Source: an uncultured Planctomycetaceae bacterium (GTDB lineage Bacteria; Planctomycetota; Planctomycetia; Planctomycetales; Planctomycetaceae). Taken from it: a stretch of DNA of 64,000 nt. Below the pieces are notes generated by a model, which saw nothing but the letters and a program-made list of their open reading frames with translations, had not been told where the DNA came from and did no database searches. The stretch is taken from NCBI GenBank assembly GCA_963976765.1, contig CAXBME010000010.1, forward strand, positions 124,001 through 188,000, in the 5' to 3' direction. Shown here in pieces: positions 1 to 64,000 of this stretch. Each line of letters starts with the position of its first letter. Within the stretch, counting starts at the first letter, position 1. A program made the position numbers and the translations under genes.

Positions 1-1
1 C

Positions 2-934
2 GAAGATCAGCTTGTGCTTCAGGTCGACGATCTGCGTGAGAAACTGAAAGCAGCCACGCGAGTCAGCTTTGAACGTCCGGACGGCCTGGTTCGCTGGATC
101 GACAATACCGCTGGTCTGGTCTGGATCAACCTTGGCTCGCAGGACCGATTGCGGCTGCGAACGACGTTCTCTGTTTACCGCAAGGCTCATCACGGAGTCG
201 CTCGCGGCGCGGAAGATATCAAAGGGCAGATCGAGGTGACTCGAATCATCGATAACCACACCGCAGAAGCCCGCATCCTGAACGACGACATTTACGATCC
301 AATTTCAAAGGGCGATCCGGTTTACACTCCATTGTGGAGTCCGGGCCGAACAGAAACGTTCGCGATTGTCGGTCTGGTTGATCTTGATCAGGACGGCGTT
401 CTTGACCGCGACCAGTTTCACGACATCGTGGAAGACGCCGGAGCACGACTGAACCACGAAGTTCTGGATGATGGCAACCGGATTCGCTACGAAGGGTTTC
501 CCGATAAGTTTCTCAACTGGTCAGAAGACAGCCCCACGCTGGATTCAGATACGAAGTATCTGATCCTTGCCGATATTCCCGACCCGGCCCTCGCGATTCG
601 AGAAGAAGATGTTGCCATTCGAAAAGCAATTTCTGCTCATCTTGATGCCATGCGGAAGGAAGCTCGCCTGAAGGGGATTGAAGAAATTCGCTTGAGTGAT
701 TTTCTGGAACACATTGGCTACCGGCCTCAACGCCGACTCTACATCCCAGGTCTCGTTGACCGCCCATTCAATCTTCGAGCTGGAGCCGCCAGCGTCGGGA
801 CCAACGAAGTCGTCGGCGATCGTACAGCGGCCGGAGCCGTGTCCGGAATTTACGGTCGCAGCAAGAAGCTGAAGCCGCAGTCTTCCGCTGGCCAGACTTC
901 GGAGCTGTACCGAGGCGGTTCAGTCGGCAACTGA
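2..934 (+). CDS. Conserved hypothetical protein, 5'-truncated by the window edge
   Basis: Frame is open from position 2 to TGA at 932-934; globular beta-rich segment (VWINLGSQDRLRLRTTFSVY...KGQIEVTRII...GDPVYTPLW); followed by a terminator hairpin. Confidence 0.75.
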   Translation, partial: EDQLVLQVDDLREKLKAATRVSFERPDGLVRWIDNTAGLVWINLGSQDRLRLRTTFSVYRKAHHGVARGAEDIKGQIEVTRIIDNHTAEARILNDDIYDPISKGDPVYTPLWSPGRTETFAIVGLVDLDQDGVLDRDQFHDIVEDAGARLNHEVLDDGNRIRYEGFPDKFLNWSEDSPTLDSDTKYLILADIPDPALAIREEDVAIRKAISAHLDAMRKEARLKGIEEIRLSDFLEHIGYRPQRRLYIPGLVDRPFNLRAGAASVGTNEVVGDRTAAGAVSGIYGRSKKLKPQSSAGQTSELYRGGSVGN

Positions 935-982
935 TCCAACCGATCAACACCGTCCTGCACGGCTCTTTCAGAAATCCAATCG

Positions 983-1015
983 AAACGCCCGACTGTGAGT
1001 GCAGTCGGGCGTTTT
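983..1015. terminator. Bidirectional intrinsic terminator between convergent genes
   Basis: AAACGCCCGACTG-N6-CAGTCGGGCGTTT perfect 13-bp stem. Confidence 0.8.
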
Positions 1016-1038
1016 GCATTCATCAGCCCGCGAACGCC

Positions 1039-1779
1039 TTACGTTGCATCAGCCACCGCTGTTACCAGCAAGAGCATGCCGATCAGCACCAGGCAGACAT
1101 GGACGACTCGAATGAACTGCTCTGTCGACACTGACTTTGTGAGGCTACGTCCAACGAATGCGGCGACGATGGTCAGCGGCAAACACATCGCGCTCAGGCG
1201 AATGACATCAGCGGTAACGGCTCCGCGCGAAATATGCATCGCCAGAACCGTCGTGCCTCCCAGCAGAAAATAGCTTTGAAGGTTCGCTCGAAATTTCCCG
1301 GCTGGCCATTGCCGCAACGTTCCGAAGATCACAAGAGGCGGTCCAGCGGTGTTGTAGGCGCCACCGAGAATTCCGGCGGCGAGTCCGAATGCTGGAGCCC
1401 ATCTGGCTGGCAGCACGCAGATGGCCTTCCGACTCGAAAGTGACCAGACAGCAAAACCGATGACAACTATGGCCAGCAGAACTTTGATCGCCGCCTCGCT
1501 ACCTGCACTGAGTAACCAGATGCCGATGGGAATTCCCAATAGAGCGGCGATCGTTAACGTTCCCGTTTCGCGAAAACTGACCTGACGCCATTCCCTGGAC
1601 AGGATCAGAATGGCGTTGAACGAAGAGACGACAGCAACGAGCGGTGCAGCCGTCTGAGACGGAATGACGAACGCCAGCAACGGCATGGCAATCAACGCCT
1701 CGCCAAAGCCAAGCGTCGATCTGACCAGAGATCCCACAAAGATGATTCCGCAGACGAATCCGACATCGAATGAATCCAT
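1039..1779 (-). CDS. Sulfite exporter TauE/SafE family membrane protein
   Basis: About 8 hydrophobic helices; motifs GFGEALIAMPLL and GGAYNTAGPPLV; start refined to ATG 1779. Confidence 0.85.
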   Translation of the reverse strand: MDSFDVGFVCGIIFVGSLVRSTLGFGEALIAMPLLAFVIPSQTAAPLVAVVSSFNAILILSREWRQVSFRETGTLTIAALLGIPIGIWLLSAGSEAAIKVLLAIVVIGFAVWSLSSRKAICVLPARWAPAFGLAAGILGGAYNTAGPPLVIFGTLRQWPAGKFRANLQSYFLLGGTTVLAMHISRGAVTADVIRLSAMCLPLTIVAAFVGRSLTKSVSTEQFIRVVHVCLVLIGMLLLVTAVADAT

Positions 1780-2254
1780 GTGAGAACGCAACCTGAAATG
1801 AACAGTTGACCGATTTTCCGAACCGTTTGGCAAAGTGCGCCACAGGCTGCGCCGGTTCCTTTTGGTTTGGCAGCTGAAACGATTTCGCCGGGGAAAAACG
1901 GTGGCACATTTCAGGCTGTAACTGGCTTCTGATATGCCGAGTTTCGCAGGTCAGGCCGTCCACGGCGACTGTCGTGAACCACGTTTCCGATACAGAGCGA
2001 AGTTCGGCTGAACCGGTTACGGGGATTTGATGGGCCGTATTTTCGTTATCGGAGTCACGGCTCAGAGTGAGTCGCGCGATTCATGATTCAACGCATTTCT
2101 GCCTGGATGAGTGCCGGGCGAATGTCCGATTTCAATCATGCTCCGGCACCATTACGCGCCGACATACTGGTCAGAAGGGATCAATAGTCGACCGCCGCTT
2201 TGAAGCTGGTTGAGCCGGATTGATGCGCCCATTGGCAGAATTCAGAGTCACACC

Positions 2255-3601
2255 ATGAACCGGACACCCGCCCTCAAAGTGCTCATCGCCAGTAATCATG
2301 CCGACACTCGTGTGGCCATTTCATGGATGCTTCGGCAGTCGTTTCCCGACGCCATCGTGACCAGAGCGGAAACCGCGGCAGAGACACGTCAGACCGCCAG
2401 TGCCGAACCCCCGGACTGTGTGATCGCCGATGTCTCGCTGCCTGACTTTGCGGCAGAACGGGTAGCCCTCGAAGATGAATTGCGTCCGCAACGAACTCCG
2501 CTCATCGTTATTCACGATGGGCAACACTCGTCAGCAAACGGCGGTCAATCTACCGCTTCGTTGCTCCGAGCCAGCATCAACGCCACCACGATTGAGCTGG
2601 CTGTCACCAAAGCAATCGGCGAGGTTCGGTTGTCTCGAAGAATCGACACTCTCGATCAGGAGCTTCAGGCGACGAAACAACAACTGGAATCAGCGAGAGC
2701 ATCGGCAACCGTAGTCGCTGAATGTCACGACAGGGTAGAGGCCGCTGTGCCTGTGGGTAAGCAGCCTGCTCAGGAATTTCAAACTCCGTCGAGCCTTCCG
2801 GCAGATGCAACACCAGCCGCGACATACCCTGAGCGGCCACGACTGGTGACGTCGGGTCTGGATGTGTCAACCGATGACGAACGGGAACTGGCAGCGCGCG
2901 TGCAGAAAGATCTGATGCCTCCTGGTTCGCCGCTTATTGAAGGCTTCGACATCGCAGGACTTTCCATTCACGCAGAATCGACCGGCGGCGATTATTACGA
3001 CTACCTGCCAATGGCTGACGATCTGCTTTGCATTTCGATCGGAGAATGTTCTGGTCGGGGACTCGCACCGGCGATGTTCATGGCCTCGCTGCGAGCCTAC
3101 CTGCGGGTGATGGCTTTGCAGACCACCGACATCTCCGACGTCCTCAGTCGTGTCAACACATTTATCACTGAAGACATCGGCGATGAAGAATTCATCGTGA
3201 CGCTGATGCTCTGCCAGATTGACGACCGCACCAGAACACTGCGATACGCCAGCGCGGGGCAGCAGGCGTTTCTCATCGACCGCGAAGGCAACGTCGACAT
3301 TCTGCACAGCACGGGGATGCCGCTCGGACTGCGCGACGAAACGGTCATGCCCGAAGGCGAGCCCCGCAAGATCCGAGTCGGAGAAATCCTGCTGCTGGCT
3401 TCGGACGGTGTGCAGAAGATGACATCAGCTGGCGGTGAACAGTTTGGAGTCGACCGAATGCTGAATCTGGTCAAAGAGAACAGGAACCTACCGTCACGCA
3501 TCATCGCCAACTATTTGCGAAAGACCTGCACGGAGTTCGCGAGCCCTCAGTTTCAACACGACGATGTCACCATCGTCATCGTAAAAGGCGACGACTCGTA
3601 A
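2255..3601 (+). CDS. SpoIIE/RsbU-type PP2C phosphatase with N-terminal receiver-like domain
   Basis: Receiver-like N-terminus (PDCVIADVSLPD), coiled coil, then GGDYYD, SGRG, ASAG, GMPLG, SDGV and DDVTIV motifs. Confidence 0.88.
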   Translation: MNRTPALKVLIASNHADTRVAISWMLRQSFPDAIVTRAETAAETRQTASAEPPDCVIADVSLPDFAAERVALEDELRPQRTPLIVIHDGQHSSANGGQSTASLLRASINATTIELAVTKAIGEVRLSRRIDTLDQELQATKQQLESARASATVVAECHDRVEAAVPVGKQPAQEFQTPSSLPADATPAATYPERPRLVTSGLDVSTDDERELAARVQKDLMPPGSPLIEGFDIAGLSIHAESTGGDYYDYLPMADDLLCISIGECSGRGLAPAMFMASLRAYLRVMALQTTDISDVLSRVNTFITEDIGDEEFIVTLMLCQIDDRTRTLRYASAGQQAFLIDREGNVDILHSTGMPLGLRDETVMPEGEPRKIRVGEILLLASDGVQKMTSAGGEQFGVDRMLNLVKENRNLPSRIIANYLRKTCTEFASPQFQHDDVTIVIVKGDDS

Positions 3602-3668
3602 GCCGACAGTCAGAGTGGTATGCCGGCGCTGCGTTTGACGGGCCTTGCGAGGGAGAACGGCAGACTCA

Positions 3669-4694
3669 TTATTCCTGGCTGGTCAGCAAACCGGCATCGC
3701 GGCACCAGCCAATGGCAGCCATCATGCCTGTGTCGTAGTCGACTTTGGGTTCGTAGCCGAGTTCTCGTTTCGCTTTCTCGATACTGAAGTCAAGGTTCAG
3801 TCCCAGGAATTTGATGCGGGCATTATTCAGCAGCGGTGCATCCTCTTTGTCGAGCAGCCGCCAGGTACTCTCCATCAGTTTGGCCAGAACTTTGGCCACA
3901 CCCAGCGGTACGTTCTTTGTCGGTACGGGATACCCGGCAAGATTTGCTATGGTCGCAATGAAATGCCGTTTCGTGACCAGCGCCCCGTCGGTGATGTTGT
4001 AGACCTCGCCAATCTTGTCGTCCTGAGCGAGTGCCAGGAACACGGCGTCGACCAGGTTTCCGACATACGTGTTATTAAGCAGCGTCTGACCGGAACCGAG
4101 AAACTTGAACTGCTGGCTGCGCAGCTTTTCGAGAATTCTCGGCAGGACAGTACGGTCGCGCGGTCCGTAGATAAATCCGGGCCGAAGGATCGTTCCAGGC
4201 AGACCATCCTTGTCGATGAGATCCCGGACGAGCTGTTCCGACTCAGCCTTTGTCACGGTGTAACCGTCGATGCCTGACAGGCTGATCGGTGCAGACTCGT
4301 CAGTGCCATGATGGTCGCGAGCTTCGTAAACGCCCAGCGACGAAATGTGAACGACGCGTTTCAACGTGCCGTTGGATTTTGCGGCCTTGAGCAGGCTGTC
4401 GGTCCCAAGCAGGTTCACTCGGCGGTACCCGTCGATGGAGCCCCAGTCGCCGACTTTGGCAGCACAGTGTACGAGGGCAGTGACACCTTCCATTGCCTTG
4501 GCGTGTGAGTCATGGTCGGACAGGTCTCCGTAAGCCAGGTCAACCCGCCATTCGTTGAGCAGTTGTTTGTCGCTGGATTCCCGGACAAGTGCCCGTGTGC
4601 GAATTCCCATTTCGCGGGCGCGTTGAACAACATGACTACCGACCAGACCAGTTGCTCCGGTCACGAGCAGAAGGTCATCAGACTGAAACTCCAC
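3669..4694 (-). CDS. NAD-dependent epimerase/dehydratase (3-beta-HSD-like extended SDR)
   Basis: VTGATGLVGS Rossmann motif, YTVTK catalytic YxxxK, LRPGFIYGP. Confidence 0.88.
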   Translation of the reverse strand: MEFQSDDLLLVTGATGLVGSHVVQRAREMGIRTRALVRESSDKQLLNEWRVDLAYGDLSDHDSHAKAMEGVTALVHCAAKVGDWGSIDGYRRVNLLGTDSLLKAAKSNGTLKRVVHISSLGVYEARDHHGTDESAPISLSGIDGYTVTKAESEQLVRDLIDKDGLPGTILRPGFIYGPRDRTVLPRILEKLRSQQFKFLGSGQTLLNNTYVGNLVDAVFLALAQDDKIGEVYNITDGALVTKRHFIATIANLAGYPVPTKNVPLGVAKVLAKLMESTWRLLDKEDAPLLNNARIKFLGLNLDFSIEKAKRELGYEPKVDYDTGMMAAIGWCRDAGLLTSQE

Positions 4695-4803
4695 AGCAAT
4701 TCTCCAACAATTTTATGGTCTGAACGTTCCTCAGTAAGAACGCTTCCGGGGGTTCGTTTTCGTCGCCTGATCAGCGAACGAGGACGGTAGCTCAGTGGGG
4801 CGC

Positions 4804-4843
4804 AAAAGAAAACGGCCAGCCGCTCGTGGCGAATGACCGTTTT
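4804..4843 (-). terminator. Probable intrinsic terminator after the BON-domain gene
   Basis: AAAACGG...CCGTTTT imperfect stem with an A-tract on + (U-tract on -). Confidence 0.5.
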
Positions 4844-4908
4844 GATTTGTCCGGGAAGATTTGTCCGGAAAACTGTTGCGCCGGAAGCTGTATCGGCAGC
4901 AGATTGTG

Positions 4909-5610
4909 CTACTTCGCGGAAGCAATCGTCAGATCGTTCTGTACCGAATAAACGCCGGGTTCCATTCGAAGAATGTTGCCGAGCAGCCGTGCGGCGTCAT
5001 CGTCCGGGACGGATCCCGAAATGACGACAGCACCGGACCTGGCCAGATCGAATTTCACGGATGCGAATTCCGATCGACCGTCTGTGATTTTCGGCAATCG
5101 AGAACTCAAGGCGTTCAGCTGTTTATCGAGTGACTTCCGAAGATCCTCCGCCGGCCTCGGTTTCGGAGTGAACCCCAGCCGAAGCGACGGTCGAATTGTG
5201 CGCGTTCCTTGAGTGTTACCTCTGTTGCGATTCTGGTTCGTCCGACCGAACTGCTGATTCAGTCGCTGCAGATTTCGAACGTTGTTGATGGCGTTCTGCT
5301 GAGCCGTATTCGTGTTCCCACCAGCGGTCGGCTGATTAGCCAGACGGCTGGTTGTAAATCTTCCGTCGTTGTTGCCAATGTCTCCGACCGTGTCCGACGT
5401 GGAGGAAAACACGTTCTGGCTGGTCAACGTGCTGCCTGCTTCGCCAGCCGAAGCGTTTCCCGCAGCCCCTTGATTGTTACCAGAGGCGGCGTTTGTCTGA
5501 GCGTCGGCATTCGTCGTGAAGAATCCCGTTGCCGCGACAGTGATCGCAAGAGCAATGGTTCTCCGCAGGCCGAGCGGCCACTGGATAAATCGCGATGAGC
5601 ACGTTGTCAT
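4909..5610 (-). CDS. Secreted protein with C-terminal BON-like domain
   Basis: Signal peptide (IALAITVAATGFFTTNADA), low-complexity N/Q/G linker, C-terminal GAVVISGSVPDDDAARLLGNILRMEPGVYSVQNDLTI. Confidence 0.75.
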   Translation of the reverse strand: MTTCSSRFIQWPLGLRRTIALAITVAATGFFTTNADAQTNAASGNNQGAAGNASAGEAGSTLTSQNVFSSTSDTVGDIGNNDGRFTTSRLANQPTAGGNTNTAQQNAINNVRNLQRLNQQFGRTNQNRNRGNTQGTRTIRPSLRLGFTPKPRPAEDLRKSLDKQLNALSSRLPKITDGRSEFASVKFDLARSGAVVISGSVPDDDAARLLGNILRMEPGVYSVQNDLTIASAK

Positions 5611-5701
5611 GTTCAGAACTCCCGAAACAAACGAAGGCAGCTGCTGAGAGGATATCACTCTAAGCAGCTGCCCGCATGAGAATCCAGACGCCTGTCGTTT
5701 T

Positions 5702-6097
5702 TCAGTCCAGGATTGAGCCTCGCGACGACTCAGCAACTGCGGAGACAGCACCGCTCGTGCGACTGCTCTTCCTTACCGAAACCGGACGCCCTGCCTGTTT
5801 GCCATGATCGAATCGCTGAATCTGTCGCGGAGCAACGTGACGCTCAAGACGACGCTCGACCTGCCTCGACCGAGCGATATTTGACTCGATCTGAGTCTCT
5901 CGCTTCGGCTCGGTGGCAACTTGAATCTGCGTCAGGCCCAGAAAACCAAGGAACCCGATCAAACCAGTCTGAAGCACGATCAGGTCGACTCCCGGCGGCA
6001 TTGTGGTGCCGAAGTAGAGGCCCACGAGAAACATGCTCAGCCCGAGAATCAGGCAATGAATCGACTGGACACGTTGCACTTTCGTTCGTTCTTGCAT
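5702..6097 (-). CDS. Small hypothetical membrane protein (2 TM)
   Basis: Two hydrophobic helices after MQERTKV; co-oriented with the BON gene. Confidence 0.55.
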   Translation of the reverse strand: MQERTKVQRVQSIHCLILGLSMFLVGLYFGTTMPPGVDLIVLQTGLIGFLGFLGLTQIQVATEPKRETQIESNIARSRQVERRLERHVAPRQIQRFDHGKQAGRPVSVRKSSRTSGAVSAVAESSRGSILD

Positions 6098-6552
6098 TTC
6101 AGTTCTCCGAGCGGCGGGAGACCGCGGCGAGGTGGTATTGCAGCTTGAGTAAATTCCAATTGAACCTAGGTCGAAAAATGATTGAGGCAAACGCCCTCCC
6201 GCAAACTTTGCCAATCCGGAGCGAAGTGGCAGACCTGATTCATTTGCTGCAAGAGATATCCGGACTTTGCCGATACTTCCGAAAGCTCCATCTCTGCGGA
6301 TGGTGCGCGGTGAACTGTCTGCGTCCAACGCGGTCGTGGGCAACTCGAAGAATCTCGGACGTGGATGAAAGATTCATTCAAGCCAGACTTCTTGAGCATC
6401 GCTGATTACAGGGGTCGCTGGGTGGCTGCCGCCAGTGACCAGAGTCACAACCTCTCTCATTGGAGACGCTCGACGAGCTTCTTCCGATGGGGAGCGCCCC
6501 TGGAAAAGTCCCGGTTATTCCGGGCGTTGTCGGGCAGGGAGGCCTGAGAAGA

Positions 6553-9500
6553 ATGAGACGTTCACGATTAGCTTCGTCGGTCATGTTCCGGAAAAAGTGC
6601 TGGGGACTGTCGCTCGCGACTGTCGCTCTGGGACTCTCATTGCACCCTGCCGAACAGGCGTGTGCGCAAAGCCGGTTCAGTTCCAGCCGACTCAGTCGGA
6701 CCGGTTCGCAGAAGTCTGAGGCTCAGCCTGCGGCCAGTCAGGCCGAAGAAGGGATGACAAAACTCAACTTCTATTCGAAGACCTGGGAACAGGTTCTTCA
6801 GGAAGTGGCCGACGCCACCGGCGCCGTTCTGGTGGCGGACAAGATTCCACGCGGACGCTATTCGCGACAGGACTTCCGCAACTACACACGGTCCGAGGCC
6901 GTTCGGATCCTGAACGACGAACTAGAAAAGCAGGACTTCCGCATCCTCGAAAAGGGCAAGTACCTGGTGGTTCTCAACCTGCCTTCCGCCCGGCCCGAGT
7001 ATTCCCGTTTGAAGATTGAATCTCCTGAGCAGGGCCCAACGACTCAGTCGGTCGGCACGGCCAGTCTTCAGGACAACCCCCGATCCACACAAAACTCTGA
7101 GAACTCGGTCGCTCAGCGTCCACAGTTCGTTCAGCCAGGTCAGTTTCAGCAGACTCCGCGTCAACGCGCGTTCGAACGCAGCAGTGTGACGATCAGCCCG
7201 AAGCAGTCGGTCGATAATCGCGACGTTTCCAGCGACTACTCGCCGCGCCCACAACGATCCCGACCAGGCGCGATCCGGCAACTCAACTACGAAAACTCCG
7301 GTGAAGGCGGTGCGTTTGCTCCTGAGCAGCAACCTCAAAAAACGATTCGGCAACTGTTTGAGCCTCGCAGCCGCACGGCGAGAAATCTGGCCGCCACACT
7401 TTACGGCGCGTTTCGCGAGCGAGCGGAAATCGTTGAAGAAGGTCCAGACGGACTGCCCGCCATGCGAGTCTACTCGACCGAGTCAAAAGAGAATCCTGGC
7501 CAATCAAAGGCAGTCGTTTTTACCGTTGCTGCGGACGTCGCCGCGAATGAGATCCTCGTCGAAGGACCAGCTGATCAGGTAGCCCGCGTCGTTCGACTGC
7601 TGGAGCGGCTGGACGTCGCACCGACGGCCAACGGCGAACAGACCCGGATCGTTCCCACTCAAACCAGCGCTGGAGACATTGCTGCGAACCTTCGACCAGC
7701 GGTCAATCGAATGGTCGCTCAAAACGACGGCGGGCCGATGCCACCGGACACTCCGAGTGGACAGACTCCAGGCGACGACAGCCTGCCGGATCTCGTCGGT
7801 GGCATTCGTGGGAACGTCGACGTCGAAGCGATGGATGAACTCGGCGTTTTGATCCTGAAAGGGAACACGTCCGACGTTGATTCGGTCATGGAGATCATCC
7901 GTCAGATCGAACTGTTGAGCGCCCGCTCAGCACCGGACATTCATCTGCGACTTCTCGAAAACGTCGACAGCGTGGCACTGGCCGAGTTGCTGACGCAGGT
8001 TTACGACGAGCTGAACCAGGCTCGCGGCCGAACTCAGACACAGTCTCCGCAGATTGGAATCATCGCCGTCGGACGCCCCAACGGAGTACTGATTCTCAGT
8101 CCGGAAGACGATCGGGAATCCATCGAAAAACTGATTGATGAACTAGATCAGCCGGTTCCGAATCAGGCAACGTTTGTCGTGGTTCGACTGAAAAACGGAA
8201 TCGCCTCGTCGATCGCAGACATCATCGAACAAACGTGGCAGGAGCGGTTTGGTCTGGAAAATCGTCCGAGACTCTCTGCCGACGCGCGAACCAATTCGAT
8301 CGTCGCGGTCGGTACCAAAGCGGATCTTCAGGAAGTCGTTCTGCTGATTGAAAAGCTTGACACTCAGGAATCCGGAGCGGTCAGCGAAGTTCAGGTTGTC
8401 GAACTCCGGCACTCCGTCGCGGAAGAACTGGCAACGACCGTCAACGAAATTCTGCAAAGCATTCTGAACCCGCCTCAGTTGGGACAGGGTCAGCTCGGCC
8501 AGGCGTTCCTCGGTTTTGGTGGAAACTCCAGTCAGGCGCTGCGGGAAGTTCGTTCCGCCGTGCTGGAATACCTTGTGGGGGAAGGGGAGCAGGCTCGCAA
8601 GGTTCGTTCGGGCATCCTGGCCGACATCCGCCTGACCGCCGACGCTCGTTCGAACACGGTGGTCGTTGCTTCGCCGCGGGAAAGTATGGAACTGGTGCTG
8701 GCACTGATTGCCCGGCTCGACCGGCCTGCTTCCAGCGTCGCGACAATCAAACACTTCAGCCTCAAAAACGCCGACGCCGAGTCGACTCGAACGCTGCTCG
8801 ACGAACTCTTCGGCAACGAAACCACGGGCAACACTCAGGTCGGTGTGCAGCTTGCCGGTGCCGAAAAAGCCAGCAGCGTGGTACCTCTGAAATTCTCGGT
8901 CGACGCTCGAACCAACAGCATCGTCGCTGTGGGAACCGTCGAAGCGTTGCAGGTGGTCGAAGCGTTGATCTTCCGACTCGACGACAGCGATATTCGACAA
9001 CGACAGACGACGATCATCCGCTTGAAGAACGCTCCAGCGGCTGACATCGCCACGGCCATCGACAGCTTCCTGGATTCGCAGATTGAACTTCTGGCCAACC
9101 AGGACGACCTGATCAGCGCCTTCGAACTGGTCGAGCGTGAAGTCATCGTCCAGGCGGAAACCTACACCAACAGCCTGCTGATCAGCGCGACCTCGCGCTA
9201 CTTCGATCAGATTCGCGAAATGGTCCTGACGCTCGACCAGGAGCTTCCTCAGGTCATTATTCAGGCCATGCTGGTCGAAGTGACTCTTGAAGATTCAGAT
9301 GAGTACGGCGTTGAACTTGGGTTTCAAAACTCTGCATTGTTTAATCGCGGAATCGTCGACTCAGTCGCAAATGCAATGCCCGGTTTCGGTTTCAACTCGA
9401 ACGGATTGCCGAACGAGAATTTCCGGTCACGGTCGCTCGTGGCTGGACAGGCAACGACAAATTTTGGAGTTGGCAATAGTGGCGGATTTGTATTCGCAGC

Positions 9501-10461
9501 AGGATCTGATGAAGTAAGCATCCTTTTGCGTGCACTCGCAATGAACCGAGAGGTCGAGATCCTGAGTCGCCCACAGATTAGAACACTCGACAATCGTCCG
9601 GCTCTGATCCGCATGGTCCGAGAGCAGGCTCGTGTCAATGGCTTTCAGACTAACGCGAACAATGGAACCTTTAATCCGTTGGTTGAACAGGCCGAAGCGG
9701 GCATCATTTTGTCGGTTACTCCGACGATCAGCCCGGACGGCGACATCCTGATGAGCCTGACAGCTGAGAAGAGTCAGTTCGATGAACTTGGCACAGTTCT
9801 TGTCCCGCCCGGACCAGGCCAAGCCGAAATTCGTTCGACATCGAAAGACCTGACGCAAGCCGAAACGACTGTGGTGGTTGCAGATGAACAAACGATTGTG
9901 CTCGGGGGACTCATCACGAAGACCACTGAGAATACAACTTCGAAGGTCCCAATTCTCGGCGACATTCCCATCGTCGGTCACGCGTTTCGTTACGACCAAC
10001 GTTCATACCGACGAACGGAACTGCTGATCTTCCTCACGCCTCGCATTGTCAAAGGACACTCGGGCAACGAGCTGATCAAGCAGGTTGAAAGTCAGCGGCT
10101 GCACTACTGCGAAGCCGACGCCGAAGAAATCCACGGACCGATTTACGGCATCCCGGCTTCGGCCAAGCCGTCGCAGTTTGAACCTTCGACTTTTCAAATG
10201 GCTCCGGCCATTCCAATGAACGAGTCGTCGCAGTTGCCTCTTCCACTACCAGCTCCTGGTTCGGAAGACGAATTCCCAATGACGTCGCAGAAGGCAACGA
10301 ATGCTCGAAGTCGGAGCCCCTTCGCGGGAGCCTCGTTCGACCAGATTCGTCAGGTCGGATTTGACCAGCCGGAACCACGCTCATTGAAGAGAACTGAGCC
10401 TTCCGACAAAACCAAAAACCCGTTCCTCAACTTCGGGCGATCACTGAAACGCAAAGAGTAG
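6553..10461 (+). CDS. gspD: Large GspD-like secretin (type II secretion/type IV pilus outer-membrane pore)
   Basis: Repeated secretin N-domains (ADARTNSIV, ADARSNTVVV, VDARTNSIV); secretin core QVIIQAMLVEV, ILSRPQIRTLDN, KVPILGDIPIVGHAF, TELLIFLTPRIV. Confidence 0.9.
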   Translation: MRRSRLASSVMFRKKCWGLSLATVALGLSLHPAEQACAQSRFSSSRLSRTGSQKSEAQPAASQAEEGMTKLNFYSKTWEQVLQEVADATGAVLVADKIPRGRYSRQDFRNYTRSEAVRILNDELEKQDFRILEKGKYLVVLNLPSARPEYSRLKIESPEQGPTTQSVGTASLQDNPRSTQNSENSVAQRPQFVQPGQFQQTPRQRAFERSSVTISPKQSVDNRDVSSDYSPRPQRSRPGAIRQLNYENSGEGGAFAPEQQPQKTIRQLFEPRSRTARNLAATLYGAFRERAEIVEEGPDGLPAMRVYSTESKENPGQSKAVVFTVAADVAANEILVEGPADQVARVVRLLERLDVAPTANGEQTRIVPTQTSAGDIAANLRPAVNRMVAQNDGGPMPPDTPSGQTPGDDSLPDLVGGIRGNVDVEAMDELGVLILKGNTSDVDSVMEIIRQIELLSARSAPDIHLRLLENVDSVALAELLTQVYDELNQARGRTQTQSPQIGIIAVGRPNGVLILSPEDDRESIEKLIDELDQPVPNQATFVVVRLKNGIASSIADIIEQTWQERFGLENRPRLSADARTNSIVAVGTKADLQEVVLLIEKLDTQESGAVSEVQVVELRHSVAEELATTVNEILQSILNPPQLGQGQLGQAFLGFGGNSSQALREVRSAVLEYLVGEGEQARKVRSGILADIRLTADARSNTVVVASPRESMELVLALIARLDRPASSVATIKHFSLKNADAESTRTLLDELFGNETTGNTQVGVQLAGAEKASSVVPLKFSVDARTNSIVAVGTVEALQVVEALIFRLDDSDIRQRQTTIIRLKNAPAADIATAIDSFLDSQIELLANQDDLISAFELVEREVIVQAETYTNSLLISATSRYFDQIREMVLTLDQELPQVIIQAMLVEVTLEDSDEYGVELGFQNSALFNRGIVDSVANAMPGFGFNSNGLPNENFRSRSLVAGQATTNFGVGNSGGFVFAAGSDEVSILLRALAMNREVEILSRPQIRTLDNRPALIRMVREQARVNGFQTNANNGTFNPLVEQAEAGIILSVTPTISPDGDILMSLTAEKSQFDELGTVLVPPGPGQAEIRSTSKDLTQAETTVVVADEQTIVLGGLITKTTENTTSKVPILGDIPIVGHAFRYDQRSYRRTELLIFLTPRIVKGHSGNELIKQVESQRLHYCEADAEEIHGPIYGIPASAKPSQFEPSTFQMAPAIPMNESSQLPLPLPAPGSEDEFPMTSQKATNARSRSPFAGASFDQIRQVGFDQPEPRSLKRTEPSDKTKNPFLNFGRSLKRKE

Positions 10462-10537
10462 AGCCGACACGCGAGTGACGGTTTCCGCAGGCTGCGTCCT
10501 TGACCTTACAATTCCTTCCCGCACGGAGCGATTCATC

Positions 10538-11683
10538 ATGATCCGGATTCCGTGTCTACTGGCTGCCACATCGCTGTTCTTACTCTCTTCAACCGGCTGT
10601 TCGTCACTGAGCCTGCCGTTTGGTAGAAATTCACCAACGACCAGCGACAACGGAAAACCGGCACGGTGCCTTTGCCTGTGGCAACCGGTCAACGCCGAAG
10701 ATTCAGCAGGTAGTCCAGTGCGAGGATTCGGCGGGCAGATTTACTTCTTCAATGCCGGATCGGAAGAGCCGATCGAAGTGGACGGCGACGTTCGCATCTT
10801 CGTGTTTGACGACGTCGGCACGCCCGAGCAGCAGGCACGTCCGAAAGACGTTCAGGACTTTGATTCTTTCGTCTGGAAGTCGTTCCTGAACAAATCGCAG
10901 TTCGGTACGAACTACACGGTGTTCGTGCCCTATTCCAAAGCGAGCAGGTACGAGTCAATCTGCTCGTTGCGGTTGCGACTTGATCGGCCAGATGGCTCGC
11001 AACTGTTTTCGGACATGGCAACCGTCAAACTCACGGGCGAACCGAGACTCGACAAGTCAATCCGCCAGCTCGTCAGTCCTCGCGAACATTCGATTCACCC
11101 GGACCGAAGTCGCGAACTTCGCGTTGATCTGGAACAACGCCAGAATGGATCGGGCCGTGCGGCAACGATTGGATCGATCAAAGAAGGCACTCTGTCGCTG
11201 TCTTCAAGCGTCGCCACCGACGATCAGACACTTGACGAACATGCCCGTTTGAAAATTCAACGGTACGAAGCCCGCTTCGCCGAAATGCATGCCGAATACG
11301 AACGAAGCAATCCCCCGGAACGTCGGCACTCGACGCGGAATCTTCGCGACGAGTTCTCTGATCTCATGCCTGCCATTCGCAAAGTTTCGCACGGCGAACA
11401 GCAGCAGCGTCAACGGGTTACTCCTGCGGCACTCGAAGTGTTCTCCGTCGAAGAGCCCTCGCCTGTTGAACATGCCGACTTCAACCACGCTCCAGCTCAG
11501 TCGTCGATCTGGAACAACGACCACATGCCTCGCCTGTCACGACAGCCAGACGCGTCGGGTTCGGCGACGAGGATTCGCAACTTCTCACGACCGCTGAATC
11601 GACATCGCGACCAGCCACGTACTCCAGCCTGGTCCGACGATGACCAGTTGCAAGCACTACGGCTCGCGAGAATTTCGGAATAG
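10538..11683 (+). CDS. Lipoprotein of unknown function adjacent to the secretin
   Basis: Lipobox LLSSTG-C; globular domain RGFGGQIYFF...VDGDVRIFVFDD; disordered C-terminus. Confidence 0.75.
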   Translation: MIRIPCLLAATSLFLLSSTGCSSLSLPFGRNSPTTSDNGKPARCLCLWQPVNAEDSAGSPVRGFGGQIYFFNAGSEEPIEVDGDVRIFVFDDVGTPEQQARPKDVQDFDSFVWKSFLNKSQFGTNYTVFVPYSKASRYESICSLRLRLDRPDGSQLFSDMATVKLTGEPRLDKSIRQLVSPREHSIHPDRSRELRVDLEQRQNGSGRAATIGSIKEGTLSLSSSVATDDQTLDEHARLKIQRYEARFAEMHAEYERSNPPERRHSTRNLRDEFSDLMPAIRKVSHGEQQQRQRVTPAALEVFSVEEPSPVEHADFNHAPAQSSIWNNDHMPRLSRQPDASGSATRIRNFSRPLNRHRDQPRTPAWSDDDQLQALRLARISE

Positions 11684-11896
11684 TCGTTGAGCAACCTTGC
11701 TGGCGACTCTCGAAGCAGTGAGCGGCGCATTAAAGTTCGAATTCGCTCGCATCAAGATCGCTGAGTTGGAAGCGCGTTCGTGTAATGTTCAGCCACCGTT
11801 CACGCAGCCCTCACGTGTTCGCGTCACCACTCTGGGCAACATTCGTCTTCCTGTCACGATAATGCTGTTTTCCCTGAGTTTTCGGCCAGAATTTGT

Positions 11897-11925
11897 TTGA
11901 CCTTGAGAAACCACCACGATACTTT
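11897..11925 (+). promoter_or_regulatory. Sigma70-type promoter
   Basis: TTGACC (11897-11902), 17-bp spacer, TACTTT (11920-11925). Confidence 0.6.
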
Positions 11926-11931
11926 CTGCCC

Positions 11932-12033
11932 ACGATAATGCAGGTGTGCAACGTTTCGGAATTATCGCCGGCATCATAAGTCGCCGAAAGCACACCTTCG
12001 CCTCGTGTGGGATTTCCTTCACGAGGCTTTTTT
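11932..12033 (+). ncRNA. Candidate ~100-nt sRNA or attenuator leader
   Basis: Follows the promoter; long hairpin AGGTGTGC/GCACACCT with inner TTTCGG/CCGAAA; ends in a terminator. Confidence 0.5.
12000..12033 (+). terminator. Intrinsic terminator
   Basis: GCCTCGTG-N12-CACGAGGC followed by TTTTTT. Confidence 0.8.
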
Positions 12034-12143
12034 GTGCGCGGTCGCTTTGGCATGTCGCCATGTCAGGATTCCTCGAATCCGTCGCTCAACCATCGTTACG
12101 CCCCAACAGGACATCGAGCCTTTCCCACTGGAACTTTGCCCGA

Positions 12144-13175
12144 ATGAATATCGCGATTCATATTTTCGACGAAGAAACAACCACCGATTCAACCGACGGG
12201 AATACCCACACGCATGCCTGCTCGATCAACGAGGCGGCACCGTTTTTTGCCGAATTGATCGCTTCCGATTCAGACGACATTTGCTGTCTGGCCTCAGCGG
12301 AACTTGTCCCCGACTGCAACCGGCTGGCAGCGGCGGTTGATCAGTTGAAGTCAGCCGGTGCCGCGATTGGAATTCTCCCCGACGACCGGCACGCAGATCT
12401 CGCCTTCACCTGGAAACGGCTGCCGTCAGCGTTGGCTGGTTTTGTCATGCCGCCTGAAAGTCGTGGGGCAATCCTGCTGGACACAAACCGAACGCTGCAG
12501 GCTCTCTCCGAAAACAGTGATCAGCCCCTTCAGGAATCAGTCATTCGTACGGCAATGCAGGATCCCGACGCGGTTACGCTGCTCGGTTCGCACGAGACAG
12601 CAGACGATTCACCACTTCCGAACGTGGATGCCGTTCTGCCGCAACTCGCTCCTCGACATCCAGACCGTCATCGAAGCTGGATGGCTCATCTTCTCAGTCA
12701 GTTGAACCCTCGGAAATACTTCGCTGGTGAAGGCGACAATTGTGAAGTCGAAGCCGTGCTCGCTGGCCTGCTTCAGATCAACGACTACCTCGACGAAAGC
12801 CACAACCGTTCGCAGAACATCGAAGGCGAGGGTCAGGACGTCAACGGCGACTACTGGCACGGAATTATGCACCGCCGCGAGCCCGATTACGGCAACGGCA
12901 AATACTGGTTCCGCCGAGTTAGCCATCACCCCTGTTTCGACCTGCTGGCGCCGCTGGCTGAGCAGGCATTTGATGAGTATCACTCTTCAGACGTGGCAAA
13001 CTGGAAACATAAAGTCGTCGGGACAAACGGCTGGGACGCCGCAGCGTTCATCGACCTCTGCCAGGCAGCCGAACGCTCTTCCGATGCTGAGCTGACGACA
13101 GCCGCGAAGAGAATTCAATGGGCCGAGATGCTGCTCCTCCTGGATCATTCATTCCGGCAAGCATGTGGGCGATAG
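12144..13175 (+). CDS. Conserved hypothetical protein
   Basis: C-terminal helical domain (AGLLQINDYLDESH...YWHGIMHRREPDYGNGKYWFRRV); start uncertain. Confidence 0.75.
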   Translation: MNIAIHIFDEETTTDSTDGNTHTHACSINEAAPFFAELIASDSDDICCLASAELVPDCNRLAAAVDQLKSAGAAIGILPDDRHADLAFTWKRLPSALAGFVMPPESRGAILLDTNRTLQALSENSDQPLQESVIRTAMQDPDAVTLLGSHETADDSPLPNVDAVLPQLAPRHPDRHRSWMAHLLSQLNPRKYFAGEGDNCEVEAVLAGLLQINDYLDESHNRSQNIEGEGQDVNGDYWHGIMHRREPDYGNGKYWFRRVSHHPCFDLLAPLAEQAFDEYHSSDVANWKHKVVGTNGWDAAAFIDLCQAAERSSDAELTTAAKRIQWAEMLLLLDHSFRQACGR

Positions 13176-13217
13176 GACATTCTCGCTGTTGCACGCTGCT
13201 GATTGCCCAAACGACGT

Positions 13218-14168
13218 TCAACGTCGGCGGCCTATTCGCCGGTTAATCGCGGCGTCGGCAGCGATCAACAGTTTTCGCCAGGTCGGCAGGCTGACTCGGC
13301 GGCTGTAGACATCGAAGTCTCGTTTCGAAATTTCCTTGAGCAGCCCGCCGTAAATTCTGAGCATCGCTTTGAGAATCGGTTTACCCGGAGGCTCCAACCA
13401 CTGAAACAGATCGTTCGCCTTCGAGTAGCAGGTCTCAGCCCGTTCAACCTGAAACGCCATCAGCTGGTGGAACCGATCATCTATCACTCGGTTGCCGATG
13501 TCGGCAGGGGTCATTTCGAAGCGAGCCAGATCTTCAGCCGGAAGGTAGACACGTCCGTTGTCGGCGTCTTCGCCAAGGTCGCGCAGTATGTTTGTCAGTT
13601 GAAAGGCCAGACCACAGTCGGCAGCAGAGTTCAACGCCGCTTCGTCGTTAAACCCCCAGATGTGGATGCAGCAAACGCCAACGACGCCAGCGACGTGGTA
13701 GCAGTACTCGGTGAGTTCCTCGAACGTCTGAAACTGACAGCGCAGCTCGGGCCTTTCTTCTGTCGAAGCAGGATCCGAAGCGGCTGACTCCAGATCCATC
13801 CTCACGCCGCTGATCACGTCCAGGAAACATTGAGAGGGGATCCTGTAGCGCGACGTCATGTCGATCAGCGCAGGAAAGACCAGACGAAACTCGTCGCGAC
13901 CGGTGCCAAAATCGTGGCCTGGGGAATGTCCATCTTCAAGCGCGGCTCGCGTCGCTGCTTCCCACGCAGTCAGTCGCTCAGCCCGAACATCCAGCGGCAC
14001 ACTTTCGTCATCGCCGACGTCGTCGCAGAGTCGCATGTACGAATACAAAACGCACATGGCCTGAAACTGCTCAGGCGGCAGTCCGGTGAACGAGTAGTAA
14101 AAATTCTTCGCCGTCCGGCGCGCCAGCTTCTGGCAGCATGCGTAGGAATCGGCGAGTGTTTCAGACAT
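13218..14168 (-). CDS. Phytoene/squalene synthase family protein (HpnD/CrtB-like)
   Basis: AKNFYYSF, MRLCDDVGD, YCYHVAGVVG, AFQLTNILRDLGED, GRVYLP motifs. Confidence 0.92.
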   Translation of the reverse strand: MSETLADSYACCQKLARRTAKNFYYSFTGLPPEQFQAMCVLYSYMRLCDDVGDDESVPLDVRAERLTAWEAATRAALEDGHSPGHDFGTGRDEFRLVFPALIDMTSRYRIPSQCFLDVISGVRMDLESAASDPASTEERPELRCQFQTFEELTEYCYHVAGVVGVCCIHIWGFNDEAALNSAADCGLAFQLTNILRDLGEDADNGRVYLPAEDLARFEMTPADIGNRVIDDRFHQLMAFQVERAETCYSKANDLFQWLEPPGKPILKAMLRIYGGLLKEISKRDFDVYSRRVSLPTWRKLLIAADAAINRRIGRRR

Positions 14169-14213
14169 CTCGTGGCGACTTTGGAAAGAGTCTGTGTTTC
14201 CGTCGCCGATGTG

Positions 14214-14900
14214 TCAGGCAAGGTTGGCGACGTTGAGCACTTCGATAATCAGTGGATCACGCAGAGTGTCCGCGATTCGGCAGGCATTTGAAAAGTCGTG
14301 GTACCGGCTGTGTTCATGCGGGACGGAAATCACAAAGGCTCCCGCTGCCGAAGCGGCGTTCGTTCCGGCTTCGCTGTCTTCGAAAACGAGCATCTCGCTC
14401 GGTTCGACTCCCAGCCGGGCCGCCGCCTTGAGATAGATCTCGGGATTGGGTTTTCCCTTTTCGACATTCTCGGCAGTCAGTGCAAATTCGAACCGCTCGA
14501 TCAGTCCGTCGAAACGGCCCATCAGATTATTGAGAAACAGAATCGGCGACGACGTGGCGACCACCTTCGGAAGACCTCGTTCTTCGAGTTGCGTGAACAT
14601 TTCAAAGACACCCGGCATCGGCTCCAGATGTTTGTCGAGCATTCCCAGGTACCGAGAGCTGCATTCTTCCTGTACGGCCTCGACCGAATCTTCAACACCG
14701 AGCGACTCTTTCAGAATCTGCATCCCTTCCGGCGGTCGACGCCCCATCATGCGACGAATCAGGTCGTCAGGCATCTTGCGGTTCCGATCTTCAAACAACT
14801 GCGCGGCTGCGAGTGCAAACACATGCTCTGTGTTGAAGATCAAACCGTCGAGGTCAAACGCGACAGCCCGAATTGGTCGAGCAGGAAGAGTAGCGGACAT
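14214..14900 (-). CDS. HAD family phosphatase
   Basis: FDLDGLIFNTE, VATSS, GKPNPEIY, FEDSEAG motifs. Confidence 0.9.
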   Translation of the reverse strand: MSATLPARPIRAVAFDLDGLIFNTEHVFALAAAQLFEDRNRKMPDDLIRRMMGRRPPEGMQILKESLGVEDSVEAVQEECSSRYLGMLDKHLEPMPGVFEMFTQLEERGLPKVVATSSPILFLNNLMGRFDGLIERFEFALTAENVEKGKPNPEIYLKAAARLGVEPSEMLVFEDSEAGTNAASAAGAFVISVPHEHSRYHDFSNACRIADTLRDPLIIEVLNVANLA

Positions 14901-14935
14901 TCCGGGCAATCTGTGTGAGTTTGAAACAGCGAGGT

Positions 14936-15003
14936 GTGGGGTGGGCACTGCCCACCGGAATTGTCACACGGTTCGCGAAGCTGGTGGGCGGTGACCACCC
15001 TGC
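14936..15003. repeat. REPIN-like element (two inverted GTAG-family REP palindromes)
   Basis: GTGGGGTGGGCACTGCCCACC...GGTGGGCGGTGACCACCCTGC; same family at 27320, 30819 and 61451. Confidence 0.8.
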
Positions 15004-15005
15004 GG

Positions 15006-16619
15006 TCAGTGTTTGAAGTGGCGGCGACCGGTGAAGATCATGGCCATGCCGTGTTCGTTGCAGGCGGCGATGACTTCTTCATCCTTGACGGAACCGCCTG
15101 GCTGAATTGCAGCGGTGATGCCGGCTTTGGCGGCTTCGTCGATGCCATCTCGGAAAGGGAAGAAAGCGTCCGAGGCGACGATGCCGCCCTTACTGCGTTC
15201 TCCCGATTTTCGAGCGGCGATTTCTGCAGAGTCCAGTCGGCTCATTTGCCCCGCTCCGACGCCGACGGCCATGCCGTCCTTCGCGTAGAGAATCGCGTTT
15301 GATTTGACGTGTCGGCAGACCTGCCAGCCAAATTTCAGATCGCGGAGTTCTGCGTCGGTCGGCTGGCGTTCGGTGACGACCTTCCAGTTTTCCTGCGGGT
15401 CGGCCTGGTCATCTCGATCCTGCACAAGCAGCCCGCCGGCGACTCGTCGGAACTCCTGAGTTGTCGCGGCAACCGAACACATGCCCGGCAGCTTGAGCAG
15501 GCGGACGTTGTTCTTCCATTTCGGCTTGGTGGTCAGAGCTTCAAACGCGTCGTCGGCAAAGCCGGGGCAGATGATCGCTTCGACAAAGCGGCCCGGTTCG
15601 CAAAGCAGTTCGGCGGTGGCCAGATCGAGTTCCCGGTTAAAACTGATGATCGAGCCGAAAGCGCTGACCGGGTCACCGGCGTAGGCATTCGTAAAGGCTT
15701 CGGCGAGCGTCGGCGCGATCGCGCATCCACACGGGTTGTTGTGCTTAAGGACTGCCGCTGCTGGTTCTTCAAAATCCTTCACGATGGCGATGGCCGCGTC
15801 GAGATCCAGCAGGTTGTTGTAGGAAAGCTCTTTGCCGTTGAGCTGCTCGGCAGCTGCCAGTGACGAATCGGCGAACGATGGTTCCACGTAGAAAGAAGCT
15901 CGCTGATGCGGATTTTCGCCGTAGCGAAGTGACGATCGTTTTTCGAACGTCAGGGCGAGCGTCTTCGGGAAGTCATTCAGGTCTTCTGCTGATTCAGACT
16001 CGTCACTCTCGGCGGCTTCGCTGGCGACGAGTTTGTGCATGTAATTGGCGATGGCCCGGTCGTAACGAGCGGTCATCTCGAACGCGGCCGCTGTCAGTTC
16101 GCGGCGGAAGCTATCGCTGAGCTTTCCGTCGCCCTTCAACGATTCCAGAACCCGCTCGTACTGACACGGCGACGTGACAACACCGACGTAGGCGTGATTT
16201 TTCGCCGCCGAACGGACCATGCTGGGGCCGCCAATATCGATGTTCTCGATGGCGTCCGCGACGCTGACGCCTGGCTTCGCGATCGTCTGCTCAAACGGGT
16301 AGAGATTCACAACGACCAGCTCGAACGGAATGATACCGTGTTCGGCGATAGCTGCTGCGTCGTCTGCCAGATCAGGCCGCCCGAGAATCGCTCCGTGAAC
16401 CTTCGGATGCAGCGTCTTGACGCGACCGTCCATGATCTCGGGGAAGTTCGTGTAACTCGAAATGTCCTGGACGGGAATCCCCGCAGCTTCGATCGCTTTG
16501 CGGGTTCCGCCAGTGGAAATAATCTCGAATCCCAGATCGACGAGGCCCTTCACGAAGGTATCGATGCCGGTTTTATCGCTGACGCTGACGAGTGCTCGCC
16601 TCGGAAATTGTTCGCTCAT
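15006..16619 (-). CDS. purH: Bifunctional AICAR transformylase/IMP cyclohydrolase
   Basis: [60 protein letters not shown]. Confidence 0.97.
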
Positions 16620-16797
16620 GACAACCTGAAAGTGTTCGGGGATTCCTGAAAAACCGCCAGAACGGCGGGTTCTGCGAGTTCTCGCAGATCGACTCGCCAT
16701 TTTCCAGCAGGCTCGATTGAAGTCTGTCTCAGCGGCGGCATTCGTACTGGTCGTACCGGCTGGTTAAACTTTCGGGCTGTGCTGTTCGGAATTCTTC

Positions 16798-16873
16798 AAC
16801 CACGAAAAAGACGAAATACACGAAATCATCTCTGAAAGAATTCTCTTTCGAGTATTTGGTGTCTTTCGTGGTT
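16798..16873. repeat. Imperfect inverted repeat of the CACGAAA nonamer family
   Basis: AACCACGAAAAAGACGAAATACACGAAA...TTTCGAGTATTTGGTGTCTTTCGTGGTT; relative at 62447-62506. Confidence 0.7.
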
Positions 16874-16939
16874 CATAATTTCTGAGCTGTTCGAGGCGTG
16901 TTGAATGCGTCTCTAAATGCGATCAACCAGGTAACGACT

Positions 16940-19351
16940 ATGAAGAAGCTCACCGCTCTGATTCTATTCGCAGTCTTTTCCTTTGGTAGTTCGATCGTCG
17001 TCGCAGCCGCGCCAAAGCCCAACGTCCTGCTGATCATGGCGGACGATCTGGGGTTCTCGGATCTGGGCTGCTACGGCGGCGAGATCGCGACGCCGAATCT
17101 CGATTCCATCGCTCAGAACGGGCTGCGGTACGCTCGGTTTTACAATACGGCGAGGTGCTGGCCGACTCGCGGAGCATTACTGACCGGCTACTACGCTCAG
17201 CAGATTCGTCGCGACACGCTGCCAGGAATCCCGTCGGGCGGCGGTAATCGAGGCGTTCGTCCGGACTGGGCCGTACTGGCTCCGAAACTTTTGAAACCCG
17301 CCGGCTACCGGTCTTACCACACCGGCAAGTGGCACATCGACGGAATGCCGATTGAAAACGGTTTTGATCACTCTTACCTGCTGAGAGATCAGGGGCGATT
17401 CTTTAATCCCAACCGACATTGGAAAGATGATGTCGCGCTGCCGCCAGTCAAAAGAGACACCGACTTCTACGCGACGACGGCGCTGGCCGATCACGCAGTC
17501 GAAGTTCTGACCGAGCACGCCGAGCAGCACGCGGACTCGCCGTTCTTCCATTATCTGGCCTTTGCCGCGCCGCACTTTCCGTTGCACGCGTTGCCGGAAG
17601 ACATCGCCGTTTACAAGGACACCTATACCGAAGGCTGGGATTCGATCCGGCAGAAACGCTGGCAGAAGATGCACAAACTCGGGCTGCTCGAAGCGGCGGA
17701 TGTCAAAGAGCTGTCGCGTGTCGAACGCGACCTAGGTCCGCCGTACCACTTTCCCGACGCGTTCAGGATTCTCGGCAACGGCGAGGTTAACAAGCCGCTT
17801 CCGTGGAATAGTCTCACTGATGAGCAGAAGCAGTTTCAGGCGACAAAGATGGCCATCCACGCGGCAATGATTCATCGCATGGATATTGAAATCGGTCGAG
17901 TCTTCGAACAGATCCGCAAGATGGGTCAGTGGCAAAATACGCTGGTCATCTTTCTTTCTGACAACGGAGCCAGTGCGGAAATTATGGTCCGCGACGACGG
18001 ACACGACCCGGCGCTGTCGCCTGGTTCTGCCGGGACATACCTGTGCCTCGGGCCGGGCTGGTCGACCACCTGCAACACGCCATTCCGTCGTCACAAGACG
18101 TGGACTCACGAAGGTGGTATCTCGACGCCGTTTCTCATGTCATGGCCAAAGGGAATTGCCGCTCGCGGTGAATTCCGTCGCAACATCGGTCACGTCATTG
18201 ATGTCGTGCCGACGGTGCTTGAACTCGCCGGTGCGAAAACACTGGAAGAAGCACCGCCTGCGCCGGGTAAGAGTCTCGTTCCGACGTTTACCGAGGATCT
18301 GTCCGTCAAACATGATTCGTTGTGGTGGTTTCACGACGGCCACAAAGCCATTCGCATCGGCGACTGGAAAGCCGTTGCTCCGAATGGTGAACCGTGGGAA
18401 CTTTACAACATCATCAACGATCGCGACGAATCGAACGACCTGTCGCTTCCGAAAGACGAACGTCTCAACGAACTTGTTGCAGAATGGGATCGACAGCTGG
18501 CCGAGTTCACCGAACTTGCATCACGGGATCTGCCACCAAATGTTCGGAAAAAAGTCGACGTTTCCAACAATCGCTCGCCAGCCATGAACGCCGCTCAGGC
18601 TGCCGCAGCACCGAAGCGGCACCAGGTGTTGCTCAACGGGGAAACCTTTCTGCTGAACGGTCGGCACACGTTTCTCATGGTGCCGGAGAAGCCGTTCGAC
18701 GGTGCAGGCGGCAAACCCTGGATCTTCTACGGACCGACGCTCGCGGGAGTGCCCGACAAAGCTGAAAGCTGGATGCACCAGCAGTTTCTCGACGCTGGAA
18801 TCGCCATCGCAGGCATCGACGTCGGAGAAGCGTACGGCAGCCCTCACGCGTTTCGTCACTTCGAGGTTCTGTATCAGCACATGGTGAAACAGGGTTATTC
18901 GAAACGCCCGACGCTGCTCGGTCGAAGCCGAGGCGGCTTGTGGGTGAGCAGCTGGGCGATCGAACATCCGGACCGGGTGGCCGGCATCGGCGGGATCTAC
19001 CCGGTTTACGATTTCACGACTTACCCCGGGGCAAACCGAGCCGCAGCGGCGTACGGAGTCAGTCCCGAAGAACTGCTTGCTCAGCAGGACCAGCTGAATC
19101 CGATCAAGCGAGCAGCCACGCTGGCCAAAGCGAAGATTCCGGTCTTTATCATTCATGGAACCGACGACAAAGTCGTGCCGATCGAAGCGAATTCTGAGGC
19201 ACTCGAAAAGGCGTATGCAGCAAACGATGCCGCCGACCTGATTCACGTCATCAAAGCCAATGGCCAGGGACACAGCTTCTGGGATGGATTTTTTACGTGT
19301 CAGGAACTGGTTGATTTTCTGATCGAGAAGTCGAAACAAGGATCGTATTAG
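16940..19351 (+). CDS. Arylsulfatase fused to a C-terminal alpha/beta hydrolase
   Basis: Signal peptide; PNVLLIMADDLG, CWPTR (CxPxR), GKWH, SDNG; C-domain GRSRGG, HGTDD, GHSFW. Confidence 0.9.
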   Translation: MKKLTALILFAVFSFGSSIVVAAAPKPNVLLIMADDLGFSDLGCYGGEIATPNLDSIAQNGLRYARFYNTARCWPTRGALLTGYYAQQIRRDTLPGIPSGGGNRGVRPDWAVLAPKLLKPAGYRSYHTGKWHIDGMPIENGFDHSYLLRDQGRFFNPNRHWKDDVALPPVKRDTDFYATTALADHAVEVLTEHAEQHADSPFFHYLAFAAPHFPLHALPEDIAVYKDTYTEGWDSIRQKRWQKMHKLGLLEAADVKELSRVERDLGPPYHFPDAFRILGNGEVNKPLPWNSLTDEQKQFQATKMAIHAAMIHRMDIEIGRVFEQIRKMGQWQNTLVIFLSDNGASAEIMVRDDGHDPALSPGSAGTYLCLGPGWSTTCNTPFRRHKTWTHEGGISTPFLMSWPKGIAARGEFRRNIGHVIDVVPTVLELAGAKTLEEAPPAPGKSLVPTFTEDLSVKHDSLWWFHDGHKAIRIGDWKAVAPNGEPWELYNIINDRDESNDLSLPKDERLNELVAEWDRQLAEFTELASRDLPPNVRKKVDVSNNRSPAMNAAQAAAAPKRHQVLLNGETFLLNGRHTFLMVPEKPFDGAGGKPWIFYGPTLAGVPDKAESWMHQQFLDAGIAIAGIDVGEAYGSPHAFRHFEVLYQHMVKQGYSKRPTLLGRSRGGLWVSSWAIEHPDRVAGIGGIYPVYDFTTYPGANRAAAAYGVSPEELLAQQDQLNPIKRAATLAKAKIPVFIIHGTDDKVVPIEANSEALEKAYAANDAADLIHVIKANGQGHSFWDGFFTCQELVDFLIEKSKQGSY

Positions 19352-19409
19352 CGAGCGTCAGAGTGCACAGCGTCTTCGGAATTCCGGAACTCAGCCACGA
19401 TCATTTATG

Positions 19410-19492
19410 AGCCACGGATGGGCAAGGATTTTTAAGGATGACAAGGGATGCCGCATTAGAGCATTCGACTTTCATCTGTGTAATCCGTGGTT
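19410..19492. repeat. Imperfect inverted repeat of the CCACGGAT family
   Basis: AGCCACGGAT...ATCCGTGGTT; relative at 62347-62416. Confidence 0.6.
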
Positions 19493-19559
19493 CTTGATGC
19501 TGTTACTTTGCGGCAGTCTTGCAGGTTCTGCGTTTTTTCCTTTGCGTCAAAGTGTCAGC

Positions 19560-22328
19560 ATGATCAAGAACATGATTTCAAAAATCCTGCCACTGCTCGT
19601 GCTGTCTGCTGTGTTGAATGTTTCAGCTGTCGCGCATGCGGATGAGCCATCCGATGGCGAAAAGCTGTTCGCGTTGAAGGTGAAGTCTCTCTTCGCCAAA
19701 AAGTGCATTGCCTGCCACGGCGACGCCCCTGACGAAATCGCTGGCGGATTCGACATGCGCTCGCGCGAGGCCATGCTCAAAGGCGGCGAGAGCTTTTCAG
19801 AAAAAACGCTCGTTCCCGGCAAAGGTGAATCGAGTTTTCTTTACATCGCCACGACGCGCTCCGAAGAGGGTTACGAAATGCCTCCGAAAGAGGCCGAACG
19901 GCTCACTCAGGAACAGCAGTGGTGGATCCGCGACTGGATCACGGCGGGCGCTCCCTGGCCAGACGAAACCAGGGTCGCGGAAATTCAGAACAAATACGCA
20001 GAAGGAGTCATCGTCGAGACGTCGGGCGGGCTGAGCGACGACTGGACCAATCGCCGTTACAAACCGGAGCATCTCTGGGCTTACCAACCGCTCAACGTCG
20101 AAGAAGTTCCGAAGGATGCACACCCCGTCGACTGGTTCATCGACCGCAAGTTGAAAGAAACTGGCCTGAAACCGGCGCCGGTCGCTCAGCCGCGAGAACT
20201 GGCAAGAAGACTCAGTTTCGGAATCACCGGACTGCCGCCGCTGCCGATCGACGCTGCGCGCTTCGAAGCAACCGCCAGGCAGGATGTCAACGCGGCGGTG
20301 CTGGATTACTCCCGCAGGCTGATGACAACGCCTCACTATGGTGAGCATTTCGGAAGACACTGGCTCGACGTCGCGAGGTATGCGGACTCGGCTGGCTTTG
20401 CCAATGACTATTCACGGCCCAACGCCTGGCGATATCGCGACTACGTCATCCGATCGTTCAACACCGACAAGCCATACGACGAGTTTGTCCGCGAACAGAT
20501 CGCAGGCGACGAGATGTTGAAGGATGAAGGCAAAGGGCAGAAGGATGAAGTCGCTCCGATGGACAATACCCATCCATCGGAATTGCTTGTCGCGACTGGT
20601 TTCCTGCGAATGGGGCCGTGGGAGCAGACGGCGATGAGCGTATTTCGGATCACTCGTCAGCAATGGCTCGATGACGTCACTGATTCCGTCGGGCAGACAT
20701 TCCTGGGCCATGCTCTGCAATGTGCAAAGTGTCACGACCATAAGTTCGACCCCATCCCGACGCGCGACTACTACAGCATGATGGCGGTTTTCTCGACGAC
20801 TCAATTTGTTGAGCGGGACGCTCCGTTCACGGCAGACGAAAACCTGACTGGTTTCAAGTCGGCGACTGAGTGGACCCAGGCCAAGATCGCGGCGTATTCA
20901 AAGGAGAGAAAAGAACTCAACGCACGAGTTGAACAGAATCGGAAAAAGGAAAGGGGAAACGCAAAAGTCGGCGACAACGGACTCGACCCCGGCGACGAAG
21001 CGTCGCTCGCTCGCATGGGCAAGAACATTTCCCGGCACAACTGGGAGTACGACAAGACCAGGCCCATTGCCTTCAGCGTTTACACTGGCCATACGATTCA
21101 GCGAGGAAACGTCGGCTCCCGAATCGCGATGCCCGACAATCCGTGGGGCAAAAAAGGATATCTCGAAGAAGATACTATCCTGACCGGCGGAGATGCTTAC
21201 TCGCGCGGTGACGCCGTCAAACCAGGGTCGATCAGCGCTGCCGAAAAACTTGGCGGCATGGCCGTCGCAGCGTTTCCTGATGGGCAGAGCAATCGACGTC
21301 TCGCACTGGCCGAATGGATTGTCGACAAAAGAAATCCGTTAACCGCACGAGTTATCGTAAACCGAGTCTGGGCCTGGCACTTCGGCAAAGGACTCGCCGG
21401 CAACCCAAACAACTTCGGCGCAACCGGTAAGCTGCCCACTCATCCGGCGCTGCTCGATTACCTCGCGAACTGGTTCATGGACCACGACTGGTCGGTCAAA
21501 AGGCTGAACGAGCTGATTCTGACTTCGGCCACTTATCGAAGAAGCTCGCGGCATCCGGATCTTCAAATGCTGGGTGAAAAGGATCCGGCCCGAGACCTCT
21601 ACTCCACCTTTCTCCCGCGTCGATTAACCGCCGAAGAGTTGCGAGATTCGATGCTGGCTGTCAGCGGCGAACTGAACCGTCAGGTCGGAGGAATTCCGTG
21701 CCGACCGGACATCAACCTCGAAGTCGCCATGCAGCCGCGTCAGATCATGGGCGGCACGGCTTCGGTTTATGAACCCGATCCGCTGCCGGAACAGCGTAAC
21801 CGACGCAGCATCTACGCCGAAAAGATTCGCGGGCTTCGCGATCCGTTTCTGGAAGCCTTTAACCAGCCCGGTCCGGACAAGTCGTGCGAGCTTCGTGAAA
21901 CGTCGACCGTAGCGCCGCAGGCGCTGACCCTGTTCAACGCGGACGAAGTACAGGATCGATCGCTGGCGATGGCCGCTCGTTTAACGAAAGAATTAAGCGA
22001 CGATACCGCGATCGTGAAACGGGCCTTTGAACTGGCTCTGGGACGTGCACCAGCCAGCGATGAACTGAAATCCTGCCTCGCGCACTGGACGCAGGCCACG
22101 CAGGAAGAAACCAGCAAGCACTACGAACTGAAGAAGATTTCCAGCCACGTCAAACGCACCGTCATGGCCGAAAAAACGGGCGAACCATACGACTTCATCG
22201 AGTTCATGCCTGCTTATGAAAACTACGTTCCCGATCTCCAGCCCGCGCAAACGGATGCTCGTACTCGAGGCTTCGCAGCCGTCTGCCTGGTGATCTTCAA
22301 TCTGAACGAATTTTCCTACATCGATTGA
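19560..22328 (+). CDS. Planctomycete cytochrome c / DUF1549 / DUF1553 protein
   Basis: CIACH, WIRDWITAGAPWP, YGEHFGRHWLDVARYADS, CAKCHDHKFDP, NPLTARVIVNRVW, PTHPALLD. Confidence 0.92.
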   Translation: MIKNMISKILPLLVLSAVLNVSAVAHADEPSDGEKLFALKVKSLFAKKCIACHGDAPDEIAGGFDMRSREAMLKGGESFSEKTLVPGKGESSFLYIATTRSEEGYEMPPKEAERLTQEQQWWIRDWITAGAPWPDETRVAEIQNKYAEGVIVETSGGLSDDWTNRRYKPEHLWAYQPLNVEEVPKDAHPVDWFIDRKLKETGLKPAPVAQPRELARRLSFGITGLPPLPIDAARFEATARQDVNAAVLDYSRRLMTTPHYGEHFGRHWLDVARYADSAGFANDYSRPNAWRYRDYVIRSFNTDKPYDEFVREQIAGDEMLKDEGKGQKDEVAPMDNTHPSELLVATGFLRMGPWEQTAMSVFRITRQQWLDDVTDSVGQTFLGHALQCAKCHDHKFDPIPTRDYYSMMAVFSTTQFVERDAPFTADENLTGFKSATEWTQAKIAAYSKERKELNARVEQNRKKERGNAKVGDNGLDPGDEASLARMGKNISRHNWEYDKTRPIAFSVYTGHTIQRGNVGSRIAMPDNPWGKKGYLEEDTILTGGDAYSRGDAVKPGSISAAEKLGGMAVAAFPDGQSNRRLALAEWIVDKRNPLTARVIVNRVWAWHFGKGLAGNPNNFGATGKLPTHPALLDYLANWFMDHDWSVKRLNELILTSATYRRSSRHPDLQMLGEKDPARDLYSTFLPRRLTAEELRDSMLAVSGELNRQVGGIPCRPDINLEVAMQPRQIMGGTASVYEPDPLPEQRNRRSIYAEKIRGLRDPFLEAFNQPGPDKSCELRETSTVAPQALTLFNADEVQDRSLAMAARLTKELSDDTAIVKRAFELALGRAPASDELKSCLAHWTQATQEETSKHYELKKISSHVKRTVMAEKTGEPYDFIEFMPAYENYVPDLQPAQTDARTRGFAAVCLVIFNLNEFSYID

Positions 22329-22330
22329 TC

Positions 22331-23734
22331 ATGAATACTCACCTCACACACACAGTAATGCCGAGTCGACGAGACTTTCTGTACGGTCTGGGAGCCGGTC
22401 TTGGCACCGTGGCTTTTTCGTCGATGCTGGCGGCGGATGAGCAGTCTTCGGTTGGCAAGTCTCAACCGCTGGCCAAAGCGAAGCGTTGTATCTTCCTCTT
22501 CATGGAGGGAGGACCATCTCACCTGGACACGTTCGATCCAAAAATTGAACTGACGAAACGGCATCTTCAGGAGTTCTCGCGGTCCGGCGAGCAGGAAAGC
22601 GCGATGTCCTCCGGCAAGCGATACTTCGTCAAGAGCCCCTTCAACTTTATCAAGGCGGGAGAAAGCGGGGCGGACATCTGCACCGAGTGGACGTATCTCA
22701 AAGACCAGGTCGACGACCTCTGTTTTTATCGAGGAGCGAAGGTCGAATCGGTCAACCATCCCACCGCGTGCTACCACATCAACACGGGAAATCAGTTTGG
22801 CGGCGACCCGGGAATCGGTGCCTGGGTTAACTACGGGCTGGGCACGGACAATCAGAACCTGCCGGGGTTCGTCGTGCTGCCCCGCGAGAGCTATCCGCAG
22901 GGCGGAGCTGCCAACTGGTCGAACGGTTTTCTGCCGGCGGAGTTTCAGGGCACGCCGCTTCGTCCAGCAGGCAGCCCGATCCTGGATCTGAATCCACCAC
23001 CCGGAGTGACTCCCGAACGCCAGCGCAGCAATCTCGATCTACTCGCCACGTTGAACGGTAAACATCTCGAACAGCGTCCCGGCCGCAGCGATCTGGAAGC
23101 GAGGATGAGTTCTTACGAACTCGCCTACCGCATGCAGACCGAAGTACCCGGCGTCCTGGATATCGACGGCGAGACGAAAGAAACGCTCGATTTGTACGGC
23201 ATCGGCGATTCAAAGACCGACGCGTTTGGGCGTAAGTGTCTGCTCGCTCGGCGGCTTGTCGAAAAGGGCGTCCGCTTTGTCCAGGCTTACGCCGGCAACT
23301 GGGACAGCCACGATTATATTGAGCGAGCGCACGGTTCGCTGATCCGCTCCGTCGATCGACCCATCGCCGCGCTACTGCGAGATCTCAAAGAGCGAGGTCT
23401 GCTCGACGATACGCTGGTTGTTTTCTGCGGCGAGTTCGGTCGCACACCGGACAACGGTTTGCGCGGCGGCGGGAAATCGTACGGGCGAGACCACAACGCC
23501 AAGGCGATGACCATGTGGTTTGCCGGTGGCGGCACGAACGCCGGTCACACCATCGGTGCAACCGACGATGTCGGAGCCGAAGCCGTTGAATGCGTGCATC
23601 ACATCCGCGATGTCCACGTCACGCTGCTGCATCTGCTCGGCCTGGACGACAACCGCCTGACGTACTACCACGCCGGCCGATTCAAACAGCTCAGCCAGTT
23701 CGGCGGCAAAGTGATCAACGAATTGATTGCCTGA
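22331..23734 (+). CDS. DUF1501 family protein (Tat-exported)
   Basis: SRRDFL, FLFMEGGPSHLDTFDPK, LARRLVEKGVRFVQ, GEFGRTP, GRDH. Confidence 0.92.
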   Translation: MNTHLTHTVMPSRRDFLYGLGAGLGTVAFSSMLAADEQSSVGKSQPLAKAKRCIFLFMEGGPSHLDTFDPKIELTKRHLQEFSRSGEQESAMSSGKRYFVKSPFNFIKAGESGADICTEWTYLKDQVDDLCFYRGAKVESVNHPTACYHINTGNQFGGDPGIGAWVNYGLGTDNQNLPGFVVLPRESYPQGGAANWSNGFLPAEFQGTPLRPAGSPILDLNPPPGVTPERQRSNLDLLATLNGKHLEQRPGRSDLEARMSSYELAYRMQTEVPGVLDIDGETKETLDLYGIGDSKTDAFGRKCLLARRLVEKGVRFVQAYAGNWDSHDYIERAHGSLIRSVDRPIAALLRDLKERGLLDDTLVVFCGEFGRTPDNGLRGGGKSYGRDHNAKAMTMWFAGGGTNAGHTIGATDDVGAEAVECVHHIRDVHVTLLHLLGLDDNRLTYYHAGRFKQLSQFGGKVINELIA

Positions 23735-23792
23735 CGCCTCCCCGACTGAGAACAACTCAGCCCTGACGCGCACATCATAATGAGAACGGTTG

Positions 23793-25313
23793 TTACGACA
23801 GTCCGTAAAGCGTTCCAAAGCGATTATTGAGATGCTTCATCAATGGCTCGTGAGACAACGGTTTGCCGGTGACGTGTTCGACCAGTTCGCCGGCTGAGTA
23901 TTTCTTGCCGGGATGGTGAATCTTTTCGTTGAGCCACTTCTTGAGCGGCTGAAATTCTCCTCGCGCGAACTGGTCGTGCAGGCCGCCGAGTTCTTCATCA
24001 GCCGTGTCGAAGAACTGCGCCGCGTACATGTTGCCCAGTGCGTAGGTTGGGAAATAACCCAGCAGGCCGGCGCTCCAGTGAATGTCCTGCAGGCAACCGT
24101 GTGAATCGTCTTTCGGAGTAATGCCGAAGTAACGAGCGAACGTTTCGTTCCAGACGCCGGGCAGCTCAGCCGGTTTCAGATCACCGGAAAGCATCGCCTG
24201 CTCCAGTTCGAAACGCAGCATGATGTGCAGGTTGTAGGTGACCTCGTCCGCTTCGACTCGGATGAACGATGGTCGAACGTCGTTGACGGCCCAGTGGAAT
24301 TCATCCTGTGTGACGTTCGAAAGTGCTGCGGAAAACGCGGTTTGTGCTTTCGGGAAGAAGTGCTGCCAGAACGCCGGACTGCGTCCAACGAGGTTCTCCC
24401 ACATGCGGGATTGCGATTCGTGGATTCCCAGCGAAACGGTTTCTCCCATTGCCGTACCGAACGCGTCCTTGTCCAGCCCCTGCTCGTAAATGCCGTGGCC
24501 GGCTTCGTGAAGCGTGCCGAAGAAGGCTCCCGAAAAGTGATGCTCGTCGTACCGCGTCGTCAGGCGACAGTCGCCAGGTCCAAAACCGCTGCAGAACGGG
24601 TGGGTGGCGATGTCCAGTCGCCCGGAGTCAAAACAGAAACCAATAGCCGTTGCGGCATCGATGCCGAACTGTCGTTGCGCGTCGACCGGGTATGACCTGG
24701 TAATAATCGTGGTGTCAGGTTGCCGTCCGGATTCTCGAATTGCCGCGACCAGCGGAACCAGTTCGTCACGCAGCGGGGCAAAGGCTGCCTGGATGCTCGC
24801 CGCGGTCGCGCCAGGTTCGTACTCATCGAGCAAGGCGTCATACGGCTGGCCGTCACCATAGCCGAGTGCTTCTGCCTCTTCGCGTTTCAGGCCAAGCGTC
24901 CTGATGAGCCACGGTTCGAACGCCGAGTAATCTGATTTTTTGCGGGCTTCAACCCATGCCTGCTGAGCGAGCGTGGTAACTCGCGAAAGATCTTCGACCA
25001 GTTTCTGAGGCAGCTTCGTTGATCGGTCGAAGTATCGGCGCGCATGTTTCACGTTGATCTGAGCGTCAGAACCTTCGCCACCCAGATCAGTCGCGACTTC
25101 CAGTTCAGACAACAGCTCACCGATACGCGGATGAATCGCCAGTTCGTGAGTCATACCGGCCAGTAAGGCCAGTTGTTCCGCTCGATGTTCGCCGCCGGCA
25201 AGTGGCAGATTGACCTGCTCGTCCCAGCCCAGAACCGCCGAGCACGACCCCAGCAGTGCCGTTTTCTTCAGACGTCCGATGAGTTCTGAGTAGAGTTCCT
25301 GAGTCGCTGCCAT
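23793..25313 (-). CDS. Carboxypeptidase M32 (Taq) family
   Basis: HPFC, HEAGH, HESQSR, IRVEADEVTY, GCLQDIHW, GYFPTYALG. Confidence 0.95.
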   Translation of the reverse strand: MAATQELYSELIGRLKKTALLGSCSAVLGWDEQVNLPLAGGEHRAEQLALLAGMTHELAIHPRIGELLSELEVATDLGGEGSDAQINVKHARRYFDRSTKLPQKLVEDLSRVTTLAQQAWVEARKKSDYSAFEPWLIRTLGLKREEAEALGYGDGQPYDALLDEYEPGATAASIQAAFAPLRDELVPLVAAIRESGRQPDTTIITRSYPVDAQRQFGIDAATAIGFCFDSGRLDIATHPFCSGFGPGDCRLTTRYDEHHFSGAFFGTLHEAGHGIYEQGLDKDAFGTAMGETVSLGIHESQSRMWENLVGRSPAFWQHFFPKAQTAFSAALSNVTQDEFHWAVNDVRPSFIRVEADEVTYNLHIMLRFELEQAMLSGDLKPAELPGVWNETFARYFGITPKDDSHGCLQDIHWSAGLLGYFPTYALGNMYAAQFFDTADEELGGLHDQFARGEFQPLKKWLNEKIHHPGKKYSAGELVEHVTGKPLSHEPLMKHLNNRFGTLYGLS

Positions 25314-25545
25314 GGTCGATCCTTCGGTGATGAAATATTAGTTCGCAGGTTTCCAGCCGGGCATGATTGCGAACCGAAGTGACTCTGACGAGTGAGCAAA
25401 CTCTCGATTCGTTTTGCCGGCGCGGGAATGACAAAATACTCAGACCGTGCTCGAACTCGCGGTTCCGGCCCTCTTCCGCCAGGATACCAGCTCTGTGTTG
25501 ATTCTCCATCTCACTCCGTGAACTCAGCTCGACGGAACGACATTC

Positions 25546-27192
25546 ATGGCGAAATATCTGACGGCTCCTGATCCCAACGAAACCGGCTGGCCGAAAGGCG
25601 TCAAATACATCATCGGGAACGAGGGCTGCGAACGGTTCAGCTTCTACGGAATGAAGTCAATTCTGCAGGTCCATCTGACGACGCTTTTCGTCGCTGCTGG
25701 CATGTACAGGGAAATTGGCTCCGAGAACGCTCAGGAAATGGTCCATCTGTTTGTCGCGGGCGTGTACGCGTTTCCGATGATCGGAGCGATCATCGCTGAC
25801 CGGCTACTTGGCAAATATCACACGATTATCTGGCTGTCGCTGGTCTACTGTCTGGGCCACTTCGTCCTGGCTATTGCCGAGAATTCCATCGGCGGCATGT
25901 GGCTCGGTCTGGGATTGATTGCGATCGGGTCTGGCGGAATTAAGCCGTGTGTTTCGGCTCACGTCGGAGACCAGTTTGGCAAGGGCAACTGGAAACTCGT
26001 CGACAAAGTCTTCCAGGCGTTTTACTTCATTATCAATTTCGGATCGTTCTTCTCGACACTGATGATTCCGTGGGTCAAAGAAGAGATTGGCACCAGCGTT
26101 GCGTTCGGTATTCCTGGCGTCCTGATGTTTCTCGCAACGATCATGTTCTGGATGGGTCGAAAGGTGTTTGTGCATGTGCCGCCGCACCCCGGCGGGCGAA
26201 CCGGCCTGCTTGACGCGTTCGGAGCGACGCTGCTTTTCATGGGATTTATCGGGTTACCGCTGTTCGCCTGGGGAGTTCTGTCGTTTTCGGCAAACGTCTT
26301 CCTGACTGTCAGCAGCATTCTGATCGGGCTTTGGGTGTTCGAAGAGCGGCAGGCGATCAAGCAGGACGATGGCTTCCTCGCCGTGATGTTCTGCGCGGTC
26401 GAATCGTTGTTGAAAGGCGGCGGCCTGAAATCACGACAATCTCTGGACGCGAGCGTCCCAGCCGACTCGATGAAGCGTCACTGGTTCTTCGGTCCGGCGG
26501 CAATCAGGTTCGGAGAAGAAGCTGCCGAGGGGCCAAAGGCTGTCCTGAAGATTATCAGCGTATTCTTTCTGATCAGCGTTTTCTGGGCATTGTTCGATCA
26601 GCACGCGTCGAGTTGGGTTCGACAGGCTGAGTTGATGGATCTGAACCTTTACGCTCCGTGGACAGACTCTGTCCTCATGTCGTTTTATCCGAGCCAGATT
26701 TCCGCACTGAACCCGCTGATGGTCATGGCGTTGATTCCGTTCAATATGTTCTTCCTTTACCCGTTCATCACGAAGCGTGGCTGGGAGATGACTCCGCTTC
26801 GCAAGATGACAATCGGGATGGCAACAGCCAGCGTTGCTTTCGTGGTGGTGGCACTGATTCAGGCGAGAATCGAAGCTGCCGAAACGGCAAACTCTGTTTC
26901 TGTGCTCTGGCAGTTTTTCCCTTATCTCATAATGACCCAGGCGGAAGTCATGGTGTCGATTACGGGTTTGGAGTTTGCCTACACGCAGGCACCAACTCGG
27001 ATGAAGTCAACAATCATGGGCTTCTGGCTGCTGAGCGTTTCACTGGGCAACAAGTTAACCGCAGTTGTGACCAAGCTGCCGGACATGGATCTGCTGACTT
27101 CATTCTGGGCTTTCGCCGGATTGATGGCCGCTGCCGCGTTGCTGTTTGCGTTGAGGTCGGCGTTCTACAAGTACCGGTATTACACGCAGTAA
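25546..27192 (+). CDS. POT/PTR family proton-dependent oligopeptide transporter
   Basis: NEGCERFSFYG (ExxERF), GSGGIKPCVSAHVGDQF, FYFIINFGS, GLEFAYTQAP. Confidence 0.95.
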   Translation: MAKYLTAPDPNETGWPKGVKYIIGNEGCERFSFYGMKSILQVHLTTLFVAAGMYREIGSENAQEMVHLFVAGVYAFPMIGAIIADRLLGKYHTIIWLSLVYCLGHFVLAIAENSIGGMWLGLGLIAIGSGGIKPCVSAHVGDQFGKGNWKLVDKVFQAFYFIINFGSFFSTLMIPWVKEEIGTSVAFGIPGVLMFLATIMFWMGRKVFVHVPPHPGGRTGLLDAFGATLLFMGFIGLPLFAWGVLSFSANVFLTVSSILIGLWVFEERQAIKQDDGFLAVMFCAVESLLKGGGLKSRQSLDASVPADSMKRHWFFGPAAIRFGEEAAEGPKAVLKIISVFFLISVFWALFDQHASSWVRQAELMDLNLYAPWTDSVLMSFYPSQISALNPLMVMALIPFNMFFLYPFITKRGWEMTPLRKMTIGMATASVAFVVVALIQARIEAAETANSVSVLWQFFPYLIMTQAEVMVSITGLEFAYTQAPTRMKSTIMGFWLLSVSLGNKLTAVVTKLPDMDLLTSFWAFAGLMAAAALLFALRSAFYKYRYYTQ

Positions 27193-27319
27193 GCAGTTCT
27201 GGAGACTGGGTTTGGCCAGGAGTCATCGGAGGAAGCAGAGACACAGTTTGAAGCCTGACTCTGTTCTTACTGCTTTTCCCTGCTCAAGCAGTAGGAACTG
27301 TCATATCAGTCTGTATTTC

Positions 27320-27375
27320 GTAGGGTGGGCACTGCCCACCTGCTTCAATCCAGTGGTGGGCGATGCCCACTCTGC
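27320..27375. repeat. REPIN-like element upstream of recC
   Basis: GTAGGGTGGGCACTGCCCACC-N14-GGTGGGCGATGCCCACTCTGC. Confidence 0.85.
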
Positions 27376-27405
27376 AGTTCCAGTGAATGTGGTGCGGAGT
27401 GGTCG

Positions 27406-30400
27406 ATGACGATCGACGTTTATGAGTCGACCAGTTTCGAATCGTTGTGGCACGAGTTCGAACGCTCGATCGCTTCGCCGATGTCGTCGCCGCTGGCTGT
27501 TGAGACGATCGTTGTTCCGGCGCGAGGCTGGGAGAGCTGGTTCAGTCGGCGACTGGCCAATCAGCGAGGATGCTGGGCACAGTTTCGGTTTCTACTGCCA
27601 GGACAGTGGATTTCGGAGACGCTCGAAAACAGCCTGGACGCGGATCAGGCTCCAAACCGCGAGCAGGATGCGCTGACATGGATCATCGCTCACCTGCTGC
27701 CTGGACTGCTTGACGACGACGCTTTCGGAGCGGTCCGCAGTTACCTGTTTCAACCGGAAGGAGGAACGGACCCTCAGCGATTGATCGATCTCAGCCGTTG
27801 CATCTCCGACTTGTTCGACCGGTATTTGCTGCACAGACCGGAGCTGATCGAGGCATGGAACCAGGGAGTCGACTGGCCCGGTTGCGGCGTCCCCACTCCC
27901 CCGGCAGCCGCCTGGCAACGTCGACTCTGGCAGGCAATTACTCAGGACAAGCGTCGGCGGTATCGGTCTGTCTCGGCGATGGCCGACGACCTGAAAACGT
28001 CCCTTCAGCCAGGCAGTAATCACATTCCCGAACGGCTGAGTGTCTGGCTGTCAGGTAGCGTCGTACCCGCGCATCTTCGTTTTCTGGAGGCGGTTGGCGA
28101 GCATTCAAACGTCGGACTCTATGTGCTGACTCCGGCGTGCGAATACTGGGGAGACATGTATGGCAAGCGTCAGTTGCTGCGGAAGCTGCGCGAACATTCT
28201 CAATCGTTACGCCAGTTCTGCACCGAGCACCACGTTGACCTGCTGCACCCGCTGCTGGCTTCAATGGGCGAACTTTCGCGACAGCAGCAGATGCTGATGG
28301 TCGATCTCGATTCAGCTCCGTGGCGGATTCGAGACGTGACCGTCGACACATCAGACGAAGACGACGCGTCTGCCGACGAAGAGGCGACACTGCTTTACGA
28401 ACTGCAAACCGACATTCATCTTGCGACAGAACCGGAGCGGCGAGAATTACCTCGTGACAACAGCGTGCGGATTCACAGTTGTCACAGCGCCATTCGCGAG
28501 GTGGAAGTTCTGCACGACCGGATTCGCGAGGCTCTTGAAGAGGATCCTGAACTGGCTCCCGAAGACATCGCGGTGTTCTGTCCGGACCTCGATAATTACG
28601 CGCCGCTGATTCAGGCGGTTTTCGGTCTGACTCGACCGGGAACCGGCGGGCACATTCCGTTTCAGGTGGCTGGTCGATCCGCTCGCCGAACACGACCGAT
28701 GATTGATGCCTGGCTCAAGGTGCTGGCCGTTTTCGAAAGCCGAGTCTCAGCGACGGACGTTCTCGACCTGCTCAACACAGAAGTTATTCGCAATCGCGTC
28801 GGACTCGACCTGCCCGAAGTCGAAAAGATCGCAGAATGGCTCGATGATGCCGGTGTCCGCTGGGGGCTGGACGCTGAGCATCGGCAATCCGAGGATCTGC
28901 CGGGCACGGATTTGAACACCTGGGAATTCGGACTGGACCGACTGACGCTTGGATACGCGATGCCCCCGGCGAGTTCTCAGATCGTTGGTCAAGTGGCGAC
29001 GCTCGATCGGGTCGAGGGGCTCTCCGGAGCGACGCTGGGACGGTTGTGGAGTCTGATTTCGCGGCTTCGACTTTGGCGAGACCGTATCGGTCAGGACAGG
29101 CCAATTGCCGACTGGCGCGAACCGCTCGGCAGAATCGCACGCGATTTTCTGGAGACGGAACTCGACGAAACGGGCTATCAGATCGTGCTGGATGCGATCG
29201 ATAAAGTTACCACGCTGGCCGAAGCCGGAGACTTCGACACGCCGGTTTCATTCGCCGTCGCGGTTCGAGAAGTAACCCGGCAACTGGATTCCGCATCCGC
29301 CGCTTCGTTCCGGCATGGCGGAGTCGTGTTCTGCGATCCGGGTGCCATGCGGAGCCTTCCATACAAAGTCATCTGTTTGCTGGGCATGAATGATGGTTTG
29401 TTTCCTCGCGGTGATCGATCCGTCGGTTTTGACCTGATGAGGTTTCAGAGCGTCCTCGGCGACAACCGACCGCGCGACGAAGATCGTCATCTGTTTCTGG
29501 AAGCGATTCTTGCGGCGAGCGACCGCCTGATCATCACGTGTCAGGGCCAGGACGTGCGGGATCAGCGACCGAGGCCACCCTCAGTACCGGTTCAGGAACT
29601 GCTCGACGTTCTTGAGCAAACCGACAACGAAGAACGAATTCGCGACACTCTTTTCATCCGACATCCACTCCAGGCTTTTTCTCCGCAGTACTTCAACGAG
29701 GTTGGGAATGTTCCTGCGAGTTTCGACGCGGCGGCGCTGCAGGCCGCTCGGCGTCTGCAGGAACAGTCGGAACAGGCAGCCGTCTTTGCTGAAGCTCCGC
29801 TGACCACGATCGTGAGATCGAATGGCGGGTTACGGGAAGCGATCGACGAACCAGAAAGTGTGACCATCGGCGAGTTGCGAACGCTCCTGGAAAAACCGTG
29901 GCGACTGTTCCTACGGCGAGTTGGTGTCGGCGATATTTCAGTCGCCGAAGACGGTCAGGATCGAGAACCGCTTGTTCTGAACCGGCTCGAGAACTGGCAG
30001 GTCGGCGACGTCTGGCTCCGGCAGACACAGGCTGGCGTTTCGGAAGAAGTGATCGCTCAGCAATTAATCAGAACGGGAAACATCCCGGCAGGCAGCGCTG
30101 GTGAGTCTGTCGTACGATCACTCAGGCAGGACGCCGCCCGAATCATCTCGGCAATGCAGAAGGCAAAGCTGGTGACAAACGCCGGAGCACTGCCGGTCAA
30201 TCTGCCCATCGCCGACATTGTTTTGACGGGTGAAGTCGGCGACTGGACCGGCGAGGCCATTCATCGCGGCATGTTCTCAAAAATGAAACCCAAATACGCA
30301 GCAAGACTGTGGATTGACCATCTGGTGGCGACGGCCAGCCACAAGCAGAGGCTTGAACCCGCCATACTCGTCGACCGCGAAGGGAAGTATTTGACGCTCG

Positions 30401-30822
30401 GTGAAATCCAGCCGGACCAGGCGATTGCTCATCTGGAGACACTGGTCGACATCTGGCGGACGGCCCGTTGTTTTCCGCTGCCGTTTTTCATCGACGAGAA
30501 AGTCGTGAGGCCAGTCTATGAGCGGAAAGTCGACTTCAACGATCCGCAATCGACGAAGATGTACCTCGCGGCTGCTCGCAATGCTTTCGTTCAGGGAACG
30601 CGCAACTGGAACAGTTCAGGAAACGACCAGCCCGCGCCGGCAGATGAACCTGACGCGCGCGCAGCCTTCGCCGGTCGGCAACCGTTTGAAATGCAATGCA
30701 ACGTTGTGCCAGCGTTTGCCGAGCAAGGCGAGCGAAACCTCTTTGCCTGGCTGGCCGAAACGATTTGCGTACCGCTCACCGAGCACCTTGAAAACTTTCC
30801 CGGCTGGAAGCGTCAACAGTAG
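27406..30822 (+). CDS. recC: Exodeoxyribonuclease V gamma subunit
   Basis: LFDRYLLHRPE, PACEYWGD, HPLLASMG, IHSCHSAIREVEVLHD, MRSLPYKVICLLGMNDGLFPR, EDRHLFLEAIL, HPLQAFS. Confidence 0.93.
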   Translation: MTIDVYESTSFESLWHEFERSIASPMSSPLAVETIVVPARGWESWFSRRLANQRGCWAQFRFLLPGQWISETLENSLDADQAPNREQDALTWIIAHLLPGLLDDDAFGAVRSYLFQPEGGTDPQRLIDLSRCISDLFDRYLLHRPELIEAWNQGVDWPGCGVPTPPAAAWQRRLWQAITQDKRRRYRSVSAMADDLKTSLQPGSNHIPERLSVWLSGSVVPAHLRFLEAVGEHSNVGLYVLTPACEYWGDMYGKRQLLRKLREHSQSLRQFCTEHHVDLLHPLLASMGELSRQQQMLMVDLDSAPWRIRDVTVDTSDEDDASADEEATLLYELQTDIHLATEPERRELPRDNSVRIHSCHSAIREVEVLHDRIREALEEDPELAPEDIAVFCPDLDNYAPLIQAVFGLTRPGTGGHIPFQVAGRSARRTRPMIDAWLKVLAVFESRVSATDVLDLLNTEVIRNRVGLDLPEVEKIAEWLDDAGVRWGLDAEHRQSEDLPGTDLNTWEFGLDRLTLGYAMPPASSQIVGQVATLDRVEGLSGATLGRLWSLISRLRLWRDRIGQDRPIADWREPLGRIARDFLETELDETGYQIVLDAIDKVTTLAEAGDFDTPVSFAVAVREVTRQLDSASAASFRHGGVVFCDPGAMRSLPYKVICLLGMNDGLFPRGDRSVGFDLMRFQSVLGDNRPRDEDRHLFLEAILAASDRLIITCQGQDVRDQRPRPPSVPVQELLDVLEQTDNEERIRDTLFIRHPLQAFSPQYFNEVGNVPASFDAAALQAARRLQEQSEQAAVFAEAPLTTIVRSNGGLREAIDEPESVTIGELRTLLEKPWRLFLRRVGVGDISVAEDGQDREPLVLNRLENWQVGDVWLRQTQAGVSEEVIAQQLIRTGNIPAGSAGESVVRSLRQDAARIISAMQKAKLVTNAGALPVNLPIADIVLTGEVGDWTGEAIHRGMFSKMKPKYAARLWIDHLVATASHKQRLEPAILVDREGKYLTLGEIQPDQAIAHLETLVDIWRTARCFPLPFFIDEKVVRPVYERKVDFNDPQSTKMYLAAARNAFVQGTRNWNSSGNDQPAPADEPDARAAFAGRQPFEMQCNVVPAFAEQGERNLFAWLAETICVPLTEHLENFPGWKRQQ

Positions 30823-30874
30823 GGCGGGTACGACCACCAGATAACAACGCGGTGGTGGGCGGTGCCTACCTTAC
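30819..30874. repeat. Degenerate REPIN-like element downstream of recC
   Basis: GTAGGGCGGGTACGACCACC...GGTGGGCGGTGCCTACCTTAC; overlaps both flanking stop codons. Confidence 0.75.
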
Positions 30875-31551
30875 TGCAAACCCGGCAGCAGGTAGTTGTA
30901 CGTCACGATGAAGTGACAGGCACAGCCGGCGGTCACTAGAAGATGCCAGACGCAGTGGAAGTACGGCACTTTGGTGTCGTTACACAGGAAGTAAGTGCCG
31001 CTGAGCAGACAGGCGGCTCCGGCGGCGATCCAGGCGATTCCGGCAGGAGGGAACCACGCCATCATCACAGGTGTAGCAAGAATCGGCATGCAGCCAATTA
31101 GAACGTAAAACCAGACGGGCACCATTTGAACGCCGGTCACAAACAGCTTCAGAAAGACTCCGGTGAAGGACAGAATCCACATCGCTATCGGAATCAGAAA
31201 CCAGTAGCCCTTGTTGCAGACGGTCAGGCCGACGGGTGTGAACGCTCCCGAAATCAGCAGGAAAATCGAGACCTGATCGAGCGTGCGGAAGCTGTGTTTC
31301 CACTTGCCGCTGAGAAAGCTGTGCGACAGCGTCGAGGTCAGATACACCGCCGTAAGTGTAATGGCGTAAACGATGCAGGAAGCCGTGACGACAGGATCAC
31401 CCATCGCAACTGCCTCACGAATCAGAAATGCCGACCCGGCGACTGAAAGAGCAGTGGCGAGCGCGTGCGTGACCTGGTTCGCCCGTTCCTCATTAACGAG
31501 GCGAGCCTTGCGCGTATTGAGAGGAGCGTGAGACCAAAGCAGGCCACTCAT
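30871..31551 (-). CDS. Hemolysin III (PAQR) family membrane protein
   Basis: EERANQVTH, STLSH, LDQVSIFLLISGAFTP, HCVWHLLV. Confidence 0.92.
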   Translation of the reverse strand: MSGLLWSHAPLNTRKARLVNEERANQVTHALATALSVAGSAFLIREAVAMGDPVVTASCIVYAITLTAVYLTSTLSHSFLSGKWKHSFRTLDQVSIFLLISGAFTPVGLTVCNKGYWFLIPIAMWILSFTGVFLKLFVTGVQMVPVWFYVLIGCMPILATPVMMAWFPPAGIAWIAAGAACLLSGTYFLCNDTKVPYFHCVWHLLVTAGCACHFIVTYNYLLPGLQ

Positions 31552-31795
31552 AAAACGACGTCCTTGTCGATGCCGAACACACGTACTCAAACGTCGCGGC
31601 GTTAGTGCGTAATACCGTGTTGAAAGTCTGGAACCGGGAACGCGATCCGGCGCCGGTTTACCTCGGCATCACATCGTTTCGCTCGTCTCCGCATCCGAAG
31701 TCGATCTCAGTCGTTCTTCAGACAAAGAGACAGATAACAGATCCGGCGAAATGCCGGAACACGTGATTCGATCAGCGAGACTTGCTGATGAACGA

Positions 31796-31942
31796 TCAGG
31801 CCGCTTTGCGGAGCTGATCCAGAGCGTCCAGTGTCGCTCGGGCTTCTTCAAAACTGCCCAGTCTTTCGACAAACGACATCAGGGTTTCGAGATCCTGGTC
31901 GTCGTACTGTTCAAGCAGTTCGGCAAGTCTTTCTTCGTCCAT
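31796..31942 (-). CDS. 48-aa small helical protein (below the ORF-track cutoff)
   Basis: MDEERLAELLEQYDDQDLETLMSFVERLGSFEEARATLDALDQLRKAA; SD-like GAAGGA upstream; amphipathic pattern; fills an otherwise empty gap. Confidence 0.7.
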   Translation of the reverse strand: MDEERLAELLEQYDDQDLETLMSFVERLGSFEEARATLDALDQLRKAA

Positions 31943-32130
31943 GACAGCACATCCTTCGCAATTGGCACCGGGCGGAAACAGAGCGCTCGGCTGTTCCAGG
32001 CAGCGCTCGAAACTCTCATCGGCACCAAAGCGGCTGCCTCTTAACGTATTGACGCTTGTAGCGGTCAGGTCAGTAATCTGCGTTCTTAACGACCCGCAGA
32101 GTCAACCACGAATCCCGGGAACGTCCGATT

Positions 32131-32814
32131 TCAAACCCTGGCGTCGGTGCCGAAGTGCTGGCGGAGCTTCTGAATCGCCTTGTACTTTTCGTCGCTGATG
32201 CGTGCGGGGCTGAGTTTCAGCGACTCGGCGATGGCTGAAATTGATTCCCCGTCAGACCAGCGAGCCACGATTTCCCGCTGAGTCGGGCTGAGTCGCGAAT
32301 TCTCAGCGTTTAATACATTTTTGACCTGAGCTAACGACTCCATTTTCGCTGGCCACGGATCGCGGTCTTCTGACTGACTTTCTGCAAACTCCAATGACGA
32401 ATACCGCTTTTCACGTCGAGATCGTTGTGAAGTTGCCCAGATCGCTCGGTTCAGCTCGCGACGTTCAGGAGATTCGGCATCCTCGATCGCTATCAGTAAT
32501 TTGTCTCGATCGACTCGTTCCAGCAGCCGGGCGAAGACCTGCTGCGTGCAGTCAGACCATTCCTGGTGACCGATTCCAGCGTTCTGCCAGCTTTTCGAAC
32601 AGTATGCACGAATTTTTTTCAGAATGGTTGATTCCGAAATCTGGCTGACAGCAGCCGTTGCGGCGGCAGCCATTCCAGTCGCGGCCTGAGTGGACGATGG
32701 TTCGGCTGCCGAAGTGGCAACGACGAGAGCACAGGCTGCCAGAGAAAGCCGAATGGCAGACCTCGTATCGACGGTGTCTTTAGCAGTTTTTCCGGAGTCG
32801 GCGGGTGTCGCCAT
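32131..32814 (-). CDS. Atypical ECF-type sigma factor with hydrophobic N-terminal extension
   Basis: Region-2-like DCTQQVFARLL; region 4 LSPTQREIVARWSDGESISAIAESLKLSPARISDEKYKAIQKLR. Confidence 0.75.
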   Translation of the reverse strand: MATPADSGKTAKDTVDTRSAIRLSLAACALVVATSAAEPSSTQAATGMAAAATAAVSQISESTILKKIRAYCSKSWQNAGIGHQEWSDCTQQVFARLLERVDRDKLLIAIEDAESPERRELNRAIWATSQRSRREKRYSSLEFAESQSEDRDPWPAKMESLAQVKNVLNAENSRLSPTQREIVARWSDGESISAIAESLKLSPARISDEKYKAIQKLRQHFGTDARV

Positions 32815-33018
32815 GTGCGTTGCCCTTTGTCGAAAAACCAAGTTCACGTCTGGAGTTACAACGATTCGTACCAGACTTTCGTCCTGCTGGAAAGATCTCC
32901 CCGCATCACGATGGACGGCTCAACGCACGAATCTCGTTGAGGCATCAGGAAAAATCGTGCCGATCGACCAGGAACGAGAAGGTAGCTGTGTGCGGGCGCG
33001 CTTTTAGTCGCCGCCGAC

Positions 33019-36000
33019 TCACGCTGGCTCGACACCATTCTGATCATCATCGTCATCCGCCGCCCAGGACCATCGGATTTTGTCAGGAAGAACGGGTGGT
33101 TTGACGTCGTCACTGCTGTCCCAGCGGGCCGCCCAGACGCCCCACGGGAGCGGCGTCTGGCCAAACAGCAGACTTTCGGTTGTCAGTGTCGGCAGCAGAA
33201 AGTTTCGTGCGACAGCACGAGGGTACGGTCGAATGACCTGGTGATGCCAGAGGTTGTAAACGGCTTCTTCGGCGTATTCGCCATCAGGCCAGACAACCAG
33301 GCCTTCTTCCATGACGTCGTACGGGATTCGGCGGGGAGCGAAGCTCGCGGCGATCTGCTCGCGAACCATGTCGACGCCAGCAAGTTTGTAAAAACCGATC
33401 AAAGCAGCCAGCAGAATGTCACGCTGTGCTTCATCCAGCTTCCTGACCCAGCCTGTTTGAAGAGTGTTTGCAACGAGCCACCCGGATTGCTCTTCGAACA
33501 CCATCATCAGCGTCTCATTCGACAGACTCGGACAAGCCAGTTCGATGCGAATGTTGTTTGAAGCGAGCCGGATTCTGGCAACCGAAATTCCGTCGACGTT
33601 CCAGCCGGGCGCTTCTTTCAGGAGTTGCAGAAATTCTCGAACGACAAAATGTTCGACTGCAACGTGGACGTGGTGAAGGTGGTCGAGGTACTTGCTACGC
33701 GCGAGACTGTGTTCCTCAGGTGAACGTCGGCGATCGATCCGGCGAAGTCGAAGAAACAGTTTGGGCAGCGTCCCCGAGTGGAAGCCGGGCTTCATCAGAC
33801 GGATAAAAGTTTCACCGTGGCTGCCGACCAGAACCGGCTTCAGATTCTGTCCCCGGTTGGCCTTGTAGAGCTGCCAGTTCGATTTGAGTTCCCAGGCCAT
33901 GAAACCGAAGACGCCCGGGATCAGAAACACCGTATTGATCGCAACCGTGTCTGAATACTCACCAAACAGCGGCTGTAATAATCGACTGAGTAGCCCACCC
34001 GGCAGCCCCAGTGGCAGGATGATCTTGTGCGAAACCGTGACCACCGGAAAGTGCTTGATCGGGTTGATCTGAGGCTCGATCAGCAGGTTGACGCAAAACC
34101 GTGCGAGGAACGTGAAGGCAGCCCAGAAAACCCCCAGCAACGCCTTTGTGCCAAGTGACAGCTTGGTTTCGCCACTCTTGAATCGCAGCCACTCGTCGAC
34201 GGCATAAAGGATTCGATCGAAGCCTTCGAGCAAACGTTTGAAGAAGTCCATCACCAGATCGAACAGCGCGACCAGAATGTGAACGCGAATGCGAGTCCAG
34301 GTCGAATGCAGCCACTCCGCGCTTAACTCTTCGACATCGCGACCGACTCGCGAATTCAGGATCACGCTCATCGCACACAGGACAATCCCCCAGTTGGTCC
34401 AGGGTTGCTCGGGGATGTCATTGTAGAGCCTGGGCAGTGCCCAGCAGACAAGAGCCGTCGGAATCGATGGCCAGATCAGAAACTTCCGAATGAAGTAAAT
34501 GGCCGAACTTTTGAGCATCCGGCGCACGACGGACAGCCGCAGAAATCGAGCTGGCCACTCGTAAAACGCTCGTCGCAGGCCGCTGAAAATATAGGCGCAG
34601 GTTCTCTTCAGAAACTGTCGGAAAGGCGCGACGTGGATGGTCAGCAGCAGCAATGTACCAAGTGCAAAAACAATCAACGGCATGTTCTGCTTGACGCTTA
34701 GAATGACCGGCGACTCCGGCCCCTGAATCGTCGTTGCAATACCGGTTACCGTGTCGATGACCTCTTCCGATTCCGGCGGATCAAATAGTTCGACGATATG
34801 GACAACCGCTTCGAAGGCGAGGTACGCAACGCCGTAAGGGATAAAAATAAACCGTGTCGAAAATCGTCCGAAGATCGTCCCGAAACTGACCGCACTGAGT
34901 CTCTGCAGCCAGCGAAGATAAACATCCCCTCGCTGATAGACACCGTCCAGAACTCGACTGAGTTGGCGGTCCGCCTGAAGAAGTTTGTCGCCGAGAAAAA
35001 ACTCTTTCGGGCCGGAAAGGTCGCTGAGTTTCAGATTGCTGCGCGAAATGGCATCGCGAAGATCACCCATCGTCAGGAAGCCGCGATTGGCCACGCCGTC
35101 GAGCAGTTCTTCCACCATCTTCCCGAACGCAATTCGCTCGGGCACGTTCTGCGGTGTCAGATCGACTTCTTCCAGTGTCGATTCAACCAGCGGTCGCAGA
35201 CGGGTTCTCATCTGATGTTCGGACGAGTGCGCTGCCTCGTGCAGAAGCCGTGAAAGGCGACGACGTTCCTGTCCGGTCAGACGCGATGCAACCAGACGGC
35301 GAGTCGCGCTGCGGAGGTGTTTGGACATCAGAACTTCGCGTTGATTTGGAAGCGCTCGCTTGATGGGCCGCCGCCCGAACGACGTGACGTATCCAAGCAG
35401 GTCGACGGTGTAGATGTCCTTTTCGTGGTCAACGCAGACTTTCTGCAGGTCGTACAACAATCGCTTGTCCGGATTCCAGAATCCCTGACCGGCTTGCAGC
35501 AGCAACCCAACCAGTGACTCGTACCAGTTTCTCGCGGCTGCCTGATCGAAGTTCAGCGCGTCCTGGAGTCGGCGGACCAGGCGCTGAAGGTCCGTCAACG
35601 CACCGCTGACCGCTTCGCTGACCAGTTCCGGAGTCGCATACTTTGCCGCGTGCATCTGATGCAGCGCGGCCGCGACAGCATTGCCGCGTGCGAAAGCTTT
35701 GTCCGCTCGACGAATCAAACGCCCGAAGGTCGCCAGATTCGGACGACGAGCCGGCTCGATTTTCGGCATCACCGCATCGAGCAACGCTGGAAACTTCGCT
35801 TCGTCAGTTTCGACAGACGGCTGGGCACGGGGGACCAGCGCGGCGCCGCGACCGGTCAGCGATTCCAGTTCCTCGTCAGTTTCGTCCTCAACTTCGTCAC
35901 GGTTTGGAATCTCGGGATCAGGACTGCCATCAAGCCGCGTCGAGTGAAACAGGTCATCGATTTCCACATCCTGCTTCAGCAGACGATCGACCGCTTTAAA

Positions 36001-36630
36001 GTCTGTGAATGACGGGAAGTACGAACCCAGACAATGCGGAGCGAAATACTTGAACTCGCAGTAAACGGCCGCAAACTCAACGAACGCATGTGCTGGTGAG
36101 CTATCTGTCGGGATGAAATTTTCCCGCTTCAACATCGAGTAGATCTCATCGAATTCGACCTGCCCGATCTGGTCAATCCGCTGCCGAAAACCGGCGACCG
36201 TCAGCTCTCCATCATCCGCCAGTCGGTCGAACGCATCGTGAATCTTTGCGTGAAACAGCAGTCGCCAAACTCGAAGTTTGAGCTGCCCAAGACTCATTGA
36301 TTCCAACTGTTTTTCGTCGGGACGCGCAATCAGAATGGCTCGATCAGGCAGCTCAGCGTTGGACTCCAGGCCAAGTTCGTCCCAGTCAACGAGTCGAATG
36401 ACCGTGTTACGGGCGACGATTCGACTCTTACGGTGGGGCACCTGGATCGTCAGCGCCGGGAGATCCCATTCCTGCTTAATGACTCGACGTAACACGCGAG
36501 GCTGCACCAGGAACGCCGCCGGTTCAGCCTCACGCAAAGCGAGAATCGCCTGCTCCAGCATTGCGGCGACTGGACCACTCGTTTCCCGGTGGTCAGTGGC
36601 GGCAGCAGATTCCGATTGTGAGTCAGACAT
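33019..36630 (-). CDS. Large hypothetical polytopic membrane protein (1203 aa)
   Basis: Long ORF; helical N-half, several TM segments around aa 590-920, NLLIEPQINPIKHFPVVTVSHK block. Confidence 0.8.
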   Translation of the reverse strand: MSDSQSESAAATDHRETSGPVAAMLEQAILALREAEPAAFLVQPRVLRRVIKQEWDLPALTIQVPHRKSRIVARNTVIRLVDWDELGLESNAELPDRAILIARPDEKQLESMSLGQLKLRVWRLLFHAKIHDAFDRLADDGELTVAGFRQRIDQIGQVEFDEIYSMLKRENFIPTDSSPAHAFVEFAAVYCEFKYFAPHCLGSYFPSFTDFKAVDRLLKQDVEIDDLFHSTRLDGSPDPEIPNRDEVEDETDEELESLTGRGAALVPRAQPSVETDEAKFPALLDAVMPKIEPARRPNLATFGRLIRRADKAFARGNAVAAALHQMHAAKYATPELVSEAVSGALTDLQRLVRRLQDALNFDQAAARNWYESLVGLLLQAGQGFWNPDKRLLYDLQKVCVDHEKDIYTVDLLGYVTSFGRRPIKRALPNQREVLMSKHLRSATRRLVASRLTGQERRRLSRLLHEAAHSSEHQMRTRLRPLVESTLEEVDLTPQNVPERIAFGKMVEELLDGVANRGFLTMGDLRDAISRSNLKLSDLSGPKEFFLGDKLLQADRQLSRVLDGVYQRGDVYLRWLQRLSAVSFGTIFGRFSTRFIFIPYGVAYLAFEAVVHIVELFDPPESEEVIDTVTGIATTIQGPESPVILSVKQNMPLIVFALGTLLLLTIHVAPFRQFLKRTCAYIFSGLRRAFYEWPARFLRLSVVRRMLKSSAIYFIRKFLIWPSIPTALVCWALPRLYNDIPEQPWTNWGIVLCAMSVILNSRVGRDVEELSAEWLHSTWTRIRVHILVALFDLVMDFFKRLLEGFDRILYAVDEWLRFKSGETKLSLGTKALLGVFWAAFTFLARFCVNLLIEPQINPIKHFPVVTVSHKIILPLGLPGGLLSRLLQPLFGEYSDTVAINTVFLIPGVFGFMAWELKSNWQLYKANRGQNLKPVLVGSHGETFIRLMKPGFHSGTLPKLFLRLRRIDRRRSPEEHSLARSKYLDHLHHVHVAVEHFVVREFLQLLKEAPGWNVDGISVARIRLASNNIRIELACPSLSNETLMMVFEEQSGWLVANTLQTGWVRKLDEAQRDILLAALIGFYKLAGVDMVREQIAASFAPRRIPYDVMEEGLVVWPDGEYAEEAVYNLWHHQVIRPYPRAVARNFLLPTLTTESLLFGQTPLPWGVWAARWDSSDDVKPPVLPDKIRWSWAADDDDDQNGVEPA

Positions 36631-36701
36631 TTGACGAACAGCTTTAAATTAGCGACTTAGCAGACAGCGAATCTTGTTCGAAACATGTCGCGACACCACT
36701 G

Positions 36702-37553
36702 CTACTTCTTCGGTTGCCAGTTAATCCGAACACCAATTTCTTTCAACTCGGCGATCTGCTTGTCACGCAGAGCCGCGTCGATCGGATTACCGTCCGGATA
36801 AAGCTTCCAGTAGGGAGCGAATCGACGTTCGGCAGCAGCATCTTTCTTTGCCATTTCGATCAGTGGCGAAAAATCTTTGATCTGATTGTTCTGAAGAAAC
36901 GTGAACCGCAGATCGGTCAGACTCGACAACGGAGCGACGTCGGCAACCTGGTTGTCCCGCAGGTCCAGATTCGCCAGCCATTTGAGGCCTGCGAGCGGCT
37001 TAACGTCTTTGACTTTGTTCTTACCCAGATAAAGCGAAGACAGCTTCGTCAGATCCTTCAGAGGCTCGACCGACTCAATGGCGTTTCGCGACAGATACAG
37101 TGCTGAAAGTTTCTTCAGTTCGGCCAGCGGCTTCAGATCAACAACCTTGTTGTCTTCAAGCTGGACATACTGAAGTCTGGCGAGTTTCTCCAGCGGCTTC
37201 AGATCAGCGACTGCGTTCTTCGAAACGTCCAGAGACTGAATGCTGGTCAGATCGGAGATTGGCGACAGATCTTCAATCTCGTTTCCGGCAAAATCGATCA
37301 GCACCATGTTCGGGCATTTTTCGAGGCCCTTCAGACTCTTGATTCCTTTGCCTCGCGCAGTGACCTGGTAAACGTTCCTGAGGTCCTCTTCCTTGATCTC
37401 ATCTTTGCCCTGACGTCGCAGCACCTCTTTGATGGCTGCTTCCAGGTTCTCGTCTGGAAAGATGTTACCCGCGGTTGCCGAATGTGCTGACAGAAATGGC
37501 GCTGCGAGAAGGATCGCGACAGTAATTGAACGTCGAATGGTGCGAGTCGTCAT
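36702..37553 (-). CDS. Secreted leucine-rich repeat (internalin-like) protein
   Basis: Signal peptide, FPDENLEAAI cap, 22-aa LxxLxLxxNxIxDLxPL repeats. Confidence 0.92.
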   Translation of the reverse strand: MTTRTIRRSITVAILLAAPFLSAHSATAGNIFPDENLEAAIKEVLRRQGKDEIKEEDLRNVYQVTARGKGIKSLKGLEKCPNMVLIDFAGNEIEDLSPISDLTSIQSLDVSKNAVADLKPLEKLARLQYVQLEDNKVVDLKPLAELKKLSALYLSRNAIESVEPLKDLTKLSSLYLGKNKVKDVKPLAGLKWLANLDLRDNQVADVAPLSSLTDLRFTFLQNNQIKDFSPLIEMAKKDAAAERRFAPYWKLYPDGNPIDAALRDKQIAELKEIGVRINWQPKK

Positions 37554-37577
37554 TTGCGAAGTCCTTGTAGCTTTCAG

Positions 37578-38393
37578 TTATCTGACCGAAACGGCTTCGT
37601 CCACAACCGGGTTGGTCAATGCTCCAATCTGGTCGATTTCGATCGTGACAGAGTCGCCATCTTTCAGCAGCACTGGCGGCTTGCGAGCGGCTCCGACTCC
37701 GTGCGGCGTGCCGGTAAAGATCGCCGTCCCTGGAGCAAGCGTGGTGCTTCCACTGAGAAACTCGATCAGCGTCGGCACGTCGAAGATCATGTCGTCGGTG
37801 TTCCAGTCCTGCATGGTCTCGCCATTGAGGATTGTCCGAATGCCCAGCGAGTTGGGATTGGGAATTTCGTCGGCGGTAACCAGGCACGGTCCCATTGGAG
37901 CGAACGTGGCGAAGGTCTTGCCTCGACACCACTGACTGCCGCCCTTCTTAAGTTGCCAGTCTCGCGCGCTGACATCGTTACCGCAGGTATAGCCCAGGAC
38001 GTAATCCAGGGCGTTCTCTTTGGAAACGTTGTGACATTCTTTGCCGATGATCACGACAAGTTCGCATTCATAGTCGACGGCGTCGCTGCGAAGTTGTCGC
38101 GGCAGCACGATCGGATCGTTCGGATTCTGAATGGCCGAACTGGTCTTCATGAAGAGGACCGGGTATTCGGGTATGTCGTTCTTTCCCTCAGCCGCGTGAC
38201 GGCGATAGTTCAGACCGATGCAGAGAATGTCTGCCGGAGTCGTCGGCGCGAGCAACTTGCTGACCGTGGCTCCTGTGCCGGTGTCGCTGAATTCGCCGAA
38301 GATGTCTCCTTCGATCAGCGTGGTGGAACCATCGTCGTGCTGACTGCCGAACTGAACATGGCCGGATTCGTCCAGAAATCTGACGAGTTTCAT
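37578..38393 (-). CDS. Fumarylacetoacetate hydrolase family protein
   Basis: CIGLNYRRH, DYECEL, NDVSARDWQ, GKTFATFAPMGP, TGTPHGVG. Confidence 0.95.
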   Translation of the reverse strand: MKLVRFLDESGHVQFGSQHDDGSTTLIEGDIFGEFSDTGTGATVSKLLAPTTPADILCIGLNYRRHAAEGKNDIPEYPVLFMKTSSAIQNPNDPIVLPRQLRSDAVDYECELVVIIGKECHNVSKENALDYVLGYTCGNDVSARDWQLKKGGSQWCRGKTFATFAPMGPCLVTADEIPNPNSLGIRTILNGETMQDWNTDDMIFDVPTLIEFLSGSTTLAPGTAIFTGTPHGVGAARKPPVLLKDGDSVTIEIDQIGALTNPVVDEAVSVR

Positions 38394-38612
38394 AGTGTGT
38401 ACCTTGTGTCGTGAAATGGCTGCCGGGTCTCAGATTGGGTTTTTATCGGAACCAGCATCGTCTTCCCACAGTCCAACGACTTTGCAGGTCAGATTCGAGA
38501 TTCGCCTTTTTCGCTTAATTTTGTTGAAGATGTCGAAATTCGAGGTTAGTTTCTCGACCGTCTTTGAAAACATACGAATTCATGGCCGATCGCCTGTGCC
38601 GGGAGAAAGACC

Positions 38613-39701
38613 GTGCGTCACATCCTTTCAACGTTCACTGCCCTCTGTGTTGTTGCAACCTGTTCCACCGTTTCCGCTCAATCGCGAGTCTGGCGAGACG
38701 TTTACGGTAACGTCAGCACCGGAACATTTCAGAGATTTACCAAGGATAAAAAAGGGGAACCCGGAAGCGATCGCGTCGTCGTCCGAACTGGCGGTCGAGT
38801 CGTTGGCTTGAAATTCTGGGAGCTGATGCCGGACAGCCAGCAGTTTGTCATCGATCAACTGAGTGGTGACCCCGACGGCGACCACCTTGAAATCACAGAC
38901 GTGCCACACGACTGGACCAGCCGATCTGGAGTCAAAGGAACCGGTCAGTTTCTGAAAGTCGAGAAGGACGGCCAGATCGCCGTTGTGATTGCATCCGAGA
39001 AAAAGCTGTTTAAGTTCGAAGAGTTTTCAGATCCCGATCAGGACTACATCCGATCGGTCCTCGCGCGAAGCGGCAAGGAAGACCTCGTCCCTGCAAAACC
39101 CGACGCTCCCGACTCACCAACCGGTACGCCGCCTTCGACTCCCGGTTCGCCGTTCACTCCGCCGCCGGGTTTTCCAACTCCTCCAACGATAAGTATTCCG
39201 GGGCAGCCGAACTTTCCGTCGTCGCCACCGCCCGGCTTCGGTGCACCGAACCCCACGTTCCCCGACTCGTCTGCTCCTTCATCGACCAACATCGGCGGAG
39301 GAGGATCGTTCACAACAAGTCTGCCTCCTTCGATTCCTTCGCCGTCCGTTCCAGACGCGACCTCAAGTATGCCGGAAATGTCGACACCTGATGTCAGCAA
39401 TTTTCAGCCTCCCAGCCATCAGATGCCTGACTTTCCAACGCCGAATGTCCCAACCTTCGAAGAAGTGTATTCCTGCAGCCAGTGTGGAAAAGATGTCACT
39501 AAAGAAGCGACTCGCTGCCCGCACTGCAACGTCAGCTTTGACTATGTTGAGGACGAGTTTGGCAACAAGACAAACATTCCCGGCAGCAGTTCATCCACCA
39601 GCTTGAGCGGTCGCGGCCTGCGAGGTGTCATTAAACTCGGAGTCTTCATCGCGATCGGCGTCGGCGGATTCTTCATTAAACTTTTCACTGGCCGTTCATG
39701 A
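38613..39701 (+). CDS. Exported protein with two SHD1-like domains, Pro/Ser linker, Zn ribbon and C-terminal TM
   Basis: RVWRDVYG.. and HDWTSRSG...FSDPDQDYI repeats; CSQC..CPHC; hydrophobic tail. Confidence 0.75.
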   Translation: MRHILSTFTALCVVATCSTVSAQSRVWRDVYGNVSTGTFQRFTKDKKGEPGSDRVVVRTGGRVVGLKFWELMPDSQQFVIDQLSGDPDGDHLEITDVPHDWTSRSGVKGTGQFLKVEKDGQIAVVIASEKKLFKFEEFSDPDQDYIRSVLARSGKEDLVPAKPDAPDSPTGTPPSTPGSPFTPPPGFPTPPTISIPGQPNFPSSPPPGFGAPNPTFPDSSAPSSTNIGGGGSFTTSLPPSIPSPSVPDATSSMPEMSTPDVSNFQPPSHQMPDFPTPNVPTFEEVYSCSQCGKDVTKEATRCPHCNVSFDYVEDEFGNKTNIPGSSSSTSLSGRGLRGVIKLGVFIAIGVGGFFIKLFTGRS

Positions 39702-40984
39702 CATTTTTTAGAACGACTCACAAACTAATTAGCAACCGCCAGACCGCTGATTGTTTCGGCTCGAACAACTGGCTGTGGGTTGTGGCTCTCATGTTTTCGC
39801 TGATTGCTGAGCCGACAAGAGCGGATGAGCCGTTCGCCAGCTTCGATCGGCGAATTGGAGATTTCATCAAGGAGCACGAGGTTCCTGGAGTCTCGATTGC
39901 TGTCACGAATCGAGGCCGCGTCGTCTTTGCCAAAGGGTATGGGTTCTCGGATGTCGCGATGGGGGAACCTGTTCGACCAGAAAGTCTGTTCCGCATCGCC
40001 AGTATTTCGAAACCGATTACCGCCGTCGCGATTCTGCAATTGATCGAGCAGAAGAAACTGAACCTCGATGATAAAGTGTTCGAGGTGCTCGACTTCGAGG
40101 ACGACATCAAAGCCGCCGGAGACGACTTCGAAACGCGGCTGCGGGACATCACAATTCGGCATCTTCTGGAACATCGTAGCGGCTGGGATCGCGATCTTTC
40201 CTTCGACGCGATGTTTCAGTCGGTTCGCTTTGCGGAGCAGGTTGGAGTTCCCGCTCCGGCTGAACAGACGGTGATTATCAAATCAATGCTCACGCAGAAG
40301 CTCGACTTCGATCCGGGCGAACGGTATGCGTATTCCAACTTCGGCTACTGCCTGCTCGGGCGAGTGATCGAAAATCTCAGCGGCCAGACCTACGAAGCGT
40401 ACGTCAAACAAAACGTGCTCGCCCCGCTTGGAGTGACCACAATGCGAATCGGCGCGACCAGGCTCGAAGGTCGAGCAGAAAACGAAGTCCGCTACTACCA
40501 CCCCGGAAACGGGAAGTCAGTCTTCGAGAAAGATCTTGGTCAGGACGTACCGCATCCGTATGGAACGTGGAATCTGGAGGCGATGGATTCTCACGGCGGA
40601 TGGATTGCATCGGCCACCGATCTGGCAAAGTTTGCAGCGGCGTTCGACGACCCTGGCAACTGTCCAATCCTCGGCCGAGAAAGTATCGAGCTGATGCATC
40701 GCCGCCCGCCGGGCCTCGCGGGTCACGAAAAAGACGGATCGAAGAAGGACGTGTATTACTCACTCGGCTGGTCGAATCGCGTCCTCAGCGGCGAAAGGCT
40801 TAATCACTGGCACACAGGTTCGTTGCCAGGAACTGCCACCATTCTCATTCGCCGGCACGATGGCCGAAATTTTGTTGCCTTGCTCAACAGTCGAGTCAGC
40901 CGGTCAGCGGACCACCTTGGACGAGCCATTGACAGTCTGCTTCACAAAGCCGCCGACGAAGTCACCGACTGGCCGAAGGAGTAA
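39698..40984 (+). CDS. Serine hydrolase, beta-lactamase/AmpC-like family
   Basis: FRIASISK (SxxK), YSNFGY (YxN), HTGSLPG; ATGA overlap with the upstream gene. Confidence 0.92.
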   Translation: MTFFRTTHKLISNRQTADCFGSNNWLWVVALMFSLIAEPTRADEPFASFDRRIGDFIKEHEVPGVSIAVTNRGRVVFAKGYGFSDVAMGEPVRPESLFRIASISKPITAVAILQLIEQKKLNLDDKVFEVLDFEDDIKAAGDDFETRLRDITIRHLLEHRSGWDRDLSFDAMFQSVRFAEQVGVPAPAEQTVIIKSMLTQKLDFDPGERYAYSNFGYCLLGRVIENLSGQTYEAYVKQNVLAPLGVTTMRIGATRLEGRAENEVRYYHPGNGKSVFEKDLGQDVPHPYGTWNLEAMDSHGGWIASATDLAKFAAAFDDPGNCPILGRESIELMHRRPPGLAGHEKDGSKKDVYYSLGWSNRVLSGERLNHWHTGSLPGTATILIRRHDGRNFVALLNSRVSRSADHLGRAIDSLLHKAADEVTDWPKE

Positions 40985-41021
40985 GCAATAGCGGTTTTCG
41001 TAACGTTCGCCGCTTTCTCGT

Positions 41022-41849
41022 TCAGGCACTGGCCGGTTTCGCCAGGATGACTTCGCGAAGAGAGGCAAAGTATTCGATTGGTTTCGCGAAGAATTGCTCG
41101 GGCAGCACGTCGTAGTTCCGTAAAGCCTGCTCGACGTTTTCCCAGCCGACATCGGCGGCGACCTTAAAGGCGGCCTGGCCTTTGGCGATTCGGTCTTCCT
41201 GATTTGCGAAATTTCGAAACATGAACGGTCGGCGAAAATAGGCAAAGCTGACCACCGGTCGCAGAGCGATGGTCCGAAGCAACGGCCAGTCGAACTCAGC
41301 GACGGCCTTTTCGATGGTGGGTCCGACGATGTGCTGCTGCTCGCTGAGAAAATGAGCGGTGAAGATTTCTCGCCGTTCGGCGTCGGTCAGCTCGACGCCC
41401 CTTTCGTTGGCAGTGTGAATTCGGTTGAGAGCCTGAAGCAGGTCGGCTGGAACGACCTTCGCCGCGTCAGGATGCCGACCGTAACGTTTCGTGAAATGAA
41501 AGTTTGCATAAACGTCGACGCAGACTCGACGATTGATATCTCGAAAGACGTTGGCGAACTCTTCGAGTTTCACCAGCTTGCTTCGACGAGCTTCAGCGTT
41601 AAACGCGTACTGCCACGAAAGAACCTTCCCCAGCTTCATGCCAAAGCTGAACCAGCTTCTGGCCCACAACGCTCCGTGAGCAGCGATCAACGGAAAGATG
41701 TGATTGCCGCCGGACTCTTTAAAGACGTGATGGTAAACGGTGGCTCGTTGGGAAAGGTCGTTCAATCCGCCAGCAAGGCGGAGTCCATCTGCGTGGAATC
41801 TTTCGAAAGCCTTCCGAAGTTCGTCGAGTGTGGTCGTTGCTGCTGTCAT
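41022..41849 (-). CDS. Hypothetical protein
   Basis: Protein-like ORF (RATVYHHVF...FPLIAAHGALWAR); family not recognised. Confidence 0.7.
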   Translation of the reverse strand: MTAATTTLDELRKAFERFHADGLRLAGGLNDLSQRATVYHHVFKESGGNHIFPLIAAHGALWARSWFSFGMKLGKVLSWQYAFNAEARRSKLVKLEEFANVFRDINRRVCVDVYANFHFTKRYGRHPDAAKVVPADLLQALNRIHTANERGVELTDAERREIFTAHFLSEQQHIVGPTIEKAVAEFDWPLLRTIALRPVVSFAYFRRPFMFRNFANQEDRIAKGQAAFKVAADVGWENVEQALRNYDVLPEQFFAKPIEYFASLREVILAKPASA

Positions 41850-42138
41850 TTGCCTGGTCCTTCGCAAGGGCTGAAAGTTGTTGCGTTAGACAGCTGACCG
41901 CAGTCGACAAGGGCGATTAACCAGGAATGTGAAATTTGTTTCTCGCTCAGAGAATCAGGAGACTGAAACGTCGGCAGTTTGCCGTGTCATTCGAATCCGC
42001 ACGACGTGACAAGTTGAATCTCGATCCATGCTGGCTCTGATGAGAATGCAGAATTCGTGCCCCAACACAAATTCGCCCGGAACCATATCGTAGGTTTGAA
42101 GGCGACTTTGCGAACGTCTTTAGAGTTGGAGTTCTAAC

Positions 42139-42984
42139 GTGCCTCTACTTACCTGCCCGAGTTGCCACGGCAGCTTGAACGTCGAATCTCTTCAGGAAAT
42201 TCCTGTCTGGTGCTCGAAATGCGGCGCCGATTTACCTCGAGATCCATCGGCATATTTCAAGGAAGAAACAGAACCATCGATGCCGGCGTTTCAGGAAGCA
42301 CGGTCGCAGGTTCGATCGTTCGAAGAGATTTTTGCGGAACCTGAGTTGCTTCAGTCCATGCCGGGTAAACGAGGATCAAACCCCACTCCGGCGACAGAAG
42401 CCCCACCCGACCAGATTGCCTTGCAGGTGCAGGAGGTGCTTCGATCGGCAGGGCTGCCAGGTGCGACGACGCTGGCAAGCGATTCGAAGCACTCGATTAA
42501 CAACGACGAAAGATTCTCGAAACACAACCTGCTGGCAGGACTGTTGCTGGCGTTCTGGGGCGTCGGAGCGAGCCTGTTTCTGGGAGCGGGCGGTGGGAGC
42601 GGTCATGAATCGATTGATTCCACAGCCGACTTTCTGCAAATGATGATCGTGATTTCCGGCATCGCGTTGTTCATCAGCGGCCTTGGAATCCGCGAAGGTG
42701 AGAAGTGGGGCTATCAACTCGCTCAGGTCTGTGCTGGTTTTCAGATTCTGTGCGGACTGTTTTTTATCGTCACCTGGCAACAGCTTCGCGCAGCATCTGT
42801 CACCGTTGAAGAAGCAGTGGCAGTAACGACGTTTGTTCGAGTAAATCTGGACCTGCTGATCGGACTCGTCGACGGAGCTGGGCTTGCCCTGTTTCTTTTA
42901 AGGCTCCACAGCAAAGAACGCGTTCAACAAAGCGAGCAACGGAGTCGGCAGCGCTTCACGGCAATCTTTCCTGAGCAGGCATGA
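42139..42984 (+). CDS. Zn-ribbon-containing membrane protein
   Basis: N-terminal CPSC..CSKC, four C-terminal TM helices, GGAG SD before GTG. Confidence 0.75.
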   Translation: MPLLTCPSCHGSLNVESLQEIPVWCSKCGADLPRDPSAYFKEETEPSMPAFQEARSQVRSFEEIFAEPELLQSMPGKRGSNPTPATEAPPDQIALQVQEVLRSAGLPGATTLASDSKHSINNDERFSKHNLLAGLLLAFWGVGASLFLGAGGGSGHESIDSTADFLQMMIVISGIALFISGLGIREGEKWGYQLAQVCAGFQILCGLFFIVTWQQLRAASVTVEEAVAVTTFVRVNLDLLIGLVDGAGLALFLLRLHSKERVQQSEQRSRQRFTAIFPEQA

Positions 42985-43000
42985 TCATTCTGGAGAATCG

Positions 43001-43077
43001 GTGTGCCACTGTCTTTGCCAGTGCCAGGTCACAGAAGACTCGAAAATGTATTTTCACTGGCGGAGCCAGTGGCACAC
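43001..43077. repeat. Paired palindromic repeat, GTGTGCCACTGG family
   Basis: GTGTGCCACTGTCTTTGCCAGTG...CACTGGCGGAGCCAGTGGCACAC; second element at 47622. Confidence 0.8.
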
Positions 43078-43179
43078 TTTACGGATCAGACTTTCGGTGC
43101 CAGAGTTCTGAGAATGTCGTGATGCAGACTTTCTGTGTGACGCTACTGACAGAATTCTGATTGCTTTCGAAAGTTGACC

Positions 43180-44130
43180 ATGCCGCTCGATCCTCAGGCG
43201 AAGGCGTTTCTTGAACAGTCTCCGCCAGCTCCGCCGTTTGCCCACGACATCGCATCGATCAATGAGATTCGTAAGCTCACTGCGCGACTGGAAGGCGATC
43301 CCGAACCCGTCATGAATGTTGAAGATCGCGTCGTGCCAGGTCAGGAAGGCGGTGTCGATGTTCCCGTCCGGATCTATTGGCCAGGCGGCACGGATGAGTC
43401 GGAGTCTCCCAAAGCGGGCCTGGTCTTCTTTCATGGTGGCGGTTGGGTGCTGGGAAATCTCGACGCCTACGATCACCTCTGCCATTCCCTGGCCAACGCC
43501 GGAGACTGCGTTGTGGTGTCGGTCGATTATCGGCTCGCCCCTGAAAACCGATTTCCCGCTGCGGCTGAAGATTGTTACGCGGCGACCGGCTGGACGGCTC
43601 AGCATGCCGACGAGCTGGGCATCGATCCAAAGCGGATTGTCGTTGGAGGCGACAGCGCCGGGGGGAATCTTGCCGCCGTCGTCAGCCTGATGGATCGTGA
43701 CCGGGGAACATCCCACGTTGCGTATCAGGTTTTGATTTACCCGATCACCGACTCCAATCTGGAAACGCCTTCGTACCTCGAAAACGGCCAGGGTTACTTC
43801 CTCACCACCGAGCGGATGGCGTGGTTCTGGGATCTGTACTTGAACGACCCATCCGAGGCGTCCAACCCGTACGCGGCGCCGCTGCAGGCCGAATCGCTGG
43901 CAGGACTCCCGCCGGCTTATGTGATGACTGCCGAGTTTGATCCGCTGCTGTCCGAGGGCAATGCCTACGCTGAGCGGCTTGAGGCGGCGGGCGTCCCGGT
44001 CGAGCGGGAACTCTACGACGGGCAGATTCACGGTTTTGTGCGTCGTATCGATCTTTATGACCGAGCAACTGTCGCCATCAACCGGATCGGCCGATTGATC
44101 CGTAGATTGAGCGATCACGGCAACGATTGA
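43180..44130 (+). CDS. HSL-family (family IV) esterase/lipase
   Basis: HGGGW, DYRLAPE, GDSAGG, DPL, HGF. Confidence 0.95.
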   Translation: MPLDPQAKAFLEQSPPAPPFAHDIASINEIRKLTARLEGDPEPVMNVEDRVVPGQEGGVDVPVRIYWPGGTDESESPKAGLVFFHGGGWVLGNLDAYDHLCHSLANAGDCVVVSVDYRLAPENRFPAAAEDCYAATGWTAQHADELGIDPKRIVVGGDSAGGNLAAVVSLMDRDRGTSHVAYQVLIYPITDSNLETPSYLENGQGYFLTTERMAWFWDLYLNDPSEASNPYAAPLQAESLAGLPPAYVMTAEFDPLLSEGNAYAERLEAAGVPVERELYDGQIHGFVRRIDLYDRATVAINRIGRLIRRLSDHGND

Positions 44131-44275
44131 TCACACTCAGCCCGGTGGCGTGCCGAGAATCATATTGCCCCAACCCGGTAGCTGCTTTAAAGTTGGGACT
44201 TGTTTCAGGCGACACGACGATGCTGGCAAGGAAGCCTTATCTGTTTACGTGTCTCCAGTTGTGGGTGCATTTGCC

Positions 44276-44857
44276 GTGGCCCTTACCGAAATTGATCGAA
44301 GTCTGTTGAAGCGTTGCCTGGCTGAAGAGCCCGGTGCGTGGAAAGACTTTGTAGATCGATTCATCGGATTGTTCATTCACGTCATCAATCACACCGCCCA
44401 TGCCCGCAGTGCTCAGCTCGTTCCGGACGATGTTGACGACCTGTGTGCTGAGGTCTTTGTGACGCTCCTGGCCGACGACATGGCGATTCTGAAACGCTTC
44501 CGTGGGAAGTCTTCACTGGCCACTTATCTGACGGTCATTTCGCGGCGGATCGTCGTTCGGCAAATCGCGCAAAGACGTCTGGCCAAAGAATTCGGGCACG
44601 TAGCTGCCCATCAGTCCTCAATCGACCAGGCCAAGGCCAACGCAAACTGGGGGGTGAAACGGATCGACGACAACGACCAGGTCGAACGAATGCTGCGGGA
44701 TCTGCCTGAAAACGACGCGTCGATCGTCCGGCAATTCCATCTTGAAGGCCGCTCGTACCGCGAGATCAGTTCGAGACTCGGCGTGCCGGAAAACTCGATC
44801 GGACCAACCCTCAGCCGAGCCCGCGACCGCCTGAGAAACGAGACGTCGCCGAGCTGA
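44276..44857 (+). CDS. ECF sigma factor
   Basis: AWKDFVDRF, DDLCAEVF, SSLATYL, SYREISSRLGVPENSIGPTLSRAR; start refined to GTG 44276. Confidence 0.9.
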   Translation: MALTEIDRSLLKRCLAEEPGAWKDFVDRFIGLFIHVINHTAHARSAQLVPDDVDDLCAEVFVTLLADDMAILKRFRGKSSLATYLTVISRRIVVRQIAQRRLAKEFGHVAAHQSSIDQAKANANWGVKRIDDNDQVERMLRDLPENDASIVRQFHLEGRSYREISSRLGVPENSIGPTLSRARDRLRNETSPS

Positions 44858-44883
44858 TCTCTCAAGAGTGGGTGTCTGACCGT

Positions 44884-44933
44884 GCCTTACGCGCGAATGT
44901 CAGGCGAAGCCTTACGCGCGAATGTCAGGCGAA
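44884..44933. repeat. Perfect 25-bp tandem duplication
   Basis: GCCTTACGCGCGAATGTCAGGCGAA x2. Confidence 0.9.
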
Positions 44934-44953
44934 ATGCCGGCATCACCGACACG

Positions 44954-45442
44954 TCACTGCACGAAGGCGACATAGTAAAACCAAAGCCCCGTCACCGATG
45001 TCAGCGTCAGATCAATCACTGACGCCCAGCCGAGTTTCTTGTGCAACGGGCTGTGATCACTCGGAGCCGGCGGTTTCGGCATCCGCTTCAGGGCGAGCAC
45101 AATCGTCACGGCCCAGAGAATCGGGCTGCTCACGGCAAACACCAGGTGAATCCACAGAACCTGTCGCACCGATTGAAGCTGCTCGGCGTTCAGCGGGACT
45201 TCCCGCTTGGCAACGACATTCTGCCAGCCACCCTGAATCATCTGCATATCGACTTCGAACGCTCCGACGGCAATCAATAGAACGACCGCCAGTCCGAGCT
45301 GCAGGTTCCGATGAGCGACGTACTTTGCTTTGAACTTGACCAGGTAAATGCTGAGCACGAGAGCCGGCACAACCGCCGCCAGCGCGCAGACCACGAAGTC
45401 CAGCATGAAGGACGTTCGAAAACCCAGAAACCCGTCAGCCAT
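44954..45442 (-). CDS. DUF420 family membrane protein
   Basis: Four TM helices with conserved His (HRNLQ, IHLVFA, HKKLG). Confidence 0.8.
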   Translation of the reverse strand: MADGFLGFRTSFMLDFVVCALAAVVPALVLSIYLVKFKAKYVAHRNLQLGLAVVLLIAVGAFEVDMQMIQGGWQNVVAKREVPLNAEQLQSVRQVLWIHLVFAVSSPILWAVTIVLALKRMPKPPAPSDHSPLHKKLGWASVIDLTLTSVTGLWFYYVAFVQ

Positions 45443-45587
45443 CAGAAGTCACTCCAGTAGCAAAAACCGTTCGTGCCACGAGATTCCGTAAGCACTCGCG
45501 GGTTGTAGAACGGAGCGGGTATCATTGCCAGACGGAAGTCGGTTACGGCTACGGACTCGCTCGTTCGATCAGCAGATTTTTGGCAGG

Positions 45588-47552
45588 ATGCCCGTGGAAA
45601 ACACCCAAGATCAATGTCCCGGACAGTCAGTAAGTCGATGTGTCACGCCCGCCGAGTGGCTGATCGTCGCGCTCGGAGCGGCGTTGCTGTTTTCGGCGAC
45701 GCTGAATGCCCGGCAGTTGCAGAGTGCCAACGATCGATCGCGGTGGTGCACGGTGTGGTCGCTGGTTGAACGCGGCACGTACCAGATTGACGAGATCGAC
45801 AAGAAGTCCGGCTGGACGACGATCGACAAAGTACTGCACGACGGGCATCTGTACTCGTCAAAGCCTCCGCTTCAGTCCACGGCTGTAGCTGGCGTTTACT
45901 GGATCGTGAAAAACACCTTCGGCCTTGATCTTCTCAAACAGACCGCCGACACGACGCGGCTGATTCTACTGATCGTCAGCTGGCTGCCGATGGTGCTTTC
46001 GTTCGTGGTTCTGGCGAGGCTGCTGGCGGGATCTTCGGAATGCCAAACCGCGAGATTGATCGCACTGGCAACGTTCTGCTGCGGATCGCTGGTGACTGGC
46101 TACGCGACGACACTGAACAATCACTCGGTCGCGGCCACGTGCCTGGTGTTCGCCCTGGCTCCGCTGCTGAGAATTCTCAACGACGAAAGCCGACGCGGTT
46201 CAGACTTCGCTCAAGTTGGATTCTGGGCGGCGATGGTTTGTTGCCATGAGCTGCCGGCCGCGCTGCTGGGTGTTGCGACGTTCGTTCTGCTTTGTCGAAA
46301 GTCCATTCCACAGACGGCGAAGTGGTTTGTCCCTGCCGCGTTGATTCCGCTGGGAGCCTACATCGTAACGAACTACCTGGCGACCGGCGGCTGGAAACCG
46401 TTTTACCTGTTCTACGGAACAGAGAAGTACCTCTACAAAATCGACGGAGTCAAGAGTTACTGGCACACACCACACGGCATGGATCAGAATCTGGATTCGC
46501 CGCTGACGTACTTCTTCCATTGCGTCTTCGGCCACCACGGCATCTTCAGCCTTTCGCCCATTTTTCTGCTGGCGATCGTTCCAGCGCTGCGCATGAAATG
46601 GCTGAGTGGTTCTCGCCTTCGCCCGGCCATCATTCTCGGCGGAATGTTGAGCGTCGCGGTGCTCGGCTTCTACCTCACGCGAACTGCCAACTACAATTAC
46701 GGCGGCAACACGTTCGGTCTGCGCTGGATGATCTGGCTGACTCCATTCTGGGTACTGGCGATGGTGCCGACGCTTGAACGCATTGTCGCTCGACGATCGG
46801 GGCTTGTCGTTTCGTTACTGCTGCTCGGTGTGTCGGTCTACTCCGCCGAATCAGCAACCAGAAACCCGTGGAGTTCTTCCTGGCTCTTTCAGCAGATGGA
46901 GCAGGCTGGCTGGATCGACTACTCGGACCCGCCGCCGCAGTTTCCGTTCAAACGAAGTCTTCACACCTGGTTTGCCACGCTTCCCAACGAAAACGCCGAC
47001 GGAGCCTGGATCGAATTCACCGCCGCTGGCAGTAGCGTTTCTGTCGGTGGAACGCGATCAGACACCCTGCGTCTCTCCAGTCAGGGACGAAAGATGATCG
47101 AAGACGACCTTGTTCAAACCATCAAAGTCGTCTGGAACGAAGGCCGCTTTGATGAGAAGTCAGCGACGTTCGATCTCGACGTACTCGCCTTCGAGGAAGG
47201 AAAAGCGGTTGCCGTTCAGGTTCCAGCCGACCGGGTCGCGCAGTCTGATTTTTCCCGGTTCGAACTGCTGACGCTGCTACGAGGGATCCCGACGGACCGA
47301 GATTACCGACCAGCCACTGAGCGGCACGTCAAAACGACCGTGCGGAACGACGCGTTCCGGTGTCAGCGAGCGGCAACTCAGGACTACCTCAACCAGAAAT
47401 CGACCGGCCAACGCTTCCGCTATCGATGCGAATCCTGGCTGACGGACGAACTCCCGTTTGGTTGTGCTCAGTTTGTCGTTTCAGAATACGATGCCGCGAC
47501 AGGCGAGATGTTCAAGCATCGCCGCTTCACGGTCACAGCGTTCGGTAGATGA
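45588..47552 (+). CDS. Polytopic membrane protein, possibly GT-C glycosyltransferase-like, with soluble C-terminal domain
   Basis: SANDRSR and YSSKPP loop after TM1, many TM helices, YGGNTFGLRW. Confidence 0.65.
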   Translation: MPVENTQDQCPGQSVSRCVTPAEWLIVALGAALLFSATLNARQLQSANDRSRWCTVWSLVERGTYQIDEIDKKSGWTTIDKVLHDGHLYSSKPPLQSTAVAGVYWIVKNTFGLDLLKQTADTTRLILLIVSWLPMVLSFVVLARLLAGSSECQTARLIALATFCCGSLVTGYATTLNNHSVAATCLVFALAPLLRILNDESRRGSDFAQVGFWAAMVCCHELPAALLGVATFVLLCRKSIPQTAKWFVPAALIPLGAYIVTNYLATGGWKPFYLFYGTEKYLYKIDGVKSYWHTPHGMDQNLDSPLTYFFHCVFGHHGIFSLSPIFLLAIVPALRMKWLSGSRLRPAIILGGMLSVAVLGFYLTRTANYNYGGNTFGLRWMIWLTPFWVLAMVPTLERIVARRSGLVVSLLLLGVSVYSAESATRNPWSSSWLFQQMEQAGWIDYSDPPPQFPFKRSLHTWFATLPNENADGAWIEFTAAGSSVSVGGTRSDTLRLSSQGRKMIEDDLVQTIKVVWNEGRFDEKSATFDLDVLAFEEGKAVAVQVPADRVAQSDFSRFELLTLLRGIPTDRDYRPATERHVKTTVRNDAFRCQRAATQDYLNQKSTGQRFRYRCESWLTDELPFGCAQFVVSEYDAATGEMFKHRRFTVTAFGR

Positions 47553-47621
47553 TCGACGAACGGCCCGCTACGCTGGCTGCCTCTGCTCGGGAAACCATCC
47601 GACATGACCTGCGGATACAAA

Positions 47622-47696
47622 GTGTGCCACTGGCTCTGCCAGTGCCTTTCCGTTTGAAGGAGTATTTCCCAGCCACTGGCGAAGCCAGTGGCACAC
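47622..47696. repeat. Paired palindromic repeat, GTGTGCCACTGG family
   Basis: GTGTGCCACTGGCTCTGCCAGTG...CACTGGCGAAGCCAGTGGCACAC. Confidence 0.85.
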
Positions 47697-47761
47697 AAGA
47701 CTTCTATTACTTTTTTCACTGAGCCAACGTGCCGGACTTTCACACAACTTGGGAGATAAAC

Positions 47762-48616
47762 ATGAACCACTTCGCCTCACCCGTTTCACGACGACAGTTT
47801 CTGGCGACATCAGCAGTTGGAGCTGCCACGCTGGCCGGCATTTCTTCGGCATCCGCCGCCGACGCATACGGCGGATTCAAGATGGGAGTTCAGAGTTACT
47901 CGCTGCGAGGTTTCGATGCACCAACCGCACTGAAGCACACAAAAACGCTTGGCCTGAAATACTGGGAGGCTTACCCCAAACACGTTCCAATGGGCACACT
48001 GCCCGATCACGTTGCGAAACAGCGGAAGATGCTCGCCGACGCGGGAGTTCAGTTGATCGCGTACGGCGTACTTGGCTTCGACGGCAACGAAAATAAAGCT
48101 CGCGAAGCCTTCGACTTTGCCAAGGCCATGGGCATCGTCTCGCTGAGTGCGAACCCGAAGAAAGACAACAAGACCTTCGACATGCTCGACAAGCTGTGCG
48201 AGGAGTATCAGGTGGCCATCGCCATTCACAATCACGGGCCGAACGCGCTGTACGACAAGATCAGCGACACGGTCGACATGGTCAAAGACCGTCATCCGCT
48301 GATCGGCGGTTGCGTCGACACGGGGCATTATCTTCGCAGCGATGAATCACCGGTCGAAGCGATCGAGCGACTCGGCAAACGAACGTTCGGCGTCCATCTG
48401 AAAGATGTCAAAACCATTGTCGAAGACGGGAAAAGCAGGAAACACTTCAAGATTCTGGGTGAAGGCGATCTCGACGTGCTCGGCTGCCTGAAGACCCTGA
48501 GGAAGCTGAACTATCAGAACTGCCTGTCACTGGAATACGAAGAAAACCCCAGCAACCCACTGTCGGATATCGAAGTCTGCCTGAAGACCGTTCGCGACGC
48601 GGCTGCCAGGCTGTAG
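47762..48616 (+). CDS. Tat-exported sugar phosphate isomerase/epimerase (xylose isomerase-like TIM barrel)
   Basis: SRRQFL, IHNHG, DTGH, HLKD, LEYE. Confidence 0.9.
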   Translation: MNHFASPVSRRQFLATSAVGAATLAGISSASAADAYGGFKMGVQSYSLRGFDAPTALKHTKTLGLKYWEAYPKHVPMGTLPDHVAKQRKMLADAGVQLIAYGVLGFDGNENKAREAFDFAKAMGIVSLSANPKKDNKTFDMLDKLCEEYQVAIAIHNHGPNALYDKISDTVDMVKDRHPLIGGCVDTGHYLRSDESPVEAIERLGKRTFGVHLKDVKTIVEDGKSRKHFKILGEGDLDVLGCLKTLRKLNYQNCLSLEYEENPSNPLSDIEVCLKTVRDAAARL

Positions 48617-48648
48617 TCCGGTTGTCCGATTAAGTTGACACTTTACGT

Positions 48649-48678
48649 GAGCCGGGCTCGTTGAGCCCGGTTCTTTTT
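48649..48678 (+). terminator. Intrinsic terminator
   Basis: GAGCCGGGCTC-GTT-GAGCCCGGTTC-TTTTT. Confidence 0.8.
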
Positions 48679-48707
48679 CGTGCCTGCCTCAACGTTGGTT
48701 AGTCATC

Positions 48708-49484
48708 ATGCTGAAAATCAAAGAGAAACTCGCCAACAACGAAGTCGTCCGCATGATCGGCGTCGGTCGGTTGATGCATCACAACTTCCTGCAGATTCTC
48801 GGTGTGCAGGGCGGTTTCGACGGGGTCTGGTTTGATCATGAACATTGCGGATTCACGATCGAACAGCTGGAGATTTCGTCGCTAACGACAACCAGCGTGG
48901 GTCTCGAAAACTTTGTTCGTATCGCGCCGACGGATTACGCGCTGGTCACTCGTTGTATGGAAGCGGGTGGTGGCGGTGTGATGGCCGCTCAGATTTTTTC
49001 GGCGGAACAGGCCGAGCAGTTTGTGAAGTGGGCGAAGTTTGCTCCGCGCGGAAATCGCGGGCTGAACGTCGGCGGTCGAGATGGTGGCTTTGCTTCAACT
49101 CCGGCGGCTGAGTTCTGTGAACGAGCCAACCGCGACTCATTCGTCGCGATCCAGATTGAAACTTTGCAATCAGTGGAAGAAGTCGACGCCATCGCCGCGA
49201 TCGACGGTGTCGATTTGCTGTTTGTCGGCCCCGCGGATCTCAGTCAGAGTCTCGGTGTAACCGGTCAGTTCTTTCACCCTGACTGCATCGCCGCTGTTGA
49301 TCGAGTCTCAACGGCCTGCAAAAAACACGGCAAGTCCTGGGGAGCTGTCACGGTCAGCCCGGAACACACCGAGATGTATTACGAGAAAGGTTGCCGACTG
49401 ATCTCGCCGACCAGCGACGCCAAGATCGTCAATGCCGGAATCGCCGCTCTGAAGCAGCAATACGAAGAGCTTTTCTCGATGTAG
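48708..49484 (+). CDS. HpcH/HpaI aldolase family protein
   Basis: FDHEH, KFAPRGNRG, IQIET, LFVGPADLS. Confidence 0.93.
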   Translation: MLKIKEKLANNEVVRMIGVGRLMHHNFLQILGVQGGFDGVWFDHEHCGFTIEQLEISSLTTTSVGLENFVRIAPTDYALVTRCMEAGGGGVMAAQIFSAEQAEQFVKWAKFAPRGNRGLNVGGRDGGFASTPAAEFCERANRDSFVAIQIETLQSVEEVDAIAAIDGVDLLFVGPADLSQSLGVTGQFFHPDCIAAVDRVSTACKKHGKSWGAVTVSPEHTEMYYEKGCRLISPTSDAKIVNAGIAALKQQYEELFSM

Positions 49485-49583
49485 CGATGGTCGATCCAGA
49501 CGGGACGCTCGTCTCGATGGTTGAAAAACTCTTCAACCGGGGTCGCCGAGGCAGGAATGACCAGCCCGGCACGCTGAATCTGA

Positions 49584-51371
49584 TCACGCTGCGGGAACGG
49601 CAATCGCGATGAGTGCGACAACGACCGCCATTACAAGCGTGATGGCACACACCGGCAGCGCAATGCGCTCAAGGAATCGTCCGGGAATCGAAGTGGATGG
49701 AAACTCGGCACCAAGTCGTTCCCAGATTGTGTCGTCTGGCTTGATGGGTTGCTCGACCAGTAATGATGTCTTCCGCACGTAGACTCCCCACTCGCGGATA
49801 CGTCGTTTGCAGATGCCGCTGATCTGAAGGATCATCACCAATGTAAAGGCGAACCAGGCGACTGATGCGCGACTGTCGACGACTTCGCGAACGATTCCCT
49901 CGACGGCCTGGGGCACCGCGATCAGAGACGCTTCCTTTAAGAGTGGCTGCAGAAGATAAGCAAGAAATGCCACGATGACCGACGTCACAGAAACACGGAA
50001 CACACCCGGGGCTCTGACGCTCTGGGGAGTTTCCGCGTCGTGTCCCGCACAGACCATCCAGGCAGGTTTTAAGAGCGTGATCCAGAAAGTTTTTGCGAAC
50101 GCAATCACCGTGACGAGGAACAGTGCGGCCAGCGTCAGAGTCAGGACACCCCCCACACGGTCACCGGGATTACCAGCAGGCCGAGCGTGAGCGGCGTGAA
50201 AACCGGGCAAAGCTGATCTCCATAGAGCAGGTCAAGTCGCTTAACGATCTGCTCGCCCATCTGTCTGCTCGCTACTGTCATGTCGAGAGAGTTTTCGCCT
50301 GCGGAAACGGGCATCGCGGAAGCGGCGAAAAACCCGACGCCTATAATCAGGAATGCCACTGCCCAGATGCAGAGAGCGTAGTAGCAACACAATCTGAGAT
50401 CGCTGAGTTTGATTGCCTCCGCGCGTGCTGTTCGTCGAGCCTGGTTCTGCTCCTCCCGAGTATCTGCGGAGGACCAGCTGAGTTCATAATGCAGTTCCTC
50501 ATCAGAACCGGCGGCATCCGTGTTCGAAATCAGCCGTTTCAATCGGTCCGGGACGTCATTCCACTCGTCAGTGGCTCCGGAATCCGGGATCTCGATATTT
50601 GGATTCTGGACTTCGATATATCGATTCGGCTCTGGCGGCCCGTACGGAGCATAAGAGGACGTTGACTGCTCAACGCGCCGCAGGACTGCTCGATGTAGTC
50701 GTGGCTTGCGTAGCAAGTCATCAGCGTTGCCGTGGATGCCAACTTCCCGGCTGATTTCCAGGATGCTCCGAGGCTGGTATCGATAAAACATCGAACCGCC
50801 GCTTCGCGAGTCGTACAGTTTTCCGAGTTCGTCGCGCCGCTGGTGATACTCGCTCCACGTCTCCGTGTCGAATTTGAGGCCCTCCCGACAAGCATGAAGC
50901 ATCATCCACTGCAGAGGAACGTGTGCAGGATGATCCTTCGGATAACCGCCGCCCACGTTGGCATGAGCCCCGGCAAACCAGACCTGTTCCACCTTTTTGA
51001 GCAACGTATCGGGTCGTTTGGTCGTGTGAGTGTCGTCGCTCGTGAACTCGAGCCACATGACCGGGTGAAACGTCTTGCGTTCGTCATTAACGGCGATCGC
51101 GTGGCAGGCATTTTCAATGCAGGGGTGCAGATCATCGTCGGCACCCCATGACTTCCATTCGTTACAGGCAGGCTCTCTGCCAACACTTTTCTTCCGAAAG
51201 AACGGGATCGGGCGCACGAGATTCAACAGCATCTCTCCAGCGAACCAGCCGAGCAGTGGAAGTTCCATTTGAAATACCGCCAGCATTCCCAGTCCCGTCC
51301 GACAGCTCGACAATGTTTTTCGGCCCGGGTGCGCGAGTTGAGTCGCTGCCGACCTGGCCTGCTGACTGCAA
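49584..51371 (-). pseudogene. Decayed DUF2235 (Tle1-like alpha/beta hydrolase) gene with membrane C-terminus
   Basis: KNIVELSDGTGN in ORF 51162-51371; HAIAVNDERKTF and QVWFAGAHANVGGGY in ORF 50141-51400; TM region continues in ORF 49584-50210; no GFSRG-type motif in these ORFs. Confidence 0.7.
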
Positions 51372-51713
51372 GGAAGTGCTCGTATTGTCGACCCGATCAT
51401 TTAAGATACGAACGTTAACCAGATCGTATACGGCACTAACACCTACCGAACAATCAAGACCTCCGGTTGGTGTTGCTGGCGGACAAGGTCGAATCTGCCA
51501 ATCCCTGACTTCATCTGCGAGTCAGAATGGATCAGCGCTCGTACCGACGCCTGCGTGGTGCTGCCACAAGAGTGACGCGACGCTTCTGAAGATTGCATCG
51601 GTGGCAGTAGAATCGGAAACGCTGTGTGTTCACCCCTGCAAACACAACGGCTCTCTGCTGGACGGTCCAGATTGTTCAGCGTGACGCCCTCGCAAGACGG
51701 AGACCACCAACTC

Positions 51714-52844
51714 ATGCGACAGTTCCTCTCTTTCGTTATCGGGACTCTGCTGATCATGCCCGCGACCACACATGCCGACGATCCGCTGATCTACGTTTCC
51801 GCTTTCGCAGCCGGCGAGAAGGGGGCAATCCACGCCTTTCGATTTGACTCGGAAACCGGAGCGTTGAAGCCTCAGCATCAGACGAGCGATGTCCAGCATC
51901 CGTTTTTTCTGGTGATCTCAGCGGATGGTCGTTTTCTCTACTCGATCGACACCGACAAGTTTGGCGGCGAAGAAAACGAATTTGTCGCCGCGTACTCGAT
52001 TGAGAAGCAAACTGGAAAGCTCACACGACTGAATCGGCAATCGGCGAAAGGCTCGGCGTCATGCTATCTGGACATCGATTCGACAGGGAAGACTGTCGTC
52101 CTGGCCAACTACTCGTCGGGAAGTGTCGCCGCGTTGCCGGTGCGGGAGGATGGTTCTCTGGGAGAAGCGACTTCATTCGTGCAGCATGAAGGTTCGAGTA
52201 TTAATCCCCGGCGGCAGAAAGCACCTTACGCACACAGCATTGTGATCAGTCCGGACAACCGCTTTGCACTCGCGGCTGATCTGGGCATTGATAAGGTGCT
52301 GAGCTACCACCTCGACGCGACCCGTTCGAAACTGACGGTCAACGATGCACAGCCTTCGGTTTCGGTCGATCCAGGTTCCGGCCCTCGGCACCTGACGTTT
52401 CATCCGAATGGCAAAAGCGTCTACCTGATCAACGAACTGAAGAACACGGTCACGTTCTTCAGCTTCGAGTCGGAGTCCGGCCAACTGAAATCTAAGCAGA
52501 CGATTTCGACGTTGCCTGCCGATTTCGACGGAGTCACTCACACAGCCGATCTCAAAATCACGCCGGACGGAAAGTTCCTGTACGGCACAAACCGCGGGCA
52601 CGACAGCATCGCCGCCTACCGAATCGACGACGACGGAATGCTGACTTTGATCAACATCGAACCGAGCCTTGGCAAAGGCCCGCAGAACCTGCTGATCACG
52701 CCCGACGGTAAATGGCTGCTCTGCGCCAACATGCCCGGCAACAACGTTGTGGTCTTCCAAATCGACTCCAAGTCGGGCGAACTGAAGGCAACCGGCGAAC
52801 CAGTCACTGTACCGATGGCCTCGTGCATTCGCTGGCTGAAGTAA
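51714..52844 (+). CDS. Lactonase family 7-bladed beta-propeller (6-phosphogluconolactonase-like), secreted
   Basis: ANYSSG, PYAHSI, ADLGID, GSGPRH, NRGHDSI, signal peptide. Confidence 0.92.
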   Translation: MRQFLSFVIGTLLIMPATTHADDPLIYVSAFAAGEKGAIHAFRFDSETGALKPQHQTSDVQHPFFLVISADGRFLYSIDTDKFGGEENEFVAAYSIEKQTGKLTRLNRQSAKGSASCYLDIDSTGKTVVLANYSSGSVAALPVREDGSLGEATSFVQHEGSSINPRRQKAPYAHSIVISPDNRFALAADLGIDKVLSYHLDATRSKLTVNDAQPSVSVDPGSGPRHLTFHPNGKSVYLINELKNTVTFFSFESESGQLKSKQTISTLPADFDGVTHTADLKITPDGKFLYGTNRGHDSIAAYRIDDDGMLTLINIEPSLGKGPQNLLITPDGKWLLCANMPGNNVVVFQIDSKSGELKATGEPVTVPMASCIRWLK

Positions 52845-53007
52845 TCGAGGATCCGGCAACGCGATCCGGCTTTGTCGCGAGGGTGTTCTTCCATTTTCAG
52901 GTTCCCGATAAACTTCCAGAGTCGTCCGCGTAAGCTGGTTCGATCGCATTTAGACTTCATGGCACGAAGTCTGAATGTACGAGTCCTTTCTTCGGTGGTG
53001 GTTTCGT

Positions 53008-55878
53008 ATGTCGTTTGTTCGTCTCGTCGGAATTTTTTGCTGTGCTGTCGGCACGATGGTGGCTGTACCGACTCACGCCGCAGAATCGGCACCCGACTTC
53101 GAGACTGACATCGCTCCAATTCTGACAAGCAGGTGCGGAAAGTGTCATGGCGAGAAAGTTCGGAAGGGCGATCTCGATCTGTCGTCCATGCAAGGTCTGC
53201 GTCGCGGCGGCGAGTCCGGCGAACCGTCCATTACCGAATCGGTCGACGACAGCCTGCTGTGGATCATGATTGACGGTGGCGACATGCCTCCCGAAGGCCA
53301 GCCGCCGCTGAGCGATGACGAACGCTCGCTGATTCACGAATGGCTCAAGGCCGGAGCGAAATCGAACACTCCGGCAGAAACCGAAGAAAAGAAACTCAAC
53401 CAGCACGACGTTCTTCCGATCGTGCTGCTTCGATGCACGACCTGCCACGGAGCGAGGATCAAACAGGGCGGAGTTGATCTACGAACGCCGGCGGCCATGA
53501 AGAAAGGCGGCAGGAACGGTCCGGCCATGATCCCCGGCGACCCGGCTGCCAGCCTGATGATGCAACGGATCGAGAGCGAAGCCTGCCCGCCTCGTGACCT
53601 GCTGCTGAAATTTTTTGTCAGGCGACCGCCAGCTTCCGAAGTGAAAGTTCTGCGAGACTGGATTGATGCCGGCGCTCCCGAAGAAGACATCCGTCCTGAC
53701 GTAGCGACGACCGAACCCGATCTGCTGGTGACGGACGAGGACCGCCAGCACTGGGCCTTTCAACCGCCGGCCGTCTCGTCGGATGCCGAATCAATCGACG
53801 AGTTCATCCTGGCAAAGCTCCAGGAACAAGGACTGCCGTTCTCACCCGCAGCAAATCGGGACACACTGATTCGCCGCACGTATCTCGACCTGATCGGAAT
53901 GCCGCCGAGCGTTGGCGACTGGAAAAAGTGGCATGGCAACGAGGATCCCAACTGGCATCAGCAACTGATCGACTACCTGCTCGCTTCGCCTCACTACGGA
54001 GAGCGTTGGGGGCGGTACTGGCTGGACCTGGCGGGCTATGCGGATTCGGAAGGCGGCACGTCGGCTGATCCTGTTCGAGAGGTTGCGTGGAAGTATCGCG
54101 ACTATGTCATTCGAGCCTTCAACAATGACAAACCTTACGACCGGTTTCTGCTGGAGCAGATCGCCGGCGACGAACTGATCGACCACGAGAACGCCGAAGT
54201 TATCACGGAAGAGATCGTCGATAATCTGGTCGCGACGGGATTCCTGAGGATGGGCATCGACCAGACCGGCTCGCGAACGATGAACTTTGTGCCGGAACGA
54301 ATCGGCGTTATCAGCGATGTCGTCACCGTGCTCGGTGAAGGACTGATGGGCCTGACGTTGGGCTGCGCAAGATGCCACTCGCACAAGTACGACCCCATTC
54401 CGCATCGCGACTACTATCGGTTCAAAGCCATCTTTCAGGGGGCGTTCGACGAGCACGACTGGCTGACGTTCAAGAATCGCAAGCTCAACGTTGACATTCC
54501 GGAACGGCGGAAGCAGTACGCGTCCGAAAATCCGCCGCTCGTTGCCAGGATTAAACAACTCCAGAACCAGCTGAAATCCAGTATGGCTTCGTTGCAGACC
54601 GAGCTGCTTCGTCAGCACTATCCAGAGCAGTCAGAAGCCGACCGGAAGGAAACTCTGCGAGCCCTGAAAATCGCCGACAACAACCGGTCGCAGCCTCAAC
54701 GCATTCTGGTCGAGAAGCTTCAGGTTGTTTCCCTGCTGCCGGATTCTGAACAGCCGAAGTCCGTCGTCGATGCTCGCAAATCTGTTCGTAACATCGAAGA
54801 CGAAATCGCCAGAACGAAGAAGCAGACGCCGCCACCACCGACGATTCGCGCAGTGTGGGACCGTGGTGAACCGTCACCGACTTACATCCTGCGACGTGGC
54901 GAGCACAACAAGCCCGGCCCGCTGGTCGGACCAGGCGTTCCGTCGGTGCTGACCGATGGCCGAACGCCGTTTAATGTCACTCCTCCGTTTCCAGATGGTG
55001 CTCTCAGGACCGGACGAAGACTCGCCTTTGCCAGGTGGCTGACTCAGCCCAAGCACCCGCTCACCGCGCGAGTCATGGTCAACCGGATTTGGTATCACCA
55101 CTTCGGAACTGGACTGGTGAAGACGTTGGAGAACTTTGGAACGAAGGGCGAGCGACCGTCGCATCCGGAACTGCTGGACTGGCTGGCGGTGAAGTTTGTC
55201 GAGCACGACTGGAGTATCAAAAAACTGCACCGGTTCATGATGAATTCACAGACGTATCGGCAGTCAAGTCGCATCACCGAACAGTGTCGGGAACTTGATC
55301 CGCAAAACCGGCTGCTTTCGCGAATGTCATTGCGGCGGATGGATGCGGAAGCATTGCGGGACTCACTGCTGGCCGTTTCCGGTCGACTTGATGAAACACC
55401 AGGCGGACCACCGGACACCGTTTCCGTCGATCAGGATGGTCTGGTGAGTGTCGATCCGACCGACGATAACCGCTGGCGGCGCAGCATCTACGTGCAGTAT
55501 CGCCGTACGGAAATCCCTTCGATGTTGGACACCTTCGACTATCCAGAAATGGGACCAAACTGTCTTGCACGCAGCGTGTCGACGGCCTCACCGCAGTCGT
55601 TGATGCTGATGAACAACCAGCACGTCCGAGAACTGGCCGCCTCGTTCGCTGCTCGCGTTGAAGCCGCGCAGCAGGATGGAAATTCAAACAACCCCGGCAG
55701 TCGCGTCGAGGCCGTTTATCAACTTGCGCTGAGCCGTTCACCGACTGACGAAGAACGAAAGCTCGGCATCAATGCCTTGAAGGAATTGGGTCAGGCCTGG
55801 CCCGATCACCCGAACGCGGCATTGGAGACTTATTGCCACGCAATTCTGAACTCGGGAGCGTTTCTTTACATCGATTGA
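53008..55878 (+). CDS. DUF1549/DUF1553 protein with two planctomycete cytochrome c domains
   Basis: CGKCH, CTTCH, YGERWGRYWLDLAGYADS, CARCHSHKYDP, PSHPELLDWLA. Confidence 0.92.
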   Translation: MSFVRLVGIFCCAVGTMVAVPTHAAESAPDFETDIAPILTSRCGKCHGEKVRKGDLDLSSMQGLRRGGESGEPSITESVDDSLLWIMIDGGDMPPEGQPPLSDDERSLIHEWLKAGAKSNTPAETEEKKLNQHDVLPIVLLRCTTCHGARIKQGGVDLRTPAAMKKGGRNGPAMIPGDPAASLMMQRIESEACPPRDLLLKFFVRRPPASEVKVLRDWIDAGAPEEDIRPDVATTEPDLLVTDEDRQHWAFQPPAVSSDAESIDEFILAKLQEQGLPFSPAANRDTLIRRTYLDLIGMPPSVGDWKKWHGNEDPNWHQQLIDYLLASPHYGERWGRYWLDLAGYADSEGGTSADPVREVAWKYRDYVIRAFNNDKPYDRFLLEQIAGDELIDHENAEVITEEIVDNLVATGFLRMGIDQTGSRTMNFVPERIGVISDVVTVLGEGLMGLTLGCARCHSHKYDPIPHRDYYRFKAIFQGAFDEHDWLTFKNRKLNVDIPERRKQYASENPPLVARIKQLQNQLKSSMASLQTELLRQHYPEQSEADRKETLRALKIADNNRSQPQRILVEKLQVVSLLPDSEQPKSVVDARKSVRNIEDEIARTKKQTPPPPTIRAVWDRGEPSPTYILRRGEHNKPGPLVGPGVPSVLTDGRTPFNVTPPFPDGALRTGRRLAFARWLTQPKHPLTARVMVNRIWYHHFGTGLVKTLENFGTKGERPSHPELLDWLAVKFVEHDWSIKKLHRFMMNSQTYRQSSRITEQCRELDPQNRLLSRMSLRRMDAEALRDSLLAVSGRLDETPGGPPDTVSVDQDGLVSVDPTDDNRWRRSIYVQYRRTEIPSMLDTFDYPEMGPNCLARSVSTASPQSLMLMNNQHVRELAASFAARVEAAQQDGNSNNPGSRVEAVYQLALSRSPTDEERKLGINALKELGQAWPDHPNAALETYCHAILNSGAFLYID

Positions 55879-55906
55879 TTCCCGGAGCAGGTCATTTGTT
55901 ATTTTG

Positions 55907-55955
55907 AACGCAGACGATGAATGAGGTCTCCCTTTTTCTCAGCGATCTCTGCGTT
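55907..55955. repeat. Degenerate inverted repeat of the CGCAGA type
   Basis: AACGCAGA...TCTCAGCGATCTCTGCGTT between two co-oriented genes. Confidence 0.45.
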
Positions 55956-55984
55956 CCCCTTTCTGAAGAGCAAGTACCGTCGAC

Positions 55985-57454
55985 ATGACGAATCAATTGC
56001 CAACTCGAAACAGTCGTCGTGACTTCTTTGCTCGGACGAGCGATGGATTACTCGGCGCGGCGCTGACTCACCTGATGTGTGGCGACTTTTTCGGTGGGGC
56101 GTCCGCACTGGCTTCGAAGCATGAAGAGCCAGGACCGGCACCAATTTACAATCTCAAGCCAAAAAGGACTCATCATCCCGCAAAGGCGACGTCCGTTATT
56201 CAGCTTTTCATGAACGGCGGACCAAGTCAGATGGACCTGTTCGATCCAAAGCCGGAACTGCGACGGCTGGACGGAATGCCGTTTCCCGGCAACGTCGAAG
56301 AGATCGGTAACTCTGACGCCGAAGACATCGGCGTCATGATGGGCGGTCAGTACAGCTTCGCACGGCACGGAGAGTCAGGCATGTGGATGGCAGATGTCCT
56401 GCCGCACACGTCCCAATTTGCCGATGACATCTGCCTCGTCAATTCGATGTGGACCGACCATCCGAACCACGACAACGCTCTCTACAAGATTCACAGCGGT
56501 CGGTTGTTCATGGGCTATCCAACGCTCGGAGCGTGGACGGTCTACGGACTGGGGTCGGAGAATCAGAATCTCCCTGCGTACGTTGTCCTGAACGATCCGC
56601 TGGGACCACCGAAGAATGGAACGCGTAACTGGACGTCGGGATTTCTGCCACCGGTTTTTCAGGGAACCCGTTTCCGCCCGACTGGCTCGCCGATCCTGAA
56701 TCTCAAACCGCAGTATCAACAACCATCGGCGGTGACAGAAGCTGCTCGCGGCTTGCTGAGCAAGCTGGACGGAATTCACCGGAAAGATCGTCCTTACTAT
56801 CCGGAGCTTGATGCGAGGATCGAGTCGTACGGTCTGGCCGCAAGGATGCAGCTATCAGCGGGCGAAGCGCTCGACCTGTCGCGCGAGGAAAAACATACTC
56901 AGTCCATGTACGGCGTCGGCGAAGAGTGGACCGACTCGTTCGGGAAACGGTGTCTGCTCGCGCGGCGGCTGGTGGAGCGCGGCGTGCGGTTCGTACAGAT
57001 TTTCCTGGAAGAACAGCCGTGGGACAGTCACGCCGATCTCGCCGCCAACCATCGCGGAGCGTGTCTGCGTACCGACAAACCTGTCGCCGGTTTGCTGCGG
57101 GATCTCAAACAGCGAGGCCTGCTGGATTCAACACTCGTCGTGTGGGGTGGCGAGTTCGGGCGAACTCCAACGACACAGAAATCGGCCAACGGATTCTCCG
57201 GCCGAGACCACAACATGCAGGCTTTCACATCCTGGATGGCGGGCGGCGGAATCAAGGGCGGAACAAGCTACGGAAAGACCGACGGCTTCGGCCACGCCGT
57301 CATCGAGAATCCAGTCAGCGTCCACGACTTTCACGCCACGATTCTGCACCTGCTCGGCCTGCATCATCAGGAATTGTTCTTTGAACGAAGCGGACTGGAA
57401 GAACGGCTGACCGGTTTCGAGCCACCTCGGGTCGTGCATGAAATTCTGAGCTGA
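55985..57454 (+). CDS. DUF1501 family protein (Tat-exported)
   Basis: SRRDFF, FMNGGPSQMDLFDPK, LARRLVERGVRFVQ, GEFGRTP, GRDH. Confidence 0.92.
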   Translation: MTNQLPTRNSRRDFFARTSDGLLGAALTHLMCGDFFGGASALASKHEEPGPAPIYNLKPKRTHHPAKATSVIQLFMNGGPSQMDLFDPKPELRRLDGMPFPGNVEEIGNSDAEDIGVMMGGQYSFARHGESGMWMADVLPHTSQFADDICLVNSMWTDHPNHDNALYKIHSGRLFMGYPTLGAWTVYGLGSENQNLPAYVVLNDPLGPPKNGTRNWTSGFLPPVFQGTRFRPTGSPILNLKPQYQQPSAVTEAARGLLSKLDGIHRKDRPYYPELDARIESYGLAARMQLSAGEALDLSREEKHTQSMYGVGEEWTDSFGKRCLLARRLVERGVRFVQIFLEEQPWDSHADLAANHRGACLRTDKPVAGLLRDLKQRGLLDSTLVVWGGEFGRTPTTQKSANGFSGRDHNMQAFTSWMAGGGIKGGTSYGKTDGFGHAVIENPVSVHDFHATILHLLGLHHQELFFERSGLEERLTGFEPPRVVHEILS

Positions 57455-57592
57455 CAGACCCGGATTAGCTGGCGACGTGGCTCCCGCAGAATTCACTCAA
57501 CCGGAACCAGACCTGATCGACCGCAAGCGGGCACACCGAGGACAAAACACTGGTGAAACACTCGCTGAGCGATCGTTTTTCCGAGAGCACAG

Positions 57593-58411
57593 CTACGCCG
57601 CAGTGGTGCTGAGGTTTCGCTGGATCTGCTCCAGGTCGGCGGCACTGCCGAGCACCAGGCAGACGTAAACCGTGTCGTGCTCGCGCCAGACAGCGGCGGT
57701 CAACTCTCGACCGGCTCGCGGAATGTATTGAGCATCCGTCTGAGAAAAGCTACCAGAACCCGGCAATGGCGCGACGCGACTGGCAGGAATGGCTGCCAGA
57801 ATTCCGGCAATCGGAGCGTTTCTCGATCGGGAAAAGCGGAAGACAGTGACAGCCGCGTCGTGTCCAGCTTTGTCGTCCAGATCGACTCCGAGAATCTCAG
57901 AAGCAACTTTCACTTGTCGATTGCCGACCCACGGGCCGGGAAGTGCGAACTCGAAACCCGTATCGAACTTCATGTTTGCCGATAAATCGATCGGCAAACG
58001 CTCCAGCAGTTCTGCCTCGGTAAACTGAACCGGCTGAGACTGCCACAGCCAGCCGGCAACCCCGATCATCAACGCACTGACGACTGAAACCGCTGCCTTA
58101 ATCATTCGCCGTCGCGAAACTCCAGAACTCAGCGTTCCGGATTCATTGTTTCCAGCAGGCGTGTCGTCGGTAGCGGCGCTGGCTTTCTGAGCAGAACGAT
58201 CAAGTAGCGCTGAACGCAGTCCCGCTGGCACGTCGACATCCTGTACGACTTCGACGACCGCGCGATCGAAACTCTGCATCGACGCGAAGGCTTCCTGGCA
58301 GGCATCGCACGATTCCAGATGCGCACGAGCATCGGCCATCTCGGGCAGATCGAGATCGTCCGAGTCCGGCCTGACGCAATCCAGAAATTCAAGTGCGGTC
58401 TGACAGTCCAT
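57593..58411 (-). CDS. Zinc-binding (ZAS) transmembrane anti-sigma factor
   Basis: HLESCDAC (HxxxCxxC), single TM, directly downstream of an ECF sigma gene. Confidence 0.85.
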   Translation of the reverse strand: MDCQTALEFLDCVRPDSDDLDLPEMADARAHLESCDACQEAFASMQSFDRAVVEVVQDVDVPAGLRSALLDRSAQKASAATDDTPAGNNESGTLSSGVSRRRMIKAAVSVVSALMIGVAGWLWQSQPVQFTEAELLERLPIDLSANMKFDTGFEFALPGPWVGNRQVKVASEILGVDLDDKAGHDAAVTVFRFSRSRNAPIAGILAAIPASRVAPLPGSGSFSQTDAQYIPRAGRELTAAVWREHDTVYVCLVLGSAADLEQIQRNLSTTAA

Positions 58412-58420
58412 CGATGAAAT

Positions 58421-58491
58421 GTTCCAGGTTCGAAGTTCCGGGCTCTTTGTTCCAACACGACGTGGAACACGGAACCTGGAACTTAAAAACT
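58421..58491. repeat. Heptamer-based inverted repeat
   Basis: GTTCCAG GTTCGAA GTTCCGG ... GGAACAC GGAACCT GGAACTT. Confidence 0.65.
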
Positions 58492-58494
58492 ACG

Positions 58495-58989
58495 TTAATA
58501 ACTCTCCGGGCTGATCCGTTCGCGAAGCTGCTTTTTTCCCCGCGACAGGCGGCTCATCACCGTGCCGATCGGGACGTCCAGTTGCTCGGCGATTTCCCGG
58601 TAACTCAACTCTCGAAAGTAAAACAGGAGAAGTACAGAACGGAATTCCTCGGGCAGCTCATTCAAGACCTGCTGCAAAGATTCACTGTCGAGCGTCTGCT
58701 CAACCCGTTCGTCGCTCCCTCGTTTTTGATCAACCGGATCGGCGAGCACTTCCAGAGCGACTTCTCCATGAGTCACCCTGTCGCGAATTCGTCGGCGGTA
58801 GAGGTTACGAACGATCATGAACAACCACGCTCGAACTTTGTCGGGATCACGCAACGTGTCGAGTTTGCGTTGAGCATCCAGAAACGCCTGCTGCGAAATA
58901 TCTTCCGCCTCATGAGACGTTCCTGAAAGCCGATACGCAAATCGGAACACCGATTCGTAGTGCTGATCGACGAGTTGAGATATCTCCAC
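58495..58989 (-). CDS. ECF sigma factor
   Basis: FRFAYRL, AEDISQQAF, SYREIAEQLDVPIGTVMSRLSRG; start GTG 58989. Confidence 0.93.
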   Translation of the reverse strand: MEISQLVDQHYESVFRFAYRLSGTSHEAEDISQQAFLDAQRKLDTLRDPDKVRAWLFMIVRNLYRRRIRDRVTHGEVALEVLADPVDQKRGSDERVEQTLDSESLQQVLNELPEEFRSVLLLFYFRELSYREIAEQLDVPIGTVMSRLSRGKKQLRERISPESY

Positions 58990-59167
58990 GGTCGGCCTGC
59001 CCTGAAACCAAGTTCCGCCAGAGGGGATGCGTAAACGTTTCCGCATATTCCCGGAAATTTGCGAAGCCTAACGAATTTTCGCAGTTGCGCCACGATGTCG
59101 ACGTCGCCCTGAGCGGAAACCTCATCCGCCCGACAGCTCAGGAGATTAGATCTTGTCTATTTCGAAC

Positions 59168-59491
59168 ATGTCCGAGACCGCTGCTTCGAACACTCCTCCG
59201 GCGTACACCAGGATATTGCCAAATGCTTGCCTCGGTTCGTCGATCCTCTTTGCCATCGTTTCGGTCGTGACGTGGATCTCGATCCTGACAATCTCCAGCT
59301 ACAACGTGCTCATCGCGTTTGTGATCGGACTGCCCGTTTCGCTGGGCGGAAGCCTCTTTCTCGCATTGTTGCCGACGGTCATTCTCAGGATTTTCCTGAA
59401 CGATCGACGAGTCACATGGTCACTCTGGATTTCCGGATCCGCGGCGGCAATCAATGCAGGGGTTAGCGTTTTCGTCGCCACGATGTGCTGA
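59168..59491 (+). CDS. Small membrane protein (3 TM)
   Basis: Three hydrophobic helices; first gene of a co-oriented run ending at truA. Confidence 0.55.
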   Translation: MSETAASNTPPAYTRILPNACLGSSILFAIVSVVTWISILTISSYNVLIAFVIGLPVSLGGSLFLALLPTVILRIFLNDRRVTWSLWISGSAAAINAGVSVFVATMC

Positions 59492-59522
59492 GTCAGCACT
59501 CCTAACGGAGAAGGTATCGACC

Positions 59523-60530
59523 ATGACCGGACGACATCGACGGCTCATCACAATTCTTCTGGCCGGACTGGGATTGCTCGGCAGTGGCCAGTTCTATCGT
59601 CACTTCTGGCTGATCCATCCGGTCGGAAGCGGGCCGGCGGGACGATCGGTTAACCGCTCGCTGTTTGAAAAGCCCTGGACCGCTCGTTCAGTCGTGCTGC
59701 TCGGGATGGGCGACAGCGTGACCGATGGCTTTGGAGCATCCGGCGGGAAGTCCTACTTCGATCGGCTGGTGAAGAATCCGGCGGACGAATTCGACGACAT
59801 GCTGGGCCTCAACCTGCGAGCAGTCATCCCGAATCTGGAAGCCCACAATGTGGCGATGTCCGGCACGACGTCGCAGGAACTGGTCGATTATCAGCTTCCT
59901 CGCCTGCCCGAAGTTGATGACGGCACGTTCGGGATTATCGTCATGACGACCGGCGGCAACGACATCATCCATAACTATGGGCAGACTCCGCCGCACGAAG
60001 GAGCGATGTACGGAGCGACTTTCGAACAGGCACAGCCGTGGATCGCGAACTTCGACGCCCGACTCGGAAGAATTCTCGACAAGGTGACCGAACACTTCCC
60101 CGGCGGTTGTGCGATCTTTCTGGCCAACATCTACGACCCGACAGACGGCATCGGCGACACGATCAACGCCGGACTGCCTCACTGGCCGGACGGCTTGAAG
60201 ATTCACTCGGCCTACAACCAGATCATCGCCGACACCGCCGAGCACCGGGACAACGTTTTTCTCGTGAACATGCGGGGCGAATTCCTCGGGCACGGCATTC
60301 ATTCGCGACAATTCTGGCAACCGTTCTACCAATCCGAAGATCCGGGATACTGGTACTTCGACAATCTCGAAGATCCGAACGACCGAGGCTACGATGCCCT
60401 GCGACGATTGTTTCTTCACCAGATGTCGCACACGCTGCCGGTCATCTTTGATCAGCCGCGACTTCCCACCCGGCAACCCGTTCGACAAGCCAGACCTCAG
60501 ATTGATGCCGCAGCGCCTTCAGAAACTTAA
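59523..60530 (+). CDS. SGNH/GDSL hydrolase
   Basis: GDSVTDG block I, SG block II, GGND block III, LEDPNDRGY block V variant. Confidence 0.85.
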   Translation: MTGRHRRLITILLAGLGLLGSGQFYRHFWLIHPVGSGPAGRSVNRSLFEKPWTARSVVLLGMGDSVTDGFGASGGKSYFDRLVKNPADEFDDMLGLNLRAVIPNLEAHNVAMSGTTSQELVDYQLPRLPEVDDGTFGIIVMTTGGNDIIHNYGQTPPHEGAMYGATFEQAQPWIANFDARLGRILDKVTEHFPGGCAIFLANIYDPTDGIGDTINAGLPHWPDGLKIHSAYNQIIADTAEHRDNVFLVNMRGEFLGHGIHSRQFWQPFYQSEDPGYWYFDNLEDPNDRGYDALRRLFLHQMSHTLPVIFDQPRLPTRQPVRQARPQIDAAAPSET

Positions 60531-61440
60531 AATAGACCTCGCCAGCGATGACGCGGAAGTCGTCGCGAAGGCTCTCGACGAGCTGGCGGGTTTGCGGACG
60601 GCTGAAGCTGCCGAGTTGCTTTTTGAAAAAGCCTGCGACGAAGCGTTTTCGGCAGCAAAGCTCGCCAGCAATACGTTTAGCGCGTTCGTCGCGGCTCATC
60701 CGAAAATCGCTTTGAGACACACCAGCAGCGATCTCAGGAAATCGGCGATTGCTCACCTGAGCAGTCAGAAAGTCATCGCCGCCGTTCCCGAGCTGGCTCG
60801 CGTGCTGAATTCAAAGATGTCTCTCGAAATTCGCTGCCTGAGCGCGACAGCGCTGGGAGCGATCGGCCAGACAGCCAGCGTGCCGGTTCTGGTCGAAGCT
60901 CGACAGGATCCAACGCCTGAAATTCGAGCGGCCGCTTTGCACGGCCTGCAGAACATCATGCAGGTCGCTGGCGAGAAAGCGGTCATCGGCTTTCTTGAGG
61001 ATCACGACTGGGCTCTTCGGCTGGACGCGAAGGAGCATCTCGAAAGTACCGGCTGGGCTCCGAAGACGAACCGCGAGAAAGTTCTGTGGGGGATTGCGCT
61101 TGGCAGATTTGACGCAGCGGTTGCTCACGGCCAGGAGTCGGTCGACGCTCTTGTCGATGCCACTCTACACGTGAATGATGCGGAAGTTCGCCGCTGGTCA
61201 GCCGTCGCGTTGACACGGCTGAATTCCGACACGGCAGCGCGCCGACTTCGAAAAGCTCTCAAATCCCAAAACGCGGCGGAGCGCGAAGCCGCTTCCGCAG
61301 CGCTGGCAATTCTGGGCGTGCCAGACGACCAGGAAGGACCCGGTGAAGCGGAACAGTTGCTGGTTCTCACCCCGACGAACCCTCGTGAATCAGTCTTCGC
61401 CGCCGCAGCCAGAATGTTGACGCTGATCGGTCAGCCCTGA
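60505..61440 (+). CDS. HEAT/PBS-lyase repeat protein
   Basis: IRCLSATALGAIG, IRAAALHGL, VRRWSAVAL, REAASAALAILG. Confidence 0.85.
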   Translation: MPQRLQKLKIDLASDDAEVVAKALDELAGLRTAEAAELLFEKACDEAFSAAKLASNTFSAFVAAHPKIALRHTSSDLRKSAIAHLSSQKVIAAVPELARVLNSKMSLEIRCLSATALGAIGQTASVPVLVEARQDPTPEIRAAALHGLQNIMQVAGEKAVIGFLEDHDWALRLDAKEHLESTGWAPKTNREKVLWGIALGRFDAAVAHGQESVDALVDATLHVNDAEVRRWSAVALTRLNSDTAARRLRKALKSQNAAEREAASAALAILGVPDDQEGPGEAEQLLVLTPTNPRESVFAAAARMLTLIGQP

Positions 61441-61450
61441 ATCAAAAGTT

Positions 61451-61471
61451 ACAGGGTGGGCACTGCCCATC
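61451..61471. repeat. Single GTAG-family REP palindrome
   Basis: ACAGGGTGGGCACTGCCCATC. Confidence 0.7.
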
Positions 61472-61518
61472 CTATTATTGAGCCTTCCACGCTGTGGCTT
61501 GACGCTCGAAAGCGAGAC

Positions 61519-62310
61519 ATGCGGAATATTCGATTGACGATTGCGTACGATGGATCGAACTACGTGGGCTGGCAGGTTCAGCCAAATGGTCCGACCGTCC
61601 AGGTGGCCGTCGAAAAGGCAATTAAGATGCTGACCGGCTTCGACGCCAGCGTACTTTCCGCCGGTCGGACGGATTCGGGAGTGCACGCGCTCGGGCAGGT
61701 CGCCAGCTTTCAGACCGAGTCGACGATTCCGGTCGATGGATTCCGGAAAGCTCTGAATAAGTTTCTGCCTGACGACGTCATCGTCCGAGACGCTCAGGAA
61801 GTGCCGCTGGACTTTCACGCGACGTTCTCGGCAGTCCAGAAACGCTACCGTTACGTGATCCACAACTGCCGGACTCACAACCCGTTTCTGCGGAATTACG
61901 TCTGGCATTTTCATCAGGACATCGACTCGGCAGCGATGCACGAGGCTGCGCAGGAACTGGTTGGAAAGCACGATTTCCGCAGCTTCGAATCTCACTGGCC
62001 GAACAAGGCCAGCAGCGTCCGCACCGTCAAAGAGGTCACCGTGCGGCGGCAGAACTTCTGTCCGTTGTGGCTGGGCGACGCCGATCAGCAGCCGTCCGAT
62101 AACAACTCAGGCGATTTCGTCTGGCTGGAAATCGTCGCGGACGGATTTCTCTACAACATGGTCCGGGCGATTGTCGGCACGCTGGTTCCCGTCGGTCGAG
62201 GCCGCTGGAACGGCGACGACATTCGCCGGATTCTGACCGCAATGACTCGGTCCGAAGCGGGCGACACGGCACCACCGAACGGGCTGTACCTGGTCCATGT
62301 GGACTACTGA
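61519..62310 (+). CDS. truA: tRNA pseudouridine(38-40) synthase
   Basis: AYDGSNYVGWQVQ, AGRTDSGVHA, FHA, GKHDFRSF, FLYNMVR, TAPPNGLYL. Confidence 0.97.
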   Translation: MRNIRLTIAYDGSNYVGWQVQPNGPTVQVAVEKAIKMLTGFDASVLSAGRTDSGVHALGQVASFQTESTIPVDGFRKALNKFLPDDVIVRDAQEVPLDFHATFSAVQKRYRYVIHNCRTHNPFLRNYVWHFHQDIDSAAMHEAAQELVGKHDFRSFESHWPNKASSVRTVKEVTVRRQNFCPLWLGDADQQPSDNNSGDFVWLEIVADGFLYNMVRAIVGTLVPVGRGRWNGDDIRRILTAMTRSEAGDTAPPNGLYLVHVDY

Positions 62311-62346
62311 AACCAGCCCTGAAGATCAGAAAAAAGCAGCGGTCTG

Positions 62347-62506
62347 GGCACAGATTGTCACGGATGATCGAGATGCTTCGTGGAGCCATCCGTGTTTATC
62401 CATGAAATCCGTGGCTGTCTATTCTGAGTATGAAAAAGATCAGACGGACCACGAAAAACACGGAAGAATGATGCTTTTTCTGTGCCCTTCCATGTGTTCG
62501 GTGGTT
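62347..62506. repeat. Two adjacent imperfect inverted repeats (CACGGAT and CACGAAA families)
   Basis: GGCACAGATTGTCACGGAT...ATCCGTGGCT and GACCACGAAAAACACGGAA...TTCCATGTGTTCGGTGGTT. Confidence 0.65.
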
Positions 62507-62588
62507 ATTCGTTTTCCGAATTCTGGTTACTCCCGCCGACCGAAATTCGGCAATTCTCGAATAAATCCAAGTTTGATGACCATTTCCG

Positions 62589-62617
62589 CGAACCAGCCGT
62601 CGATTGTTCTGGTCAGA
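62589..62617 (+). promoter_or_regulatory. Possible ECF (sigmaE-like) promoter
   Basis: CGAACCA-N16-GTCAGA resembles the GAAC/GTC ECF promoter pattern. Confidence 0.35.
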
Positions 62618-62845
62618 GCAGCCAGGAGACGGTACAGACTGTATCATCAGCAGCCTGTAATAAACGCTCCGCTTACGCCGCACGGTGCGGCGATCAAACT
62701 TCGCCGTCGATGGACACTGACACGCTCGACCTGACCACAGTTCGATCGTTGATTCCAGTCGACGGCAACCGGCTCTGAGCAAAATTCAGAAAGGTTTACA
62801 GAGCCAACATCCTTTGTCCGCGGGAAGACCCGCAAAGGTGCTCCG

Positions 62846-63166
62846 ATGTTTAACGCACAGATCAACACGATTCAGCCGACCCAAATCAATGCCACGACAA
62901 CTGGTATTCTGGTCAATGGCGTACGTGTCGAGCGCGTAGAACGTCGTTTGAAGCGCCAGGACTGCGCCTCGAAACGCTCGTCCGATGCCTCGCTAATGGC
63001 GTCAATGAGCGGTTCATGTGGCTGTCCGAGTATGTCCCATCTATCGGAACATTATTCGGAACTCTGGCAAGGAGCCTACCCGGCCCCCGCGGCCAGATCA
63101 GCCGCAGCCAGCGTGCCCGCCCCGATATGGGGACGGCTTGTCGTGTTGAAAGCTCTTTCGAGCTGA
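62846..63166 (+). CDS. 106-aa upstream ORF / candidate leader peptide
   Basis: ATG preceded by SD-like AAAGGTG; low-complexity segmented peptide; lies in the structured leader of a sigma gene. Confidence 0.5.
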   Translation: MFNAQINTIQPTQINATTTGILVNGVRVERVERRLKRQDCASKRSSDASLMASMSGSCGCPSMSHLSEHYSELWQGAYPAPAARSAAASVPAPIWGRLVVLKALSS

Positions 63167-63660
63167 AGCAGTTGACCCAAACCTGCGAGTCACCTTTCGA
63201 GGCGTTTCGCAGAAATCAGGTCAAGGCAGGCTGAGGGGGCCCGATGGCTCAGTTCAGGCAGTTCGCTCACGCAACTGCTGAAGACTGAAACTTTCGAGCA
63301 TCCTCACTTTCGGTCGTGCTGGTTCGAGCTCCATCTGAAATTTTCAGATCGGAACTTCGATCTCAGTCGGCTCTGCCCGTTTCATTGCCCGTCGAAGCTG
63401 CAGGCGTTTCTGCATGCATTCGCTTTTGCCACGCAACTGGCATTCGCAACTTCGACAGACAGTTGAAGCAGGCTCGAAAGAAGCCCGCCACGCGACGATC
63501 GGCCGAGGTCACCAGCTCGTCTGCCAGTTGGGAATTCACGTTTCCAGGCAGCGACCTGAGCATCAAAGGCCAGCTCACGATGATTCAACTTCAGGCAAAC
63601 GATCCTTCAACACGCCTGACTTCTTCACAACCAAATGCCGCGGCGCATTGCGTCGAGGTT
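63134..63660 (+). ncRNA. Candidate highly structured cis-regulatory RNA
   Basis: Long-range stem 63134-63164/63471-63505 enclosing at least 5 hairpins, plus 3 further hairpins before the sigma start. Confidence 0.5.
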
Positions 63661-63682
63661 CAAATAAACAAGGTAGATCAAG

Positions 63683-64000
63683 ATGGAAGACACTCGAATG
63701 ATCGAGTTGGTTCGACTGGCTCAGGACCAGGACCGAGAGGCTTTCGGCCTGCTGGTTGAAGCGTTTGAGCCAACTGTTTACAGCATTGTTCTGCGACGAC
63801 TGCGGGACAACTCCGAGGCTCTCGAGTTGACTCAGGAAATCTTCATCCGAGCGATGCGGAAGATTGGTCAGCTACGCGAGCCGGAACGGTTCGCTGGCTG
63901 GCTTCGGCAGATCGCCGTTCGAATGGCGATCAACCGGATCGTACGACGCCCGAAAGAAGCACTGGTCGAGTCAGGGACGTTTGACAGCTTTCGAGCGGAC
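63683..64000 (+). CDS. ECF sigma factor, 3'-truncated (not in the ORF track)
   Basis: MEDTRMIELVRLAQDQDREAFGLLVEAFEPTVYSIVLRRLRDNSEALELTQEIFIRAMRKIGQLREPERFAGWLRQIAVRMAIN = region 2; SD AAGGT upstream. Confidence 0.9.
   Translation, partial: MEDTRMIELVRLAQDQDREAFGLLVEAFEPTVYSIVLRRLRDNSEALELTQEIFIRAMRKIGQLREPERFAGWLRQIAVRMAINRIVRRPKEALVESGTFDSFRAD

Follow-up and report, generated by a model that had tools for sequence, protein, structure and literature searches.

A conserved promoter, leader open reading frame and spacer precede an ECF sigma factor gene in the class Planctomycetia

The ECF sigma factor gene at the downstream end of the window, by which we mean the whole 64,000-nucleotide stretch of DNA analysed (G000:C10:124001-188000), belongs to a real regulatory unit that is found class-wide. 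What is conserved in this unit is an architecture of four parts, namely a promoter, a hairpin at a Shine-Dalgarno (SD) sequence, a uORF (upstream open reading frame) and a C-rich spacer, and not a large folded RNA. The architecture is maintained across the loci, selection acts on both the peptide and the non-coding RNA, and the promoter is shared with other genes. As the same promoter stands before the sigma gene, spare tRNA clusters and RNA-repair genes, the unit is likely a translation-stress switch. We infer that the leader controls the sigma factor. The reading that we favour, at somewhat better than even confidence, is that the uORF acts as a cis-acting ribosome-stalling sensor that would allow read-through to the sigma gene, followed by self-amplification and, in response to translation stress, by activation of rtcB and the tRNA clusters. 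The initial annotation of the locus had also placed the control of the sigma factor in its leader; it missed the conserved ending of the peptide and the link to the tRNA clusters and rtcB.

The sigma gene lies on the + strand, starts at 63683, leaves the window at 64000 and ends at window position 64234 (G000:C10:187683-188234); its SD sequence is found at 63670-63674. The encoded protein of 183 aa comprises sigma regions 2 and 4 only, with Sigma70_r2 (PF04542), Sigma70_r4 (PF04545) and TIGR02937 over cut-off, and no named subfamily among the NCBIfam matches. Among 151 genomes of the family, 130 have an orthologue, nearly always in a single copy, as do 10 of the 15 genomes from other Planctomycetia families; the orthologues are recorded in both Planctomycetaceae and Isosphaeraceae. 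The 141 genomes of other classes gave generic scores only (E 2.5e-39 or weaker, versus 4.6e-55 or better within the class). Judged by its sequence, the protein is an ECF factor of the class Planctomycetia. It is well conserved, with at least 55% identity and many invariant columns, and has a within-genus dN/dS of 0.09, next to 0.10 for the neighbouring truA. The flanking genes are not conserved, and no neighbour recurs across 94 distinct loci. A Pfam scan of 72 first neighbours (131 picked) revealed no recurring anti-sigma factor, kinase or ferredoxin, and in both comparisons no conserved anti-sigma factor sits beside the sigma gene.

The gap between the truA stop at 62310 and the sigma ATG at 63683 measures 1372 nt, in agreement with the 1.37 kb noted before. 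The segment 62311-62530 is not part of the leader: it precedes the promoter and contains a repeat that is multicopy, occupying the first 220 nt of the gap and having other copies in this and related genomes. Motif discovery by expectation maximization (EM) in 71 non-redundant loci revealed phased A/T tracts followed by GAAC[C], 17 nt and GTC in 70/71 loci. In the profile, G, A, A and C each reach 0.99 and G, T and C 0.91-0.95, and the A/T tracts recur with a periodicity of about 10 nt across the family. In the window, the A/T-tract region spans 62556-62589 on the + strand and, from the family profile, may act like an UP element. The ECF-type promoter follows at 62590-62617 (+ strand), with the -35 element GAACC at 62590-62594, 17 nt, and the -10 element GTCAGA at 62612-62617, which fits the sigmaE-like pattern first spotted at 62589-62617; from it, the transcription start is predicted near 62621-62624.

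The plain promoter pattern occurs in 87/89 loci, whereas wrong spacers gave 5-8 and the antisense strand 15, and its divergence within the genus is 0.027, versus 0.63 just upstream. In six other families, the promoter, an SD sequence and an ORF of 91-154 codons are present in 10/10 loci, and the full arrangement occurs in cultured strains (Planctomicrobium, Planctopirus and Aquisphaera; loci L039, L063 and L065). The same arrangement was sought at two paralogous ECF genes and is absent there. A search for a sigma-70 promoter at the locus found 0, and a second ECF-type promoter occurs in the spacer in only 1/90 loci, with no EM motif in the spacer. The promoter lies 700-1500 nt upstream of the sigma gene, so a search with a short upstream window would miss it.

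RNA evidence comes from metatranscriptome contigs that represent small shares of the runs, in which uncovered stretches and depths do not count as evidence. In three studies, contigs of relatives begin at points equivalent to ~62630-62670, shortly downstream of the start that was predicted; within a single run, the uORF and the sigma gene are spanned by two contigs, one from a close relative and the other from a distant one. A contig with this span does not prove one transcript. Leader contigs in three low-depth runs, which had no DNA control, stop at 63257, 63193 and 63219 and leave the spacer uncovered. The relatives' contigs are weak hints, in agreement with the proposal of a start near the upstream promoter and a transcript that extends into the sigma gene.

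The promoter might belong to another ECF sigma factor, in which case the uORF and the sigma gene would be fellow members of its regulon or separate units, with the uORF product unrelated. Planctomycetes are reported to have ~40 ECF sigma factors per genome on average (PMC7826278), so another one could read GAAC-GTC, and the leader contigs of three RNA runs that end at 63193-63257, short of the spacer, point weakly in the same direction at their low depth. However, the uORF is linked to the sigma gene in all 100 loci examined while the other neighbours change, the spacer lacks a promoter motif, and the two contigs of a single run reach across both genes. We consider this explanation very improbable.

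The 5' untranslated leader occupies 62622-62845 on the + strand, as supported by folding scores, covariation and the starts of RNA contigs, and carries hairpins conserved in the genus. All seven hairpins that the initial annotation had spelled out are present where it had placed them (7/7), and an eighth, at 63249-63288, falls within a helix of the genus consensus fold. Against dinucleotide shuffles, folding is stronger for 62622-62845 (z -3.7), the uORF (z -6.1) and the spacer (z -2.6); however, z reaches -5.4 on the antisense strand of the spacer and -3.7 in part of the sigma gene, and the excess folding is therefore real but not special to the leader. The idea of a conserved large RNA is not supported, since BLAST recovered the hairpin-bearing region in 7/7 same-genus genomes and 0/17 other family genomes, and nhmmer traces in four sister lineages die out past the uORF. 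A large conserved structured non-coding RNA was rejected for the lack of similarity beyond close genera and of a spacer motif. An Rfam covariance search over 61500-64000 gave no match (best E 0.16), in keeping with the earlier remark that the region was not recognised as any of several known RNAs. Rfam matches in 10 distant orthologous loci numbered 0, neither a tRNA nor a tmRNA was found in the window, and a metagenome scan for further close leaders returned 5 loci only.

Within the genus, the segment from ~62535 to the sigma gene is 83-88% identical in 7/7 relatives. Divergence of the non-coding parts of the leader amounts to 0.08-0.18 (0.18 in the 5' leader), compared with a synonymous divergence of 0.75 for truA. 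Consensus folding showed double changes in 6/61 pairs of the 5' leader (8 close genomes) and in 10/167 pairs of the spacer (7 close sequences), which provides modest support from close kin. Covariation across the family is confined to a small hairpin at the uORF SD sequence. This element spans 62820-62840 on the + strand and consists of the hairpin GCGGG-AAGA-CCCGC at 62820-62833 abutting the SD sequence at 62834-62840. Over its five pairs, 89% of 259 cells are paired, with 13 double changes and 0/500 shuffles as high; 17-18 rows of the alignment are gapped, because Isosphaeraceae carry a different hairpin at the same place.

The uORF is located at 62846-63166 on the + strand and has 106 codons, as noted initially. 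It is intact in 8/8 genus genomes, has a dN/dS of 0.36 and accepts indels in multiples of three, unlike the regions outside it in these 8 genomes. After 4 of the 94 distinct loci had been dropped for having <700 nt upstream, a same-strand uORF of 90-197 codons (median 111) was found in 90/90 loci, ending 184-648 nt before the sigma gene and preceded by an SD sequence in 84/90. Applied unchanged, the ORF-picking rule led to an ORF with an SD sequence and an Asn/Thr/Ile/Gln-rich start in 81/90 real regions, compared with 2/90 on the reverse strand and 0, 0 and 0 in shuffled sequences. Altogether, the uORF is real and under selection, and this selection suggests that it is translated. A profile search of 1.84 billion proteins identified 154 homologue clusters at 50% identity, nearly all of them stand-alone proteins of 100-130 aa; among the best 10 of the 154, the named ones are all called hypothetical. 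No significant Pfam family was found in 52 uORF members and no NCBIfam family in 4, and no convincing paralogous uORF was seen elsewhere in the genome (next best E 0.014).

The predicted peptide has a modular layout, with an N-terminus rich in Asn, Thr, Gln and Ile, a variable middle rich in Ser, Ala and Pro, and a conserved C-terminal motif. The N-terminus may resemble a flagellin-like export signal. Asn makes up 13.4% of the first 25 residues, versus 3.2% in ordinary genes, and Asn codons are enriched 3-5 fold; both figures come from sets whose selection favoured such features. A sensor of transamidation based on Asn/Gln codons is ruled out for this genome, where asnS and glnS are present. 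The C-terminal motif P-A-x-x-W-A/G-x-L-V-x-x-x-A-L-x-x-stop is encoded at 63116-63166 on the + strand, with the codon of Trp95 at 63128-63130. The ending PAxxWAxLVxxxA recurs in 54/94 loci with synonymous codons free to vary, and the dN/dS of the last 20 codons is 0.14. Among 150 homologue clusters listed, which were picked with profiles that favour the Trp motif and the Asn-rich start, 147 contain the Trp motif, and in 119/147 the Trp lies exactly 12 residues from the stop. In the motif region, the hydrophobic residues are spaced as in a helix and small residues stand at the end, the last residue of the homologues being mostly Ser, Gly, Ala or Leu. The Trp motif is missing from about 40/94 loci and was found in 0/10 loci of other families; Isosphaeraceae uORFs end in Ala-rich tails, and other families end differently again. 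Based on its sequence pattern, the fixed distance from Trp to stop, which applies to most Planctomycetaceae only, makes the ending a candidate arrest motif.

This ending could also be read as a protein feature. In such a case, the uORF would encode a short-lived, trans-acting anti-sigma factor or adaptor, whose amphipathic C-terminal helix binds the sigma factor and whose small-residue tail serves as a protease tag, so that faltering translation leads to its decay and frees the sigma factor. The output would be the same as that of the cis sensor, by a different route. The conservation of the motif as protein (low dN/dS, synonymous variation), its helical spacing and small-residue end, the strong uORF SD sequence and the want of another anti-sigma factor nearby all agree with this possibility; a terminal tag would fix the distance to the stop as well, and a labile regulator has been proposed for the Anabaena array (PMC8421152). 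Against it, the peptide ending changes completely between families while the sigma factor keeps its high identity, and the Pfam and NCBIfam searches (52 and 4 members) matched neither a known anti-sigma domain nor a membrane anchor. Moreover, a trans factor needs no selected spacer of 180-650 nt kept everywhere, and the low synonymous divergence of codons 1-40 (0.12, versus 0.30 for the sigma gene) points to constraint at the RNA level. Prediction of a complex between the sigma factor and uORF residues 71-106 gave a score of 0.02 with the predictor's verdict "no answer", which weighs neither way. We judge the anti-sigma alternative unlikely, although it is the chief rival. A peptide whose length and most of whose sequence are unconstrained, next to non-coding RNA that is under selection, suits a cis-acting element.

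The non-coding spacer of 516 nt (63167-63682, + strand) contains genus-conserved hairpins and, from its divergence and its excess of C over G, is a candidate site of premature, Rho-type termination. Its divergence within the genus is 0.08 over the first 150 nt and 0.15 overall. C exceeds G in 75/90 orthologous spacers, versus 50% of 893 control gaps drawn from this genome only; with a median of 0.06, the skew towards C is mild. Rho is present twice in the genome. The spacer is structured in the genus fold, a property not usual where Rho loads. No intrinsic terminator was found on the + strand of the spacer at this locus; across the orthologues, terminator-like sites occur in 14/90 spacers (5 on the antisense strand), and no conserved terminator-antiterminator pair was found in the 90 loci. 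EM detected no common motif across the spacers, the sequence of which is lineage-specific.

The same spacer bears on a further explanation, in which the cis control concerns translation or decay of the sigma mRNA. Here, a ribosome on the uORF would, depending on its position, refold the spacer and thereby free the ribosome-binding site of the sigma gene or protect a site of nuclease attack, in the manner described for toiL-topAI (PMC12121999). This precedent, the missing conserved terminator and the genus-conserved helices found along the spacer as far as the sigma SD sequence would all be compatible with it. Yet 180-650 nt separate the sigma SD sequence from the uORF stop, and this SD sequence pairs only weakly in the fold of the genus and shows no sequence conservation, which renders this explanation improbable.

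Candidate targets of the sigma factor emerged from a promoter profile that was trained on the sigma loci alone and scanned over this genome. In its ranking, the top two places go to the starts of the two tRNA arrays of the genome, and the sigma factor's own promoter comes third. The two top sites lie 295 and 340 nt before the first tRNA of the respective array; one array has 39 tRNAs on contig C5, and the other has 13 on C27 and seems to go on with a further 24 on C74. Copies of rtcB adjoin both arrays. For comparison, the 30 best related array starts were taken from 301 genomes; leaving aside the array of this genome, the promoter fell within just one of the matches. With the profile, a score >13 was reached before 24/29 clusters of at least 5 tRNAs, compared with 0 on the reverse strand and 6, 2, 4 and 2 with shifted spacers; about 10 of these clusters belong to a single genus and do not count independently. 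Among 26 array leaders that have the promoter pattern, an intrinsic terminator precedes the first tRNA in 24, and a short, related leader ORF is present in 10. The pattern also precedes rtcB in 15/29 cases, with a distance of 220-340 nt in 13 (controls: 2 on the antisense strand and 2-3 with wrong spacers), though no more than 5/29 rtcB upstream regions pass the full profile. Two further candidates were rejected: smpB, for which a hit would have been expected, passes the profile in 1/29 cases (this genome only) and has the pattern in 8/29 at scattered positions, and TROVE/Ro60 occurs in only 5/101 genomes, this one not included, with 0/5 passing the profile. No similar tRNA array was found in the 141 genomes of other classes. 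Matches to a loose genome-wide promoter pattern are near background (73, versus 42-59 in controls), which suggests that the sigma regulon may be small.

Taken together, the cis-acting sensor would operate as follows. A basal transcript would start at the GAACC-GTC promoter, and its uORF would be translated. During smooth translation of the uORF, Rho would presumably end the transcript in the spacer; when a ribosome stalls in the uORF, the polymerase may read through to the sigma gene, both the stall and the direction of its effect being conjectural. The sigma factor would then re-read its own promoter, provided that the two match as we suppose, and thereby amplify itself, and would act on the matching promoters of the spare tRNA clusters and of the RNA ligase gene rtcB. 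In most Planctomycetaceae, the C-terminal Trp motif would likely shape the stall while the stop codon occupies the A site, in a TnaC-like manner; in other families, where the uORF is kept with different endings, sensing may be generic, as in whiB7. The observations counting against this best reading are the lack of a conserved terminator pair, the mild C skew, the folded spacer, the failure of smpB, the few rtcB regions that pass the full profile, the near-background loose pattern, the many other ECF sigma factors that could read the promoter, and the absence of the Trp motif from about 40 of the 94 loci and from the 10 loci of other families. A more specific version, which we put forward only tentatively, sees an anti-sigma-free sigma factor for translation damage: the Asn-rich codons would report tRNA supply or damage, the Trp motif would cause arrest at the stop, and the output would be RtcB and the tRNA clusters, which would carry a second leader-peptide attenuator.

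Comparison with described systems places the unit between several precedents. Actinobacterial whiB7 is reported to combine a variable uORF, attenuation and positive feedback (PMC10274678). Like whiB7/wblC as described, the present locus has a distal start and a variable uORF, and feedback by the regulator and a translation-stress output are proposed for it. It differs in that the regulator is an ECF sigma factor and not a WhiB protein, rtcB and tRNA clusters are its likely targets, no conserved intrinsic terminator is present, and the uORF has an Asn-rich start and ends in a fixed Trp motif. TnaC is reported to need W12, to stall at P24 when the stop codon has entered the A site, and to block Rho (10.1101/2021.03.31.437805). 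Similar to the published tnaC-tnaA arrangement, the Trp here stands ~12 residues from the end of the peptide, the stop follows, and a non-coding spacer precedes the regulated gene. TnaC as described, however, is a tryptophan sensor of 24 residues with Pro at its end, whereas the peptide here has ~110 residues and no terminal Pro, and its stalling is putative.

For Anabaena, a long tRNA array and rtcB are described as being co-induced by translation stress (PMC8421152). As in that trn operon, a long spare tRNA array is linked to rtcB here. The account of Anabaena involves a repressor at direct repeats in sigma70-type promoters, whereas the arrays here lie behind an ECF-type promoter and a terminator, often with a short leader ORF. 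In E. coli, the leader peptide RseD is reported to precede the autoregulated ECF sigma gene rpoE (PMC8595263). Here too, a leader peptide gene stands ahead of an ECF sigma gene; RpoE, however, is described as being held mainly by the anti-sigma factor RseA of the same operon, and no anti-sigma gene follows here. Furthermore, RseD overlaps rpoE and is CsrA-controlled, whereas the present uORF ends 516 nt before the sigma gene.

Among the classified ECF groups, ECF58 is described as planctomycete-only and without an anti-sigma factor found, and its regulation is called elusive (PMC7826278 supplement). It is also reported as the only planctomycete-only group that lacks both an anti-sigma factor and a kinase or extension (PMC7826278). 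The present sigma factor resembles ECF58 in having no anti-sigma factor in its neighbourhood, a likeness by description and not by group profile. The DUF3470/4Fe-4S ferredoxin neighbour of ECF58 subgroup s1 was found in 0/72 first neighbours at E 1e-8, and, unlike ECF58, for which the account gives no conserved target promoter upstream, the sigma factor here has such a promoter in 70/71 loci. Leaders or upstream open reading frames are not mentioned in the available portion of the main text of the ECF classification (PMC7826278). A literature search, with most subscription journals outside its scope, found no description of the uORF, of its motif or of a sigma factor for planctomycete tRNA arrays. 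Jogler 2012 and Wiegand 2020 reportedly define further planctomycete ECF groups, which may already include this sigma factor and its promoter. The application of leader-ORF control to an ECF sigma factor with a plausible translation-stress regulon is likely an undescribed switch.

Functional information on long tRNA arrays, which are widespread, is said to have been lacking before the Anabaena work of 2021 (PMC8421152). In Planctomycetia, a core sigma factor of the whole class is now joined to an overlooked leader ORF, a sharply defined promoter and named candidate targets, and the Trp 12 residues from the stop provides a candidate arrest motif that is suited to cell-free testing. If the more specific, tentative version set out above is true, it would represent a new way of controlling an ECF sigma factor, a new family of arrest peptides and, for long tRNA arrays beyond the cyanobacteria, the regulator that has been missing. 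The locus thus offers one testable answer to both the elusive control of planctomycete sigma factors and the function of the arrays.

The source genome (G000) carries two long tRNA arrays, one on contig C5 (positions 82598-88140, plus strand; locus L139) and the other on contig C27 (1-1678, minus strand; locus L138), apparently continuing on C74 (74-3820). The two arrays are paralogues that share a common leader, which carries the same ECF-type promoter as the main sigma locus and a 32-codon ORF whose encoded peptide is identical in the two copies. In both arrays an intrinsic terminator lies ahead of the first tRNA. Among 26 related arrays, 24 have such a terminator and 10 carry a short ORF akin to the 32-codon one. 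A search of the leader against Rfam gave no match, and we propose this leader as a candidate new attenuator family.

Each array is directly followed by a convergent rtcB gene on the minus strand (C5:89767-90924 and C74:5452-6609), with a promoter-like GAACC-16-TGTC ~1.1 kb upstream of each; a third rtcB copy is located at C2:190102-191409 (minus strand). An ORF within the C5 array (86866-87462) appears HNH-like. The genome also encodes two Rho-family genes (C4:313059 and C2:325733).

Around the main sigma gene, a palindromic REP-like repeat (window 62345-62425) sits after truA, upstream of the leader promoter, with three further copies in the genome and at most eight in relatives. A second ECF sigma gene of the ordinary type (58495-59046, minus strand) is followed by a zinc-finger membrane protein gene (57593-58411, minus strand), forming a typical anti-sigma pair. 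Convergent with the main sigma gene is a gene for a ~155-residue protein (C10:188462-189088, minus strand; 3652-4278 in extracted locus L001), which is kept within the genus; its N-terminal stretch is hydrophobic, which we take to resemble Flp-type pilins, and the copy scanned against Pfam gave no match at E 1e-8.

In the Isosphaeraceae (loci L065, L074, L081, L083, L084 and others), the uORF start MLNRTN..LSA..NRLNLGTRS is near-invariant, codons included, and the uORF ends in an Ala-rich tail. By this near-fixed start and Ala-rich tail, the Isosphaeraceae loci constitute a second leader subtype.
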